Below, in pieces: positions 1 through 64,000 of a stretch of 64,000 nucleotides of DNA. The stretch is from the NCBI GenBank assembly GCA_963775855.1, contig CAVZKO010000007.1, forward strand, positions 15,939 to 79,938, read 5' to 3'. How positions within the stretch are numbered: the stretch's first letter is position 1; each line of letters opens with the position of its first letter. A model generated the notes under the pieces. That model did no database searches and had not been told where the DNA came from. It saw only the letters and a program-made list of their open reading frames with translations. The stretch comes from an uncultured Chloroflexia bacterium (GTDB lineage Bacteria; Chloroflexota; Limnocylindria; Limnocylindrales; CSP1-4). Made by a program: the position numbers and the translations under genes.

Positions 1-1
1 G

Positions 2-463
2 CATCCGGGCGTCGCGCTCATGCTGGTCCGCTCCGCCGAATTCGGCGCGATGGCCATCGGCCGCGATGGGATCCGGTACCTCGATCAGGACCGCGTCGAA
101 GGCATCGACCCGACGACGCTCTTCGGCGAGCACACCGTGCATGAGCCTCAAGCGCGAGGATGCCATGACCCACGCGCCCGACATCCTCTTCCTGAGCCAG
201 TACGACCCGGAGCTCGGCGAGGTCGCCGCGTTCGAGGAGCTGATCGGCTCGCACGGTGGCCTCGGCGGTCCGCAGAACGAGCCGTTCATCCTCCACCCGG
301 CCGACTGGGAACTGGACGAGCCGGTCCCCTCGGCGCCCCGGCCATCTACCGCAACATCCGGCGCTGGCTCGAGTCGATCGACATCAAGCTCGGCCGACCG
401 ACGCAGGTTCCGGTGGAGCCGATCCAGGTGCCGGTGGCGGCGGTCGGCACCGAGGGTTCGTAG
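2..463 (+). CDS. C-terminal part of alkaline phosphatase / nucleotide pyrophosphatase superfamily protein (type often fused to a phage-holin-4 domain); 5' truncated, about 2 frameshifts
   Basis: Joining frames gives HPGVALMLVRS...APDILFLSQYDPELGEVAAFEELIGSHGGLGGPQNEPFILHP...GAPAIYRNIRRW; FEELxGSHGGLGG is the typical C-terminal motif of this family. Confidence 0.7.
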   Translation, partial: HPGVALMLVRSAEFGAMAIGRDGIRYLDQDRVEGIDPTTLFGEHTVHEPQARGCHDPRARHPLPEPVRPGARRGRRVRGADRLARWPRRSAERAVHPPPGRLGTGRAGPLGAPAIYRNIRRWLESIDIKLGRPTQVPVEPIQVPVAAVGTEGS

Positions 464-584
464 CGCCGCCCGCGGCACGAGTACCAGCACCTGATCGGAC
501 GCTGCTGGCCAGAACGTCGCCGAGTGACGGGATTCGATAATGGAGAACGGTGAAGGATCGTTCTCCTAGCAGGAGAGCGCGGTC

Positions 585-1349
585 ATGAGCTTGACCTTCG
601 AAGGGGCGTTTGTTTGGGGGCTCGTGGCGAGCTCCTCGCTCGTGATCGGCGCGGTGATCGCGTTTCTCGTCCACATCCCGTTGCGCGTGATCGGGCTGAT
701 CATGGGGTTCGGCGCGGGTGTCTTGATCAGCGCGGTCTCGTTCGATCTCATCGAGGAGGCGACCGCGGAGTCGTCCGGTACGGGATTCGTCGCTGCGGGA
801 CTCTTCCTCGGATGTCTGGTCTTCTTCATCGGCGATCGTCTGATCGACGGCCTGGGCGGGGGCGAGCGCAAGGATCCGACGAGGGGTGGCGCGAGGATCC
901 GACCGGTCGAAGGTGGCGGATCCTCCCTCTCGATCGTGCTCGGAACCGTTCTCGACGGGATCCCCGAATCGCTGGTGATCGGACTGACGATCTTCAAGGG
1001 CGGGGCGGTCGGCATCGCCTACCTGGCTGCGGTCTTCATCTCGAACCTGCCGGAGTCGATCTCTGCGTCCTCGGGCCTGCTCGCCGGCGGCTGGAAGAAA
1101 TCGAGAGTCCTCGGGATGTGGATCGGGATCGCGGCGATCTCGGCCGTGGCCTCGGTGCTCGGCTACACACTCTTCCAGGACGCCTCTCCGGACATCCTCG
1201 CCTTCGTCCTCGCATTCGCCGGTGGCGCGATCCTGACGATGCTGGCAAACACGATGATGCCCGAGGCGTTCGAGCACGGAGGCAAGCTGGTCGGGATCAT
1301 GGTGACGCTCGGATTCGCGGTCGCGTTCACGATCCACCTATTGGGTTGA
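585..1349 (+). CDS. ZIP family (GufA-like) metal transporter
   Basis: About 8 TM; GFGAGVLISAVSFDLIEEA, LDGIPES, ISNLPES and MMPEAF motifs; AGGAG RBS. Confidence 0.9.
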   Translation: MSLTFEGAFVWGLVASSSLVIGAVIAFLVHIPLRVIGLIMGFGAGVLISAVSFDLIEEATAESSGTGFVAAGLFLGCLVFFIGDRLIDGLGGGERKDPTRGGARIRPVEGGGSSLSIVLGTVLDGIPESLVIGLTIFKGGAVGIAYLAAVFISNLPESISASSGLLAGGWKKSRVLGMWIGIAAISAVASVLGYTLFQDASPDILAFVLAFAGGAILTMLANTMMPEAFEHGGKLVGIMVTLGFAVAFTIHLLG

Positions 1350-1424
1350 GCGTGCCCGCGACAGCATGCCGCCTTCCGCGGACACAAACGAAGGGCCCCT
1401 GATCTTGGACGGAGGAAACGCGCC

Positions 1425-2749
1425 GTGATCGACCCGCAGGTTCACGGAGGCCGTACCTACGCCTCATCCTTCTGGCGCTCGGTCTGGGCCTCGTGACGGC
1501 CACCATGACGTTCGCGTTCGTGTCGGTGGTCCGCGTCCTGTCAGACGGGCTGTGGGTCGAGGCCGCGGAGGCGATCGGGGTGCCGTTCAGTGTCTTCGCT
1601 CTCGTCGTCTGCTCGCTCGGCGGCCTGCTCGTTGGGGTCCTCGTAGCGATCTTCGGCGACCACTCCGGGATCTTCGCGGACGTGATGGCCGAATTCGGAC
1701 GGACCGGTCGGTTCGACTATCGAAACTCGCCCGGGATCCTCATCACCGCGATCCCATCCCTCGTGGCCGGCGGGAGCCTCGGCCCGGAGGCGCCGCTGGC
1801 GGACGCATCGGGTGGTCTCGGCACCATCATCGGCGACCGTCTCAAGCTCGACGCGCGAGAAACCAGGTCGCTGGGCTTCAACGGTGTCAGTGGCATGCTC
1901 GCCGCATTGATCACCTCGCCAATCAACGGGGCCGTGCTTGGCCTCGAGTCCGCCAAGGGCGCATTGTCTGGGATGGTTCTCCAGGCGTGGGTGCTGTTTC
2001 CGAGTCTCCTTTCGTCGTCGGTGGCCACGGTCGTCTTCGTCGGGTTGAGTGGCCACTTCTTCGGCACGCTCTACGTGTTTCCTGAGTATCAGCCGTCCCT
2101 ATCGCACCTCTTCGAGGCCATTCCTCTCGGCCTGCTCGGTGGCGTTGTCGGCGTCTCCTTCTTCGTGGTGCTCCGTGGGATGCAGCGAGCCATGCAGCCC
2201 CTGAAGTCGCACGTCATCTGGCGCGGGCTGCTCGGTGGGATCGGGCTCGGCATCGCGGGCGCGGTGCTGCCGCTGACCCTGTTCTCCGGCGAGGAACAGA
2301 CGATCGAACTCATCAACACGGCACCGGAGATCGGTGTGGCCACGCTCATCGCCCTGGCCGTCGTCAAAGCGCTCGTGACCTGCCTGTGCCTGGCCACTGG
2401 CTGGAAGGGTGGCTACGTCTTCCCGATCATGTTCGTGGGTGTCGCCCTTGGCCTCGCGGTGCACCTCATCTTCCCCGGCATCCCGGTCGCGGTGGCGGTG
2501 GCCGCAACACTAGGAGGGGCCCTCGTCGCGACCTTCCATGCACCCTTGTTCGCGGTCCTGTTCACGCTGGTCATGGTCCAGGCAGAGACCGCGCCCGTCG
2601 TGGCGATCGCCGTGGTCTGCGGGGGGCTACTGACCGGCGCGATCACGCTGTCCAGATTTAGGAGCTCTACGGCGGCGTCTGACTCGCCGGACGCCTCGGC
2701 TCCACCCGCGGCACCGGAGGATTCGAGGGCGCCGAACGGGGACGCGTGA
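1425..2749 (+). CDS. ClC family chloride channel / H+-Cl- exchanger (YfeO-like); probable 5' frameshift near 1450
   Basis: GSLGPEAP, LFSGEEQ and GWKGGYVFP ClC signature motifs; GGAGG RBS before GTG at 1425, out of frame with the 1493 ORF. Confidence 0.85.
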
Positions 2750-2798
2750 CGCTGGAAGGATGCGCGTCGCGATCATGCCCGGCAGTGAGGAGGAGGCC

Positions 2799-3620
2799 AT
2801 GGCGATGCAGACCACCGCAAACGCACCAACTGGCGTGAGCCAGGCCGAGCACAGCAACGCCTACAACATCTTCATGGTGTTCCTGACCGTCTTTTCGCTT
2901 GTCATCATGGTGTTGCTGCTCCTGCCCTTCGACGACGCGACGGTTACCCTCCTGAGGGTCTACGACAACGCCGTCTGCGTCATCTTCCTGATCGACTTCC
3001 TCGGTAACCTCGCGGTGTCGCGCCCAAAGCGGGACTACTTCATCACGCGCCGCGGTTGGCTCGACCTGATCGGCTCGATCCCCAGCCTCGGCATCATTCC
3101 CGCAGCCGGCCTCCTACGGATCGCACGTCTCAGCCGCCTGGTGCGGATCACCCGACTGCTTCGCGGAAGCAACAGGAAGCAACTCGTGCAGGACGTCGTC
3201 ACCAATCGCGGCCAGTACGCGCTATTCATTACGGTGCTATCCGGATTGATCGTCCTGTCCGTGTCCACGCTCCTGATGGTCCAGTTCGAGAGCCAGTCTC
3301 CGGATGCCAACATCACGACAGGCGGCGACGCCCTTTGGTGGGGCTTCACGACGATCACCACCGTCGGTTATGGCGACCAGTTCCCGGTGACGGCGCTTGG
3401 CCGGGCCGCCGCCGTGTTCGTCATGTTCGCCGGCGTCGGCATCATCGGTTCTCTAGCCAGCATCCTGGCCAGCATCCTCGTGCCCCAGCAGGCGCCCGAT
3501 GCACCCGGCGAGCCGCAGCCCGCCAGCGAAACCGTCGCCGCCGAGCTCGCCAGCATCAAGTCGGAGCTGGCTGCATTGCGCCAGATGCTCGCCGACACTC
3601 GACAGGGCCCGACCGCCTGA
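2799..3620 (+). CDS. Voltage-gated (KvAP-like, 6 TM) potassium channel
   Basis: S4 arginine repeat LLRIARLSRLVRITRLLR; selectivity filter TTITTVGYGD; C-terminal coiled coil. Confidence 0.92.
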   Translation: MAMQTTANAPTGVSQAEHSNAYNIFMVFLTVFSLVIMVLLLLPFDDATVTLLRVYDNAVCVIFLIDFLGNLAVSRPKRDYFITRRGWLDLIGSIPSLGIIPAAGLLRIARLSRLVRITRLLRGSNRKQLVQDVVTNRGQYALFITVLSGLIVLSVSTLLMVQFESQSPDANITTGGDALWWGFTTITTVGYGDQFPVTALGRAAAVFVMFAGVGIIGSLASILASILVPQQAPDAPGEPQPASETVAAELASIKSELAALRQMLADTRQGPTA

Positions 3621-3854
3621 GCGCCCTGGGCTCACTCCTCGATGTCATCCGTTCCGATGTACAGGTTCCATGCCGTCGGGCCATTTTGGTATGTAGGCGC
3701 CAGCCACCTGAAATGGCACACTGGGGCACGTAGCCGGCACTGGGAGGCGAGCGCTTGCCTTGATTGTGTGGGGCTTCCGCCGAGCACCCTACTGTCGACC
3801 CTCGCCCGGGGTGAGAGTTGCAACAACGGCTACCCCTGTAGGAGGAGTCTCCCC

Positions 3855-4715
3855 GTGACCGCGGTTCAGTTATTCGAGGCCGTCGCGCAGCTGGCCGGCC
3901 TGTTGTTCGTTGTCACGAGCATGCTCGCGATGGGGATGAGCCTGACGATCGCCCAGATCGTCGAGCCCTTACGCAACGCTCGGCTGGTCGTTCTCGCGCT
4001 CGTCGCGAACTTCGTGCTCGTACCGGCGCTCGCATATGTCATTGCCGCTGTCATCCCGATCGATGACGCCCTCCGGACGGGTCTGATCGTCCTCGCGGCC
4101 GCGGGTGGAGCCCCGTTCCTTCCGAAGCTGGTGCAGGTCGCCCGAGGGCCGATCGCCCTGGGCGTTGGTGTCATGGTGCTCCTGATGGTGGTTACGATCG
4201 CTTACCTCCCGATCGTGCTGCCGCTGCTGCTGCCTGGTGTGGAGGTGGACCCGTGGGCGATCGCACAGTCGCTGGTCGTGCTCATGCTGGTCCCGTTGGC
4301 TATCGGCCTGTTGATCCGGGCGAACGCTGCCGAGACGGCCGCTGAATACCAGCCTGTGTTCACGAAGGCATCGAGCCTCGCGATCGTGGTGCTGATGGTG
4401 GCCGGCCTGGTGCTCAGCGCTCGCAACATCCTCGGGCTCCTGGGAACGGGCGGGATCATCGCCTTGCTCCTGTTCGTCCTCGGCTCGCTCGCGATCGGCT
4501 TCGTCGTCGGTGGGCGCGACCCAGGCGTCCGCGGTGTGCTCGGCCTTGGAACTGCGCAGCGCAATGTCTCGGCGGCACTCGTCGTGGCCGCCCAGAACTT
4601 CGGAGCGGACACGCTGACATTCGTGCTGGTCGGGGCGATCGTCATGCTCCTGGTCTTGATGCCGGTCGCTCGTCGACTGGGCACCGTCATCGGGCCGTCC
4701 GCGGCTGCGACATGA
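3855..4715 (+). CDS. Bile acid:sodium symporter (BASS/Acr3-like) family transporter
   Basis: SMLAMGMSLT, ANFVLVP, GGAPFLPKL and GTAQRNVSAA motifs; GGAGG RBS before GTG 3855. Confidence 0.85.
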   Translation: MTAVQLFEAVAQLAGLLFVVTSMLAMGMSLTIAQIVEPLRNARLVVLALVANFVLVPALAYVIAAVIPIDDALRTGLIVLAAAGGAPFLPKLVQVARGPIALGVGVMVLLMVVTIAYLPIVLPLLLPGVEVDPWAIAQSLVVLMLVPLAIGLLIRANAAETAAEYQPVFTKASSLAIVVLMVAGLVLSARNILGLLGTGGIIALLLFVLGSLAIGFVVGGRDPGVRGVLGLGTAQRNVSAALVVAAQNFGADTLTFVLVGAIVMLLVLMPVARRLGTVIGPSAAAT

Positions 4716-4989
4716 GGAACACTCCGCGGGTGGAGCAGCTGTTTCGAAGTCTCCGCCGGTGTGCGCAGCGCTACCCCGAGTGGAGGCCCGATACAACCGG
4801 GCACACCTGCAGCTATTCGGTTCAAGGGCTACACGCCCAGGATCGACATTGCGGGCCGCTAGCGCCCAAACCGACCCTAACAACGCGAAATCGTGTCATG
4901 AAACCGTCGTCTGGTCGGGAGTCAACTGCCCGGATCAGGCCTCGCCGATGCCATTCTGAACTGGACCTGGTTGTCCACCGAAGCTACGA

Positions 4990-5136
4990 ACCCGTTCGGC
5001 GCCCTTCGGCGGCCGCAGCGGCTCGATCGGCGGGTACTTCGTTCGGGTCCGTCGCGTCGTAGGTCGTCAGGCCGACCCACTGCGGATCCGGGATCGGACG
5101 GTGGCGCCGATCATGATCGTCGTTGCCCCTGCTCAC
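4990..5136 (-). pseudogene. N-terminal remnant of a second arylsulfatase
   Basis: Frame-joined reading PIPDPQWVGLTTYDATDPN-KYPPIEPLRPPKGA-N matches the N-terminus of actinobacterial-type arylsulfatases; homology stops at about 4990, just before the expected VLxxLxDD motif. Confidence 0.7.
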
Positions 5137-5186
5137 CGCACGAACGGCGAGCGCCCTCGAACGGCGAGCCTCCGCGGCCCGCGCAC

Positions 5187-5876
5187 TTACGAGCTTCAGG
5201 ACCTCCGCCCCCTGCTCGTTGGCCGGCATCGGCTCCTCCCACTTGAAGCGCCGCGCAGCAACGCGGAAGGTGAAGCCGACGGCGAAGGCGATCAGCGTCG
5301 CCGGCCAGATCGTCAGGCCGAAGCCGGCGTCCGCGACGATGTAGACGATGCTCGTCAGGACCGCGGTGCCGACGAACCACTCGCCGCGAACGAAGTGCTG
5401 GGGCGTCACGCCGGACGTGATGTCGATCAGGAAGCGGCCGGCGGTGGGCCCGACGACGCCGATGAGGATGCAGGCGAGGTACGGAAGGTCCGCCTCGAGC
5501 GCCTTGTTGGCGCCGACGGCGGCGTACCACGGCAGCGAGAACGCCGACATGAAGTCGAACAGCCGGGCAGTCCGCGCCTGATCGAGCTGGCCAGAGATCC
5601 GCAGCGCCAGGAACCCCGCGACGGCGCACAGGATCAGGTACCAGGCGTTGGTGAACGCCGAAGGGATGTCGTTCAGCAGGACGTCGCGCGTCACGCCGCC
5701 GCCGATGCCCCCGAAGATGGCGAGCAGCAGGATGCCGACCACCGTGTATTTCCGGTAGTGCGACGGCTGGCGCGCCAGGAGCGCCCCGTTGAAGGCGTTG
5801 GTCGTCGCGGCGATCAGGTCGATGATCGTGAAGCTGCCGAGCGTCGAAGACGGCGAACGGCCGAGTCCAGGTTCAT
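5187..5876 (-). CDS. TRIC (trimeric intracellular cation channel, UPF0126/YadS-YicG) family protein; frameshifted near both ends
   Basis: Two repeats: GGIGGGVTRDVLL and GPTAGRFLIDITSGVTP; about 7 TM; ATG at 5876 with GGAG RBS; exact end uncertain. Confidence 0.8.
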
Positions 5877-5890
5877 GGCGCTCCGTCGAC

Positions 5891-7588
5891 CTAGCTCGGC
5901 TGTGGCGCCGGCATGGCGTCGGGCGTCGCCGGCGGCGGCAGCCGGAGCCGGCGGCCGTGTCCTGCTCGCGGTACTCCGCCAGCAGCCGATGCTCTTCGTC
6001 CTTGCGTGGGAACTTGAAGAAGACGAGCACCGCGCCGAGAAGGACCGCGATGATGCCCGCGAGGTAGGCCCACTGATCGCCGGCCAGGAACGACTCCTTG
6101 GCGGCCTGCGGTGATCTGCGGTGCTGTACTGCGGGTACTGCGCGGCGATGTCGGCGGCGCCGGCGATACGACATCGTGAGCTGGTTCTGGACGCTGGTGG
6201 TGAGGTCCGGGTTGGGCGGAGCGCCGGCAAGCGCGGCGGCGGCCGCGGCCGCGTATCCGGCGGTCAGCAGGGCGCCGAAGATCGACTGCATGATCGCGCC
6301 GCCGAGGTCGCGCTGGAGGTCGGCCGTCCCCGACGCCATGCCCGGCGCGGGTGACCGGCACTGAGCCGGTGAGCGAGCGCGACGCGGGAGTTCCGGCAAA
6401 GCCGACGCCGGTCCCGACGAGGCCGTAGCCCAGAGCGACGACGAGGTAGCTGGCTGCCTTCCCCCCATAGCAGGAGCATCGTGAGGAAGCCCGAGCATCA
6501 CGAACACGTAGCCGAGCAGGAGGGTGAACCGGGCGCCGCGCGCCTCGACGATGACCGCCGATCGCGGCGCGACGATGACCATCAGCAGCGCCGCCGGGAT
6601 GATCGCCGTGCCGGCCGTCGAGCGTCGAGTAGCCGAGCACGTTCTGAAGGTACTGCTGGCCGATGAACATCGCGCCCATCAGCGACCCGAAGACGATGAT
6701 GCCGGCCAGGGCCGCAACCCAGAACGTCGGCCGGGCGGCGATGTCGAGGTCGTACAGCGGGTCCTTGGTCCGTCGTTGACGGATGACGAAGGCGACCGCG
6801 GCCGCGATCGCGATGAGCGCCAGGCCGATGACCAGCGTCCCCATGTTCGGGACGGGCGCGAAGTTGATCGCCAGGATCAGCGTCCCGACGAGCAGCGCCG
6901 ACAGGATGCCGCCAAGGTTGTCGACGGGGTCGGTCGGTCTCGTTGACGTGGGCCGGCACGAACCGCCAGGCCATGAACAGCGCGACGGCCGCGAGCGGCA
7001 GCGTCACCAGGAAGACCGAGCCCCACATCGAACCGCTCGAGGAGGAAACCCGGCGACGAGCGGCCCGAGCGCCGCGATCGCGCCGCCGAGGGCCGACCAG
7101 AGGGCGATCGAGTGCGTCCGGCCGGGCCCGGCGCCCAGAGCGCGGTGATCAGGGCCAGCGTCGTCGGGTAGGCCATGCCTGCGGAGACGCCGCCGACGAT
7201 GCGGGCGCGCGATGAGGATCTCGATGCGTCGGCGCGAACGCGGCCACGAGGCAGGCCGGAATCGACAGCCCGATGCCGAGCAGGAGCAGCATCTTCCGGC
7301 CGTAGCGGTCGCCGAGGGCGCCCAGCCAGAGGACCGATGCCGCGAGGCCGAGCGAGTAGCCGACGGCGACCAGGTCCAGCGCGTCTGGGACGCCGTCGAA
7401 CGCCAGGCCGATCGACGGCAGGGCGACGTTCGCGACCGACAGGTTCAGGTTCGCGACGGCCGCGACGATGATCAGCGAGGCGAGGATCAAGCCTGCCCTG
7501 CGCAGGCCGCCAACTCCGCCCGCGGGAGGCGTGGACGCCACGACCTTCGGCTGGGCCGGATTGTCCGGCGCCGAGGTGGAGTCGGTCG
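5891..7588 (-). CDS. MFS transporter, DHA2/EmrB-QacA type; multiple frameshifts
   Basis: Fragments [74 protein letters not shown] occur in order across frames. Confidence 0.85.
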
Positions 7589-9905
7589 TTACTCGCGGGC
7601 CAGCATCGCGGCGGCCTCCTTCTCGAGATCGACGTACAGGTCGTCGCCGACGTTGACCTCGACCTGGTGGATCGTGCCGCCGGTGAAGCGTACGGCGACT
7701 TGTATTCCGCGCTCACCGGGTCGGCGGAGTCGCGACCGATGCAGAGGCCGTCGCCGCACAGGGTGAACGTCCCGAGCTGGGTGCGCATCGGCCCGCTCGC
7801 CACGACGTCCTCGTTCACGTAGAGCTTCGTGGTGCCGTGCGACTCGTCGTACTGGCCCATCGACTCCTTGGTGAACTCCATGCCGAGCATGTATTTGCCG
7901 GGTTTGAGCTTGTCGGAGACGAACTGCTGCTCCGGCGGGATGCCCAGGAAGTTGTAGACGTACCAGAGCTTCTGGTCCTTGAGGAACAGCGCGTGCCCGC
8001 CGAAGCGCGAGCCGTGGGCGAAGAGAACCCCGCCGCTTCGGGCGTGTCGATCGTCACGTCGGCCAGGATCCGGAAGGAGCGGCCGCGGATATTGGCGGCG
8101 ACCGACTTCTGGCACGTCGGCGGTGCCCGGGAAGTAGATGTAGGTGTCGCGCGGCGGCTCCGGCTGCGGCCGCGGATCGTTGATGATCTCGTCGGGAATG
8201 CGGTCGTCGAGCGGCAGCACGTTGTACTTGTCGGCCTCCTCGAACCAGGCTCGATCAGCTGCTTAGCTTCTCGGGCTCCTGGGCGAGTTCGTGCGCCTCG
8301 AGCGATCGACGTCGGCGTGGAAGAGCTCCCAGACGTCGTCATCGAAGTGGCCGAGGCCGGAGGTGGGGCCGTGCACGGTGACGGCCTTCCAGCCATCCTC
8401 CCAGATGCCGCGCGTGCCGAGCATCGCGTAGTACTGGCGCTTCTTCGGCGTCGGGGCATCGGCGTCGTCGAAGCTGTAGCGCATCGAGATGCCCGGCAGC
8501 GGCACCTGCTCGTGGCCGTTGAGCGTCTCCGGGAACTCCAGCCCGACAGCAGTCGAGGATCGTCGGCACGATGTCGGTCGAGTGGTGGTACTGGTGGCGT
8601 ACCTCGCCCTTGGCCTTGATGCCCTTCGGCCAGTAGATGACCAGCGGATCGCAGATGCCGCCCGGGTAGCTGTAGCGCTTGAACATCCGGAACGGGGTGG
8701 AGAAGGCCATCGCCCAGCCGGTCGGGTAGTGCTTGTAGGTGTTCGGGCTGCCCAGATCGTCGAGGTGCTTGATGTTCTCCGACATCTCGTCCGGCCAGCC
8801 GTTGAAGAACTTGTTCTCGTTGACCGAGCCGTTGGGGCTCCCCTCGCCCGAGGCGCCGTTGTCGGCGCAGTAGAAGATCAGGGTGTTCTCGAGCTGCCCG
8901 GTCTCCTCCAGGTAGTCGATGATCCGGCCGACCTGGGCGTCGGTGTACTCGGAGAAGCCGGCGTAGACCTCGGCCATGCGCGAGAAGAGCTTCTTCTCGT
9001 CGCGGAGAGCGAGCCCAGGGCCGCACGTCGTCGCCGGGGAGTGTGTCCCTTCGGGCATCGGGTTGATCGGCGTGAGCTGGGTGCCCTCGGGGAGGATGCC
9101 CTTCTCGATCATGCGCGGCAGGACCCACTCGCGGTAGGCCTCGTAGCCGTCGTCGAACTTGCCCTTGTACTTGTCGATGTACTCCTGCGGCGCGTGATGC
9201 GGCGCGTGGTTGGCGCCCGGGCAGAACCACATGAAGCAACGGGCGTGACGGGGCGCTCGCCTTGACGTCGCGGATCATCTGGATGGCCTGGTCGGCCAGG
9301 TCCTTGGAGAGGTGGTAGCCCTCTTCCGGCGAGTAGGGCTGGTCGATGTAGTGGTTGTCGCTGACCAGGTCCGGGTACCAGTGGTTGGTCTCGCCGCCGA
9401 GGAAGCCGTAGAAGCGGTCCCAGCCCTGATGCAGCGGCCAGGTGTCCTTCGTGCCACCCGGCGGCCAGCTCGTCGACCGGCACGTTGTGGTTCTTGCCCA
9501 GCCAGAACGTGTTCCAGCCGTTCTGCCGCATGACCTCGGCCAGCGTGCCGCAGGCGGGCGGGATGTGGGCGTTCGCGCCAGGGAAGCCGATCGAGCCCTC
9601 GGTGATGCAGGGCATGCCGTTCTGGTGGTGGTTGCGGCCGGTCAGGAAGGTCGAGCGGGTGGGCGAGCAGAGCGCGGTCGTGTGCCACTGCGAGTACATC
9701 AACCCGTTGTCGGCCAGCTTCTGCAGCGTCGGCATGTTGATCCGGCCGCCGAACGGCGACCACGCGGCCAGCCCCGTGTCGTCGTAGAGGACGATCAGGA
9801 CGTTCGGCGCACCCTTCGGGCGCCTTGGCGGCGATGAACGGCGTCCCAGTCGGGCGTGGAGTCGCGGACGTCGAGCTTGATCGTGCCCTTGAATGGTGTG
9901 GCCAT
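7589..9905 (-). CDS. Arylsulfatase (formylglycine-dependent, Cys type) with C-terminal ConA-like domain; many frameshifts
   Basis: APNVLIVLYDDTG, catalytic LCSPTRSTFLTGRNHH, GKNH, PGANHAPHH, ADNGASGEG; ends AAAMLARE-TAA at 7589. Confidence 0.9.
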
Positions 9906-10065
9906 CGCGATACCCCTTGCTGCCCGCGGGAGTGGGGATCACCGGCGGGCGCTCGCTTGCCGATCTGGTGCGGCGGCTCCAATGGCGCTCGCACCCACCG
10001 CAGAGGGTCCCTACTCTACCAAGCTGGCACAAGAGTGCGCGGGCAATATTGGCGCTCGCGCCGAC

Positions 10066-10239
10066 TGGCCGCTGGGACTGGGCCGGGTTCGACGGGACCG
10101 CTTCGCGGAACCGGCGCGCCAGTTCGTCGAGGCCGCGCGGACCATCGCGCCGTCCGTCTCGATTATCGAGCTCGAGCCGGGTGGCCAGGTCGAACTGGGA
10201 TCAGCCTACTGCGACGCGGCACCCGTGACGTCGAGCTGA
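10066..10239 (+). pseudogene. C-terminal remnant of an MBL-fold metallo-hydrolase (UlaG-like)
   Basis: WPLGLGRVRRDRFAEPARQFVEAARTIAPSVSIIELEPGGQVEL resembles the segment after the PIHWGT motif of these proteins; no start or N-terminal domain upstream. Confidence 0.55.
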
Positions 10240-10249
10240 CAACCTCCCG

Positions 10250-10828
10250 TCAGCCGGTCGCGCCCGCGGCGGTCGGCGTCTCCGGCAAGGATCGGGCCAC
10301 GAAGCCACTGACGATCCAGAGGATCCCTGCGAAAACGAGCTGCAATCCGACGAACAGCCCGATCGCGAGTCCGCTCACGGGAATCCCCGTCCACAGCCAG
10401 ATGCCCAGCAAGATATTGATCACGGCGACGGTGGCTGCAAGGCCTCGATGCTGCGTCGCACTTGAGAATGCGCCGATCAATCGAATGATGCCGTCCACGA
10501 CCAGAGCGATCGCGATAAAGATCGTCAGTGCAACGGCACCGCGCAGCGGATCGGCCACGACGTTGAAGCCGACGATGACATAGAGGACGCCGAGCAGCCC
10601 TAGGAGGACCCGCAGGCCGGTCGAACCGCCCATCACGAACGCTCCGACGATCTGGGCGATGCCGGCGAAGAGGACCATGACGCCGACGAAGACGACAGTC
10701 ACGAGCGTCGCGTCGACCACATTCCAGAGCGCGATCAGTCCGAGGATCAGGATCACGATGCCGATCCCGACCAACAACTTCCAACGCGCACGGAGCTGCG
10801 CGTCCGACGGGACACCGATGAACGTCAT
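10250..10828 (-). CDS. HdeD / DUF308 family membrane protein
   Basis: 6 short TM helices, W..LL..GI.L.ILG start, AIGLFVGLQLVFAGI end. Confidence 0.85.
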   Translation of the reverse strand: MTFIGVPSDAQLRARWKLLVGIGIVILILGLIALWNVVDATLVTVVFVGVMVLFAGIAQIVGAFVMGGSTGLRVLLGLLGVLYVIVGFNVVADPLRGAVALTIFIAIALVVDGIIRLIGAFSSATQHRGLAATVAVINILLGIWLWTGIPVSGLAIGLFVGLQLVFAGILWIVSGFVARSLPETPTAAGATG

Positions 10829-11108
10829 GCGCGTCTCACCTCTTCTTCGTGCGCCGATGCTACCACCGGGGATCAGGGGCGACGCGCTCGGCCAGACGTC
10901 GCTGACCGTCAGTGACCGGGACTCCGTCACGGGCTGCTCGTCGGTCGATTCGGACGGTGAATGTCCTCCGAATTGCCCGGACAAGTCGGCCCGGGCGGTC
11001 GGCGCTCACGCACCGATCGCGTTCTATCACCCGAAATGGATGAACGGCTGGTCGCAGCTTAGGATATCTTCGGGTCGTTGATCACGATTATGGCAGGAGG
11101 AGATCAGG

Positions 11109-11522
11109 ATGAAAAACCCGCCCATCCTCATTTCGGTCATCGGATTCTTCGGGGCCCTGGCCGGCTTCTACTGGCTGTATCTCGGCCTTCGACTCCTCGG
11201 CTTCGACTGGTTCGGGGTCCTGGGGGATCTGCCGGCCTTCGAGCAGTCGGGGCTGTGGGGCTGGTTGGCAATCGGCGCCGGGATCGCCTGGCTCGCGGCC
11301 TCTTTCGGTCTCTGGTCGCTCCAGCCCTGGGCTTGGACGTTCGCGGTGGTCGTCGCCGGTTTCGCGCTGTTCGAGGCATTCCTGTGGTTCCTCGAATACC
11401 CGGGCACCGGGGTGGGCTTCAGCGCCTCGATCATGCCGCTGATCATCCTCCTGTACCTCAATGGGCGCGAGGTGCGGTCGGCGTTCGGCAAGGTCGACAC
11501 CACGGCCCCTCCCGTCGTCTGA
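11109..11522 (+). CDS. Small 4-TM hypothetical membrane protein
   Basis: AGGAGG RBS; PP...I..I start; GLWSLQPWAW and LYLNGREVRSAFG motifs. Confidence 0.75.
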   Translation: MKNPPILISVIGFFGALAGFYWLYLGLRLLGFDWFGVLGDLPAFEQSGLWGWLAIGAGIAWLAASFGLWSLQPWAWTFAVVVAGFALFEAFLWFLEYPGTGVGFSASIMPLIILLYLNGREVRSAFGKVDTTAPPVV

Positions 11523-11611
11523 CGGCCCGCGCACGACGACCTGGGGATGTCGCGGGTTCGGGCCTGAGAGATCGGCTCGATCGCCCGATCAGGCCAGCCC
11601 GCCGTCCAGCC

Positions 11612-11730
11612 TCAGGTCGTCGCCGTCGAGATTGGCCGGACTCGATCGCCGCCCGACGGACGCATGGTCGCAGTCGTTCACGTCGGCGTAGATCTCTCCG
11701 AAGTCGGCGATCGCGCTATCGAAGGTCACC
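11612..11730 (-). pseudogene. Degenerate C-terminal remnant of a DUF2252 family gene
   Basis: Reverse strand reads TFDSAIADFGEIYADVNDCDHA..AAIESG, like the DUF2252 terminus FDxAIAxFAxxYADQNxxDHxALxxAxxSG. Confidence 0.55.
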
Positions 11731-11783
11731 CGATCGGCTCACGACTAGGTCGGTGAAGATATACCAACGGAGGGATCCGAACG

Positions 11784-12077
11784 ATGGGCTGCCTGCTGGT
11801 CCTATTGGCATTCGTTTCGCCGCGCGCCGTCGTGTTTCTGTACTGGCTGGCTCGGCCGCTCCAGTTCGATGCCGCATTCCCCAGCGGGCCGATCCTGCCC
11901 ATACTCGGCTTCGTCTTCCTCCCATTCACGACACTCATCTACGTCCTCGTCCAGACACCGGGCGTTGGCCTCGTCGGAGCGGACTGGCTCTGGGTGGGTC
12001 TCGCGTTCGCGGCCGACATCGCACACACCGGGTCCGTCGCGACCGACAACAGGGCGACCGCCTACTGGCGTGATTGA
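11784..12077 (+). CDS. Small hypothetical membrane protein
   Basis: GGAGG RBS; MGCLLVLLAFVSPR...LGFVFLPFTTLIY conserved-hypothetical pattern; about 3 TM. Confidence 0.75.
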   Translation: MGCLLVLLAFVSPRAVVFLYWLARPLQFDAAFPSGPILPILGFVFLPFTTLIYVLVQTPGVGLVGADWLWVGLAFAADIAHTGSVATDNRATAYWRD

Positions 12078-12285
12078 GCGCGGCCAAGGTCGAGGGGATC
12101 CCGGTTGCGTCGCCAGGCCCCGGTCGCGGTCCACCGGCAGCCCTTGAGGACTGATCCACGCTATTGCTACTTTCACCCGCTTCGCATGACGCGGGTGCGT
12201 CGAGGGCACAGCAATATCGTCACGCGAAGCCGCAACTGACGACGCCCAGGCCAATATGGCCAGCCTGCACTAGGAGGGAACCCCA

Positions 12286-12753
12286 GTGACCACCATCGCC
12301 TCGCCCAGACGGCTCATCGGACGGCCCATCCCGCTGTTGCTCGCCGGCCTGATCGTCGTGCTGGCCGGGTGTAGCCAGGTCGGCACGGCGACCTTCACGT
12401 TCTGGGATGCGATCTGGTCGATGGTCGCGTTCTTCTTCTGGTTCGCGTTCATCTGGATCTTCATCGGCCTGTTCGCCGACATCTTCCGGCGCAATGACCT
12501 CTCCGGCGTCGCGAAGGCCGGCTGGCTGCTCGTGCTCGTCGTGCTGCCATTCCTCGGATCGCTGATCTACATCGCGATGCGTCCCAAGGTCACCGCCCAG
12601 GATGTCGAGCTCATGACCCGCGCCGAGGCCGGCCAGAAGGCGGCTGCCTCCGTGTCGGTCGCGGATCAGATCGCCAAGCTCCAGGAGCTCAAGGCGGCAG
12701 GCGCGATCACCGACGCCGAGTTCGAAGACCTCAAGCAGAAGGCGATGGGCTAA
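12286..12753 (+). CDS. PLDc_N + SHOCT domain membrane protein
   Basis: FADIFRRNDLSGVAKAGWLLVLVVLPFLGSLIY (PLDc_N) and ADQIAKLQELKAAGAITDAEFEDLKQK (SHOCT); AGGAGG RBS. Confidence 0.85.
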   Translation: MTTIASPRRLIGRPIPLLLAGLIVVLAGCSQVGTATFTFWDAIWSMVAFFFWFAFIWIFIGLFADIFRRNDLSGVAKAGWLLVLVVLPFLGSLIYIAMRPKVTAQDVELMTRAEAGQKAAASVSVADQIAKLQELKAAGAITDAEFEDLKQKAMG

Positions 12754-13086
12754 GTCGGACCGGGAGACCCTTCGGGTGGCGCCGTATCGTCGCCGAACTC
12801 TGGTTCACCCGAGTGGGTCGCGAATATCCTTGAGTTCTCCACCAAGTGGCTACCCACGGAGGGCTTCCTGGTCGCCGCCGAGACGAAGGCCTGCCTCACG
12901 GAACGAGGAATGGACCTCTCCGGGCAGCAACAGACCAAGACACGCGCGGCCCTCAATCACTTCTCGAAGCTGCAGCAGACAGTCCCCGCATGACCGAGGC
13001 GGCAGCCACCGATCGGCGGCTCCCGCGTCTCCTCGCGGCGGCGATGTCCGTCCTGCCCGGCTACTCGAGCGCGACGGAGGCACCGA

Positions 13087-13527
13087 GTGACTGACGGCGA
13101 GGAACTCGAGCGGCGGCCCGTCCCGTTCGGCATCTGGGCGGTCGCAATTCTCGTGACCCTTCTCTGGATCATCGTCCTACTCGATGCCACCGGGATCCGG
13201 CCATCCAACAGCAACACGATCCTTGCCGACGCCGTCGGAACGAGCCCGGCGCTCAACTGGATCGCCGGCGGGATCGCAATCGTCGGGATCGTCGGCGCCG
13301 TCGCCCTGATCCGGCTGAAGCCGATCGGATTCGTGATCACGGTCGTGCTTGCCGGTATCGGCCTGCTCAACACGCTCGCGTCGGGGCTCGTCGGCAAGGG
13401 CGATGACCTCCGGCTGGTAATCGTCGTTCTCGCCGTCCTGTACCTGAACCAACCGGCGGTACGTGCGGTCTTCGGCCGGGCAGACGACCCGGATCGCACG
13501 GTCCCCCGCGGAGCGGAGGGCGAGTGA
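13087..13527 (+). CDS. Small 4-TM membrane protein, likely paralog of the 11109 protein
   Basis: RRPVPFGIWAVAIL start; VLYLNQPAVRAVFG end motif; GTGA overlap with next gene. Confidence 0.75.
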   Translation: MTDGEELERRPVPFGIWAVAILVTLLWIIVLLDATGIRPSNSNTILADAVGTSPALNWIAGGIAIVGIVGAVALIRLKPIGFVITVVLAGIGLLNTLASGLVGKGDDLRLVIVVLAVLYLNQPAVRAVFGRADDPDRTVPRGAEGE

Positions 13528-15330
13528 CGACCGATCTCGAGCTGCTGCGAACGTACGAGCCGATCATCCGGTATACGGACGGCGAGTTGTTCTTTCCGTC
13601 TGCCGTGGAGCCATATCTCGCGGCATGCGATCTCCTGGTCGGATCGCAGGAAGGAAGCGCACGCCTCCTCGTAACGCACGGTGAGCTCGATGCGGCGACC
13701 CTGGCCTCCCAATCGGCGCCGCACGGCGAGACGCTCTACTTGCGACTCGTCCAGCACCCGCTTGGCGGGTTGGCGCTCGCACAATGGCAGCGGCGGCCCG
13801 ATCGTCCGGTCTTCCGGGCGCCCGGGCGACTGGCTCGGGTGGGTCTGTTCGCCCGGCTTCTCGACGCCGGGTTCAACGCCTCGTTGTTACTCCGAGGCAC
13901 TGTCCCCGGCGGAACCGCCGCGGCGGCCTCCGTGAAGTACGAAGCGGCTCGAGCTCAGGATTCGCGATACGTCTACCACGGCCGGGTCGTCCGACGAGGT
14001 GGCTGGATCGTTCTGCACTACCTCTACTTCTACTTCATGAATGACTGGCGCTCGACGTTCGCCGGAGCGAATGACCACGAGGCGGACCTTGAGCAGGCCT
14101 TTGTCGTCCTCGCTGACGCCCCGGATGGACCGCGACCGGTTTGGTTCGGCTGCGCTGCTCATGACTACAGCGGCGACGAGCTCCGCAGGCGTTGGGACGA
14201 TCCGTACATCAGCCTTGTCGGGGACCATCCGGTGATCCACGCGGGTGCTGGATCACATGCCGCCTACTTCGAGGCCGGTGAGTACATCACGACAGTGCCG
14301 GTCCCGGCGTTCCGCGGCATCTCGAGCTTCTTCGATGTCGTCCGACACATCTGGCGTGACATGCTGCGTCAGGGCGACCCCGGCGATCTGGGCGGTCGTG
14401 TCGCCGCCGCGCTGAGCATCCCATTCATCGACTACGCCCGCGGCGATGGTCTGGCCATCGGACCTGGACAGGCGGCCGAGTGGTCGGTTGTGCAGGTCGA
14501 TGACTCGGTCCCCTGGGTCGACGGTTATCGCGGCCTATGGGGCCTCGACACGCGCGACCGATTTGCCGGCGAGCGCGCCCCAGCCGGACTCAAGTACACC
14601 CGGACCGGCTCGGTTCGCCCATCCTGGAACGACCCGATCGGGTTCCTCGGGCTCGACAAGGTAGCGCCACCGCATCGGGAAGTCGAGGCGATCGATGCTC
14701 GGCTCCTCGAACTCAAGGCCGAAGGCGTCAAGCTCGACGCCGACATCGCCTCCGCGGCCGAAGGGCTGACCGGCCTGCAACAGGAGGTCGTGGCGCTTGC
14801 CCTTGACGGCTCACTAAAGAAGGCCCATGAAAGCCGGGATGCGGAGCTGGTCCAACGGGAGGCCGACCTTTCTCGCCTGCGCGCCCGCCGACCTGAGATC
14901 GATGCTGAGACGCAGGCCCTCACAAAACGCCGCGCGGATGTCGAGGCCGATGTGCCGACGGACCCACGCGCGCATCTCCACCACGATCACCACCCCGAGA
15001 CAACCGGGGACCACGCACTACGGACGGCTCGTCGAGTTCTGGTCGGCGATCAGCGTCGGCGTCGGCCTGATCGCACTCGTGGCCCTGATCGCGTTCACGG
15101 CCGTACCCGCTTGGCTGAGCATCGCGATCGCCCTGCTCGGCTACCTGTTCCTCGAGGCGGCCTTCCGGCGAAGCTTGATCGAACTGTTCCTTCGCCTGAG
15201 TCTGGTCATGGCCATCATCGGGGCCATCACCCTGGTCGTGGGTTATGCGATCGAGCTCGTCTTCCTGGGGATCCTCGTGGTCGCAGTTCTGACCCTCATC
15301 GACAACGTTCGGGAGATCCGGACGAGCTGA
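13524..15330 (+). CDS. Vps62/NPP1-like domain + coiled coil + C-terminal 4-TM protein; frameshift near 15005
   Basis: ELLRTYEPIIRYTDGELFFP, YLYFYFMNDW...NDHEADLE, AAHD, HPVIHAGAGSHAAY motifs; TM segment continues in the 14827..15330 frame. Confidence 0.7.
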
Positions 15331-15395
15331 ATCCGAGCACGCCCAACATTGCGCTCACGAGGCCGCGGTCGGCGACGCTGCGGCTGACCCGCGGT

Positions 15396-15896
15396 TCAAA
15401 GGTGAAGCAGGAACTCGACGGCGACGATGCCCAATCCGATCGAAGCGGTCAGGATCGTCGAGCTGACTTGGCCCCTCAGGTTCACACCGGCCACCCGCGC
15501 CGCCATCCATCCGGCTCCGGCGAGGACGGCAATTCCGGCGCCGTTCGAGATCACCATCGCCGCTCCGGACGACCAAAACCCAAGCGACGCGCCACCGAAC
15601 AGGATTACCGAGGGGATCGCGGCGAGCACGATCGTCCAATGGTGTCGCAGGGCAAGGTCGATCTGACCGGCGGATGCCTGCCGACCCAGAGCCGCACGGT
15701 GACCGAGGAACGTTGCGTACGCGTGCGCAACCCATGTAGCCAGAGCCCCCGCGAGGATGATCGCCCCGGCACCCGTAGGGCTCGCGCCACCGGCTACCTC
15801 TATGCCCGCGATCGCGATCAGCACCGCAAGCGTCCCGTAGACGAGCTCGCTTATCCAAGCAGCGCGCTCCATCGGGTCTTCCGGGTGAGACAGCAC
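15396..15896 (-). CDS. Hypothetical membrane protein (VIT1/CCC1-like topology)
   Basis: ELVYGTLAVL...WVAHAYA...GLGIVAVEFLLH; about 5 TM. Confidence 0.65.
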   Translation of the reverse strand: MLSHPEDPMERAAWISELVYGTLAVLIAIAGIEVAGGASPTGAGAIILAGALATWVAHAYATFLGHRAALGRQASAGQIDLALRHHWTIVLAAIPSVILFGGASLGFWSSGAAMVISNGAGIAVLAGAGWMAARVAGVNLRGQVSSTILTASIGLGIVAVEFLLHL

Positions 15897-15997
15897 GCCG
15901 CGTATTCTCCATCACGCGACCGGGTCCGGGTGGAGCGGGCCCCATGCACGACATCCACATGTTCAATTCCTCGCATGCGCTCGATGGGAGGTCGCCC

Positions 15998-16852
15998 GTG
16001 CCACGCCTGCAAGCCAAGAGCTTCGATACCCCTGACGAAACTCGGAGCCTGCCTAAGGCGACGGCGGACGTAGTCAACGTCGGCGAAGTCGCTGTCGGGT
16101 ACGCAGTCTGGCAGCCAGGTTGGCGTTGGTCCTCCGATCTTGGCCCGATTGCGGGCACGGACTGGTGTGAGAACCATCACCTCGGGTATGCACTATCCGG
16201 CACGCTGGACGTGCTGACTGAGAATGGTGATCGGCTCCAGATCCACGGCCGGTCCGTCTACGAAATCCCGCCGCGCCACGACGCGTGGGTGGTTGGCGAT
16301 GAGCCCTTCGTGACCGTCGAGTGGACGAGTTCCCGAGTCGTCGGTGTAGCAAGCGAGGGTCCGGGCTCACGCGTACTTGCAACGGTGCTCTTTTCCGACA
16401 TCGTCAACTCGACCGCAACCCTCGAACGGCTCGGTGATGTCGCGTGGCGCGAGTTATTGCTAAGCCATAACGCCAGGATCCGGGAGGTCATCAATGCCTT
16501 TCGTGGCCGCGAGATTTCGACCACCGGCGATGGCTTTCTCGTGGTCTTCGACGGAGCGACGAACGCCGTCCGCTGCGGCGCCGCAATGGTTCGGGCGGCT
16601 GAAGCGCTCGGGATCCAGATCCGAGTAGGCATCCACACGGGCGAGGTCGAGTTCATCGCCGACAATGTCCGAGGCGTAGCCGTTCATGCCGCCGCGCGGG
16701 TCCTGTCAGTCGCAGGCCCGAGCGAGGTCGTGGTCTCGGATACGACGAATGGCCTCCTCGAAGGGTCTGGACTCTCGTTCGAGGACGCCGGACTCCATTC
16801 CCTGAAAGGATTGTCCGGTCAGCGCCAATTGTTCAGGTTGACCAAGACCTAG
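15998..16852 (+). CDS. Cupin domain fused to class III adenylate/guanylate cyclase
   Basis: Cupin WQPGWRWS..CENHHLGY..PPRHDAWVVGDEP; cyclase LFSDIVNST, TGDGF, IRVGIHTG, AVHAAARV, LKG; GGAGG RBS. Confidence 0.9.
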   Translation: MPRLQAKSFDTPDETRSLPKATADVVNVGEVAVGYAVWQPGWRWSSDLGPIAGTDWCENHHLGYALSGTLDVLTENGDRLQIHGRSVYEIPPRHDAWVVGDEPFVTVEWTSSRVVGVASEGPGSRVLATVLFSDIVNSTATLERLGDVAWRELLLSHNARIREVINAFRGREISTTGDGFLVVFDGATNAVRCGAAMVRAAEALGIQIRVGIHTGEVEFIADNVRGVAVHAAARVLSVAGPSEVVVSDTTNGLLEGSGLSFEDAGLHSLKGLSGQRQLFRLTKT

Positions 16853-16889
16853 TACGACGCACTCGTGGCTGATCGCCTTGTAGCCGGAA

Positions 16890-17294
16890 CTACGGAAGCG
16901 CCGCGGGATCGGCGACGGAGCTTGTAGCCCGGACGATCAGCGTCCCGGACATCCCATCGTGGATCGTGCAGACGAACGGATACGTGCCAGGGGCGAGCGG
17001 GGAGAACAGGAGCTCATCCGAGGTCCCGGGTTCGACGATCGTTCGCGTAGCGGCAGTCACCCCCGCGGTGAAGACCAGGTTATGCGGCAGGTTCGACGCG
17101 TTTCGGAAGGTGATCGCGATCGGACGGGCGGCGTGGACGACGGTCTCGGCCGGGTCGAAGGCCGTGGCATTACCGGCGGCGGTGGTGATCGTCACATCAA
17201 CGGACCTCGCGGGGCTGGCGGTCACGCCCGGAGCGGTAGCGATGCAGCCGGCGACGAGCGGCGTCAGTAGGCCGCCGACGAGGAGCCACGCCAC
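16890..17294 (-). CDS. Secreted/lipoprotein cupredoxin (plastocyanin/azurin-like)
   Basis: Lipobox LVAGC; type-1 Cu ligands PHN ... CTIH..M. Confidence 0.85.
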   Translation of the reverse strand: MAWLLVGGLLTPLVAGCIATAPGVTASPARSVDVTITTAAGNATAFDPAETVVHAARPIAITFRNASNLPHNLVFTAGVTAATRTIVEPGTSDELLFSPLAPGTYPFVCTIHDGMSGTLIVRATSSVADPAALP

Positions 17295-17302
17295 GTAGCC
17301 GG

Positions 17303-17728
17303 CTAGCGGATGTCCACGCACGCCGTGTATGTCTTCAGATCGTCGTTCGAGTGGTGAATATTGACGGCCAGGCCCCCGGCGAACAGCTCGTCGATGGATG
17401 CCGGAACCACGGTCTTCGAGCTGCCGTTCTGGACGTTCTCCAGCGGGAACTTCGGCTGCGGTGTCAGGCTCGAGCACGACCCGGGATGGATATGGGCCGG
17501 CATGTCCAGGTTGCCGTGTGGATCAACGGCGATCTCGACCGCTGTCTTGTCGCGGAGCGCGGCGAACGTAACGGTTCCCGTAACGCCGGACGCATTCAGC
17601 GTCTGCAACGTGATCGTTCGCGGAGGGTCAGCGGCGGCCTGGCATGCCGTCAGGGCGATCACGGCGCTGGCCAGGAGGAGGAAGAACCCGCGCCGCCGGT
17701 TCGTGGCGCTTCGGATCATGGTGGGCAT
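17303..17728 (-). CDS. CHRD / Cu-Zn-SOD-like domain lipoprotein
   Basis: Signal with LTAC lipobox; SGVTGTVTF, PAHIHPGSC, AVNIH, ACVDI motifs. Confidence 0.75.
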   Translation of the reverse strand: MPTMIRSATNRRRGFFLLLASAVIALTACQAAADPPRTITLQTLNASGVTGTVTFAALRDKTAVEIAVDPHGNLDMPAHIHPGSCSSLTPQPKFPLENVQNGSSKTVVPASIDELFAGGLAVNIHHSNDDLKTYTACVDIR

Positions 17729-17759
17729 GTGTGAACCTCGTTGGTCGTGGGCTGGGTGG

Positions 17760-20288
17760 TCAGTGGATAGCATTTGGTTGGCCGTTCCGGCCGGCCCGCG
17801 GAGGCGCCGGTCGTTTCGGGGCCGATGGTCGAGGCGAGGGGTTCAGCGACGGACCCGTCATCGCGCTGCCGGCAAGCAGCTCGCCCAGGTCGTCGGGAGC
17901 CATCGGGCGGGCGAACAGGTAGCCCTGGCCCTGCTGGGCGCCGAGCTCGCGGAGCACGTCGCGTTGTTCCGATTCTTCGATGCCCTCCGCCACCGTCTCG
18001 AGCCTCAGGGTCGAGCTGAGGTTGAGGATGGAGCGGACGAGCGCCATCGAGTCCGTGCTGCCATCGAGGCTTGAGATGAAGGACCGGTCGATCTTGAGGA
18101 TGTCGATCGGGAACTGGCGCAGATAGCTCAGTGACGAGTAACCGGTGCCGAAGTCGTCGATCGCGAGTCGAACGCCGAGTGCCTTGAGGGCCTGCAGGGT
18201 ACCCACGGTCGCTTCGACGTCCTGGACCAGCACGCTCTCGGTCATCTCAAGGGTCAGGGTGGGCGGGGCGAGCCCGGACTCGGCCAGGATTCGGCCAACG
18301 TCCGCGGCAAGATCCGGGTCTACGATCTGGCGCCCGGACAGGTTGACGCTGATCGACAACGTCTCGCGCCCGGTCGCCTCCTGCCACGCGCGTGCCTGCC
18401 GGCATGCCGACTCGAGGATCCAGCGACCGAGCTCGAGGATGAGCCCGTTCTCCTCGGCCAGCGGGATGAAGTCCGTCGGCGCGACCGCCCCGTGCTTGGG
18501 ATGGTTCCAGCGCATGAGCGCCTCCGCTCCGGTGATCGCAGCGGACGCGAGATCGACGATCGGCTGGTAGGCGACGCGGAGTTCGCCCCGCTCGAGCGCG
18601 CCCTGCAGGTCGGCCTTGAGCTCCATCCGGGCGACGGTCGCGTCGTAGAGCTGCGGCTCATACGTAACGTGGCGATTGCCGCCAGCCGACTTGGCTGCAT
18701 ACATCGCGATGTCGGCGCGGCGCAGCAGCTCGTCGGCATCGGCGCCGTCCGACGACTGAACCGCGATCCCAACGCTCGCCCGGACGACGATCTGCCGGTC
18801 ACCCAGCAAGAACGCGGGGGTCAGGGTGTCGAGGATCCTCGCCGCGGCCTGGTCCGCCTCAGCCGAATCGGTTTCCTCGATGATGATCGCGAATTCGTCA
18901 CCGCCCAGCCGAGCGACCGTGTCCCCGGCTCGGGTGACAGCCTTGAGCCGCCCGCCGACGGCCACGAGCAATCGGTCGCCGGCCGCGTGGCCAAGGCGAT
19001 CGTTGACCGCCTTGAAGTCGTCGAGGTCGAGGAAGATGACCGCCGTAGGTCGGCCTCCGCGGCCTGCCCGAGCCAGCGCGTGACCGAGCCGATCGAGGAA
19101 GAGGAAGCGGTTCTCCAATCCGGTCAACACGTCATGGAAGGCCTGGTGACGGAGCTGTTCTTCGAGGGTTTTGCGCTCGGTGATGTCTCGGTAGTTGACG
19201 ACCACACCGCCAACGGCCGGATCGTCGAGCAGGTTCTTGGCGATCAATTCGAGCGTCCGCCACGAGTCGTCGGCGTGGCGGGCACGGAATTCGACCCTGG
19301 CTTCCGAGCCGCTCACGGCAGCCACGTCGGCCAACCCGCGTTCGACGGTCGAACGATCGTCGGGATGGATATCGGTGCCGATCTGCTGGCCGACCCGTTC
19401 GTCCGCACGGCGGCCCAGGATGCGCTCGACCGCCGGACTCTCGTAGCGGATCAGGCCATCCTCGCCAAGCACGACGACACCGTCGGATGCGTTCTGGACA
19501 AGCGACCGGAAGCGCTCCTCGTTGCGCTGCATGTCGACCAACAGCAGCCGTTCGGTCGCCGCCTGCTCCTGCAGGCGGCGGTTCTGGCCTGCGAGGACGC
19601 GCGAGGCGCCACCGAACGCGAGCCAGATCAGGGCGACCAGCAGGCTTGACGCGACGACCGCGACGATGAACACACCCGATCTCGTGGCGTCGATGCGTTG
19701 CTCGATCAGGCGGGCGTCCTGATAGACGTCGTAGACACCGATCGGATTTCCGTCGACGGCGCCCCGGATCGGGACGAACAGCTCGAGAAAGCGGCCGGAC
19801 ATCGGCGGGAGGCCGTCGACCGGGACGTTGCCGCCGCTCGCATCTCCCCCCGCATACCGAGTGACGCTCTCGCCGCTGTAGGCGCTGGCGAGGAGAGGGC
19901 CGATCGAGAGCCGCCGGCCGCGGAGCTCGGCCAGGCTCGAGTAGGCGATCTGGCCGTCACGTGACCAGATGTTGATCCGGCGGATCTCGCCCGAAAGGAC
20001 CAAACGCTCGAGCTGGGCGTCGATCGCCGGGTCGCGGGCCGCTCCCAGGTCCAGGCTCGTTTCGTGCAGCCCGGGATCGACATAGCCGCGGACGATGGCC
20101 TCGACGCTATGGACTGCCGATTCTGTCGCGCTTCGCCGGAGCTCATCCGCGACGCTGTTCGAGACGACGATGGCCATCCCGACAATCACGGCGACGGCGG
20201 GGGCGACGACGATCGTGCGGAGACCCGGTCGTCGTGGGAAGCCCGCGGCGGATCGAAGAAAGGCCGGGAGAGGGAGGTGAGGTGACAT
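17760..20288 (-). CDS. Membrane sensor PAS-GGDEF-EAL diguanylate cyclase / phosphodiesterase
   Basis: Two TMs flanking an extracellular Cache-like region; PAS (FRSLVQNASD...DITERK); intact GGDEF; EAL and DDFGTGYSSL. Confidence 0.93.
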   Translation of the reverse strand: MSPHLPLPAFLRSAAGFPRRPGLRTIVVAPAVAVIVGMAIVVSNSVADELRRSATESAVHSVEAIVRGYVDPGLHETSLDLGAARDPAIDAQLERLVLSGEIRRINIWSRDGQIAYSSLAELRGRRLSIGPLLASAYSGESVTRYAGGDASGGNVPVDGLPPMSGRFLELFVPIRGAVDGNPIGVYDVYQDARLIEQRIDATRSGVFIVAVVASSLLVALIWLAFGGASRVLAGQNRRLQEQAATERLLLVDMQRNEERFRSLVQNASDGVVVLGEDGLIRYESPAVERILGRRADERVGQQIGTDIHPDDRSTVERGLADVAAVSGSEARVEFRARHADDSWRTLELIAKNLLDDPAVGGVVVNYRDITERKTLEEQLRHQAFHDVLTGLENRFLFLDRLGHALARAGRGGRPTAVIFLDLDDFKAVNDRLGHAAGDRLLVAVGGRLKAVTRAGDTVARLGGDEFAIIIEETDSAEADQAAARILDTLTPAFLLGDRQIVVRASVGIAVQSSDGADADELLRRADIAMYAAKSAGGNRHVTYEPQLYDATVARMELKADLQGALERGELRVAYQPIVDLASAAITGAEALMRWNHPKHGAVAPTDFIPLAEENGLILELGRWILESACRQARAWQEATGRETLSISVNLSGRQIVDPDLAADVGRILAESGLAPPTLTLEMTESVLVQDVEATVGTLQALKALGVRLAIDDFGTGYSSLSYLRQFPIDILKIDRSFISSLDGSTDSMALVRSILNLSSTLRLETVAEGIEESEQRDVLRELGAQQGQGYLFARPMAPDDLGELLAGSAMTGPSLNPSPRPSAPKRPAPPRAGRNGQPNAIH

Positions 20289-20379
20289 ACGGTGACGTGC
20301 ACCGTACAAAGGACCGGCAGGCCGACGCCATGACCGATTCGTACGGGAGAGCCGTCGACCCTCCCGCGTAGGCTCGGGC

Positions 20380-20748
20380 CTAGCCCTCCAGCACCGACAG
20401 GATGTTGCCGGCCGGATCCTTGAACCAGGCGATGGCCGGGCCCTCCCCCCGCATGATCCCGCGCTCATCCTGACCCATTCCGTCGTACCGCTCGAACGCA
20501 ATGCCGGCCTTGGTCAGCCGGTCGACGGCCTGGTCGATGTCGTTGACCGGGAAGTTCAGCACGGTGAACGTGGCGGGCTCGTGGTTGTCCTTCGGGTAGA
20601 TCAGGACGTTGCCGCCGCCGGCGAGGTGGAGCGTCAGCATCCCGTTCTCTTCGGTCACCTCGACGCCGAGCGTCTGACCGAAGAACTCCTTGGACTTGGC
20701 GATGTCGTTCGACGAGAACCCAGAGAACGCGTGGCTGTCCTTGAACAC
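20380..20748 (-). CDS. VOC / glyoxalase-bleomycin resistance family protein
   Basis: [22 protein letters not shown]...LNFPVNDID...[13 protein letters not shown]; GGAGG RBS before GTG. Confidence 0.9.
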
Positions 20749-20807
20749 TTGATTTCCTCCATGAGCGGGCCGCAGGCCGCGGCTCATTCGCCTCTACGTC
20801 CATCAAC

Positions 20808-20837
20808 CTAGACTGCCTGCGGCGGCAAAACTCATCG
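20808..20837 (-). promoter_or_regulatory. Putative ECF56/SigG-type promoter of the VOC gene
   Basis: Minus strand CGATGAGTTTT-N13-GTCTAG; same spacing as the copies at 24166 and 29317. Confidence 0.75.
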
Positions 20838-20887
20838 CACCTCCGGGTCGCGAGATGGACCTCGTCAGTCGTGAGACAGTCCCCGTC

Positions 20888-21785
20888 ATGACCGCCCAGC
20901 CACGTCGCGTCGACGTCATCGGCGTCCCGTTCAACTCCTCTGGGACGACTGACGGCGTCGCGCGGGCCCCGGCCGCGCTTCGTCGCGCAGGTCTCGTTGA
21001 GGGACTCCGCGACGCGGGCGTCGACGCCGTCGACTCGGGCGACATCCAGCTCGGGCCGACCAGCCCCCGACGCGATCCCACGACTCACCTGATCGCCCCG
21101 ACGGCGCTCGCGGCGATGATCCGCGCGGTTCGCGCCCGGGTCTCGGCGAGCATTCGAGCCGGCGCATTTCCGCTGGTGATCGGCGGCGACTGTCCCGTGC
21201 TGCTGGGCTGCCTCGGCGGCCGGCAGGCGACGTCGCCATGGGCGTCCTGTTCATCGACGGTCACGAGGACGCATGGCCGCCCGAGCTGTCGACGACGGGC
21301 GAGGCGGCCGACATGGAGCTCGGGTTCGCCCTAGGCGTAACCGTAGCCAGGTCTGCCGGACGACCTGTTGGCGGAGATCCCTCACGTCAGCGCTGACGCC
21401 GTCGTGGTTCTCGGTCCGCGCGACGAGCGCGAACTCGCCGAAGCGGGTGTCCCATCGATCGCTGAAGTCGTCAGGATCGTGCGCCCGGACCAGCTCGCGG
21501 CGTATCCCGAGGACGTCGCGTCGGCCGCTGTCGCATTGCTCGGCCCGGCGAGGCTGGTGGCTTCATGTCGATCTCGATGTGCTCTCCACGGACAGCCTCG
21601 ACGCGGTCGACTACCGCCAGCCGGGCGGCATCGACTGGGATGTACTGACCCGGCTCACGAGAACGGCGCTCGCGGTTCCGGGCGCGACGGGATGGGACGT
21701 CACGATCTTCAACCCGGACCTCGATCCGGACGGAACGCGTGCCCAGAGCATCGTGCGCTACCTGGCGGACGCGCTCCGGCGTTGA
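20888..21785 (+). CDS. Arginase / ureohydrolase family protein; about 3 frameshifts
   Basis: IGVP..G...AP..LR, GGDC, FIDGHED and HVDLDVL metal-binding motifs across frames. Confidence 0.85.
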
Positions 21786-21811
21786 GCGGCTACCCAGCGA
21801 TCGGGCGACGG

Positions 21812-22990
21812 TTACGCCGCCTCCGGGTGGCCGACGGCGAGCATGTAGACCACCGCCTCCTCGACCCCGTCGACACCGATCATCTCGTTCATGGCGTCGT
21901 CCATGAAGGCGCCGATGCCACACGCACCGAGGCCCATCTCCGTCGCCGCAAGGTAGGCGTTCTCGCCGACATGCCCAGCCTCGAGCAGGCCGTAGCGATA
22001 GCTCCGGTCCTGGTATTTCGGGCGCATCCGCTGGAGGATCATCGTGACGAAGAGGACCGCTCCGCACTGGCCGAGGAACTCCTGGCCCAATCCCTGCTCG
22101 ACGACACGATTCCGCATGTCCTCTGCCCGAACGAGCTCGAGGGCGTGTTCGCGGTAGGCGTAGTGGTAGACGCCCGGTTCGATACCGTCGACGTTGTGGA
22201 CGATCGGATAGACCTCGATCGGATAGAGGGCGCCGGAGGACGGCGCCGTCCGGCGGGCGTTGCCGAACGCGTCGGAGCTGACCCCGCTGGTCAGGAACAT
22301 GAAGCGAGACAGTTCGTCGAGGCTCATCGGCTGGGTCGAGTACGACCGTGTCGAACGGCGGGTCGCGATGGCCCAGGCGGCTGGTAAGCCACCTTCGAGA
22401 CCCGGCTCCGGAAGGGCGATGCTGCTGGTGTCGGGGTAAGCCTTGTACAGCTCGACCGGCTGGCCCCAGCTGGCAACGCTGCCGAGGGCGTCGATGACGC
22501 CGGGCTTGCTCCATTGGTGGTAGATCACGCCGACATCGGAGCCGGCCGCGATCGGCGGCGGCTGTCTCAGGCCGCGGCCGAGGAGCCAACCGCCGACGCC
22601 GCCGACGGCAAGCCCGAGGAGGCCGCGTCGCGAGAGGGTCGCGCGCGTCAGCAGCCCGACAGGCGCACCCGGCTCAGGGTCATCGGCGGGGCGTTGGGGC
22701 CCCGGTGCGATGGCAGCAGTCGCTGGCCTCGCGGGGCTCGCCGGCCCGCTCGACGCGAAGCGAGCGGCCACGCCGCGCAGCCTGAACTTCGCGTAGCCGA
22801 CCATTCGGCCCCAGTTGAGCGTCACGTGGAGGATGGCGAACCCGCCCATCACGTAACCCGACACCGTGTGATACCAGAAGTCGTTGAGGTCCCACAGGTC
22901 GGCCACGATCCCGGTGATGCCGGTGGTCAGCCCGGTCAGGATCAGGCCGGCGCTCGAGACGAAGTTGAGGTCGTGCCGTAGTCGCGTCAT
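21812..22990 (-). CDS. SagB/ThcOx-family FMN nitroreductase with N-terminal DUF4405-like membrane domain and internal twin-arginine motif
   Basis: RRSTRSY, RTAPSSGALYPIEVY, KYQDRSYRYGLLEAGHVGENAYL, IGAFMDD; N-terminal 2 TM with H-x13-H; LSRRGLL plus hydrophobic helix. Confidence 0.88.
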   Translation of the reverse strand: MTRLRHDLNFVSSAGLILTGLTTGITGIVADLWDLNDFWYHTVSGYVMGGFAILHVTLNWGRMVGYAKFRLRGVAARFASSGPASPARPATAAIAPGPQRPADDPEPGAPVGLLTRATLSRRGLLGLAVGGVGGWLLGRGLRQPPPIAAGSDVGVIYHQWSKPGVIDALGSVASWGQPVELYKAYPDTSSIALPEPGLEGGLPAAWAIATRRSTRSYSTQPMSLDELSRFMFLTSGVSSDAFGNARRTAPSSGALYPIEVYPIVHNVDGIEPGVYHYAYREHALELVRAEDMRNRVVEQGLGQEFLGQCGAVLFVTMILQRMRPKYQDRSYRYGLLEAGHVGENAYLAATEMGLGACGIGAFMDDAMNEMIGVDGVEEAVVYMLAVGHPEAA

Positions 22991-23131
22991 GGCCGTCCAC
23001 CCGCATCGCGATGCGGAGACGCCGCGACCCTTCACCGCGGGCCGTCGCGCGTCCCGCACTCGAAAGTCTAGACCCGATTCGGCGACGGCTACTACGCGTG
23101 CAGTCAGCCGCCTGCCCGATCGGGGACGTCT

Positions 23132-23437
23132 TCAGCGGGATCGGCGCTGCTCGCGCGACATCTCGTCCCGAATCTTCCGCTCCTGCCACTCCACTCCCAG
23201 GAATCGGCCGGAACCCATCACATACACGCCATGCGCAACGAGGCCGATGCCCCAGCCGAAGACCGTATAGATGAACCAGAGGCGGTCCGGACTCAACGCA
23301 ATGTTGTATGCCGCGAGGCCGATGTTGACCAGGACGAACACGAGCGCGTGGCCGTAGAAGCCGCGCACGAGCTCTACTCGTTGCTTCGCCCGCTCGTAGC
23401 GCTCCTGCTCCGGCGTGATTTCCTTCATCTGGGTCAT
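23132..23437 (-). CDS. 2TM domain protein
   Basis: YERAKQRV...GFYGHALVFVLVN...WF...GWGIGLVAH...WQERKIRDEM matches the 2TM family pattern. Confidence 0.85.
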   Translation of the reverse strand: MTQMKEITPEQERYERAKQRVELVRGFYGHALVFVLVNIGLAAYNIALSPDRLWFIYTVFGWGIGLVAHGVYVMGSGRFLGVEWQERKIRDEMSREQRRSR

Positions 23438-23456
23438 GGCCAAGGTCCTCCGAGGT

Positions 23457-23511
23457 ATGTCAACAGCGTTTACATCGAGAGCATGGCAGACGAAGTGAAC
23501 GATGTCAACAT
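23457..23511. promoter_or_regulatory. Two imperfect palindromic TetR operators between the divergent 2TM and tetR genes
   Basis: ATGTCAACAGCGTTTACAT (23457-23475) and AAGTGAACGATGTCAACAT (23493-23511); TACAAT -10 at 23519. Confidence 0.65.
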
Positions 23512-23531
23512 ACTCGGCTACAATGGCCGCC

Positions 23532-24137
23532 ATGGCTCGTTCGACCTACCACCACGGCGATCTCCGGCGGGCGCTCCTGACCGAAGCCCGCGAGCTCGCC
23601 CGCTCCGAGGGGCCAGACGCCGTCACCCTGCGCGAGGTCGCCCGCCGCCTCGACGTGTCGCCGGCGGCAATCTATCGCCACTTTCCTGACCGTGACGCCC
23701 TTCTCGGCGAAGTTGCCGCGAGTGCCCGCCTGGCCCTCGCCCGGCGCATGCTCGTCGAGGTCGAGCGCGTGGATGAGCGCGACGTGCGTATCCGGGCAAT
23801 CCGACGATTCCAGGCGATCGGGCGAGGCTACATCCGGTTCGCCGAAGAGGAGCCACATCTCCTCGTCACGGCATTCCTGCCGATCCAGCCGCAAGAGGCC
23901 GGTCCCGAGGACCCGAATCCGTGGCACGTGCTTGCCGCGGCGCTGGACGAGCTCGTCGTGACGGGGGCGATGCCGCCCGAGCGACGTGCCGCTGCCGAGA
24001 TCATCGCCTGGTCGGCTGTCCACGGCTTCGCGACGCTTCGAGCGGGTCGCGCCTTCGACGTCTCGAGCGAGCCCGAACCAGACTCGGAGGCGCTCCTGGA
24101 CGCGATCGCCCGATCCCTCGAGGTCCGCGCGATCTGA
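23532..24137 (+). CDS. TetR/AcrR family regulator (WHG C-terminal domain)
   Basis: YHHGDLRRALL, TLREVARRLDVSPAAIYRHF, WSAVHGFA. Confidence 0.92.
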   Translation: MARSTYHHGDLRRALLTEARELARSEGPDAVTLREVARRLDVSPAAIYRHFPDRDALLGEVAASARLALARRMLVEVERVDERDVRIRAIRRFQAIGRGYIRFAEEEPHLLVTAFLPIQPQEAGPEDPNPWHVLAAALDELVVTGAMPPERRAAAEIIAWSAVHGFATLRAGRAFDVSSEPEPDSEALLDAIARSLEVRAI

Positions 24138-24165
24138 TTCGAACGTGGGGAATGTGCCGCCGGAC

Positions 24166-24195
24166 CGATGAGTTTCGCGGCGGCGCCGGGTCTAA
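24166..24195 (+). promoter_or_regulatory. Putative ECF56/SigG-type promoter of the MFS-oxidoreductase operon
   Basis: CGATGAGTTTC-N13-GTCTAA, 37 nt before ATG 24233. Confidence 0.78.
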
Positions 24196-24232
24196 CCAGA
24201 CGACCCCACAAACGACACCAGGAGCGACTGCA

Positions 24233-25873
24233 ATGACCACCAGTGGCACCCCCCGGGCCGGCCGGCGCGAGTGGATCGGGCTTGCTGTCCTATCGCTCGC
24301 GTGCCTGCTCTACGTGATGGACCTGACGGTCCTGCATCTGGCGGTGCCGGCGATCAGCGAGGACCTCAAGCCGAGCAGCGCCCAGCTGCTCTGGATCATC
24401 GACATCTACGGCTTCATGGTCGCGGGATTCCTCATCACGATGGGCACGCTCGGGGACCGCATCGGCCGCCGCAAGCTACTGCTCATCGGGGCAGCCGCGT
24501 TCGGTATCGTCTCGATCCTGGCCGCGTTCTCGACCACCCCGGAGATGCTGATTCTCAGCCGTGCGCTGCTGGGGATCGCCGGGGCGACCCTGGCCCCGTC
24601 GACGTTGTCGCTGATCTTCAGCATGTTCCAGGATCCGCGCCAGCGGGCCGTGGCCATCGGCGTGTGGATCTCCGCGTTCTCCGCCGGTAGTGCCATCGGG
24701 CCGGTGCTCGGGGGGATCCTGCTCGAGAACTTCTGGTGGGGGTCGGTGTTCCTGCTCGCCCTGCCGGTGATGGGCCTGCTCCTCGTCCTCGGCCCGATCG
24801 TCCTCCCTGAATACCGGGATCCCGACGCCGGCCGGCTCGACCTCGCCAGCGCGGCGATGTCCCTCGTGGCCGTGCTGGCGGTGATCTTCGGGCTCAAGCA
24901 GATCGCCCAGGACGGCATCGGTGGGGTGGCCATGGCGTCGATCGTCGCAGGCGTCGTCGTAGCGGGCCTCTTCGTCCGTCGTCAGCTCAGCCTCGCCGAC
25001 CCGATGATCGACCTGCACCTCTTCCGGATCCCGGCGTTCAGCTCGTCGCTGGCGATCAACTTCCTGAGCATCTTCGTGATGGTCGGCTACTTCCTCTTCG
25101 TGGCCCAGTTCCTGCAGCTCGTCGTCGGCCTGTCGCCGCTCGAGGCCGGGCTCTGGTCGCTGCCGTCGGCCATCGCGTTCGTCGTCGCGTCCAATGCTGC
25201 CCCGCGGATCGTCCGCCGCTTCCCGGCGGCCTACGTCATCGGCGCGGGACTCGCCCTGTCCGCTCTCGGGCTCGGCGTGCTGACCCAGGTGGGCGGGCCG
25301 AGCGGCCTGGCGGCCGTGGTCGTCGGTTCGATCATCATTTCGCTCGGCCTCGCGCCGGTCTTCTCGTTGACGACCGACCTGATCGTCGGCTCCGCTCCGC
25401 CCGAGCGAGCCGGCGCTGCGTCGGGAATCTCGGAGACCGCTTCGGAGCTTGGCGGCGCGCTCGGGATCTCCGTGCTCGGCAGCATTGGTGTCGCCCTGTA
25501 CCGCACTCGTCTCGGTGAAGCCCTGCCTGCGGGCGTCCCGGCGGATGCAGTAGTTGTAGCCCGCGACACGCTGGGCGGTGCGGTTGCGGTGGCCGGCCAG
25601 CTGCCCGGCCAGCTCGGCTCGGACGTCCTGGTTGCGGCTCGCGACGCGTTCGTCCAGGGGATGCAGATCGTCACCACGATCAGTGCCATCGTCGCGGTGG
25701 GCGTGGCCATCTTCGCCGTCGTGATGCTGCGAAACGTTGGCTCAGGGGCCGACCGCGAGGCAGCCTCGGAAGCGGAGGCCGATGCGTCGCGAGAGAATAG
25801 CCACGCGCGCGAGCACGAGCATGCACCTCGCGAGGGGCGACCAACGGCAGCCCCGGTGACTGAAGCCTGCTGA
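24233..25873 (+). CDS. MFS efflux transporter (SmvA/QacA-like, 14 TM)
   Basis: MDLTVLHLAVPAISEDL, GTLGDRIGRRKLL, GAASGISETASELGGALG. Confidence 0.92.
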   Translation: MTTSGTPRAGRREWIGLAVLSLACLLYVMDLTVLHLAVPAISEDLKPSSAQLLWIIDIYGFMVAGFLITMGTLGDRIGRRKLLLIGAAAFGIVSILAAFSTTPEMLILSRALLGIAGATLAPSTLSLIFSMFQDPRQRAVAIGVWISAFSAGSAIGPVLGGILLENFWWGSVFLLALPVMGLLLVLGPIVLPEYRDPDAGRLDLASAAMSLVAVLAVIFGLKQIAQDGIGGVAMASIVAGVVVAGLFVRRQLSLADPMIDLHLFRIPAFSSSLAINFLSIFVMVGYFLFVAQFLQLVVGLSPLEAGLWSLPSAIAFVVASNAAPRIVRRFPAAYVIGAGLALSALGLGVLTQVGGPSGLAAVVVGSIIISLGLAPVFSLTTDLIVGSAPPERAGAASGISETASELGGALGISVLGSIGVALYRTRLGEALPAGVPADAVVVARDTLGGAVAVAGQLPGQLGSDVLVAARDAFVQGMQIVTTISAIVAVGVAIFAVVMLRNVGSGADREAASEAEADASRENSHAREHEHAPREGRPTAAPVTEAC

Positions 25874-25909
25874 CCCACAACCCCTTCCACGCAGATGCAG
25901 GAGGCCCTC

Positions 25910-27283
25910 GTGCAAACCTCGACGATTTCGATCCCCGACATCCGCGCCTCGATCAACGGCCAGGTGATCGGACCTGACGATCCCGAGTACGACAAGGCGC
26001 GGACCGTGGTCGCAGGCGGGATCGACCGCCGGCCGGCCGTGATCGTCAAGGTCGCAGACGCCGCCGATGTTGCGACCGTTATTGCGCTCGCGCGCGAGAG
26101 CGGTCTCGAGCTCGCGATCCGCAGCGGCGGCCACAGCGGCGCGGGCCACTGCGTCACCGAGGGCGGGATCGTTCTCGACCTGTCCGACATGAAGGCGCTC
26201 GATATCGACGTCGCCGGGCGGACGGCATGGGCCGAAACCGGCCTGACGGCGGCCGAGTACTCCAAGGCTGCCGCTGCTCATGACCTGGCCACCGGGTTCG
26301 GCGATACGGGTTCCGTCGGAATCGGCGGGATCACGCTTGGCGGCGGTGTCGGCTACCTCGTCCGGAAGTTCGGGCTGACAATCGACGCCCTCATCGCCGC
26401 CGACATCGTCACCGCCGATGGAGAGCTGCTCCGCGTCGACGCGGCGAATCACCCCGACCTCTTCTGGGCGATCCGCGGCGGCGGCGGCAACTTCGGCGTT
26501 GTGACCCGGTTCCAGTACCGGCTCAACGAGGTGCCGGAGTTCGTCGGTGGGATGCTCATCCTGCCGGCGACCGCCGACGTCATCGCAGGGTTCATCGCGG
26601 CGGCCGACGCCGCGCCCGAAGCGCTGTCGACGATTGCCAACGTCATGCCCTGCCCGCCGATGCCCTTCGTTCCCGAGGAGCTGCACGGCAAGCTAGTGAT
26701 CCTCGCGCTGATGGCCTATGCCGGCGACACCGCGGCCGGGGAGCGCGCCCTGGCGCCCTTCAGAGACCTGGCGCCGCCGATTGCCGACATGCTCAAGCCG
26801 ATGCCCTACCCGGAGATCTATCCGCCGGACGACGACTCGTACCATCCATTGGCCATCGCCAGGACGATGTTCGTCGACAGGATCGATCTGCCGGTTGCAG
26901 AAACGATCGTGAAGCATCTCGAGGCGTCCGACGCGGCGATGCGCGTCGCACAGCTTCGGGTGCTGGGCGGGGCGATGGCCCGCGTGCCCGCAGACGCCAC
27001 GGCCTTCGCCCATCGTGACTCGCGAATCATGGTCAATGTCGCCTCGTTCTACGAGGGGCCCGAGGACAAGGACCTGCGGGCGGCCTGGGTCGAAGGGTTC
27101 GCGGCGGCGCTCCAGCAGGATGACCGCGGCGCCTACGTCAACTTCCTCGTCGACGAGGGCGAGGAACGGATCCGCGCCGCGTACCCCGGTTCGACCTGGG
27201 ACCGGCTCGCAGAGGTCAAAGCTCGCTACGACCCGACCAATCTGTTCCGGCTCAACCAGAACATTCCACCGCGGGCCTCGTGA
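25910..27283 (+). CDS. FAD-linked oxidoreductase (VAO / berberine bridge enzyme family)
   Basis: RSGGHS covalent-FAD motif, GGGVGYL, DLFWAIRGGGGNFGVVT, YVNF...KARYDPTNLFRLNQNI. Confidence 0.92.
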   Translation: MQTSTISIPDIRASINGQVIGPDDPEYDKARTVVAGGIDRRPAVIVKVADAADVATVIALARESGLELAIRSGGHSGAGHCVTEGGIVLDLSDMKALDIDVAGRTAWAETGLTAAEYSKAAAAHDLATGFGDTGSVGIGGITLGGGVGYLVRKFGLTIDALIAADIVTADGELLRVDAANHPDLFWAIRGGGGNFGVVTRFQYRLNEVPEFVGGMLILPATADVIAGFIAAADAAPEALSTIANVMPCPPMPFVPEELHGKLVILALMAYAGDTAAGERALAPFRDLAPPIADMLKPMPYPEIYPPDDDSYHPLAIARTMFVDRIDLPVAETIVKHLEASDAAMRVAQLRVLGGAMARVPADATAFAHRDSRIMVNVASFYEGPEDKDLRAAWVEGFAAALQQDDRGAYVNFLVDEGEERIRAAYPGSTWDRLAEVKARYDPTNLFRLNQNIPPRAS

Positions 27284-27792
27284 TGAAGCAAAAGGAGCCG
27301 GCGGCCGAACTGGACGCGCGATTCAGCGACCCGGGCGTGGCCCCGACGCCCTGGCCGGAAGCGCGAGCGGTCTTGGAGCACGCGAAGGTCTACTGGCTCT
27401 CGACCGTGCGCCCGGACGGAAGACCGCACGTCACCCCGATCGCAGCTCTCTGGCTGGACGATGCGCTGTACTTCACGACCGGCCAGGCCGAACGGAAGGC
27501 GAAGAACCTCAAGGGCAATTCACAGGTCGTTGTCACGACGGGGTCCAATGCCTTGCAGGGCCTCGATGTCGTGGTGGAAGGCGAGGCGGTCCTCGTGACT
27601 AACGAAGCCAGGCTCCAGCGGCTGGCCGATGCCTACATCGCGAAATACGACGATCTCTTCGTATTCCAGGTCCGCGATGACGCGTTATGGATCGAGGGCA
27701 GCGAAGATCCTGGCCTTGCCTACGAACTGCGCCCAACCAAGGGCTTCGGCTTTGCGAAAGGCCCGTACAGCCAGACCCGCTGGCGCTTCTGA
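27283..27792 (+). CDS. Pyridoxamine 5'-phosphate oxidase-like (split-barrel flavin/F420) protein
   Basis: [28 protein letters not shown]; TGATG coupling to upstream gene. Confidence 0.88.
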
Positions 27793-27890
27793 TTGCCCCC
27801 CTCCAGGGCTGTCCGGCCGACCGGGGTAAGATCGCTCTCCGCGCAGGGAATTGTCGCGCCGACGGCAGCGGCGGAGAGGAGCGACCCGGG

Positions 27891-28901
27891 ATGACTGACG
27901 TTGCGGCCGTGGACCGCGCCGCCGAGACCACGACTGACGGGACCGACGCGCTGGGCGCAAAGCTCGAGCAACATCGGGTCGAGCTGACCGCGTATTGCTA
28001 CCGGATGCTCGGATCCGCGTTCGAGGCCGAGGACGCCGTCCAGGACACGTTTGTGCGCGCGTGGCGGGCCTACGATCGATTCGAGGGCCGGGCGGCGCTG
28101 CGCTCATGGCTCTATCGCATCGCGACGAACGTCTGCTTCGACATGCTCAGTGGCCGTGAGCGGCGGGCTCGGCCCATGGATCTGGGCCCGGCGCTGACGG
28201 CCGACACGCCGCTCGGTGCGGCGCTCCCGGAGGTCACGTGGATCGAGCCGATCCCCGACGGCCGCGTGCTGCCGGTGGGCGGCGATCCCGCGGCCGTCGC
28301 CGAGCTGCGTGAGTCGGTCCGCCTCGCGTTCGTCGCGACGCTCCAGCACCTCCCCCCGCGCCAGCGCGCCGTCCTGATCCTGCGCGAGGTCCTGCAGTGG
28401 CAGGCCGCCGAGGTCGCGGAGCTCCTCGACACGACCGTCGCGTCAGTCAACAGTGCGCTCCAGCGGGCCCGCTCGACCCTGGGGTCCCGCGAGGCTGAGG
28501 CCACCGACGCAGCCGAATCGATGGCCGACGAGCAGCGCGCTCTCCTGAGCCGCTACGTCGATGCATTCGAGCGCTACGACATGGACTCGCTGACCTCGTT
28601 GCTCCAAGAGGACGCGACGTGGAACATGCCGCCGTACGAGCTCTGGCTGCAGACGCACGTCGACATCAGGAAGTGGTGCCTCGGGCCTGGCATCGGGTGT
28701 CGCGGCTCCCGTCTCATCCCAACCGTGGCGAACGGTTCGCCGGCCTTCGGCCAGTACAAGCCAAGCCCTGACGGGGGCCTGGAGCCCTGGTCTCTCCAGG
28801 TACTCGAACTGTCAGATGGCCGGATCAGCGGGATCACGTTCTTTCTCGACACGGCCGCGCTGTTCCCGCTCTTTGGTCTGCCGCCGCACCTTGAGGCCTG
28901 A
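27891..28901 (+). CDS. ECF sigma-70 factor with C-terminal SnoaL-like domain (ECF56 / SigG-like)
   Basis: [39 protein letters not shown] linker, [15 protein letters not shown], SnoaL MPP...[10 protein letters not shown]. Confidence 0.92.
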
Positions 28902-29237
28902 TCGGCCGCTGACCGACATGACGCCGCTCAGACCCACGAAGACCAGCAGGTCGTTGAGCGCGGGTGAGGCGCGGCTGATCCGCATCTCGCGCCCCAACCG
29001 GCGGGTAGTCAGGTGGAGTCGTGCGAGGGCATCGACCGTGACGGCGTCCGGTGCGACGATCGCCCCGACGTCGCAGACGAGCTGGTCGGCGGCATCGTCC
29101 GCGAGCAGGACCCGCGCGCGTTCACAGAGCAGGGGGATGTCGGCGCGGTCGATCCGACCGCTCCTGCCGAGTTCGATCTTCGGGAATGTCGGATCCGCGG
29201 GCAAGGATGTCGGCGGCGGCTCGTCCGGCGCGGCCAA
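28812..29237 (-). CDS. STAS domain protein (putative anti-sigma / RsfG-like partner)
   Basis: [50 protein letters not shown]; convergent and overlapping the sigma 3' end. Confidence 0.8.
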
Positions 29238-29316
29238 CGGCGGGGCTCCTTTCCTGGTCCGCGATGACGATCAAGCGCGGAGGCGCCGGCGAGCGAACTC
29301 GCCTGGCGCCACTTAC

Positions 29317-29346
29317 TTAGACCGCGGACCGGCCGGAAACTCATCG
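29317..29346 (-). promoter_or_regulatory. Putative ECF56/SigG-type promoter of the STAS gene
   Basis: Minus strand CGATGAGTTTC-N13-GTCTAA, identical in its conserved boxes to the 24166 copy. Confidence 0.78.
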
Positions 29347-29393
29347 GTGGGATCATGGGCACGTTGGACCGGCGAGAGGGAGGAAAACATCAC

Positions 29394-29879
29394 GTGGTGA
29401 CGAGCAATGCGACCAGCCCAGAAGAGATGATCGCGGCCCTCCCGCCGGACAGGCGCGAGGCCATCGCGAAAGTCCGCGAGGTGATCCAGGCGAATTTGCC
29501 GGCCGGCTACGAGGAGGGGATGCTGTTCGGGATGATCGGCTGGTACGTGCCGCTCGAGCGCTTCCCCGATACCTACAACAAGCAGCCGCTGGGACTCGCG
29601 GCGCTCGCCAACCAGAAGAACTACATGGCCCTCTATCTCAACAATGTGTATGGCGACCCGGAGACTGACCGCTGGTTCCGCGAGCGGTTCGCCGCCTCGG
29701 GCAAGAAGCTCGACATGGGCAAGTCGTGCGTGCGCTTCCGGAAGCTCGACGATCTGCCGCTCGATGTGATCGCCGAGACGATTGCCCGAACGCCGGTCGA
29801 CAGGTACATCGAGGGCTACGAGTCGGTTCGCGGCTCCTCTCGCAAGAACCGGTCTGAGGCTGCCGCCCAGGACGTATAA
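29394..29879 (+). CDS. DUF1801 (YdhG-like) domain protein
   Basis: LPAGYEEGMLFGMIGWYVP, LANQKNYMALY, LDMGKSCVRFRK. Confidence 0.87.
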   Translation: MVTSNATSPEEMIAALPPDRREAIAKVREVIQANLPAGYEEGMLFGMIGWYVPLERFPDTYNKQPLGLAALANQKNYMALYLNNVYGDPETDRWFRERFAASGKKLDMGKSCVRFRKLDDLPLDVIAETIARTPVDRYIEGYESVRGSSRKNRSEAAAQDV

Positions 29880-30319
29880 CGCGGCGGCCACTCGTCCGGC
29901 CCGTCCCTGATCCCGAGCAGCGCCGACTCGATCGAGAATTCGAACAGGTCGTACGTCTCATCCGGCTCGAACGACCACTCGGCCCCGACGGCGGACCGAA
30001 CCTCAGGGGCATCGATCAGTGCCGCCCGCCCGCGGACGGAGAACTCCCTGGGGACCGCCGGATCCTGGTGGGTATGCAAGGCGTATCGTCCGTCCGTCGC
30101 GAGGTCCCGCCGCTTCGGCGATGGGTTGATGAATGCGTACAGGCGATCGTCGACGATCCCGACCGAGATTGGATGGATCCGCGGGGGAGCACCATCCCGA
30201 ACCGTCGCGAGGAGTGCTGTGCCGCCTTCGCCGCGGTAGATGAGCCGCCGGCCCTCGGCCGCCATGTCCGGGGCGGCGTCACTGAACTCGGCCCAGGTCA
30301 CCATCGATCCCTTCGCCAT
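29816..30319 (-). CDS. Pyridoxamine 5'-phosphate oxidase-like protein
   Basis: TWAEFSDAAPDMA, LLATVRDGAPPRIHPI, SPKRRDL.TDGRYALH. Confidence 0.82.
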   Translation of the reverse strand: MAKGSMVTWAEFSDAAPDMAAEGRRLIYRGEGGTALLATVRDGAPPRIHPISVGIVDDRLYAFINPSPKRRDLATDGRYALHTHQDPAVPREFSVRGRAALIDAPEVRSAVGAEWSFEPDETYDLFEFSIESALLGIRDGPDEWPPRYTSWAAASDRFLREEPRTDS

Positions 30320-30363
30320 GCTGCGACCTCCGTTGCATCCGCGGTTGTCCATTAGGTGGCTTG

Positions 30364-31167
30364 TCAGGCCACCGGGAGCTGGACCTCGGTGATGAGATCC
30401 GCGTCGTGTTCGACCAGATAGCCGCGTGGCAGGCGCAGCTCCGGCTCGGCCCCGAACTGGAGGTAGATGATCCGCAGGGGTCCGGTCGGGCGGAGGCCGG
30501 CCGCTTCGACCCATCGCCCGAGCGCGTCTCGACCCTCGCGGACGAGATGGTAAGACCCACGAATGATGACCGTCGCCGCTCGACACGCCGGCAGCCGCCT
30601 GAAGCCAATGCGGCCGATCGGGTTCAGCGGTCCGCTGACCGGCACGAAGATCTCGACAGCGCCATCCGCCGCGATGAACGAACCAGGCGGCCGGTGGGCG
30701 CGCAGGCGAAGGTCGCGGATGAACGCCTCCAGCTCGTAGAACGCCGACCCGATGTCGTCATCGCCTCGGTCGGCCATCGCCAGCGTCGCCACGGTGTCAG
30801 CCGCGAGCGGCCGGACGACGATGTCCGGCTGCTCCGAACCGGCGGAGCTCATCTCGACCCTGATGTCGAGGGTCGCCAGGCGGCGGTCTATCTCACGGCG
30901 CTCGCGCTCGAGCTCCAGCCGCCGTCGGTCGAGGGCCGATCGGAGGTCCGCCCCACCGGAGACGAGCCGGCCGATCTCGGCGAGGCCGATGCCCATGTCA
31001 CGGAGCGACACGATCCGGCGGAGCTCCGGCAGCTGGGCGGGCGAGTAGTAGCGGTAGGCGGTCGTTGGTTCCACCCAGACGGGTCGGAACAGGCCGAGCG
31101 CGTCGTACGCGCGGAGGACCTTCGGGGAGACACCGGCCAGGCGGGCGAACGGTCCGATCGTGAACAT
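30364..31167 (-). CDS. MerR family regulator with GyrI-like effector domain (BmrR-like)
   Basis: FTIGPFARLAGVSPKVLRAYDALGLFRP...YRYYSPAQL; C-terminal RGSY...ITEVQLPV. Confidence 0.92.
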   Translation of the reverse strand: MFTIGPFARLAGVSPKVLRAYDALGLFRPVWVEPTTAYRYYSPAQLPELRRIVSLRDMGIGLAEIGRLVSGGADLRSALDRRRLELERERREIDRRLATLDIRVEMSSAGSEQPDIVVRPLAADTVATLAMADRGDDDIGSAFYELEAFIRDLRLRAHRPPGSFIAADGAVEIFVPVSGPLNPIGRIGFRRLPACRAATVIIRGSYHLVREGRDALGRWVEAAGLRPTGPLRIIYLQFGAEPELRLPRGYLVEHDADLITEVQLPVA

Positions 31168-31173
31168 GCTCGC

Positions 31174-31214
31174 AGAGTACCCCTTGACCTTCCCCCAAGG
31201 TCAAGGTTGAGGAT
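31174..31214. promoter_or_regulatory. MerR operator with overlapping divergent 19-bp-spacer promoters
   Basis: Perfect inverted repeat CCTTGACCTT-N5-AAGGTCAAGG (31182-31206); TTGACC-19-GAGGAT on plus, TTGACC-19-TACTCT on minus. Confidence 0.8.
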
Positions 31215-31239
31215 TGGCCCACCACCCCTGGAGGAACCG

Positions 31240-32091
31240 ATGCGCCCGATCCGGATCGCCGCCCAGCTCCATCCCCAGCAGGGCGACTACGGCGCCCTTC
31301 GGGATGCAGCCGTTCGGGCCGAGGAACTCGGCTACGACATCGTCTACAACTGGGACCATTTCTTCCCGCTCTATGGCAACCGCGACGGCCCGCACCTGGA
31401 GTGCTGGTCGGTCCTCGCGGCCTGGGCGGAGGCCACCGAGCGGATCGAGCTGGGGCCGCTCGTCAGCTGCATCTCGTATCGCAATCCGAATCTCATCGCC
31501 GACATGGCCCGAACAGTCGATCGAATCAGCGACGGCCGGTTCATCCTGGGCCTCGGCGCGGGCTGGTTCCAGCGCGACTACGACGAGTACGGCTATGCAT
31601 TCGGGACCGCCGGAAGCCGGATCGCCGCGCTCGCCGCGGCCGTGCCGGTGATCGAACGCCGGCTGGAACTGCTGAATCCGCCGCCCGTTCGCCGCCCACC
31701 GATCCTCATCGCCGGCCAGGGCGAGCGGCGGACCCTCAGGGTCGTCGCCGAGTACGCCGACGGCTGGCACGCCGGCTTTCCGGACGCACCGGCTGAGCTC
31801 GAGTCCAAGGTGGCGGCTCTCCGCCGCTGGTGCGCCGAGCTCGGGCGCGACCCGGCGGAGATCGAGTGGGGTGTCGGCGTCGAACCGGATGATCTCGATC
31901 GCTTCAGAGTCGAAGACGGGCCGACCTACGTCGAGATGGGGTTCACCCAGTTCACCCTCGGCTTCGGAGGTCCGTCCTGGAACGTCGACGGCGGGCGGGC
32001 ATGGCTTGCGTGGCGCGACGAGCTCAACGAGCGGCGAGTGGCGACGGCCGCTCTGGGCCCCGCGCCGACGTCACGGCGAGGCCCTCGATGA
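31240..32091 (+). CDS. LLM class probable F420-dependent oxidoreductase
   Basis: WDHFFPLYG, ECWSVLAAWAEAT, YRNPNLIADMARTVDRISDGRFILGLGAGW, ILIAGQGERRTL. Confidence 0.9.
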   Translation: MRPIRIAAQLHPQQGDYGALRDAAVRAEELGYDIVYNWDHFFPLYGNRDGPHLECWSVLAAWAEATERIELGPLVSCISYRNPNLIADMARTVDRISDGRFILGLGAGWFQRDYDEYGYAFGTAGSRIAALAAAVPVIERRLELLNPPPVRRPPILIAGQGERRTLRVVAEYADGWHAGFPDAPAELESKVAALRRWCAELGRDPAEIEWGVGVEPDDLDRFRVEDGPTYVEMGFTQFTLGFGGPSWNVDGGRAWLAWRDELNERRVATAALGPAPTSRRGPR

Positions 32092-32629
32092 TCGAGTCGA
32101 TCGCGAACCGGTACGCCTCGTCGACATCACCGCCGAGCCGGAACGCTCCGGCCAGCTCCATGCTGACAAAGCCGTGGGCGAACGCCGTCAGGAGTCGCGC
32201 CGCCTCCAGGGCACGCTTCCGGCCGACGAGGCGCTCGGTCAACAGCAGGAGCCCGGCCGCGGCAGCGGCATTGGCTTCGGGCGTCGGGTTCGCCTCTGGC
32301 AGGAGGTTCGTGAACAGGAGCTGATACGCGCCGGGCGACCGATGGGCGAAGGCCCGGTAGCGATCCGCCAGGACCCGCACAGCCTCGGCCGTATCCTCGA
32401 CTTCGAGGGCCGGGGCGATAACCGCACCGAGCTCCGCTGCAACATCGTCCGCGATCGCCCGGATCAACGCCGGCCGTCCGGCGAAGCGCTTGTAGAGCGA
32501 CGGAGCGCGCACGCCGACCGCGTCGGCGACCGCCTGCATGGTGACGGCCTCGAGCCCTCCTCGTTCGAGGAGGGCTCGACCGGCACCGACGATGGCGTCG
32601 GCAGAGGTTCGGGCGCGGGCGGGACTCAC
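32024..32629 (-). CDS. TetR family regulator (WHG domain)
   Basis: VTMQAVADAVGVRAPSLYKRF; AFAHGFVSMELAGAF; GTGA coupling to the DUF4260 gene. Confidence 0.9.
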   Translation of the reverse strand: MSPARARTSADAIVGAGRALLERGGLEAVTMQAVADAVGVRAPSLYKRFAGRPALIRAIADDVAAELGAVIAPALEVEDTAEAVRVLADRYRAFAHRSPGAYQLLFTNLLPEANPTPEANAAAAAGLLLLTERLVGRKRALEAARLLTAFAHGFVSMELAGAFRLGGDVDEAYRFAIDSIIEGLAVTSARGPERPSPLAAR

Positions 32630-33081
32630 CCGGCCACCGCTTGTCCGGCCGGCTCGCGGCCCTGGACAGCGACCCCGCCGCCGGCCCTTGCCGACTTGCC
32701 GATCCTGCCCAGGTGGGTGTCGCCGAATCCCGATGCAAGCTTCACGCCGTAGCCCGCGGCGCGGTCCATCCCCGTATGGGCGATGAGGATCGTCCCGGCG
32801 AGCGCCAGCGGGATGATGCCGAGCGCCAGCCCAGCAGCCGCGATGGCGAGTCCGAACGCCCAGTTGTGGACGAGGTTGTAGACGAATGCGCCGATGCGCG
32901 GGCCGCCGAGATACCCGGCGATCGCGAGGTCCGGGACGAGCAGCGCCGGGAGGAACCACAGAAATTCGCCACCAAGCTGCCCGAAGGCGACGGCTCCGGC
33001 GACGAGCACGGCGAGGCCCTCGAGGCGGAGCCAGCGACGAGCCTGGGTGTCGATGGTGGACGTGGAGACGGCGGCGGTCAT
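32626..33081 (-). CDS. DUF4260 family membrane protein
   Basis: LRLEGL, PDLAIAGYL.GPRIGA..YNLVH, AHTGMDRAAGYGVK..SGF.DTHLG. Confidence 0.88.
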   Translation of the reverse strand: MTAAVSTSTIDTQARRWLRLEGLAVLVAGAVAFGQLGGEFLWFLPALLVPDLAIAGYLGGPRIGAFVYNLVHNWAFGLAIAAAGLALGIIPLALAGTILIAHTGMDRAAGYGVKLASGFGDTHLGRIGKSARAGGGVAVQGREPAGQAVAG

Positions 33082-33111
33082 GTCGGGTACTCCTGGGCGG
33101 CTGGTTGGTAT

Positions 33112-33150
33112 GGCTACCATACATAGCCTTCATGGCTATTGTCAATAGCC
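33112..33150 (-). promoter_or_regulatory. Tandem GGCTA-N7-TAGCC operators over the DUF4260-tetR promoter
   Basis: GGCTACCATACATAGCC (33112-33128) and GGCTATTGTCAATAGCC (33134-33150) overlap minus-strand TTGACA-18-TATGGT. Confidence 0.75.
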
Positions 33151-33368
33151 TATTTCCAAGCGAACGCTGCTAAACACCGACTAAACACGGCAGATCCGTT
33201 GACACCGGATTGGGACCGTCGCATCCTCTGTAGCTCGGAGCTGAACCGGTTTGGGTGCGCCCCGGGGACGGGGCGACGACGCGGATCCGCAAATTGCCTG
33301 CGGGGCCGTCGCCCAGTCCCTGTCGAGGATTCGACCGTCGGGGCGCATCGGTCCTGGAGGTTCGGTCG

Positions 33369-36300
33369 ATGCCCGCTTTGCCTCGCCAGGCCACCGCCCA
33401 ACGATTCCGTTCGCGCCTTCGAGTGGTCGCCGGATCCGTCCTCCTGCTCGGCGCGCTCATCCCGGCGAGCGGCCCGCTGCCGGCCCTCGCGAGCCACACG
33501 CCTGCCCCGTCTGCCGTGACGATCGCGGGCAGCCTCCAGTCTGAGCTGGGCTGCAGCGACGACTGGCAACCGGCCTGCGTCACGACCCACCTGACGTACG
33601 ACGCGTCGGACGAGGTCTGGCAGGGCACGTTCAGTGTTCCCGCGGGGAGCTGGGAATACAAGGCGCCCCTCAACAATGCGTGGGACGAGAACTACGGCCT
33701 TCACGGCGTCGCCAACGGTCCGAACATCCCGCTCACGCTCGGCGCCCAGACCAGCGTGAAGTTTTACTACGACCACGAGACCCACTGGGTCACCGACAAC
33801 GTCGGCTCCGTCATCGCTGTGGCGCCCGGCAGCTTCCAGAGCGAGCTCGGTTGCCCCGGCGACTGGCAACCCGACTGCCTGCGGTCATGGCTCGAGGACG
33901 TCGACGGCGACGGCACGTACAACTTCGAGACGACTGCCATTCCCGCCGGGGACTACGAAACGAAAGTCGCCCTCAACGAGAGCTGGGACGTGAACTACGG
34001 GGCGGGCGGCGTCCAGGGCGGCCCGAACATCCCGTTCACCGTCCCTGCGGCGGGTTCGACGACGACGTTCAGCTACGACAGCGCCAGCCATGTCCTGACC
34101 GTGAGCAGCGTCGGGCCGGGCGGCCACGCCCACGACAACAACGTCGAGTGGGACGGCCTCCGCCACGATTCGCGCGACACGCTCTACCGGACGCCCGGTG
34201 GGGCGGTTCCGGCCGGAACCGGAGTCATCCTGAGGTTCCGAACCTTCCACGACGACGTTACTGGCGTCGGCGCCAGGATCTTCAGCCTCCGGACCGGAGG
34301 TGCGCAGGTCATTGCGATGAAGCTGGTTGCCTCAGACGTCGGCTGCGCCCAGGCAGCGCTCGCAGGCGACGACTGCGACTACTGGCAGGCGTCGGTGCCG
34401 GGACCGCTCGCCGGCCAGCCCGACAACCTCTGGTACCGCTTCGTCGTGACCGATGGCACGGACACCGACTACTACGGCGACAACACGCCGGCGCTTGACG
34501 GCGGCCTGGGATTGGCCACCGACGACGCGGTCGACCAGAGCTGGGCGCTCATGCAGTACGTGCCGGGCTTCACCGCGCCTTCGTGGGCCAAGGATGCCGT
34601 CATCTATCAGATCTTCCCGGATCGGTTCCGCAACGGCCGCAAGGACAACGACCCGAAGACCGGCGACGTCAGGTACGACGAGCCTGTCATCAAGCTTGGT
34701 TGGGGGACCCTGCCGGAGGGCTATTGCCGGGGCTACGCCGTCCCGGACGCCGCGTGCCCGAACCGCTTCGACCCCGCGGCAGCTGGGCGCGAGGGGCCGC
34801 GGGGCCGAGACTACATGGGCGGAGACCTGAAGGGCGTCGACCAGCAGATCGACTACCTCGCCTCCCTCGGCGTCAACGCGATCTACTTCAACCCGATCTT
34901 CGACGCGGCTTCGAACCACTCGTACGACACCCAGGACTACAAGCACGTCGACCCCTATTTCGGAACCCAAAAGGACTTCGAAAACCTCATCAAGCATGCG
35001 AAGTCCGCGGGCATCCGGGTGATCCTCGACGGGGTCTTCAACCACATGTCGTCGGACAGCCCGCTGTTCGACCGGTATCACCACTACGCCACGGTCGGCG
35101 CGTGCGAGTCGACCAGCTCGCCGTATCGGACGTGGTTCGTGTTCACGGAAGTTGGCGCCGGCAACGGCAAGTGTGCGGGGGCGAACGGGCCTTCGTCGGC
35201 CGACTACGAGGGCTGGTTCGGCTTCGACTCGATCCCCGTCCTGCTCAAGACCCAGGCCGCCGTCCAGGCCTACTTCCTGACCGCGCCGGACAGCGTCGCG
35301 AAGCACTGGATCCTGGCCGGCGCGTCGGGCTGGCGCCTCGACGTCTCCGGTGACCCGTCATTCCCGAACGGCTACTGGGAATCCTTCCGGACGGTCGTCA
35401 AGGCCGCCAATCCCCAGGCCCTGACGATCTCCGAGACGTGGCAGAAGGACTCGACGCTGCTGCGGATGGTCCGCGGCGATCGGCTCGACACGACGATGAA
35501 CTATCGCTTCCGCGACGCGGTCCTCGGCTTCCTTGCGCCCCAGGATTTCGACCCCAAGGGCTTCGCCGACAGCGGTCACGCGATCGAGCCATCGACGTTC
35601 CTGAGCCGGCTCGCATCGGCCCGCGAGGACTACTCCGACGCGACGTATTACTCGCTGATGAACCTCCTCGACAGCCACGACACGGAGCGGCTGCTCTGGA
35701 CGCTGACCCCCGGGCCCGATACGCCGGCGAACAAGGAAGCCAACGCCGCCAGCGTCGCCGCCGGCAAAGCCCGCCTCCGGCTCGCCTCGCTGATCCAGTT
35801 CACTGTCCCGGGAGCCCCCACGATCTACTACGGGGACGAGGTCGGGATGACCGGCGACGACGACCCCGACGACCGGCGGACCTATCCGTGGGCCGACCTC
35901 GGGGGCACGCCCGACACCGCGCTCTTCAGCCACTACCAGTCCCTCGCCGCATTGCGGAGGAGCGTTCCGGCTCTGACCGCCGGCGATTTCCGGGTCCTTC
36001 TCGCCGACGACGCCGCGGATGTCGCGGCCTATGGTCGGAAGACCGGCTCGAGCGCCGCGATCGTCGTCCTCAACCGATCCGCCTCGCCCCAGGCGGTCCA
36101 CGTCCCGACCGCTGGCTACCTCCGCGACGGCGTCTTGTTCAGCCAGCGCATCCCCGCCGGTGGTGCGTCCGCGACGTCGGCCGGCGGCGAGCTCGTCGTG
36201 ACCGTACCCGCGCTCGGCGGCGTCGTCTTCGTCGCCAATGCCTTCCAGGACCTCGTCGGCCCAGCCGCACCGACCGCACTCGTCGCAACCGCGGGGGATG

Positions 36301-37862
36301 GCGTGGTCGACTTGGCCTGGTCCGCGGCCGCGGGCGCCCCGAGCTATCACGTCTATCGCAGCCCGGTCACGGGCGGCGGTTACGAACTCATCGGGACCAC
36401 CTCCACGCCGGCGTACAGCGACACGACCGTTCGCAACGGAACGCGCTACTTCTACGTCGTTCGTGGACTCGACCCCGCGGGCAACGAAGGGGCGTCATCC
36501 AACGAGGCGGCCGCGACGCCGTCCTTCCCGGTCGGCTATGCGGTGTTGCAGTGGCCCAAGGAGACGTCGGTCACTCGCGGCGAGACGACCGAGACGATCT
36601 ACGGCCAGGTGTACGTCGCGGGATTGACTGATACCGGCGCCCCGGCCTCGGCGATCCTCGCCCGCGTCGGCTTCGGTGCCCAGGGCTCGGATCCAGCCGG
36701 CTGGACGACATGGCGAGCGATGACGATCAATGCCGGCTGCGTGTGTGGCAACAACTACGAATACCAGGGCACGCTGCGCCCGGCGCTCGTCGGCGTCTTC
36801 GATCTCCTCGTTCGCTTCTCGACGGACGGCGGGCTCACCTGGACGTACGGCGACCAGGACGGCTTCTTCGAAGGCGAGTCGGGCACCGACTGGCCCGGCG
36901 TCCTGTCCGTCTATCCGAGCGACGACACGACGCCACCAGCGGCGCCAACGGACCTCCACGTGACCGACTGGGCAACCTCGTTCATCGCGCTTGCCTGGAC
37001 GGCCCCGGCCGATCCGGACGTGGCGGAATACGGCATCTATCGGAGCGAGGCCGGCGGCCCGTTCGAGCTCCTCGAGACGATCGCGGCGTCGTCAACGACG
37101 TACCGCGACGAGAGCGTCGCCAGTGGCACGACGTACGGCTACCGCGTGACGGCGATCGATGGCTCGCTCAACGAGTCGGGCCCATCGAACGAGGTCTCGC
37201 AGAAGGCCGAGCCGAAGCTCGTCGACGTCACGTTCCGTGTCCGCGTCCCGGCCTCGACGCCACCCGCCGACACCGTCTTCATCCCCGGCAGCATCGATTT
37301 GCTCGGGCCGTGGGATCCGGCCAAGCAGCCGCTCGTCAACAAGGGCGGCGGGATCTGGGAGGTGACGCTCGCGATCCTCGACGGAACCGCCGTCGAGTAC
37401 AAGTACACCCGCGGAGCATGGGAGCGGGTCGAGTGGTGGGGGTCGATCATCAGCACGGCCAACCGCCACGTGACGATCTCGTACGGCAGCGGCGGGACCC
37501 AGCTCGTTGACGACACGTCGACCGACTGGGGCTCCGGGCCCGACGACCACAAGGCTGTTCAGTACTGGCGCGATCCGCTGGTCGTCACGGCGACGGGTGG
37601 TGCGTCGGGCGCCGTCGTCACGTTCGAGAGGAACATCCAGCCCGAGGCCGCGGACTACTCGACGTCCGTGGTGGTCAAGCTCGGGGCGACGACGATCGCT
37701 GGGAGCGTGGCCGAGTCGAGCGATGGCGTGCTGACCTGGACGCCGTCCTCGGCCCTCGTAGCCGGTACGTACGACGTGACGGTCTTCCACGTGAAGAGCG
37801 ACCTGGGCGGCGACAGCGTCTCGATGCAGGCGCCCTACCTCTTCTCACTCACCGTGCCTTAG
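33369..37862 (+). CDS. Secreted multidomain GH13 amylopullulanase / alpha-amylase (2 x X25-like, GH13, 2 x FN3, CBM20, Ig-like)
   Basis: Signal peptide; repeated GS(L/F)QSELGC..DWQP.C modules; YQIFPDRF, DGVFNH, GWRLDV, ETW, LLDSHD catalytic motifs; FN3 and VTFRVRVP..EYKYTRG CBM20. Confidence 0.93.
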   Translation: MPALPRQATAQRFRSRLRVVAGSVLLLGALIPASGPLPALASHTPAPSAVTIAGSLQSELGCSDDWQPACVTTHLTYDASDEVWQGTFSVPAGSWEYKAPLNNAWDENYGLHGVANGPNIPLTLGAQTSVKFYYDHETHWVTDNVGSVIAVAPGSFQSELGCPGDWQPDCLRSWLEDVDGDGTYNFETTAIPAGDYETKVALNESWDVNYGAGGVQGGPNIPFTVPAAGSTTTFSYDSASHVLTVSSVGPGGHAHDNNVEWDGLRHDSRDTLYRTPGGAVPAGTGVILRFRTFHDDVTGVGARIFSLRTGGAQVIAMKLVASDVGCAQAALAGDDCDYWQASVPGPLAGQPDNLWYRFVVTDGTDTDYYGDNTPALDGGLGLATDDAVDQSWALMQYVPGFTAPSWAKDAVIYQIFPDRFRNGRKDNDPKTGDVRYDEPVIKLGWGTLPEGYCRGYAVPDAACPNRFDPAAAGREGPRGRDYMGGDLKGVDQQIDYLASLGVNAIYFNPIFDAASNHSYDTQDYKHVDPYFGTQKDFENLIKHAKSAGIRVILDGVFNHMSSDSPLFDRYHHYATVGACESTSSPYRTWFVFTEVGAGNGKCAGANGPSSADYEGWFGFDSIPVLLKTQAAVQAYFLTAPDSVAKHWILAGASGWRLDVSGDPSFPNGYWESFRTVVKAANPQALTISETWQKDSTLLRMVRGDRLDTTMNYRFRDAVLGFLAPQDFDPKGFADSGHAIEPSTFLSRLASAREDYSDATYYSLMNLLDSHDTERLLWTLTPGPDTPANKEANAASVAAGKARLRLASLIQFTVPGAPTIYYGDEVGMTGDDDPDDRRTYPWADLGGTPDTALFSHYQSLAALRRSVPALTAGDFRVLLADDAADVAAYGRKTGSSAAIVVLNRSASPQAVHVPTAGYLRDGVLFSQRIPAGGASATSAGGELVVTVPALGGVVFVANAFQDLVGPAAPTALVATAGDGVVDLAWSAAAGAPSYHVYRSPVTGGGYELIGTTSTPAYSDTTVRNGTRYFYVVRGLDPAGNEGASSNEAAATPSFPVGYAVLQWPKETSVTRGETTETIYGQVYVAGLTDTGAPASAILARVGFGAQGSDPAGWTTWRAMTINAGCVCGNNYEYQGTLRPALVGVFDLLVRFSTDGGLTWTYGDQDGFFEGESGTDWPGVLSVYPSDDTTPPAAPTDLHVTDWATSFIALAWTAPADPDVAEYGIYRSEAGGPFELLETIAASSTTYRDESVASGTTYGYRVTAIDGSLNESGPSNEVSQKAEPKLVDVTFRVRVPASTPPADTVFIPGSIDLLGPWDPAKQPLVNKGGGIWEVTLAILDGTAVEYKYTRGAWERVEWWGSIISTANRHVTISYGSGGTQLVDDTSTDWGSGPDDHKAVQYWRDPLVVTATGGASGAVVTFERNIQPEAADYSTSVVVKLGATTIAGSVAESSDGVLTWTPSSALVAGTYDVTVFHVKSDLGGDSVSMQAPYLFSLTVP

Positions 37863-37872
37863 GCACGCGCGC

Positions 37873-39075
37873 TCAGGCCGCCCTGACGCCGGCTTTCCAG
37901 ACGCTCTCGATTCGGTCGGGCAGCGTTTTCACGTCGTAGGGATCGCCGGTCACGACAACGAGGTCGGCGAGCTTGCCCTCCTCGATCGTCCCGAGGTCGG
38001 CGTCCACGCCGAGCAGCTGGGCGGCGCTCCGGGTCGTCGCCTCGAGCGCGGCGGCGGGCGTCATTCCACCCTCGACCATGAGGCTCAACTCGCGGAGATT
38101 GCGGCCATGCGGCGTCACGCCGGAGTCCGTGCCCATGGCGATCCGGACCCCAGCCTCGACCGCGTGCCGGAAGGCGGCCCGGTGGATCTCGATGACCGCT
38201 CGCGCCTTCTCGACCACGAATGCCGGCAGAGGCACGCCGGAATCGGCGGCGTCGATGACGCCCTGGGGTGCGACGAGCGTGGGCACGAACCATGTCCCGC
38301 GCTGCTTCATCAGCTCGATCGCCTCGTCGTCGAGGTAGATGCCGTGGTCGATCGAGCGGATGCCTGCCCGGACGGCGTTCTTGATGCCGTCCGCGCCCTG
38401 GGCGTGGGCCATGACGAAGATCCCCGCAGCGGTCGCCTCCTCGACGATCGTCTCGAGCTCGATCGGACGGAAGTGGGCGTGGCGCGGATCGTCGCGCGGC
38501 GAGAGGACTCCACCGCTCGTCGCCACCTTGATGACGTCGGCCCCCATCCGGACGAGCTCACGGACCTTGCGGCGGGCCTCGTCCGGCCCGTCGATGAGCC
38601 CGGACGGCCGGCCGGGGTGACTGATCATGAGCGGGACCTCCGCCCCGGACGGATACCAATCGTCGCCGTGGCCGCCGGTCTGGGTCAGCATGATCAGCGA
38701 GATCTGCATGCGCGGGCCCAGGAGCAGCCCGTCGTCCACCGCCTCCTTGATCCCGAGGTCGGCGCCGCCGGCGTCCCGGACACTCGTGATCCCGGCCCGG
38801 AGCGTGGCCCCGAGGTTCCGGCCGGCCTCGTAGAACTGCCGCGAGAACGGCTGCTGGACGGCCGCCCACAGGTCGACATCGCTGACCGTGACGTGGACGT
38901 GGCAATCGAACAGTCCCGGCAGGATCGTCCGGCCCTCGACGTCCACCGCCTCGTCCCCATCCAGACCAGAGCCGACTCCCACGATCCGGCCGTCCTCGAC
39001 GGCGACGTCGCCATCGGCCGGTTCGGCGCCCGTACCGTCGAACAGCCGCCCGCCCTTGAACACGGTTCGGGTCAT
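37873..39075 (-). CDS. Metal-dependent amidohydrolase (prolidase-like subgroup)
   Basis: PGLFDCHVH, GITSVRDAGG, IKVATSGG, MAHAQG, IDHG, MGTDSG, GKLADLVVV. Confidence 0.92.
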   Translation of the reverse strand: MTRTVFKGGRLFDGTGAEPADGDVAVEDGRIVGVGSGLDGDEAVDVEGRTILPGLFDCHVHVTVSDVDLWAAVQQPFSRQFYEAGRNLGATLRAGITSVRDAGGADLGIKEAVDDGLLLGPRMQISLIMLTQTGGHGDDWYPSGAEVPLMISHPGRPSGLIDGPDEARRKVRELVRMGADVIKVATSGGVLSPRDDPRHAHFRPIELETIVEEATAAGIFVMAHAQGADGIKNAVRAGIRSIDHGIYLDDEAIELMKQRGTWFVPTLVAPQGVIDAADSGVPLPAFVVEKARAVIEIHRAAFRHAVEAGVRIAMGTDSGVTPHGRNLRELSLMVEGGMTPAAALEATTRSAAQLLGVDADLGTIEEGKLADLVVVTGDPYDVKTLPDRIESVWKAGVRAA

Positions 39076-39854
39076 TGGTCTCCTCCGGTTGTCAACGTCG
39101 CCCGGAACAGGTCCGTTCCCCCGCTTGCGGACAGCCGGTACGACCACGTCCGGCCGTCGTCGTCCGGCCAGGCGGCGGCGTCGAGGACCGCGCCCGCGTC
39201 GGCCGCCGCGGCGTATTCGAGGCGATAGCGGCGGGGCAGCGCCGCAAGCTCGGTGGGCGTGCCCCCGGCCGCGAGGACGGCCTCCTCGAGCCAGTCGAGG
39301 TAGACGGCGTTGTTGGCGTGATCCATCGGGTCGAGCTCGTGCGGCCGGACCGCGAACCGTCGCGTCGGCGTGCCCTCGGGAGTCGGCGGGAGAGGGACCC
39401 GCGCCATCAGGGCGGTCGACTCCGGGATCTTGAACTCCTCCGCGAAGATCGCCGGGATCCGGGTGAGCCCGCCCCGGCCGTCGATCATGACCCAGTCCGT
39501 GTGGACCCAACCCGCGAGGCTGCCGTCGGGCAGGATGAATTCGCCTCGACGACGAGCCCAGACGCGGCGTTGGCCGACGACGGCTGTTCGCGACAGCAGG
39601 GTCGTACCCAACGGGACCGGGGCGAGGACCTCCAGCTCGGCGGCCCGGACGAGCCACGTCAACTCGCGCTGGGTGTACCAGTCGCGATCGAAGCCGCGCG
39701 CCGTCGAGTGGAGCCAGGCGACGTCCTGCGCGTAGCGGAGCAGGCCGGACGTTCGGAGCAGACCGTCGGGCCCGGCCTCGTCGAACCGGACGCGGTAGGT
39801 CGCCTCGTGGAGGAGGATCTCGGAGGCGGTCTCGGTCAGCGGCTGCCCGGTCAC
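39072..39854 (-). CDS. Acyl-ACP thioesterase family (double hotdog) protein
   Basis: YRVRFDEAGPDG...LRYAQDVAWLHS; ELDPMDHANNAVYLDWLEE; GTG at 39854 overlaps the upstream stop. Confidence 0.85.
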   Translation of the reverse strand: MTGQPLTETASEILLHEATYRVRFDEAGPDGLLRTSGLLRYAQDVAWLHSTARGFDRDWYTQRELTWLVRAAELEVLAPVPLGTTLLSRTAVVGQRRVWARRRGEFILPDGSLAGWVHTDWVMIDGRGGLTRIPAIFAEEFKIPESTALMARVPLPPTPEGTPTRRFAVRPHELDPMDHANNAVYLDWLEEAVLAAGGTPTELAALPRRYRLEYAAAADAGAVLDAAAWPDDDGRTWSYRLSASGGTDLFRATLTTGGDQ

Positions 39855-40526
39855 GACGCGGTTCCAGCCAGCCGGTCGAGCGTCTCGAGCCCGACAATCT
39901 CGGTCCCGGCCACGTGGCGCGGTCCCCCGCTCCAGGCGCGCCGTGCAAGAGCGCAACGAGTCGAAGATGACGAGGACCGCACGGAGCCGTTCATCGTCGT
40001 CCGCCGCGTGCGTCCGCGCGTCGTCGAGTTGATGGAGCACGTCCGCCGAGATGCCGCGCGCGCCCCACTTGCAGTCGACCGCGGCCGCGCCGCCGTCAAT
40101 CTCGACCGTGACGTCGTACGGGTGGATCTCCGCCCGGACGCCGTCGAAGAGGATCCGCCGCTCGCGTCGAATCGCCGTCGGCGGTGCGGTCGGGTGGCCG
40201 CGGCGCAGCAGCAGCTCGGTGAGCGCCTCGACGATCGCGCCGCGGTACTGGCTGCGGACCTGTTCGCCCCGCTCTGCGACGGCGAGGGATGCGGCGAGGA
40301 TCGCCTCGGCCCTGTCGTGCGACTGAGCGGTGGCGAACACCGAGGGAAACATGACCCGCCATGCAGCTGCGTCTGTCGTCTCGCCGTTCATGACGGCCCG
40401 AGCGAGGAGCCGCTCCTCGTACGTCGCGTCTGCCAGGGCCTCGGCGGCCCTGGCAACGAGTGGATCCGCCTGGATGCCGGCGTAGACCACCGCCCGGGCG
40501 TCGGGCGCGGCGTCCTGGAATCTCAC
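39851..40526 (-). CDS. Hypothetical PD-(D/E)XK restriction-endonuclease-like protein; frameshift near 39915
   Basis: RGAIVEALTELLL (motif I E) ... HPYDVTV (D) ... AVDCKW (D-x-K); C-terminus continues in the 39851 frame. Confidence 0.6.
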
Positions 40527-40545
40527 GGCTGGCCGCCTTCGGGGC

Positions 40546-40872
40546 TCACGGTCGCTCGCCAATGGCCGCGAGGGCGACCTGCGGGAAGGTCGACAGCCAG
40601 TCGATCGCCCGGTGCGGATCCTCGATCAGCCCCGCCTCGACGGACACGCGGATGACTGCCGCACCGCGTTCCGGGGTCAGTGACTCCTCGCCCCGCCCGG
40701 CGGCGGCCGCCTCGAGCCGGTCTCGCCACGCGTCCGCGAGGTCCTGGACGTACTGCCACTCGTCATCGACCTCTTCACCGAGCGTCGCGAGGGCATCGAG
40801 CGTCTCGAGGGCGCCCTCGATCGCGGCACCGATGGTCTCCGGGATGACGGGGCTGGACTCGACGGGCGGCAC
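40546..40872 (-). CDS. Hypothetical helical protein
   Basis: 108 aa ORF in operon orientation; EWQYVQDL...DPHRAIDWLSTFPQ looks protein-like. Confidence 0.65.
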   Translation of the reverse strand: MPPVESSPVIPETIGAAIEGALETLDALATLGEEVDDEWQYVQDLADAWRDRLEAAAAGRGEESLTPERGAAVIRVSVEAGLIEDPHRAIDWLSTFPQVALAAIGERP

Positions 40873-40881
40873 GCCCGAAGA

Positions 40882-41184
40882 CTAGCGCGCGGGCACCGAC
40901 TTCCGTCGGAGCGTCCAGCCACGAGGCCGATCGTGGCCGGCGATGATTCGGTCCGCGCGGCCGATCAGCCCGAGGAGCCGGCCCCGGCCGGCCTCGTCCC
41001 AGGCCTCCGAATACGCCTGGGTCGCTTCCATCCGAATCCTGCCCGCCTGCGAACGCTCGCCAATCTGCTCCAGGGCGGCGACGCGATCGAGGATTACGCG
41101 ATAGAGACCGGGGAGATCGTCGGCCGGCGTCGAGGCGGCCTCGACCGCGATCGCTCCTTGGGCTGGGGAACCCCTAGTTTCCAT
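40882..41184 (-). CDS. Hypothetical protein
   Basis: DDLPGLYRVILDRVAALE...YSEAWDE helical ORF in operon orientation. Confidence 0.6.
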   Translation of the reverse strand: METRGSPAQGAIAVEAASTPADDLPGLYRVILDRVAALEQIGERSQAGRIRMEATQAYSEAWDEAGRGRLLGLIGRADRIIAGHDRPRGWTLRRKSVPAR

Positions 41185-41275
41185 CACGATGCACGGTGCA
41201 CGCGGAATTGACCGTTTGGAATAGTGCACTCGTTCGGAGGTCCGCGTCCGATGGTCCACCCACGTGGATGGCCCG

Positions 41276-41575
41276 CTAGTCGCCCCGGTGGTCACCCGAG
41301 CGCACGACGAAGCCCTCGAAGGCGCCGGTACCCGGCATCCGAACGGTGGACACTCCGTCCACAATGGCGCCCGGCGGCCCGGTCCGCAGCAGGTGCTCGA
41401 TCTGGTCCAGTTCGGGACCGGAGCCTTCGGCAACGGCTCGAACCGAGCCATCCCGGTCGTTCGCGACCCACCCAGCAAGACCGAGCCGGCGCGCCTCCCG
41501 CACGACGTAATAGCGGAAGCCGACGCCCTGAACGCGGCCGCGGACCACGGCCTCGAGGCGGAGCAGGTCGTCCAT
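41276..41575 (-). CDS. acyP: Acylphosphatase
   Basis: GRVQGVGFR, GWVAN.RDGSV, GPPGAIV. Confidence 0.95.
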   Translation of the reverse strand: MDDLLRLEAVVRGRVQGVGFRYYVVREARRLGLAGWVANDRDGSVRAVAEGSGPELDQIEHLLRTGPPGAIVDGVSTVRMPGTGAFEGFVVRSGDHRGD

Positions 41576-42814
41576 CAGGCGGCAGCGTCGCGCCGCGGCC
41601 AGACGAGCAGGAGGACGTCGAGCACGAGCTCCGGGCTGACGTTGGCGTCGATCAGCTCCGCGCTGCGGTCGAGTCGCGCGAGGAATGGTCCGAGCCGGGC
41701 GGCTGTCAGGTCGGTCGAACCCCGCAGGTCGTCGAGCAGCGCGGGATCGCGAAGGCGTCGCTCCTCGCCGAGCCCGACGAGGACGAGGTCGCGGGTGAGA
41801 TCGCGCCAGATTTCGACCGTGAGGGCCGCCGCACGGCGGCGTTCGGCCGCCGGCGCCCGGGTCTCGCGAACCGCGGCCTCGTCGGCCTCGGCGTCTGCGT
41901 CGTCATTGCCGTCGGTGGCCGCGTCGGCTGGCTTCGCATCCGAAGGGTCGGAGACCGACGCGATGGCGCGGGCGGAGGGCCTTCCCGGATCGCTTTCCGG
42001 GCGCCGCCTCCGTCGGAGGAGCCGCCGCCCGCTCGAGGATCCGTACCAGCTCTCCGGCTCGAGCGAGCAGCTCGCGACCCATCGCCAGGCGACGTGCCAC
42101 TCCCGCCCCCGCGAGGTCGAGCAGCGAGCGTGCGATCTCGGCTCGTATTGTGACGGCTTCGGGAGCGAGCGCCCAGACGCGCGCGATCCCGGGCCTCCCG
42201 CCGGACAGGCGCGCGAGTCGGGCGGCCGTCGGTGGGTCGGCCACTCCTGCGTCGGCGAGGATCGTCTCGATTTCGCGGATCGCCACGGGTCCGAGCCGCA
42301 GCCGGACGCACCGGGATCGGACGGTCGGCAGGAGCTGCTCCTCCTGGTCGGCGCACAGGATGATCGTCACCCCGGTCGGCGGCTCCTCGAGGGTCTTGAG
42401 AAGGGCCGATTGGGCGTCCTCGTTGAGGCGGTCGGCCTTCTCGACGAGCGCAACCCGTGCCCCACCCTCGACGGGCAGGAGGGCGAGGTCCGAGATCAGC
42501 CGGCGGACAGTCCCGGGCTCGGGCTCGTCGCGCGCCCCGATCCGGATCTGATTGCCGGCGCCCGCCGGAGCGAGCCGGTGGAGATCGGCGTGACTGCCCC
42601 GCTCGACGAGGCGACACCCCCGGCACTCCCGGCACGGCCGATCGGCGGGGTCCTCGGCATCGCACAGCAGCCCGGCCGCGAGGTCGAGTGCCAGCGTCGT
42701 CTTGCCGACCCCGGCGGGGCCGGTGATGACGATCGCGTGCGGCGGCGTGCCGGCGATCATCGACCGGATCGCCGTCGCGGCCGCGCCGTGACCGCGGGTC
42801 AGGAGACGCGACAT
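41575..42814 (-). CDS. holB: DNA polymerase III subunit delta-prime; frameshift near 41980
   Basis: HA...GPAGVGKT, zinc module C...PCRECRGC, H.DL, ALLKTLEEPP, LLPTVRSRC; C-terminal NVSPELVLDVLL in a shifted frame. Confidence 0.9.
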
Positions 42815-42821
42815 CGAACGA

Positions 42822-44732
42822 TCAGGCGGTCTCGGCCTTCTTGCGGGTCGTGCGGCGCTTCGGCGCGGCGCCGGCTTTGGGGGCATCGGTACCGGCGGCG
42901 GCAGCGTCGCTTGCGGCCGGGTCACCGCTGGCCTCCGCAGCACCGACGGCAGGCGCCTTTGCCCGCGTCGTCCTCCGCTTCGGCGCGGCGCTCGCCCCGG
43001 CGGCATCGCCGGCACCTGCAGAGGAAGCTGCCTTGCCGCGAGGCGCCCGCGGTTTCGGGGCGTCGGCCGTGGGCTCGGGTGACCCGGCACCGTCGGCTGC
43101 CGCGACTGACGTGGACTCCGTCGACTCCGTCTTTCGCCTCGTGGTGCGGCGCTTCGTCGCGGGCGCTGCCCCAGTTGCCGAATCAGTCGACGAGGTCGAC
43201 GTTGCCGCGTCGCTGGGCGAGGTCTCGGGCCGGCTGGCCGCAGGCGGCGAAGCCTTGGGCGACTGGGCGAGTTGAGCCCTGAGGATCGCCTCGAGCTCCT
43301 CAGGAACCTCACTCCACGGCTCGCTCGAACGCGGACCAGCCGGTCGGTCGCCTCGGTCCGGCCGGGCGAACCGGTCCTGCCGGGGCGGTCGATCCTGTCG
43401 GCCGGGTCCGGGCCCGCTCGGTCGGCCGCGCGGAGCCGGGCCGGCGGACTCCCGGGCGCTGACGTCGGGATAGCGGTTGATGCCGCCTCCGCCGCCTCGG
43501 CCGTATCGCTCCCGGTCGACCGCGGCGTTGTATCCGGCTCGGCCGCCGCGTGGCCCGCCGCGACCCCCCTGGCCGCCGCCACGACCGCCCTGGCCGCGGC
43601 GCTGCTCGGCGATCAGGTATTCCGGGATCTCCGGCTCGTCGAAGTCTTCGTCGTCCGCTGCGGGCCGGAGCGGCGTCGGCTTGGTGCTCGGCACACCGAG
43701 CTGGGAGTCCCAGACGGACCCGAAGGGCGTCGTCCGCGGAGCGCGAGGCGCTGCCGCAATCTCAACCTCGTCTTCGTCCTCGTCCGCCTCACCCTCGACA
43801 GCATCGGGCGGCGCCTCCGGTCCGACGGCGCCGGCCGCCGGCTCGGAGCCCGGCTCCAGCTCACGGCCGCGACCCCGGCCGCGACCCCGGCCGCCTCGCC
43901 GCCGGCGACGGCGACGGCCGTCGGCGTCCAGGCTCGAATCGTCCTCTGGATCGACGGGTCCTGCGGCGCCTTCTTGTATCGGCACGTCAACCGGGCCTGC
44001 GATCGGGGCGACCTTCGACAGCTTCTCCCCGGGCAGCGCGGTCAGGCCCGGCCCGGCCGCGACGTCGTGCGTCCCGTTCGTTGCGGCACGGCCGCGCGCG
44101 GCGACCGGCTCGGCCTCGCCGGGCCGTCCGCGTCCGCGGCCACGCCCGCCGCGACCGCGGCCGGCTCCCGTGCCCTCGGTCTGCTTGTCCGGCACCTCGG
44201 TCATCGAGAGGTCCTCGTCGTCACCGGCGACCCGTCGGCCTGAGCGGGACGAGCCTTTCTCGACGCGCGCGAGCTGGGTGATGTCGGTGAAGATGTCGGC
44301 AACTTCGATCAGGTCCGATGACGTGTTGCCGCGGAAGCTGATGACCTCGACCCGGACGCCCATCTCCTGGACCGCCCGGATCGCCGGAGCGAAGTCTCCG
44401 TCGCCCGACACGACGATCGCCACGTCGAGGTTGCGAGCCGTCTTCATCAGGTCGACGACGAGCTCGATGTCGAGGTTGGCCTTGACCTTGCCGTCGCCGT
44501 ACTTGCGAATGTCCTTGCTGACCACCTTGTATTGGTTTCGGGCAAGGAAGGAATGAAAATTGCGCTGGTTCTCGTTGTCCGGGTCGAGCCCGGTATAGGC
44601 ATAGGCGCGGACGAAGTCCCGGCCTGCCGTGGCCGACTTCAGCAGCGTGACGTAATCGATGTCCACGCCGGCCGCCTTGGCCGCGTAGAAGATGTTCGCC
44701 ACGTCCACGAAGACGGCGACGTTCTTTCCCAC
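42822..44732 (-). CDS. NYN (LabA/DUF88) PIN-like domain protein with long low-complexity RGG-rich tail
   Basis: VFVDVANIFY, KANLDIELVVD, VSGDGDFAPAI catalytic Asp motifs in the first ~165 aa; remainder R/G/P/A/E-rich. Confidence 0.88.
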   Translation of the reverse strand: MGKNVAVFVDVANIFYAAKAAGVDIDYVTLLKSATAGRDFVRAYAYTGLDPDNENQRNFHSFLARNQYKVVSKDIRKYGDGKVKANLDIELVVDLMKTARNLDVAIVVSGDGDFAPAIRAVQEMGVRVEVISFRGNTSSDLIEVADIFTDITQLARVEKGSSRSGRRVAGDDEDLSMTEVPDKQTEGTGAGRGRGGRGRGRGRPGEAEPVAARGRAATNGTHDVAAGPGLTALPGEKLSKVAPIAGPVDVPIQEGAAGPVDPEDDSSLDADGRRRRRRRGGRGRGRGRGRELEPGSEPAAGAVGPEAPPDAVEGEADEDEDEVEIAAAPRAPRTTPFGSVWDSQLGVPSTKPTPLRPAADDEDFDEPEIPEYLIAEQRRGQGGRGGGQGGRGGPRGGRAGYNAAVDRERYGRGGGGGINRYPDVSARESAGPAPRGRPSGPGPGRQDRPPRQDRFARPDRGDRPAGPRSSEPWSEVPEELEAILRAQLAQSPKASPPAASRPETSPSDAATSTSSTDSATGAAPATKRRTTRRKTESTESTSVAAADGAGSPEPTADAPKPRAPRGKAASSAGAGDAAGASAAPKRRTTRAKAPAVGAAEASGDPAASDAAAAGTDAPKAGAAPKRRTTRKKAETA

Positions 44733-44796
44733 AAATGACTCCTTGGTTATTCCTTACCCGCGGCGCCGGCGCGGTGACGCAGCTCGGCGGGCGGGA

Positions 44797-45264
44797 TCAT
44801 GTGGCCCGGCGTGTGGAGGCCCCGACCGCGGCCACCTGCCGTTCCGTGCGCGGACCAGCTTCGACGAAACCGTGACGCTCCCAGCGGGTCCGCTCCACCG
44901 GGTCCTGCGACAGCGCCGCTTCCACGACGCTGCAGCCCTTGTTCTGTGCCGAACGTATGACTTCCTCGATGAGGGCATCGGTCACGCGCTCGACATCGTG
45001 GTCGGGATCCACCACGAGAAGGTCCACCGTCCCCACGAATCCACCGGCGCGAACCGAAGGCCGGAGGGCGAGGACCGCCCCACCGACGACGTCGCGTCGA
45101 ATCTCGGCGATGAAGATGCTCGCCTGCGGGAGGTAGACCAGCTGTCGGAGCAGGTCCGCCGGAGCGAGCGCGCCCGCAGTGTCCGACGACCGGATGACGG
45201 CGTCGCTCAGTGCGACCAGTCGATCGATGTCGGTGATGCGAGCGGTTCGAACCAGATATTCCAC
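44797..45264 (-). CDS. GNAT-fold acetyltransferase-like protein
   Basis: VRTARITDI, GTVDLLVVDPD, A..KGC, WERHGF; the canonical RxxGxG acetyl-CoA loop is degenerate. Confidence 0.7.
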   Translation of the reverse strand: MEYLVRTARITDIDRLVALSDAVIRSSDTAGALAPADLLRQLVYLPQASIFIAEIRRDVVGGAVLALRPSVRAGGFVGTVDLLVVDPDHDVERVTDALIEEVIRSAQNKGCSVVEAALSQDPVERTRWERHGFVEAGPRTERQVAAVGASTRRAT

Positions 45265-45682
45265 GCGGGCTAAATGCCACCTCGTAGGGCCGGCGGTCGC
45301 GATCTGTCACATCGCGGTCCGATCGGATTTCACACCGGTTCCAATGGGGCCCTCAAGGGGTGGCGAGCGGTAAGCTCGGCAGCCACGCCTCGGGTCGCGC
45401 TGGTCGGTGTTGCAATCGGTCCGCCAATGCATATGATACGGCATCGCTTCGGCGGCATCCTGCGCGCCGCCCGAGCCGGGATCCTGCGCCGTCGTCCGTC
45501 ATGCACCGCCGCCCGAGCCAGGGACTCCATCAACCGCCTTGAAACCCGAGGTGGCTGACCCCTCGGAACGGCATCGGGCAGCGGACGACAGGCTTGGGCC
45601 GGGGAACGGGACGGGGCGGGAGGATGCACCGACCGAGATCGATCGGGAGTAGCCCGGCCGATCAGCATGAGGAGGAGATTGA

Positions 45683-46996
45683 ATGAAGTTTCGGAAGCTG
45701 AGCGCGCTCGCGGGCGCCTCGATGCTGGTGTTTGCTGCGTGCAGCACGCCGCCGGCCGCTTCACCGGGCGGCTCGGCCGCAGCGAGTGGCGGCGCACCAA
45801 GTAGCGCCGCCCCGAGCGCAGACACCTCAAAGGGCACCGTCAAGTTCGCCATCGAACTGCCGCAGCAGGGCAGTGAGAAGGCGGCTTCGGACCCGATCAT
45901 CAACGGCATCAAGCTTGCCGTGAAGCAGGCCGGCGGCGGCGCCGGCGGCTACAAGATCGACATCCCGCAGGGTTCGATCTACGACGATGCGCTCAACGGC
46001 GCGCACGATCCGCAGACCGGCGCGAACAACATGAGCCAGATCGTCGCCGACGCTGACACCGTTGCTGTCATCGGCCCGCTCAACTCGAGCGTCGCCGTGG
46101 CCCAGATCCCGATCTCGAACGAGGGCGGCCTGTTCCATTGCTCGCCGGCCAATACCAACCCGGACCTGACGAAGGGCGCGCCAGCGGCGCAGCTCCGGAC
46201 CAAGCCGAACAACTACATCCGCGTCGTCACGACGGACGACGTCCAGGGCCCCGCCGCCGCGCAGTACATCATCGATGTGCTCAAGAAGAAGACCGGTCTA
46301 CGTCATCGACGACACCGAGACGTTCGGCAAGGGCGTCGCGGACGCCTTCGACGCCGAGTTCACCAAGCGCGGTGGCACGGTCGTCAAGCACGACGCGGCA
46401 CCGAAGACCACCCAGGACTACGTCTCGATCATGACGGCCGCCAAGGCCCTCAGCCCGGAGTCGATCTACTTCGGCGGCGTGACGGCGACGGGCGGAGCCC
46501 GCATCCTTCTCGCGGCCCAGCAGGCCGGCCTCGCCGACGTCCCCTACGTCGGTCCCGACGGGATCAACGACGGCTCCGGCGAGACGAAGGACTCGTTCCT
46601 CAACCTCGCCGCCGCTGCTGCGAAGAACTCCTTCAGCACGCTCGCCGGCATCGGCGACTTCCCGGGCAAGGCCCAGTTCGACACGGACTACAAGGCCGAG
46701 TACGGCATCGACGCAACCGGCTACGCCGGCATGGGTTATGCCTGCGCCCAGGTCACCATCGACGCCCTCAAGCGCGCGGGCGAGACAAGCCCGGCCGACA
46801 TGACCGCGCTTCGCGAAGCCGTGCGAGTCGCCGGTACCGTTACCGACGTCACGTACAAGACGGTCCTTGGCGATATCACGTTCAACGCGGACGGCGATAC
46901 GAGCCAGAGAATCGTCTCGATCTACTCGGTCGACACTGCCGGTGCAAACGGCAAGGGCGACTGGAAGTTCGAGACCCAGGTCGAATACGCAAGTAG
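45683..46996 (+). CDS. livK: Branched-chain amino acid ABC transporter substrate-binding lipoprotein; frameshift near 46293
   Basis: Lipobox FAAC; IGPLNSSVA, SPANTNPDLT, RVVTTDDVQGP, DDTETFGKGVA, GDITFNADGD. Confidence 0.9.
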   Translation: MKFRKLSALAGASMLVFAACSTPPAASPGGSAAASGGAPSSAAPSADTSKGTVKFAIELPQQGSEKAASDPIINGIKLAVKQAGGGAGGYKIDIPQGSIYDDALNGAHDPQTGANNMSQIVADADTVAVIGPLNSSVAVAQIPISNEGGLFHCSPANTNPDLTKGAPAAQLRTKPNNYIRVVTTDDVQGPAAAQYIIDVLKKKTGLRHRRHRDVRQGRRGRLRRRVHQARWHGRQARRGTEDHPGLRLDHDGRQGPQPGVDLLRRRDGDGRSPHPSRGPAGRPRRRPLRRSRRDQRRLRRDEGLVPQPRRRCCEELLQHARRHRRLPGQGPVRHGLQGRVRHRRNRLRRHGLCLRPGHHRRPQARGRDKPGRHDRASRSRASRRYRYRRHVQDGPWRYHVQRGRRYEPENRLDLLGRHCRCKRQGRLEVRDPGRIRK

Positions 46997-47010
46997 TAGC
47001 ACGCTGACCA

Positions 47011-47041
47011 GGAGCCGGGGATCGAGCTGATCCCCGGCTCC
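47011..47041 (+). terminator. Strong stem-loop after livK (mRNA stabiliser / partial terminator)
   Basis: GGAGCCGGGGATC-GAGCT-GATCCCCGGCTCC 13-bp perfect stem. Confidence 0.7.
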
Positions 47042-47093
47042 TGAGCATCCGGCCCGGACGGGGCCTCGACCACCGCTTTCGAGGGCTCGCATC

Positions 47094-48164
47094 GTGACCT
47101 CGCTCGCCAGCCCCGCGTCTGCCTCGCGACCGATCCGTCGCGGCCTGCTGTTTGTGGGCATCGCCGCCGTGGCGATCGTCGGCTATACCGTGGTCCTGTG
47201 GGTCTTCCTCCAGCTGTCGACGGGATTGCCAGCGGGCCCCGCCCAGTCCGTCGCGATCCAGCAGACATTCAACGCCCTGTCGATCGGGTCGATCTACGCA
47301 CTCATCGCCCTCGGCTACACGATGGTGTACGGGATCATCGAGCTGATCAACTTCGCCCACGGCGACGTCTTCATGGTCGGGGCGTTCACATCGGTCATCT
47401 TCCTGGGCGGGATCATGGGTCAGACGGGCGCCGTGGAAGACGTCCCGTTCCTGATCTTCCTGATCCTTGGCGCGCTCGTCTTCACGATGCCGCTGATCGG
47501 AGGGTTGAATGTCTCGATCGAGCGACTCTTCTACCGGCCCCTTCGCCACGCTCCCAGGCTCGCGCCCCTGATCACGGCGATCGGCGTCTCGTTCATCCTC
47601 CAGAACGCGGCGCTCGTCATCGCGGGATCCGGCGACCGGGCAGCCCCACAGGTGTTCCCGCTCTACTGGCAGGTCGAGGTCGGGGGCGCCTCGGTCGCCC
47701 TGCTGTCGATCTTCATCTTCGTCCTGGCCCTGACCCTGATGATCGCGCTCCAGACGTTCATCACGAGGACACGCCTCGGGCGGGCGATGCGGGCCACCGC
47801 CCAGGATCAGGAGGCCGCCGCCCTCATGGGCGTCGACCTCAACCAGACCATCGCCCTGACCTTCCTGCTTGGCGGCGCGCTCGCAGGGGCGGCGGGCGTG
47901 GTCTGGGGCCTGAACTTCGGGTATGTACGCCAGGACCTGGGCTTTAATGCCGGCCTTAAGGCGTTCACCTCCGCAGTCCTGGGAGGGATCGGCAACATCA
48001 CGGGAGCGGCGGTCGGGGGCTTCATCATCGGGTTCATCGAGAACTTCGCCTCCGCGCTGGGCTACTCGCGCTGGTCTCAGTTCCTGGTGTTCATGGTCCT
48101 GACCTTCGTCCTGATCTTCAAGCCCTCCGGCCTGTTTGGCCAGAGGACGGCGGACCGCGCATGA
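47094..48164 (+). CDS. livH: Branched-chain amino acid ABC permease
   Basis: ALIALGYTMVYGIIELINFAHGD, TRLGRAMRATAQD, KAFTSAVLGGIG. Confidence 0.95.
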   Translation: MTSLASPASASRPIRRGLLFVGIAAVAIVGYTVVLWVFLQLSTGLPAGPAQSVAIQQTFNALSIGSIYALIALGYTMVYGIIELINFAHGDVFMVGAFTSVIFLGGIMGQTGAVEDVPFLIFLILGALVFTMPLIGGLNVSIERLFYRPLRHAPRLAPLITAIGVSFILQNAALVIAGSGDRAAPQVFPLYWQVEVGGASVALLSIFIFVLALTLMIALQTFITRTRLGRAMRATAQDQEAAALMGVDLNQTIALTFLLGGALAGAAGVVWGLNFGYVRQDLGFNAGLKAFTSAVLGGIGNITGAAVGGFIIGFIENFASALGYSRWSQFLVFMVLTFVLIFKPSGLFGQRTADRA

Positions 48165-49393
48165 CGGCGACGTCGAGAAACGCCACACCCGACCGCCCGA
48201 CCGGGTCCCGTCCCGGTCTGACTCGCCTGCGGAACGCATCCGATGCCCATCGCTCGATCACGATCATCGTGGCGATGGCATTGACCACCGTCCTCATGTA
48301 CTTCCTGCCGCTCGTCCCACCGCTGTCGGTGGTCCAGCCTCCGGGACCCTGGTACGACTCGTTCGCCAATGCCGGCGTGTTCGTGCTCCTGGCGATGGGA
48401 CTGAACATCGTGGTCGGGATGGCTGGCCTCCTGGACCTCGGGTACGCCGCCTTCTTTGCGATCGGTGCGTACACCTACGCGTACAGCAACTCGCCGTTTT
48501 CGGGAGTAGACCTCCCGTTCTTCCCGATGCTGTTCGTCGGGGCGGCCGTCGCCGCGATCTTCGGCATCCTCCTCGGCGCCCCGACGCTTCGGCTTCGCGG
48601 CGACTATCTCGCGATCATGACGCTGGGCTTCGGCGAGATCGTGCCGATCGTCTTTCTGAATCTCGACAGATTCACCCGCGGGACGAATGGGATCGGCGGC
48701 ATCTATCGCCCTGAGGCACTGCCATACTTTGGGCCGTTCAGCGCCATTTCCCCGTTCAACTACTTCCTCGTCATGGCGGTCGTCGTCACGATCACGATGA
48801 TCCTCATGTATCGGTTGCAGGATTCGCGGATCGGGCGGGCGTGGAACGCGATCCGGGAGGACGAGCTGGCGGCCGCCGCAAACGGCATCAACACCGTTAC
48901 GACGAAGCTCCTGGCGTTCTCTCTCGGGGCTACCACGTCCGGCTTTGCGGGTGTCTTCAACGCCTCGAAGCTCACGATCGTGTCACCGGATCAGTTCCTG
49001 TTCACTGTTTCGTTCACCGTCCTGGCCATGGTGATCCTCGGCGGAATGGGCAACATCTGGGGCGTGGCGGTCGGCGCTTTCATCGTCTACAACATCCAGG
49101 CCGTCGTGCTGAAGCGGATCAACGGCGTCATCGAGACGATCGGGATTCCGGCGTTCGATCTGGGTCCGATCCACGTGAACCTCGCGGAGGTGCCGTTTGT
49201 CGAATACCAGTTCCTCTTGTACGGCGTGGCACTCGTGTTGATGATGCTGCTGAGACCCGAGGGCCTCTTCCCGAACCAACGCCGGCGGCTCGAGCTGCAC
49301 GTCGATGAGGACATCGACGGTGAGGACGGCGAGATCACCGGCTCGCTCGGGGCGACGCCCGGGGCCGATGAAGACTTCCGGGGCAGGACGTGA
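48161..49393 (+). CDS. livM: Branched-chain amino acid ABC permease
   Basis: GLNIVVGMAGLLDLGY, LRLRGDYLAIMTLGFGEI, GRAWNAIREDE. Confidence 0.95.
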   Translation: MTATSRNATPDRPTGSRPGLTRLRNASDAHRSITIIVAMALTTVLMYFLPLVPPLSVVQPPGPWYDSFANAGVFVLLAMGLNIVVGMAGLLDLGYAAFFAIGAYTYAYSNSPFSGVDLPFFPMLFVGAAVAAIFGILLGAPTLRLRGDYLAIMTLGFGEIVPIVFLNLDRFTRGTNGIGGIYRPEALPYFGPFSAISPFNYFLVMAVVVTITMILMYRLQDSRIGRAWNAIREDELAAAANGINTVTTKLLAFSLGATTSGFAGVFNASKLTIVSPDQFLFTVSFTVLAMVILGGMGNIWGVAVGAFIVYNIQAVVLKRINGVIETIGIPAFDLGPIHVNLAEVPFVEYQFLLYGVALVLMMLLRPEGLFPNQRRRLELHVDEDIDGEDGEITGSLGATPGADEDFRGRT

Positions 49394-50463
49394 GCGACAT
49401 CCTTCGCGCCAACCGAGTCACCAAGCGCTTCGGCGGGCTCGTCGCCGTCAACAACATCGACTTCTCGATCCCGGAGAAGTCGATCGTGAGCCTCATCGGC
49501 CCGAACGGTGCCGGCAAGACGACGTTCTTCAACATCATCGCCGGCATCTACGATCCGACCGCCGGCGAGATCGAGTTCCACGGGCGCAAGGTCATCGCTC
49601 GATCTCGGCGGGCGTGGCTCGAACCGGTCCTCTGGGTCCTCCCGGCGACGGTCGTCGCCGTCATCACGCTGATCCTCGGTTCCGAGTCGCGTAGTGAGCA
49701 GTCGATCATCAGCGGGCTTGCCCTGACGATCATCGCGTTGATGGCGGCGATGCTGATCGGGGTCGCGCGACCGCCGATCTACCAGCGATTCCTCGGAAAG
49801 TTCGGCATCTTCAAGAGCGCTCGGCCGAACGACATGGTCGTCGAGGGCCTCGGCCGGACGTTCCAGAACATCCGCCTGTTCGCGAACATGAGCGCGATGG
49901 AGAACGTGCTGGTCGGCCTGCACACGAAGCTGAGCACGACGTGGATCGACGCGCTGCTGTCGACCCCCAGGGACCGCCGCGAGGAGCGGACCGCTCGCGT
50001 CCGGGGACGCGAGCTGCTCGCGCTGGTCGGCCTCAAGGGGCGCGACGAACAGCTAGCCAAGAACCTGCCCTACGGAGATCAGCGCCGGCTCGAGATCGCC
50101 AGGGCGCTGGGCTCCAATCCGAGGCTCCTGCTCCTCGACGAGCCGACCGCCGGGATGAACCCGCGCGAGACGCTCCAGCTGACCGGCCTCATCAGCCGGC
50201 TGCGCTCTGACCTGGGGCTGACCATCCTTCTCATCGAGCACGATATGCGCGTCGTCATGGAGATCAGCGACCGGGTAACAGTCCTCGATCACGGCGAGCG
50301 GATCGCCGAGGGGACCCCGGACGAAGTCCGTCGCAACCCGAAGGTCATCGAGGCCTACCTGGGGACGCCACCGGTCGACGCCGAAACCTCGCCAGCGGCC
50401 ACGGAGGACGCCGCACCAGCTCCTCCGACCGCACCGGCCGCGCCCGAGGGATCTGAACCGTGA
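49390..50463 (+). CDS. livG: Branched-chain amino acid ABC ATPase with ~74-aa insertion carrying two hydrophobic helices
   Basis: GPNGAGKTT, RTFQNIRLF, LPYGDQRRLEIARAL, LLLDEP, IEHDM, VIEAYLG. Confidence 0.93.
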   Translation: MSDILRANRVTKRFGGLVAVNNIDFSIPEKSIVSLIGPNGAGKTTFFNIIAGIYDPTAGEIEFHGRKVIARSRRAWLEPVLWVLPATVVAVITLILGSESRSEQSIISGLALTIIALMAAMLIGVARPPIYQRFLGKFGIFKSARPNDMVVEGLGRTFQNIRLFANMSAMENVLVGLHTKLSTTWIDALLSTPRDRREERTARVRGRELLALVGLKGRDEQLAKNLPYGDQRRLEIARALGSNPRLLLLDEPTAGMNPRETLQLTGLISRLRSDLGLTILLIEHDMRVVMEISDRVTVLDHGERIAEGTPDEVRRNPKVIEAYLGTPPVDAETSPAATEDAAPAPPTAPAAPEGSEP

Positions 50464-51191
50464 CCGCCGTGAACGGCGGCGCGCCGATGCTCGCGCTCGA
50501 CGACGTCAACACCTACTACGGCCACATCCACGCCCTCCGGGGCATCTCGCTGAGCGTCAACCAGGGCGAGATCGTGACGCTGATCGGAGCGAACGGGGCG
50601 GGCAAGACCACCACCCTCAAGACGATCAGCGGCTTGCTCCATCCACGCCAGGGCAGCGTGTCGTTCGAGGGCAAGGACATCTCGAGGACCTCGGCCCACG
50701 AGCTTGTCAGGGTGGGCATCGGCCAGTCGCCGGAGGGTCGCCGGATCTTCTCGCGCCTCACGGTCATCGAGAACCTCCAGATGGGCGCCTTCACCCGCAA
50801 CATGAAGGAGATCGGTCCCGACATCGACCGCGTCTTCGAGCTCTTCCCGCGCCTCCGCGAGCGCACGCATCAACAGGGCGGGACGCTGTCCGGCGGCGAG
50901 CAGCAAATGCTCGCGATCGGCCGCGCGCTCATGTCCGAGCCGCGGCTGCTGCTTCTCGATGAACCGTCGCTCGGGCTCGCTCCGATTCTCGTGCAGCAGG
51001 TGTTCGAGAAGATCCGCGAGATCAACAAGCAGGGCACGACAATCCTGCTGGTCGAGCAGAACGCGCTTCAGGCGTTGTCCATTGGGCACCGAGGCTACGT
51101 CCTGCAGACCGGCGAGGTCGTCCTGACGGGGCCGGCCAGCGACCTCATCCGCAACGAGATGGTCCGCAAGGCGTATCTGGGCGAACATTAG
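50460..51191 (+). CDS. livF: Branched-chain amino acid ABC ATPase
   Basis: GANGAGKTT, PEGRRIF, LSGGEQQMLAIGRAL, LVEQNA. Confidence 0.96.
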   Translation: MTAVNGGAPMLALDDVNTYYGHIHALRGISLSVNQGEIVTLIGANGAGKTTTLKTISGLLHPRQGSVSFEGKDISRTSAHELVRVGIGQSPEGRRIFSRLTVIENLQMGAFTRNMKEIGPDIDRVFELFPRLRERTHQQGGTLSGGEQQMLAIGRALMSEPRLLLLDEPSLGLAPILVQQVFEKIREINKQGTTILLVEQNALQALSIGHRGYVLQTGEVVLTGPASDLIRNEMVRKAYLGEH

Positions 51192-51243
51192 GACCTGAGG
51201 CGTCGCCCAACTGACGACCGGACGACGCCCGGCGAGGAAGGCG

Positions 51244-51969
51244 ATGATCGACAACATCGAACCGATTCGGGCTGCCGAGGCCCGTAGGTTCGAGGCGCGC
51301 CTCGCCGGCGACGACCGGTCCCCGTTCATGGTCGCGGCCCTCGTGGCAGCGTTCGTCGCGCTCGCGATCCTGAAGCCATGGGCCGAGGCCGGGTCGCCTG
51401 GCACGCCCGCCGGCGTCGGCGACGGCACGAACCCGGCGGCGCAGGGTGCGCCGGGTGAACCACACTCCAGCGGACTCGCGGTCCGTACGCCGACCGATGA
51501 CGCGATCTCGGAGATGTGCCTCGAACCGGGGTCGTGGCGGACGGCGACGATCGAAACCTGGCGCGACCAGACCGTGCGCGTCTGGCGGGCCATCGACCCG
51601 GGCCCCGCCACCCGGCCGCTCGACCCGTCGATCACCATCGTACCGGCGGTCGGCTCGTCAATTCCGGCGCTCGGCTACTGCGCGCCGACGACTGGTCCGG
51701 AGCAGCCCCAGGGACCGGCCACGATCCGCGCCTGGTGGGTCGATGGCGACGCCGTCGAACGCCTCGAACTGAGACAGATCACCCCGATCTCGGGCGTCTC
51801 GCCGTTCGGGGCGCTGTTCGGGCCGCCTGCCGAACTCGGTGCGACGACCAGCTGGCCGAACGGACTGGTCGTCTTCCGCTACGAGGAGCGCGGAGCCGGC
51901 CAATCACGATGGTTCGGGATCGAGGTCAGCGGGACGAAGGAGAACGGGCCGCCCTCGACGACGCCGTAG
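51244..51969 (+). CDS. Hypothetical membrane-anchored extracellular protein
   Basis: N-terminal TM ending LAILKPW, Pro-rich linker, Cys pair, beta-rich C-terminus WPNGLVVF. Confidence 0.65.
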   Translation: MIDNIEPIRAAEARRFEARLAGDDRSPFMVAALVAAFVALAILKPWAEAGSPGTPAGVGDGTNPAAQGAPGEPHSSGLAVRTPTDDAISEMCLEPGSWRTATIETWRDQTVRVWRAIDPGPATRPLDPSITIVPAVGSSIPALGYCAPTTGPEQPQGPATIRAWWVDGDAVERLELRQITPISGVSPFGALFGPPAELGATTSWPNGLVVFRYEERGAGQSRWFGIEVSGTKENGPPSTTP

Positions 51970-52011
51970 GAACGCCAGCACGCCCGCGCGAGCCCGCGGT
52001 TGCGGGCCGCC

Positions 52012-52431
52012 TCAGCGGTAGGCCGGCTCCCTGGCGATCTCGTAGGCCGCCCGGCTGAAGATGACGAGGCCCAGGGCGGCGATCCACAGTCCCGGACCGC
52101 GATCGGGGAAGACGGCCTGCACGTTGACCGCCGCGAGGCTGACGAGCCGGAGGACAAGCCCCATCCAGCCCACGATGAGGAGGGCAATGTAAGAGAGAGT
52201 CCGATCGATCGCCAGCGGACGATCGCTGGCATACGGCAACGTGACGAGAGCGATCGTCCCGAGGGCCGAAAAGATCACGAGGATTCCACTCCCCGAGAAC
52301 GCGTTCTGCGAGGTCGCCGGCAACCCGCTGCCACCGCCGACCTGCCACCAGGGCAGAACGCAGCCGACGAGGATGATGGCTGCGGCGAGGGCGGCGAGCC
52401 TCCGGCCGCGACCGAGGGGGCGTCGGTGCAT
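52012..52431 (-). CDS. Hypothetical 4-TM membrane protein
   Basis: GCVLPWW...PDRGPGLW; directly downstream of hpt. Confidence 0.7.
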   Translation of the reverse strand: MHRRPLGRGRRLAALAAAIILVGCVLPWWQVGGGSGLPATSQNAFSGSGILVIFSALGTIALVTLPYASDRPLAIDRTLSYIALLIVGWMGLVLRLVSLAAVNVQAVFPDRGPGLWIAALGLVIFSRAAYEIAREPAYR

Positions 52432-52432
52432 C

Positions 52433-52996
52433 TCAGTCGCCCGTGTAGACCTCGGGGCGGAGGACGCCCACGAAACGGAGGTTGCGGTAGAACTCGCCGT
52501 AGTCGAGGCCGTAGCCGACGACGAACTGATCCGGGATCGTGAACCCGATGTAGTCGACCGGGATGTCGACGAGCCGTCGGGCCGGCTTGTCGAGAAGGGT
52601 GCAGATCCGGAGCGAGCGAGGGTTCTTGCCGCGCAGGTAGCGCAGGAGATAGTTGAGCGTCAGCCCGGTATCGATGATGTCCTCGACGATCAGGACATCC
52701 TCACCCTCGATGCTGGCCGAGAGGTCCTTGAGGATCCGGACGAGGCCGGAGGACTCGGTCCCCGTCCCGCCGTAGGACGAGACCTCCATGAGATCGATGC
52801 GAACGGGGACCGGGATAGCGCGCATGAGGTCGGCCATGAACGGGAGTGAACCCTTGAGCACCGACACGAGCGTCAGCGGCCGGTCGGTATAGTCCGCCCC
52901 GATCCGGCGGCCGAGCTCGGCGATCTTTGCCTGGATCGCCTCTTCCGTGACTAGCACGTCGCCGACATCGGCGACCAGGTCGATCGGCCTGGTCAT
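52433..52996 (-). CDS. hpt: Hypoxanthine phosphoribosyltransferase
   Basis: VLKGS, VSSY, VLIVEDIIDTGLTL PRPP motif, FVVGYGLDY...RNL. Confidence 0.97.
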   Translation of the reverse strand: MTRPIDLVADVGDVLVTEEAIQAKIAELGRRIGADYTDRPLTLVSVLKGSLPFMADLMRAIPVPVRIDLMEVSSYGGTGTESSGLVRILKDLSASIEGEDVLIVEDIIDTGLTLNYLLRYLRGKNPRSLRICTLLDKPARRLVDIPVDYIGFTIPDQFVVGYGLDYGEFYRNLRFVGVLRPEVYTGD

Positions 52997-53613
52997 GGCT
53001 CGACGGTCGGCTCGACGACCGGATCACCCGGCCCGCTCGGGTCCTCGACGTCGGCCGTGACTGCGGCTGGGGTCCGCTCCGGAATGACCTGGCCGGGGGT
53101 GCCGGACATCTCGTCGATGAGCGCGTGCTTGCCGAACTTGAGCATGAGCGCCCGGAAGTCGCGAGCGTAGAACAGCTTCACTCGCAGGTCCGGGTAGAGC
53201 TCGAGGACGCGGCGGAGCTTCCGGTTCTTCTTCCGGACGAGCTTCTGTCGCAGGGTCGTCATCTCGAGGTACAGGTCCAGATCGGGCAGCCAGAAATCGG
53301 GCGAGAAGCTCTCGACGACGGTCCCGTCGAGGTTCCAGAGGATCGGGAACGTGTGCGGTTCGTACTCCCAGCGAACCTGGTAGAAGTCGAGGATCCGCGC
53401 CATCTCCGCTTCGCTCGCGTGGGCGAATGCGGGAGTCGGGGGCGGCGGAAGCTCTTCGCCGGCGTTCGATTTGTGGAGCGGCTCGGTGGGTGGCGCGTCG
53501 TCGGTCGGGCGCGGGCCCTTCGGGTCCAGCTCGGGTGCCAGCCGGGACGGGAGCGCCGCTGCCCGACGAGCCCGGCGGCTGGACCCCGATCCGGCCGCGG
53601 AGGTCGCCGTCAC
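52993..53613 (-). CDS. Conserved hypothetical PD-(D/E)XK-like protein coupled to hpt
   Basis: FAHASEAEMARILDFY..WEYEP..F...FSPDFWLPDLDLYLEMTT...KNRK; ATGA overlap with hpt. Confidence 0.7.
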   Translation of the reverse strand: MTATSAAGSGSSRRARRAAALPSRLAPELDPKGPRPTDDAPPTEPLHKSNAGEELPPPPTPAFAHASEAEMARILDFYQVRWEYEPHTFPILWNLDGTVVESFSPDFWLPDLDLYLEMTTLRQKLVRKKNRKLRRVLELYPDLRVKLFYARDFRALMLKFGKHALIDEMSGTPGQVIPERTPAAVTADVEDPSGPGDPVVEPTVEP

Positions 53614-53973
53614 GCCCGCGACCCGCCGCCCCGTGCGTCCCGCGATGGGCCGACGAACGCGGCCAGGTCACCCCGTTCGAGGAGCTCGCGGACCGTTCGG
53701 ATGTCGTCCGCGCCAATCGGCAGCGCCTCGCGGAACCGCGCGTCGTCGGCGGGCAGGAACTCCCCGTAACGGGCGTCCGAGCCGGCCTCGCCGCCGCCCG
53801 AATTCGACGATGATTCCGAGCGACTCGCTTTTGCATTGCGTACAGTCGAGCTCGACGAACATCAAATCGTCGCGGCTGGCGAGAACGCGGATGCGTTCGA
53901 AGGGGACGAGCTGGCCGCAGACGCCGCAGTCGACGCCGTTCGCGAACGGAGGGAGGCGGTCGCGCGGGTCCAT
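53610..53973 (-). CDS. Zinc-ribbon (CxxC...CxxC) protein; frameshift near 53795
   Basis: CGVC...CTQC; the shifted frame continues YGEFLPADDARF...PIGADDIRTVRELL to a TGA overlapping the next GTG. Confidence 0.65.
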
Positions 53974-54032
53974 CGGCGGTCAGTCTACTGCCTCATGCTT
54001 TGAAGCGCCTCGAACCGTCCGGATTGCGGCCG

Positions 54033-54051
54033 GATACCCCCAGGGGGTATC
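54033..54051. promoter_or_regulatory. CsoR-type operator
   Basis: Perfect palindrome GATACCCCC-A-GGGGGTATC with C/G tracts upstream of csoR. Confidence 0.85.
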
Positions 54052-54100
54052 ATCGAACGACGCCCGCGCCGGGCGCCGCGCCAGAGCAGGGAGGCCACAC

Positions 54101-54454
54101 GTGCCACAGCCCAACGGCCGCACGGGGGCCGAACCAACGCCCGAGCACTTCCGCCACTCCTACTCGAAGGACAAGGCCGGCCTCGTGCGTCGCCTGTCGA
54201 GGATGGAGGGCCAGGTCCGCGGGATCGCCCGGATGATCGAACGCGAGGAGTACTGCGTCGACATCCTCCAGCAGACTGCCGCGCTGCGAGCCGCCGTCGA
54301 TGCCGTCTCGGTGCTGGTCCTGGAGGACCACGTCCAGGGTTGCATCCGCACGGCAGCGGAGCGAGGCGAGGCGGATCAGTACGTGGACGAGGTGATCGAC
54401 GTCGTTCGGCGGACCCTCGGCCGGCCCGTCCGCGGGAGCGGTCGCTCCGCCTGA
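54101..54454 (+). CDS. csoR: CsoR/RcnR family metal-sensing repressor
   Basis: RLSRMEGQVRGIARMIE.EEYC.DIL.Q...LEDHVQGC (C-H-C ligand set); GGAGG RBS. Confidence 0.9.
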   Translation: MPQPNGRTGAEPTPEHFRHSYSKDKAGLVRRLSRMEGQVRGIARMIEREEYCVDILQQTAALRAAVDAVSVLVLEDHVQGCIRTAAERGEADQYVDEVIDVVRRTLGRPVRGSGRSA

Positions 54455-54578
54455 CCGGTACTTCCGTATAGCGTCGGGGACCCGACGGGGGATGTCCTGC
54501 GCGCACCACGACGCGGACGATTGGGTTGACCGATCGGTCGCCACCGCTCCGACCCGACGGAGCGACCTCAGGGGTCAG

Positions 54579-56186
54579 ATGCTCGATCCGCGCCTGCCGC
54601 GAATACCGGCCCAGCCGCCTGCTGTCCCGCCCCCGCCGCCGCTGACCGAGCGGCGTGCGTCGTTTCGACGCGCCGAAGACCGCGAGGCGCACCAGGAGAA
54701 GGTCCTCCTCGCGCGCGCGCTTGACGTGCTCGCGGCCGACACGAGCGCTGAGGCTCGTCTCGCCGGGCTCCTCCGCCTGCTTGCCCGAACGGCCGGCGCG
54801 CACCGAGCGGCCGTGCTCGCCGATGGGATCGAGCGACGCTGCGCCGTTTCGGTCGTGCCGGGCGAGAATCCCGCCGCGGCCGAGGCGCTCGCGAGCTGGC
54901 TCGACGCGCGAGCCACACGCTCCAGGGCAGAACGGGCGGCCTCCGGCGTCGCGCCGATCTCTCTCATCGTCGGCGCCGAGGAACGACGAGCAATCCCGCG
55001 CCCGACTCGCGCCCGACAGGCAGAGGGCGACGAGCCGCAGCCCGAGGATCGGCCCACCGTCTCGCCCGGGCGACCCTCGCCCGAACCCAATGCAGCCAGC
55101 GGCCCGTGGTACGCGATGCTGCCGATCCCGAGCGCCGGGCAGGTCGTCCTCGGGTTCGAATTCGCGGGACCCGGCCGCGCCGATCGCCTGTCCGAGCGCC
55201 TCCCCCCTCAGCTCGCCCGCCACGCGGCGGTGGCCCTGGCCCTCGTGACGGAGCAGCTCGCGACCGATCGCGAGCTGGCCTCCCTCCGCGCCGCCGAGGC
55301 CGAGCGGACACGTTTCGTGTCGACCGTTGCCCACGAGCTGCGCACTCCGTTGACGGGTCTGCGCGGGTACCTCGAGCTGATCCTCGGCGGCAAGGTCGCC
55401 GAGCCGGAGGTCGAACGAGACTTCCTCGAGCGAAGCCTGGGCATCGTCGGCTCGATGGCGGACCTGGTCGACGACCTCCTCGAGCTGGCGCGCCTCGAGT
55501 CGGGCAACCTCGAGCTCGACATCGAGCCCTTCTCCGTCGCCGAGGCCGCGGCGAGGGTCGTCGGCGGACTGCTGCCGATCGCGCTCGAGTGCGACATCCG
55601 CCTCCGGACGACCCTGCCGCCGCGCCTTCAGTCAGCCACGGGTGATCGGCGCCGCGTCGAACAGATCCTGACGAACCTCGTCGCGAATGCACTGAAGTTC
55701 ACCGCCCCTGGCGGCAGCATCGAGCTCACCGCGCGTTTCGACGGCCCCGTCGCGATCATCGCCGTCCTCGACGACGGCACGGGCATCATCGCCGAGGATC
55801 GGGCTCGCATTTTCGAGCGATTCCACCGCCTGGAAGCCCACGAGCGGATCACCGGCACGGGCCTCGGCCTTCCGATCGCTCGCGACCTGGCCCGCCGGAT
55901 GGGCGGCGACCTGGACGTCGCCTCCGTCCCGGGATCGGGATCTGCCTTCATCCTCTCCCTGCCGGGTCCCGCGGCGATCAATTCGACGCTCGTGACGGCG
56001 GCCCTCGACCGCGCTATAGCTTCCGAGGAGATCGGTCTCGAGGAGCGGGCCGTGCTGCGGGCAATGGCCGTCGGGGGTCGCGCCGCCCCCGCTGCAGATG
56101 GAACGTCGGTGGGCCGGTTTGACCCGGCTCGGGCCGTCCCCGGCGAGAGGACCGGGACCAGGCCGGCCGGGCTCCGCCAGGTCTAG
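54579..56186 (+). CDS. Cytoplasmic sensor histidine kinase (degenerate GAF-like + HisKA + HATPase_c)
   Basis: VAHELRTPLT H-box, QILTNLVANALKF N-box, DDGTGI, FERF, GTGLGL; no TM; no adjacent response regulator. Confidence 0.9.
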   Translation: MLDPRLPRIPAQPPAVPPPPPLTERRASFRRAEDREAHQEKVLLARALDVLAADTSAEARLAGLLRLLARTAGAHRAAVLADGIERRCAVSVVPGENPAAAEALASWLDARATRSRAERAASGVAPISLIVGAEERRAIPRPTRARQAEGDEPQPEDRPTVSPGRPSPEPNAASGPWYAMLPIPSAGQVVLGFEFAGPGRADRLSERLPPQLARHAAVALALVTEQLATDRELASLRAAEAERTRFVSTVAHELRTPLTGLRGYLELILGGKVAEPEVERDFLERSLGIVGSMADLVDDLLELARLESGNLELDIEPFSVAEAAARVVGGLLPIALECDIRLRTTLPPRLQSATGDRRRVEQILTNLVANALKFTAPGGSIELTARFDGPVAIIAVLDDGTGIIAEDRARIFERFHRLEAHERITGTGLGLPIARDLARRMGGDLDVASVPGSGSAFILSLPGPAAINSTLVTAALDRAIASEEIGLEERAVLRAMAVGGRAAPAADGTSVGRFDPARAVPGERTGTRPAGLRQV

Positions 56187-56216
56187 CGGCTCCCGGCCGC
56201 CGACACCGAGTCGACG

Positions 56217-56291
56217 TTATCCACAACCTCGCGTTGTCCCCCGTTTTGGTGGATAACCCCGTTGACTGGGGCCTCCGACGCCCGGTAGTCT
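56217..56291 (+). promoter_or_regulatory. DnaA-box cluster upstream of a sigma70-like promoter of the rsmG operon
   Basis: TTATCCACA (56217-56225, perfect), TTGTCCCCC (56234-56242, weak), reverse TTATCCACC (56248-56256); TTGACT-18-TAGTCT at 56262-56291. Confidence 0.65.
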
Positions 56292-56465
56292 CCGGCATCC
56301 GCACTACGGTCACTCGGGTACTGAGACCTGCGAGGGGCACGGGGAGACCCGGCCGCGAACCGGACAAGTCACGGAAGACCGAGGCCCGACCGGCGGTGCG
56401 ACAAACGACGACGCCGGGAGCGGCTCCCGGACGGCCCCGAGAGGCACAGCCAACAGGAGGGGTGC

Positions 56466-57254
56466 CTGGACCGTCCGCGGGAACCGCTCCCGACGCGCGT
56501 TGAGACCCTTCCACCGCTTCCGGGCGAATTCAACGACGCCCTCGAGCCGGGGCTGCGCGACCTCGGGCTGGACCTGACCCCCGAGGCCCGCCGGATCATC
56601 GGCGACCACGTCCGGCTGCTGCTCGCCTGGAACGCGGCGATCAACCTGACGTCGATTCGCGACCCAGGGTCGATCGCGATTCGCCACGTGGTCGACAGCC
56701 TGGCGGCCGTCCCGCTTCTCCTGGGGCGGCGGGTCGGCGGGTCGAAGATCGACGCCTTCGTCGACCTCGGCAGTGGTGGTGGATTTCCGGGAGTCCCGCT
56801 GGCGGCGGTCATCCCTGGAACGCGCGCGGCCCTCGTCGAGTCAGTCGGCAAGAAGGCCACATTCCTGGCAACAGTCGTCGAGGCTACGGGACTGGCCCCG
56901 CGGGTCACCGTCTCCGGCACGAGATCGGAGGACCTGGCGCGGGACCCTGAGCATCGAGAGCGGTGGCCCCTCGTGACCGTCCGGGCCGTCGGCGGCCTCG
57001 ACGAGCTCGTCGAGCTCGCCTTTCCGCTGCTCGTCCCGGGCGGCATGCTCGTCGCCTGGAAGGGCGGCGACATCGTCGACGAAACAGCGGCCGCTCTCCG
57101 CGCGGTTCCCGAGTTGGGCGGCGGACGAATCGAGGCGATCCCTGTCCGGGCCAGCGGCCTGGAAGGGCATCGCCTCGTCGTCGTCACGAAGCGCGGCCGG
57201 ACCGCCGACGGCTACCCGCGAGATCCGGCGGCGCGGCGGCGCCGGCCGTGGTGA
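56466..57254 (+). CDS. rsmG: 16S rRNA m7G527 methyltransferase
   Basis: LLLAWNAAINLTSI, RHVVDSL, DLGSGGGFPGVPL, VESVGKKATFL, VRAV, WKG, YPR; frame open upstream to a CTG after AGGAGG. Confidence 0.93.
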   Translation: MDRPREPLPTRVETLPPLPGEFNDALEPGLRDLGLDLTPEARRIIGDHVRLLLAWNAAINLTSIRDPGSIAIRHVVDSLAAVPLLLGRRVGGSKIDAFVDLGSGGGFPGVPLAAVIPGTRAALVESVGKKATFLATVVEATGLAPRVTVSGTRSEDLARDPEHRERWPLVTVRAVGGLDELVELAFPLLVPGGMLVAWKGGDIVDETAAALRAVPELGGGRIEAIPVRASGLEGHRLVVVTKRGRTADGYPRDPAARRRRPW

Positions 57255-57290
57255 GGCTCATCGGTCCATCGCCCCTGCTAGGCTGATCCC

Positions 57291-58013
57291 GTGCGCGTCG
57301 CCGTCCTTTCGGACATTCATGCCAACCTGGCGGCCCTCGACGCGGTGATCGCATCCTTCGGTTCGGTGGACGCCGTCTGGCACCTCGGTGACGTCGTCGG
57401 CTATGGCCCCGAACCGGACGGCGTCGTCGAGCGCCTGGCCGGCATCGGAGCGGTCGGCGTGCGTGGTAACCATGACGCGGCGGCAGTCGGCGGCGATGAG
57501 ATCGAATGGTTCAACCCCGACGCTCGGGCGGCCATGGAGTGGACCCGCCGCCGGATCGCCGACACGACGCGGGCCTGGCTGACCGCACTCCCGACGCGCC
57601 ACGCCGACGGTCAGTTCGGCCTGGTCCATGGCAGCCCCCGCGAGCCGCTCTGGGAGTACATCGTCTCGGTGCCCGTGGCCAGGGCCAACCTGGCTGCCCT
57701 GACGACCGAGTTCGGGCTGTATGGCCATACCCATCTGCCGATGGTCTACGCCGAGCGCGATGGCGGGGTAGAGCAGATCGAGCCGGCCGACGGTTCGAGG
57801 TTCACCCTTGCTGGCGGCGGGGCGCTGATCAACCCGGGCAGCGTCGGTCAGCCACGGGATGGCATCGTGACCGCGAGCTATCTCGTCCTGGACACGGACG
57901 CCGGTCACTGCACGTGGCGAAGGACGCCCTACGACATCGAGGCCGTGCAGGCGGCGATGCGAGCGGACGGCCTGCCGGTGCGCCTCGTGGATCGCCTCGC
58001 GTACGGCCTGTGA
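57291..58013 (+). CDS. Calcineurin-like metallophosphoesterase (YfcE/MJ0912-like)
   Basis: SDIHAN, LGDVVGYG, RGNHD, HGSP, GHTH, NPGSVGQPRD. Confidence 0.92.
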   Translation: MRVAVLSDIHANLAALDAVIASFGSVDAVWHLGDVVGYGPEPDGVVERLAGIGAVGVRGNHDAAAVGGDEIEWFNPDARAAMEWTRRRIADTTRAWLTALPTRHADGQFGLVHGSPREPLWEYIVSVPVARANLAALTTEFGLYGHTHLPMVYAERDGGVEQIEPADGSRFTLAGGGALINPGSVGQPRDGIVTASYLVLDTDAGHCTWRRTPYDIEAVQAAMRADGLPVRLVDRLAYGL

Positions 58014-58023
58014 GCGCGTTCGG

Positions 58024-60090
58024 ATGATCGGCGGCCGCCGCCCGCTACAAGGCCGGAAGCTGGCCGATCGACGCGTCCGGGTCGAGCGCCCGCACTCGCC
58101 GTACTTCCGCTATACCGGACCGAACCAGCTCGTCGCCAAGCCGGCGGCAAGTCAGCCGAAGACGCGCCTGGGCCGTGCGCTTGCCTCGGTCAAGTCCCTT
58201 GCCCTCGGCCGGCCGCTGGCGTCGGAAGAGGAGATCGGCGAGCGGCTGTCCAAGAAGCAGGCCCTCGCGATCTTCAGCTCGGATGCCATCAGCTCGTCGG
58301 CCTATGCGACCGAGGAGATCATCCGGGCGTTCATGCTCGTCGGGATCGGCACGGCCGCCCTCACCTACTCGCTGCCGATCAGCGTCGCCATCGCCGGGCT
58401 CCTCGCCATAGTTGCCTTCAGCTACCGCCAGATCTGCATCGCCTATCCCTCGGGCGGGGGCTCGTACTCGGTGGCGAAGGCGAACTTCGGCAAGATCGCC
58501 TCGCTCGTCGCGGCGTCGGCCCTGATGATCGACTACAGCCTGACCGTCGCTGTGTCGACCTCCTCCGCGGTCGAGCAGATCTCGTCCGCCGTGCCGGCCA
58601 TCGGGCCGATTTCCGTCTACGTCGGGGTCGGGGCGATCTTCCTGATCATGATCGGGAACCTGCGCGGCCTCCGGGAGTCGGGCAACATCTTCGCGATCCC
58701 GACCTACCTGTTCCTGGGCAGCGCCCTGCTGATGATCGGCATCGGCACGTTCAGGATCGTCGTCCTCGGCGAATCGCGTGTGCCGACGCCGGAGGAAGTC
58801 GCGGCCCTGGACACGACCACCCAGGCTGTCGGGATCCTCATCCTCCTGCGGGCCTTCGCCTCGGGCGCTGTCGCCCTGACCGGCACCGAAGCGATCGCAA
58901 CCGGCGTACCCGCATTCAAGCCGCCCGAATCGAAGAACGCGGCGACGACGTTGATGGCGATGGCCGGGATCCTCGCGGTCCTGTTCATCGGGATCACGTT
59001 CCTCGCGACGAACTTCGCGGTCTTCCCCATCGATGAGCCGGTGAAGAAGACCGTCGTGGCCCAGGTAGCCGGAATCGTCTACGGCGGCGATTCGATCGGC
59101 TTCTACCTGTTCCAGGCGTTCACGGCGTTGCTGCTGTTCCTCGCGGCGAACACCAGCTTCGCGGCCTTCCCGCGGCTCGCCGCGGTCCTTGCCACGGACG
59201 GCTTCATGCCGCGCCAGTTCTCGTACCGCGGCGATCGGCTCGCGTTCTCGGCCGGCATCATCATCCTCGCTCTCATCGCGATGGGCCTGATCGTCATCTT
59301 CGGCGGCCACACGCACGCCTTGATCCCGCTCTATGCCGTCGGCGTGTTCATCGACTTCACGATCAGCCAGTCCGGCATGGTCCGCCACTGGCTCCGCCAC
59401 AAGGTTCGGGGTTGGCGCTACCGGATCATGATCAACGCCGTAGGCGCCATCCTGACCGGCATCGTCGCGATCGTCGTGACGTCGGTGAAGTTCGTCGACG
59501 GCGCATACCTCGTGATCATCCTCATTCCTGTCCTCGTCTCGATCATGTACTTCATCAACCGCCAGTACAGCGCCTCGCGGCGCGAGCTGCGGGTCCGCGA
59601 CGACATCGTCTTCCAGGCTCCCCACCGCGAGGAGCGAGTCGTCGTGCCGATCCCCGGCATGAACCGGGCGGTGGTCCAGGCGGTCAATGTCGCGCGCTCG
59701 ATCGCCGACGACGTCCGGGCCGTCTTCATCACCGACGAGCCGGAGGACGCGGAGGCGCTCCGCAAGCAATGGGAGCGCCAGATGCCCGGCGTGCCCCTCG
59801 TCGTCGTCGAGTCGCCGTATCGGGCGCTTGTGGGGCCCCTCGAGGCGTACCTCGACGTCCTCGATGCAGCGTGGCCGCCCGACAAGGAGGCTCCGGTCAC
59901 GTTCGTGGTGCTGCCGGAATACGTCGCCCGCCGATGGTGGGAGCGGATCCTCTACAACCAGTCCGTCAAGCGCCTCCGGAGCTCGCTGCTGGGGCGGCCC
60001 CACACGGTCGTCGTCAACGTGCCCTACCGCCGGGAGGACCTGTCGGCCGACGATCGGCCCGATCCGGGAACGATGCCGACGAGGAAATGA
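58024..60090 (+). CDS. kimA: KimA/YdaO-type APC-fold K+/H+ symporter
   Basis: FSSDAISSSAYATEE, YPSGGGSY, MIDYSLTVAVS, NLRGLRESG, ALTGTEAI, cytoplasmic tail VESPYR...LYNQ. Confidence 0.88.
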   Translation: MIGGRRPLQGRKLADRRVRVERPHSPYFRYTGPNQLVAKPAASQPKTRLGRALASVKSLALGRPLASEEEIGERLSKKQALAIFSSDAISSSAYATEEIIRAFMLVGIGTAALTYSLPISVAIAGLLAIVAFSYRQICIAYPSGGGSYSVAKANFGKIASLVAASALMIDYSLTVAVSTSSAVEQISSAVPAIGPISVYVGVGAIFLIMIGNLRGLRESGNIFAIPTYLFLGSALLMIGIGTFRIVVLGESRVPTPEEVAALDTTTQAVGILILLRAFASGAVALTGTEAIATGVPAFKPPESKNAATTLMAMAGILAVLFIGITFLATNFAVFPIDEPVKKTVVAQVAGIVYGGDSIGFYLFQAFTALLLFLAANTSFAAFPRLAAVLATDGFMPRQFSYRGDRLAFSAGIIILALIAMGLIVIFGGHTHALIPLYAVGVFIDFTISQSGMVRHWLRHKVRGWRYRIMINAVGAILTGIVAIVVTSVKFVDGAYLVIILIPVLVSIMYFINRQYSASRRELRVRDDIVFQAPHREERVVVPIPGMNRAVVQAVNVARSIADDVRAVFITDEPEDAEALRKQWERQMPGVPLVVVESPYRALVGPLEAYLDVLDAAWPPDKEAPVTFVVLPEYVARRWWERILYNQSVKRLRSSLLGRPHTVVVNVPYRREDLSADDRPDPGTMPTRK

Positions 60091-60114
60091 CCTCGCGGTG
60101 GTATCGTTCCGGCC

Positions 60115-60579
60115 GTGCCCGAGGCCCAGACTCCCCCGTTCACCCGCGTGGTGATCGCCTTGAGCGGCGGTTCGAGCGACGCCAGAATCGTGCGGCTCGC
60201 GACCGCCCTCGCCAGCGCAAAGGGCGGCAACGTCGAGCTGATTGCGGTCCATGTCGTCGAGATCGACTGGACACTACCGCTCGACGCCGACGTAGCCGGC
60301 CAATCGGAGGAGGCGCAGCGGGTCCTCGACGCAGCGGAATCCGTCGCCGAGGCAGCGAAGGGACGCTTGGAGCCGGTGCTCCTCCAGGCGAGGGACGTCG
60401 GCGCGGCGCTCGTCGACGAGGCGAGCGAACGGGGAGCGGACCTCCTTGTTGCCGGCCTTCCATATCGCAAGCGGTTCGGGGGCGACTTCGCCATCGGGCG
60501 AACCATTCCATACGTCCTGAAAAACGCCCCCTGTGCAGTCTGGGTCGTGCGCGAGCCGATACCCGAGGAGAACACGTGA
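60115..60579 (+). CDS. Universal stress protein
   Basis: VVIALSGG, AVHVVE, GADLLVAG, VLKNAPCAVWVVR. Confidence 0.88.
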   Translation: MPEAQTPPFTRVVIALSGGSSDARIVRLATALASAKGGNVELIAVHVVEIDWTLPLDADVAGQSEEAQRVLDAAESVAEAAKGRLEPVLLQARDVGAALVDEASERGADLLVAGLPYRKRFGGDFAIGRTIPYVLKNAPCAVWVVREPIPEENT

Positions 60580-61100
60580 AGACAGTGATCGTCGGTTGTG
60601 GCCGCGTCGGCGCGGTCCTCGCCGACTCGTTCGACCGGGCGGGCCACGAGGTCATCGTGATCGATCCGTCGACGCGAGCCTTCGATCGGCTGCCGTCGAC
60701 ATTCGGTGGCAACGCACTCCGCGGCGACGGCACTGATGAGGACACCCTCCGCCGCGCCGGCGCCGAGGACGCCGACATCTTCATCTCGATGACGGAAGGC
60801 GACAACCGCAACGTGATGGCCGCGCAGGTCGCCCTCGAGGCTCTCGGGGCCAAGCGCGTGATTGCCAAGATCAACGACCCGGTTCGGGCGGAGGCGTACG
60901 CCGACCTCGGCATCGCGACGCTCTGCCGGACGACGATGATGGCGGATGCGGTTGCGGCGTACCTCGACATGCCCGTCAGTGGCAGAACCGGGATCCTCCC
61001 ACCGACGGGCAGCCATCCCGGCGGGGAGGATCATCACGAACCGATCCAGGACGAGGCCCCCTCGACGGGCTCGGCCATCGGATCGGCGCAGGAGGCCTGA
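60576..61100 (+). CDS. trkA: TrkA/KtrA-type RCK_N-only protein
   Basis: IVGCGRVG Rossmann motif, GDGTD, TEGDNRN, IAKINDP; no RCK_C. Confidence 0.88.
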   Translation: MKTVIVGCGRVGAVLADSFDRAGHEVIVIDPSTRAFDRLPSTFGGNALRGDGTDEDTLRRAGAEDADIFISMTEGDNRNVMAAQVALEALGAKRVIAKINDPVRAEAYADLGIATLCRTTMMADAVAAYLDMPVSGRTGILPPTGSHPGGEDHHEPIQDEAPSTGSAIGSAQEA

Positions 61101-61102
61101 CG

Positions 61103-61783
61103 ATGTTCGTTCTCGTCGTCGGCGGCGGCAAGGTCGGCTACTACCTGACCAAGGAGCTCATCGAGTCCGGCCACGAGGTGGTCCTCATGGAGAAGGACCG
61201 GGCCAGATCCGACCAGATCGCCGACGAGATCGGCTCGGTCGTGATCCCTCATGACGGCTGCGAGGGCAAATACCTCGGCGAGGCCGGCTGCAACCGGGCC
61301 GACATCGTCGCGGCCGTCACCGGCGACGATGAGGACAACCTCGTCATCTGCCAGATGGCCAAGCACCATTTCGACGTGCCGCGGACGATCGCCCGCGTCA
61401 ACAACCCCAAGAACGAGCAGCTCTTCAAACATCTCGGCGTCGACGAGATCATCAGCCCGACCAGGATGATCCTCGGCTCGATCGAGCAGGACATCCCGGT
61501 CCACGAGCTCCTCCACCTGGCGGCGCTCGGTGAGGGCGAGCTCGAGCTGATCGAGGCCCACCTGCAGGTCGGTTCGCCGGCGATCGGTCGGGCTCCCCAG
61601 GACCTACACATCCCTGATGGCTGCTCCCTGTTCGCGGTGATCCGCGACGGAATCGCCAACCCGCTTCGCCCGGACACGATTCTCAAGGAGGGCGACAAGG
61701 TCATCGCGATCGGGCGGACGGAGTGCGAGGCCCTCCTACACGAGCAGCTGATCGGCGACGTGGAGGGCGCTGCCGCCGGCTGA
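61103..61783 (+). CDS. trkA: TrkA-type RCK_N + RCK_C protein
   Basis: VVGGGKVG, TGDDEDNL, IARVNNPKN; RCK_C SPAIGR...VIRDG...P.PDTILKEGDKV. Confidence 0.92.
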   Translation: MFVLVVGGGKVGYYLTKELIESGHEVVLMEKDRARSDQIADEIGSVVIPHDGCEGKYLGEAGCNRADIVAAVTGDDEDNLVICQMAKHHFDVPRTIARVNNPKNEQLFKHLGVDEIISPTRMILGSIEQDIPVHELLHLAALGEGELELIEAHLQVGSPAIGRAPQDLHIPDGCSLFAVIRDGIANPLRPDTILKEGDKVIAIGRTECEALLHEQLIGDVEGAAAG

Positions 61784-61805
61784 CCGGACCTGCCGCCGCA
61801 ACTGT

Positions 61806-61836
61806 CTTGACAACGCCATTGTCAAGGTTCTATGAT
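61806..61836 (+). promoter_or_regulatory. HAIR-like inverted repeat over the hspR-lon promoter
   Basis: CTTGACA-N7-TGTCAAG (61806-61826) containing the -35 TTGACA; -10 TATGAT at 61831. Confidence 0.8.
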
Positions 61837-61890
61837 CCGCTCATGCCCGGAATGATGGGCAAGCGGTCATCGGAAAACAGGGTTTGACAG

Positions 61891-62256
61891 ATGGGGTTTG
61901 GGCAGGGCGAGCGTGATCCGCGGCGACCGGTATACGTCATCAGCGTCGCCGCCGGAATTGTCTCTGTGCATCCGCGGACACTGCGGATCTACGAGGATGA
62001 GGGTTTGCTGTGCCCCGCTCGCACTCCGACGAATATCCGCCTCTACAGCGACGAGGACATTCGGCGAATCGAGTGGATCAGGCATCTGACCCGGGATCGT
62101 GGGGTCAACCTGGCCGGTATCAAGATCCTGTTCGAGCTCGAGGAGCGCCTCGGCAAACGGATCCTCGAGGCGCTCTATGACGAAGGGATGCGGAATCGGC
62201 GGGCCGCCGATGCGTCGGCCGCCGCCGCAGCCGAACCGGAAACAGGCACCGCGTGA
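61891..62256 (+). CDS. hspR: MerR-family heat-shock repressor HspR
   Basis: PVYVISVAA...HPRTLRIYE.EGL..P.RT....RLYS..DI...I..LT...GVNLAGIK. Confidence 0.85.
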   Translation: MGFGQGERDPRRPVYVISVAAGIVSVHPRTLRIYEDEGLLCPARTPTNIRLYSDEDIRRIEWIRHLTRDRGVNLAGIKILFELEERLGKRILEALYDEGMRNRRAADASAAAAAEPETGTA

Positions 62257-62337
62257 GCAACACCTAATGGAATCACCTACTTCACGGCGGGCTGTCCGCC
62301 AGCCATCATTCACCTTCACCTCGACAGGAGACACCTG

Positions 62338-64000
62338 ATGCCGAAGCGTCCGCCCACCTCGGACGAAATCCCCACAGCCAAGGGGCCGAAGACGATCGAG
62401 CTGCCGCTCGTCGCGCTCCGCGAAACCGTCATTTTCCCCGAGATGATCGTGCCCCTCCAGGTCGGCCGCGAGAAGAGCGTCAACGCACTCAACGCCGCGG
62501 TTGCCGACGGCGGGCCGATTGCCCTCGTCACCCAGCGCCACGCGGAGCAGGAGGACATCAACGACACCTCCGAGCTCTACGAGGTCGGCACGCTCGCCAA
62601 GATCGCCCAGGTCGTGCAGCTCCAGGACGGCACCGTCCGGGCGATCGTCCAGGGCCAGTCGCGGCTCAAGCTGCATCGGTTCTCGGCGACCGAGCCGTAT
62701 CTCCGCGGCGTCGTCGAGGAGGTCTCGGACGACACGCCGGCCGGACTCGAGGTCCAGGCGCTGATGCGCACGGTCCAGGCCCAGATCGAGCAGTACGTCG
62801 CAAACGGCGCTCCGGTCCCGCCGGAGGCGGCGGTCGCCGCGCGGAACATCACCGAGCCGGGCCTCCTCGCCGACATGGTCGCCTACAGCCCGGACATGAC
62901 CACCGAGCAGCGCCAGGAGATGCTCGAGACGATCGACGTGGTCGAGCGGCTCAAGCTCGTTTCCAACTTCCTCGCTCGCCAGATCGAGATTCTCGAGCTG
63001 AAGGGCCGGATCCAGTCCGAGGTCAAGTCCGAGATGGACAAGACCCAGCGCGAGTACATCCTCCGCGAGCAGCTCAAGGCCATCCAGCGTGAGCTCGGCG
63101 AGGACGACCCGCAGCAGGCCGAGATCAACGAACTGCGCGACAAGGTCGAGCAGGCGGGCATGCCCGAGGAGATCAAGACCCGGGCGATCAAGGAAATCGA
63201 CCGCATGGCGCGGATCCCGTCGGCCTCGCCCGAGGTTGGCGTCATTCGGACCTACGTCGACTGGTTGATCGGTCTGCCGTGGAACGTCGCAACGAGCGAC
63301 CTCCTCGACATCAAGGAAGCGGCCAAGATCCTCGACGAGGACCACTACGGCCTCGAGAAGGTCAAGGAGCGCATCCTCGAATACCTCGCCGTGCGAACCC
63401 TCGCCGACGAGATCCGCAGCCCCATCCTCGCCTTCGTCGGCCCGCCCGGCGTCGGCAAGACATCGCTCGGCAAGAGCATCGCCCGAGCGATGGGCCGCAA
63501 GTTCGTCCGGATGAGCCTCGGCGGCATCCACGACGAGGCCGAGATCCGGGGCCACCGCCGGACCTACATCGGCGCCCTGCCCGGCCGAATCATCCAGAGC
63601 ATCAAGACCGCGGGTTCGAACAACCCGGTCTTCATGCTCGACGAGGTCGACAAGATCGGGATGGACTTCCGGGGCGACCCGTCGTCGGCCCTGCTGGAGG
63701 TCCTCGACCCGGAGCAGAACAACACCTTCCAGGACAACTACCTCGAGGTGCCGTTCGACCTGAGCAAGGTCCTCTTCGTCGCCACGGCGAACCTGCTCGA
63801 TCCGATCCCGGCCGCCCTGCGCGACCGGATGGAGATCATCCATCTGCCCGGCTATACGGAGCAGGAGAAGATCGAGATCGGCAAGCGCTTCCTGATCCCG
63901 AAGCAGATGAAGAATCACGGCCTCACCGAGAAGCGAATCGAGATCACCGCCGAGGCGATGACGGAGCTCGTCCGGTCCTACACCAAGGAAGCCGGCGTCC
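62338..64000 (+). CDS. lon: ATP-dependent Lon protease (3' truncated by window)
   Basis: [84 protein letters not shown]. Confidence 0.97.

What the first reader, a model, noticed from the sequence alone, without database searches (positions are those of the whole stretch)
21812..22990. Candidate Sec/Tat dual-targeted, heme-wired extracytoplasmic nitroreductase
Seen: TM1, then TM2 with two His 14 residues apart (YHTVSGYVMGGFAILH), a basic Pro/Ala loop, an internal twin-arginine motif LSRRGLL with a hydrophobic helix, then a full SagB/ThcOx FMN domain. No YcaO or precursor peptide is nearby, so RiPP biosynthesis is unlikely. Established: actinobacterial Rieske proteins use two Sec-inserted TMs followed by a Tat-dependent TM; H-x13-H helices ligate b-hemes; nitroreductase folds are homodimers. 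Inference: a dimer could hold two bis-His hemes and pass electrons from the membrane to an outward-facing flavoenzyme, a possibly undescribed redox system and a new class of dual-targeted protein.
Basis: partly seen in the sequence, partly recalled or inferred. Interest (0 to 1): 0.75.

Follow-up and report, generated by a model that had tools for sequence, protein, structure and literature searches.

The report
Cytochrome-anchored, Tat-exported SagB flavoenzyme
This gene encodes one protein that appears to join a small heme-binding membrane anchor, an internal export signal for folded proteins and a flavin enzyme facing outside the cell, an arrangement that I did not find described and that could link chemistry outside the cell to the membrane's electron pool.

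Summary
ORF 21812-22990(-) encodes 392 aa: TM1, TM2 with H41-x13-H55, a 62-aa basic Pro/Ala loop, S-R-R-G-L-L plus a Gly-rich helix, then a SagB-type FMN domain (TIGR03605, E 3.6e-45).

Both His occur in 33 of 33 representative clusters with N-terminal homology. RR is present in all 142 aligned full-length relatives.

A profile-profile comparison places residues 5-80 on one half of bona fide DUF4405 proteins, a family shown to bind heme b. Probability is 95.5% and E 1.4e-8, with both His aligned; reversed controls give 0.1%.

Charge distribution puts the long loop inside in 57 of 57. The third helix is weakly hydrophobic and followed by Arg, as in proven dual Sec/Tat proteins. TatA and TatC are in the genome. 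Relatives carry the same RR helix as an N-terminal signal.

A homodimer model scores 0.90 against 0.00 for controls, with TM1/TM2 in the interface.

There is no YcaO and no conserved neighbour.

Best reading (0.6): a self-contained, outward-facing flavoenzyme wired through two b hemes to the membrane. Substrate and direction of electron flow are unknown, and all evidence is computational. It is a new variant of a known kind.

The parts
21812..22990 (-). Whole gene, 392 codons plus stop (P0001)
   Evidence: It is colinear over its full length with hundreds of relatives. It is single-copy in the own genome.
22751..22978 (-). Residues 5-80: half-DUF4405 cytochrome-b-like unit (TM1 plus TM2 and the start of the cytoplasmic helix)
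   Evidence: hhalign against 18 bona fide Chloroflexota DUF4405 proteins gives Prob 95.5, E 1.4e-8; reversed controls give Prob 0.1. Pfam DUF4405 scores 14.6 bits, E 0.049, below the 26.7 cut-off. 35 of 57 relatives match DUF4405 at E<=0.1.
22901..22969 (-). TM1 (residues 8-30), predicted to run from inside to outside
   Evidence: Helix 2-33 in the AF2 model, pLDDT 83-90. It is the most hydrophobic of the three helices. It is part of the predicted dimer interface.
22817..22876 (-). TM2 (residues 39-58), carrying H41 (22868-22870) and H55 (22826-22828), H-x13-H
   Evidence: Both His are invariant in 57 of 57 and present in 33 of 33 representative clusters. They align with the His pair of DUF4405. 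The contact stripe 42-45-49-52-56-59 in the dimer model lies on the same helix face.
22631..22816 (-). Residues 59-120: basic Ala/Pro-rich loop, predicted cytoplasmic and disordered
   Evidence: Composition. K+R is 10 against D+E 3, counted from residue 59 through RR122. Family median is 11 against 3, and the loop is net positive in 57 of 57. pLDDT is 50-57. Loop length in the family is 32-74 aa.
22625..22630 (-). Twin arginine R121-R122 within L-S-R-R-G-L-L
   Evidence: 141 of 142 aligned; the one miss is an alignment slip.
22571..22624 (-). Residues 123-140: Gly-rich, weakly hydrophobic third helix ending in GRG, followed by L-R (R139, R142); candidate Tat-dependent signal anchor
   Evidence: 7 Gly in 17 residues. 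It is less hydrophobic than TM1 in 56 of 57 relatives. At least one K/R lies within 10 aa after it in 53 of 57. Helix 121-140 in the AF2 model.
21821..22552 (-). Residues 147-390: SagB/ThcOx-type FMN domain, including the N-terminal Y157-H158-x-x-S161 segment
   Evidence: PDB profile search: 3eo7 E 2.3e-82, ThcOx/CyaGox E 2.8e-37, BmdC, McbC. Foldseek top hits are ThcOx and 3eo7. pLDDT is mostly 90-98.
22346..22360 (-). R211-R212-S213-T-R215 motif at the start of the nitroreductase fold
   Evidence: R211, R212, S213 and R215 are invariant in 57 of 57. Its role in binding the FMN phosphate is recalled from the family and was not tested here.
22013..22018 (-). K325-Y326, the position of the SagB-type catalytic Lys-Tyr pair
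   Evidence: Y326 is 57 of 57. Position 325 is K in 45 and R in 12 of 57. It aligns with W-K-Y of ThcOx/CyaGox. The role of McbC Lys201/Tyr202 is described in PMC6395948.

Best explanation
The gene encodes a self-contained, membrane-wired redox enzyme that faces outside the cell.

Assembly (inferred):
1. TM1 and TM2 are inserted first, N-terminus inside.
2. The long basic loop stays in the cytoplasm.
3. The SagB-type domain folds, takes up FMN and dimerises in the cytoplasm.
4. The Tat system recognises the internal S-R-R-G-L-L signal and carries the folded domain across. The Gly-rich third helix remains as an uncleaved anchor. This makes it a dual Sec/Tat, 'class IV' Tat substrate.

Cofactors (inferred):
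- Two chains pair, and the two TM2 helices each supply H41 and H55.
- Together they would ligate two b hemes, one near each face of the membrane. This rebuilds the four-His core that bona fide DUF4405 proteins carry within one chain.
- Electrons would then pass between the quinone pool or cytoplasmic side and the two FMN sites sitting directly on the bundle.

Direction: I favour, at about 55:45, the oxidative direction. A substrate is dehydrogenated outside by the Lys-Tyr/FMN site and its electrons enter the membrane. The alternative is outward delivery of electrons to a reductase.

Shown here by computation: domain identities, conservation, homology to DUF4405, charge topology, presence of Tat genes, and a dimer model that passes its controls. 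Inferred: heme and FMN binding, Tat dependence, electron transfer, direction and substrate.
For: 1. SagB domain. TIGR03605 E 3.6e-45 and PF00881 E 1.4e-33. Closest solved chains are 3eo7, ThcOx, BmdC and McbC. R211/R212/S213/R215 and Y326 are each invariant in 57 of 57, and position 325 is K in 45 and R in 12.

2. Heme module.
- H41 and H55 are present in 33 of 33 representative clusters.
- hhalign against 18 bona fide DUF4405 proteins gives Prob 95.5, E 1.4e-8, with both His and the T-G aligned. Reversed controls give Prob 0.1, E about 0.6.
- All 18 of those DUF4405 proteins carry at least two H-x13-H units.
- Among 57 relatives, Pfam hits at E<=0.1 are DUF4405 in 35, Ni_hydr_CYTB in 14 and Ferric_reduct in 4.
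- DUF4405 and the homodimeric FezC were purified and showed heme b spectra (PMC11334425).

3. Topology. Loop 1 has median K+R 0 and D+E 3. Loop 2 has median K+R 11 and D+E 3. Loop 2 is the more basic in 57 of 57.

4. Tat features, as defined in PMC5449189.
- RR lies directly before the last helix.
- That helix is weakly hydrophobic in 56 of 57, and K/R follows it in 53 of 57.
- The loop is at least 32 aa, against a required minimum of about 8.
- The cargo is a cofactor domain.
- TatC (191.7 bits) and two TatA genes are in the own genome.

5. Relatives carry the same RR helix at the N-terminus.
- P0148 starts MLSRRKFL.
- The ~520-aa tandem-SagB proteins start M..DRRGFL.
- By a crude rule, 31 of 150 representatives do so.
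- In L083 an in-frame stop lies 35 codons upstream, so that start is real.

6. Dimer. Score 0.90, best of 3 controls 0.00. The runs agree in at least 77% of contacts and partner pLDDT is at least 73. The mark was reached by 20 of 30 proteins solved as pairs of one chain and by 1 of 23 solved as single chains. The interface includes TM1 (6-31), TM2 (36-70) and the nitroreductase dimer.

7. One relative, P0124, has two H-x13-H units and two SagB domains in a single chain. That is a covalent version of the proposed dimer.

8. No conserved neighbour in 24 loci, which fits a self-sufficient fusion.
Against: - The Pfam DUF4405 match of the protein itself is below the cut-off: 14.6 against 26.7 bits.
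- No curated Tat-signal model matches P0001 at E<=1.
- Of 10 relatives with N-terminal RR signals, 0 match Pfam TAT_signal at E<=0.1. One, P0148, matches TIGR01409 at 15.9 bits, just under its 16.7 cut-off.
- The larger relatives (600-700 aa, four helices, two SagB domains) mostly lack RR before the last helix. 27 of 60 H-x13-H representatives fail my crude rule, though the rule has some misses. P0124 also lacks RR. Tat is therefore not universal in the wider group.
- Many closest single-domain relatives have no signal at all and are presumably cytoplasmic.
- In the dimer job the hemes and FMN were not scored and I have no coordinates. His-Fe and heme-FMN distances are therefore unknown.
- The nitroreductase part of the dimer may pass because similar dimers are already solved.
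- The hydrophobicity figures use a simple sum with scale values recalled from memory.
- The gene is patchy: full-length matches in 5 of 61 genomes of the class, and none in the same-genus genome.
- No substrate can be named.
Confidence: 0.6

Rival explanations
1. The flavin domain is exported and anchored as described, but the N-terminal helices are only an anchor or dimerisation device. The two His serve another role (structure, another metal, a proton path), and FMN is recycled by oxygen or a soluble partner rather than through hemes.
For: The protein's own DUF4405 score is below the Pfam cut-off. Heme placement was not scored in the model. Known SagB-type oxidases use O2 (recalled). Some relatives are exported with only a signal peptide and no cytochrome module, so the enzyme can work without it.
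Against: Two His exactly 14 apart on one helix are invariant in 33 of 33 clusters. They align with the His pair of a family shown to bind heme b. The weak Pfam hits of the relatives all fall in b-type cytochrome families. A mere anchor would not need them.
Confidence: 0.15
2. The SagB domain faces the cytoplasm. The RR helix is either not membrane-spanning or spans in the other direction, and the protein is a membrane-tethered cytoplasmic flavoenzyme.
For: Curated Tat-signal models do not ring. The third helix is only weakly hydrophobic and has moderate model confidence, pLDDT 71-77. Most nitroreductase-family enzymes and many close single-domain relatives are cytoplasmic.
Against: The loop before the helix is strongly basic and loop 1 is acidic in the whole family. 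An inside-to-outside third helix therefore follows from the positive-inside rule. The RR plus Gly-rich helix is invariant although the linker is not. The same element sits at the extreme N-terminus of relatives, where it can only be a signal peptide. Weak hydrophobicity with trailing Arg is the hallmark of Tat-dependent last helices (PMC5449189).
Confidence: 0.15
3. It is a membrane-bound azoline dehydrogenase of a RiPP pathway whose YcaO cyclodehydratase and precursor are encoded elsewhere.
For: The best curated match is the SagB peptide dehydrogenase domain, and databases name the relatives that way. The Lys-Tyr pair is kept.
Against: No YcaO in the window's scanned ORFs. None found in the own genome, which is 69.3% complete. 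No conserved neighbour of any kind in 24 loci from several phyla. TIGR04511 (peptide maturation dehydrogenase) scores 99.9 bits against its 240 cut-off. An outward-facing domain could not act on a cytoplasmic precursor bound to a YcaO complex.
Confidence: 0.03

Closest known systems
Sco3746-type heme-molybdenum cofactor proteins of Streptomyces coelicolor and relatives (dual Sec/Tat; PMC5449189)
   Same: [quoted passage not shown] A conserved RR lies directly before the last helix, which is weakly hydrophobic and followed by positive charges. The loop before it is variable, and a folded cofactor domain is exported at the C-terminus.
   Different: Sco3746 has five helices in one chain and a Mo cofactor cargo. 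Here there are three helices per chain, the heme sites need a homodimer, and the cargo is an FMN enzyme of the nitroreductase fold. Tat dependence was shown by experiment for Sco3746 and not for this protein.
Actinobacterial three-helix Rieske proteins (Sco2149, QcrA)
   Same: The same 2 + 1 helix plan: two Sec-inserted helices, a cytoplasmic loop, an internal RR signal anchor, and an exported cofactor domain.
   Different: The Rieske cargo is a 2Fe-2S domain. Its first two helices carry no heme ligands, and it works inside the bc1 complex rather than alone.
DUF4405 (PF14358) cytochromes and the ferrosome protein FezC (PMC11334425)
   Same: An H-x13-H helix preceded by a helix ending in T-G, with profile-profile homology and both His aligned. 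FezC is proposed to build the heme sites by homodimerisation, as proposed here.
   Different: Described DUF4405 proteins are stand-alone membrane proteins, often next to apbE and flavinylated partners. The 18 Chloroflexota DUF4405 proteins I extracted are about 170 aa and carry two or more H-x13-H units. The paper's main text does not mention nitroreductase, SagB or twin-arginine (0 occurrences each). This protein falls below the Pfam cut-off.
SagB/ThcOx/McbC/BmdC FMN-dependent azoline oxidases, and the tandem-domain protein 3eo7 of unknown function
   Same: The same fold and curated domain, with the Lys-Tyr pair and Arg-rich FMN motifs kept.
   Different: As far as I recall, those enzymes are cytoplasmic. 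They work with YcaO or NRPS partners and pass electrons to O2. This protein has no such partner, is predicted to face outward, and is fused to a cytochrome-like anchor.
MsrPQ (periplasmic MsrP fed by the heme b membrane protein MsrQ)
   Same: The logic is the same: a b-type membrane cytochrome exchanging electrons with a Tat-exported redox enzyme that has no access to NAD(P)H. This is recalled; MsrQ is treated as structurally related to DUF4405 in PMC11334425.
   Different: MsrPQ is two polypeptides with a Mo cofactor enzyme and a known substrate (methionine sulfoxide). Here there is one polypeptide with FMN and an unknown substrate.

Membership tests
SagB/ThcOx-type FMN dehydrogenase domain (TIGR03605; nitroreductase superfamily PF00881) | Match to the curated domain models above their cut-offs | tested here: met
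   TIGR03605 scores 153.6 bits against 78.4. PF00881 scores 116.9 bits against 23.5.
SagB/ThcOx-type FMN dehydrogenase domain (TIGR03605; nitroreductase superfamily PF00881) | Catalytic Lys-Tyr pair over the flavin | tested here: met
   K325-Y326. Y is 57 of 57; position 325 is K in 45 and R in 12. It aligns with WKY of ThcOx. The role is taken from PMC6395948. I did not see a residue-level alignment to McbC itself.
SagB/ThcOx-type FMN dehydrogenase domain (TIGR03605; nitroreductase superfamily PF00881) | Homodimer with FMN at the interface | tested here: met
   This is a prediction only. Score 0.90 against a best control of 0.00; 20 of 30 solved pairs and 1 of 23 single chains reach the mark. 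It may pass from likeness to solved dimers. FMN was not scored.
RiPP azoline-forming system (YcaO cyclodehydratase + SagB dehydrogenase + precursor) | A YcaO or cyclodehydratase partner in the locus or genome | tested here: not met
   None in the 10 ORFs scanned. None found in the own genome at 69.3% completeness. No conserved neighbour in 24 loci. TIGR04511 scores 99.9 bits against 240.
DUF4405 (PF14358) heme b cytochromes | Match to the Pfam model above its gathering score | tested here: not met
   14.6 bits against 26.7, E 0.049. The own-genome scan gives 14.5 bits at this gene. 35 of 57 relatives match at E<=0.1, best 4.4e-4.
DUF4405 (PF14358) heme b cytochromes | Homology of the two-helix unit, with the conserved His pair aligned | tested here: met
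   hhalign gives Prob 95.5, E 1.4e-8 over residues 5-80, with H41 and H55 on the family's His. Reversed controls give Prob 0.1.
DUF4405 (PF14358) heme b cytochromes | Four central His (two H-x13-H helices) forming two heme sites | tested here: inconclusive
   There is only one H-x13-H helix per chain. The dimer model brings TM1/TM2 of both chains together, but heme positions were not reported.
DUF4405 (PF14358) heme b cytochromes | Binds heme b | not testable with these tools
   It needs spectra of purified protein, as was done for DUF4405 and FezC (PMC11334425).
Dual Sec/Tat ('class IV') Tat substrates (PMC5449189; PMC13673990) | Conserved twin arginine directly before the last transmembrane helix | tested here: met
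   141 of 142 aligned, plus one alignment slip.
Dual Sec/Tat ('class IV') Tat substrates (PMC5449189; PMC13673990) | Low hydrophobicity of that helix and positive charges after it | tested here: met
   It is less hydrophobic than TM1 in 56 of 57, with a median of 6 Gly in 17. At least one K/R lies within 10 aa in 53 of 57, and R139 and R142 in this protein. The method is rough: scale values were recalled and the dGpred server was not used.
Dual Sec/Tat ('class IV') Tat substrates (PMC5449189; PMC13673990) | Cytoplasmic loop of at least about 8 aa before RR, and a cofactor-binding C-terminal domain | tested here: met
   The loop is 32-74 aa in the family and net positive in 57 of 57. The cargo is an FMN domain.
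Dual Sec/Tat ('class IV') Tat substrates (PMC5449189; PMC13673990) | Tat machinery in the organism | tested here: met
   TatC scores 191.7 bits. TatA scores 66.4 and 33.7 bits.
Dual Sec/Tat ('class IV') Tat substrates (PMC5449189; PMC13673990) | Recognition by curated Tat-signal models | tested here: not met
   P0001 has no TAT_signal or TIGR01409 hit at E<=1. Among relatives with N-terminal RR signals, Pfam hits 0 of 10 and TIGR01409 hits 1 of 10, just under its cut-off. These models are short and built for N-terminal signals.
Dual Sec/Tat ('class IV') Tat substrates (PMC5449189; PMC13673990) | Export of the C-terminal domain depends on Tat and on RR | not testable with these tools
   It needs reporter fusions in tat+ and tat- cells and an RR-to-KK variant.

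The most novel reading that the evidence does not exclude
This would be the first flavoenzyme family among dual Sec/Tat membrane proteins and the first respiratory-type module of the nitroreductase superfamily. A single polypeptide dimerises to build its own di-heme wire. It couples dehydrogenation of an as yet unknown extracellular substrate (by analogy, a C-C bond next to a heteroatom in a peptide-like or heterocyclic compound) directly to the quinone pool, without NAD(P)H, O2 or any partner protein. The group is modular. The same exported SagB unit occurs with a plain Tat signal, with half a DUF4405, with a four-helix anchor, and as a covalent double unit.
Probability: 0.3. Interest if true: 0.8.

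Novelty: new variant of a known kind. Interest (0 to 1): 0.62.

Why it matters
- SagB-annotated genes without YcaO partners are very common in genomes and metagenomes: 15007 representative clusters match this protein at E<=0.001. They are routinely labelled 'peptide dehydrogenase' and counted as RiPP genes.
- Part of this group may instead be exported and wired to the membrane. That would change how such genes are annotated.
- It would add a flavin cargo to the short list of dual Sec/Tat proteins.
- It would give the recently recognised DUF4405 cytochromes a defined fused enzymatic partner.
- It also offers a compact test object of 392 aa, with no partner needed, for electron transfer from heme b to flavin across a membrane.

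Tried and rejected
- Curated Tat-signal models. There is no hit in P0001. Pfam hits 0 of 10 relatives, and NCBIfam hits 1 of 10 just below its cut-off. I kept the Tat reading on the other evidence, but this check did not help it.
- Conserved neighbours. All-against-all comparison of ORFs within 6 kb in 24 loci found nothing shared across lineages. A short-chain dehydrogenase occurs in 4 loci, and a membrane spermidine-synthase-like protein in 3 Anaerolineae loci. Neither is in the window.
- Search with the N-terminal 80 residues alone. It gave 347 hits. Of the 120 listed, 118 carry PF00881; the other two (P0271, 308 aa; P0272, 235 aa) are shorter and have no Pfam domain on record. No other architecture was found. 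This search is word-based and limited to 215-686 aa, so it does not show that none exists.
- Earlier findings of the scan, by place, sequence and words: nothing to show.
- Expression. One metatranscriptome library (X1) holds three short contigs (151-202 nt) with 2 to 8 differing letters each over 147-197 aligned bases, covering parts of the gene. Contigs of an RNA library cannot show transcription, and the share of words was 0.13. I draw no conclusion.
- Promoter and terminator scan of 21600-23600. It found no promoter-like site, and one terminator-like site on the other strand, no more than in shuffles.
- Protein atlas. The nearest clusters are the same SagB family. Clusters where 20-23% of members carry TAT_signal score only 0.81-0.82, which is a lead only.
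- Heme and FMN rode along in the dimer job but are not scored and no coordinates are returned.
- The longer GTG start at 23059 is rejected, because relatives begin at the ATG.
- Literature. No paper holds both 'SagB' and 'twin-arginine', or all of 'nitroreductase superfamily', 'SagB' and 'transmembrane'. The 10 papers that mention DUF4405 (8 listed, titles and starts of abstracts seen) do not concern this fusion. PMC5449189, PMC13673990 and PMC11334425 have 0 occurrences of nitroreductase in their main texts.
- Supplements are closed. The full TATFind/TMHMM candidate list of PMC5449189 could contain this family and I could not check it.
Full report
THE GENE
ORF 21812-22990 on the minus strand translates to a 392-aa protein, P0001. 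A longer GTG start at 23059 is open. I reject it because 123 of 142 aligned relatives begin with Met at the ATG position. All coordinates of the parts were checked by translation. The window has 64-75% G+C. Named relatives come from Chloroflexota MAGs labelled Limnocylindria/Limnocylindrales.

- TM1 is residues 8-30.
- TM2 is residues 39-58, with H41 and H55 fourteen apart.
- The loop 59-120 has 13 Ala, 9 Pro and 7 Arg in 62 residues.
- L-S-R-R-G-L-L follows, with RR at 121-122.
- The third helix is Gly-rich: GLLGLAVGGVGGWLLGRG.
- The C-terminal domain is SagB-type: Pfam Nitroreductase at 208-388, E 1.4e-33, and TIGR03605 at 224-387, E 3.6e-45, well above its cut-off.
- A profile of 57 relatives finds these solved structures: 3eo7 (tandem SagB-like, function unknown, E 2.3e-82), ThcOx/CyaGox (E 2.8e-37), BmdC and McbC.
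- An AlphaFold2 model (mean pLDDT 83.6) finds the same structures by Foldseek.
- R211, R212, S213, R215 and Y326 are each invariant in 57 of 57, and position 325 is K in 45 and R in 12.
- K325-Y326 aligns with W-K-Y of ThcOx. It corresponds to the Lys-Tyr pair described as catalytic in McbC (PMC6395948, passages read).

CONSERVATION
- The word-indexed search gave 927 hits. The 120 listed are all full-length at 67-100% identity.
- The exhaustive search gave 15007 representative clusters at E<=0.001.
- Among the 150 best representatives, 33 have a match that reaches the N-terminus. All 33 carry H-x13-H.
- I aligned 142 full-length proteins. These had been selected for length and for H-x13-H, so the His count in that set is circular.
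- In that set RR aligns in 141. The remaining protein has DRRVLL, shifted by the aligner.
- In the curated alignment A1 (57 sequences, 32-93% identical to P0001), H41 and H55 are invariant and RR nearly so. The linker between them cannot be aligned.

THE N-TERMINAL MODULE IS HALF OF A DUF4405 CYTOCHROME
- P0001 alone matches Pfam DUF4405 only weakly: 14.6 bits, E 0.049, cut-off 26.7.
- Of 57 relatives scanned singly at E<=0.1, 35 match DUF4405, 14 match Ni_hydr_CYTB and 4 match Ferric_reduct. All three are b-type cytochrome families.
- For a proper test I took bona fide DUF4405 matches from Chloroflexota genomes. 91 of 151 genomes have one above the cut-off.
- I extracted 18 proteins of about 170 aa. 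Each has at least two H-x13-H units.
- I compared their alignment with residues 1-80 of A1 by hhalign. Probability is 95.5% and E 1.4e-8 over residues 5-80. The T-G before the loop and both His are aligned. Reversing either alignment gives probability 0.1% and E about 0.6.
- DUF4405 from an Oscillospiraceae bacterium and the ferrosome protein FezC were purified and showed heme b spectra. FezC is proposed to form DUF4405-like heme sites by homodimerisation (PMC11334425, passages read).
- P0001 carries one unit per chain, so two chains would be needed for the four-His, two-heme core.

DIMER
- I folded two copies, using alignment A1, with two hemes and two FMN riding along.
- The score was 0.90 and the best of 3 controls 0.00. 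The three runs agree in at least 77% of contacts, and partner pLDDT is at least 73.
- In the tool's calibration, 20 of 30 proteins solved as pairs of one chain reached the mark, and 1 of 23 solved as single chains did. These counts hold only roughly here, because I supplied my own alignment and small molecules were present.
- The interface holds the expected nitroreductase dimer. That part may pass from likeness to solved dimers.
- It also holds TM1 (6-31) and a stripe on TM2 (42, 45, 49, 52, 56, 59, 63, 66-67, 70). By helical periodicity this stripe lies on the same face as H41 and H55.
- Residues 142-163, directly after the third helix, are also in the interface. The flavin domain would therefore sit right on the bundle.
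- Ligands are not scored and no coordinates are given, so the His-heme geometry remains untested.
- One relative, P0124 (714 aa), has two H-x13-H units and two SagB domains in a single chain. This is the covalent equivalent of the dimer.

TOPOLOGY AND EXPORT
- In A1 the loop between TM1 and TM2 has median K+R 0 and D+E 3.
- The loop after TM2 has median K+R 11 and D+E 3. It is the more basic of the two in 57 of 57.
- By the positive-inside rule the N-terminus and the long loop are cytoplasmic. The third helix then runs outward and the SagB domain is outside.
- Tooke et al. defined the features of dual Sec/Tat proteins by experiment on Rieske Sco2149, the heme-MoCo protein Sco3746 and a polyferredoxin (PMC5449189, passages read). 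The features are a conserved RR directly before the last helix, low hydrophobicity of that helix, positive charges after it, a loop of at least about 8 residues, and a cofactor-binding C-terminal domain.
- All of these are present here. The third helix is less hydrophobic than TM1 in 56 of 57, with a median of 6 Gly in 17. At least one K/R lies within 10 residues in 53 of 57. That calculation is a rough sum, and the scale values were recalled from memory. The loop is 32-74 aa.
- The genome encodes TatC and two TatA genes.
- Relatives show what the RR helix is. Single-domain proteins such as P0148 start MLSRRKFL, followed by a hydrophobic stretch. Tandem-SagB proteins of about 520 aa start M..DRRGFL.
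- A crude rule finds an N-terminal RR helix in 31 of 150 representatives, and an internal one behind H-x13-H in 33. Some cases are visibly missed by the rule.
- In locus L083 an in-frame stop 35 codons upstream proves that the RR signal is the true N-terminus.

RESULTS THAT GO THE OTHER WAY
- No curated Tat-signal model matches P0001.
- Of 10 relatives with N-terminal RR signals, Pfam TAT_signal matches none at E<=0.1. TIGR01409 matches one, at 15.9 bits against a 16.7 cut-off.
- The 600-700-aa relatives with four helices and two SagB domains mostly lack RR before their last, more hydrophobic helix. P0124 lacks it too. Tat is therefore not general in the wider group.
- Many close single-domain relatives (37-45% identical) begin right at the SagB domain with no signal. 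One has a Sec-like signal.
- The gene is accessory. Full-length matches occur in 5 of 61 genomes of the class, counting the own genome, and none in the same-genus genome at 92% completeness.

CONTEXT
- Around the gene lie a 2TM-domain protein upstream on the same strand, a divergent TetR-MFS pair, a convergent arginase-family gene, a glyoxalase, a PAS-GGDEF-EAL protein and a BBE-type FAD oxidase.
- No YcaO is in the window's scanned ORFs or in the own genome, which is 69.3% complete.
- I compared 24 loci with the full-length or near-full-length form, from Chloroflexota, Actinomycetota, Cyanobacteria, Brocadiaceae and Gemmatimonadota. No neighbour is conserved.
- The protein therefore seems to work without a dedicated partner.

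MECHANISM
- Outside the cytoplasm there is no NAD(P)H, so an exported flavoenzyme needs another way to recycle its flavin. A di-heme wire in the same polypeptide provides it. This is the logic of MsrPQ and of Sco3746.
- I put the overall reading at 0.6.
- Direction is open. The kept Lys-Tyr pair and the oxidase chemistry of all characterised SagB-type enzymes favour substrate dehydrogenation outside, with electrons flowing into the membrane. That direction is also downhill from reduced flavin to b hemes to quinone (recalled potentials).
- The DUF4405 and MsrQ precedents favour outward delivery to a reductase. I lean 55:45 to the first.
- No substrate can be named.

COMPARISON WITH WHAT IS KNOWN
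- The protein belongs to the SagB-type domain family. It does not meet the definition of a RiPP azoline system.
- It is related to DUF4405 by profile comparison but is below the Pfam cut-off.
- It meets all the sequence criteria of dual Sec/Tat ('class IV', PMC13673990) substrates. It lacks the experimental one.
- I found no description of this fusion. No paper holds both SagB and twin-arginine, or the three terms.
- The main texts of PMC5449189, PMC13673990 and PMC11334425 do not mention nitroreductase.
- I rate it a new variant of a known kind, of moderate to high interest. All evidence is computational.

Noticed in passing
window 20855-21785 (+): The arginase-family gene convergent with the target is spread over at least three frame changes. 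Recognisable pieces lie in frames 0, 2, 0 and 1, and Pfam Arginase matches only profile positions 3-103 and 186-270 in two separate ORFs. It is either a pseudogene or a run of indel errors in the assembly.
   Followed up: partly
proteins P0141, P0142, P0149, P0186 and others: A sister architecture of 600-700 aa has an extra N-terminal helix, the same H-x13-H helix (motif FDLHYLFGY...H), a more hydrophobic last helix that mostly lacks RR, and two SagB domains. How its flavin domains would be exported or loaded is unclear.
   Followed up: partly
protein P0124 (714 aa): A single chain has two H-x13-H two-helix units, a fifth helix without RR, and two SagB domains. It is a covalent pseudo-dimer of the target's plan.
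   Followed up: partly
loci L029-L081 and L044: Many ~235-aa SagB-like proteins of archaea and bacteria, 37-45% identical in the domain, start directly at the G-D-x-[FY]-[HQ]-x-x-T-K motif with no signal. In L044 the domain is preceded by a Sec-like signal without RR.
   Followed up: no
loci L088-L104, L106: Small (~170 aa) bona fide DUF4405 proteins with two or more H-x13-H units are common in Chloroflexota. 91 of 151 genomes searched have a match over the cut-off; that tally includes the unpublished genomes G038 and G145. The own genome (69.3% complete) has only sub-threshold matches.
   Followed up: partly
window 23132-23533 (-) and 23502-25873 (+): A 2TM-domain protein (PF13239, E 6e-23) lies 142 nt upstream on the same strand. 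A TetR regulator plus MFS transporter pair lies divergently from it. Neither is conserved next to the gene outside close relatives.
   Followed up: partly
window 16890-20501 (-) and 25895-27283 (+): A cupredoxin-domain protein, a PAS-GGDEF-EAL signalling protein and a BBE-type FAD oxidase lie nearby. No link to the target was found.
   Followed up: no
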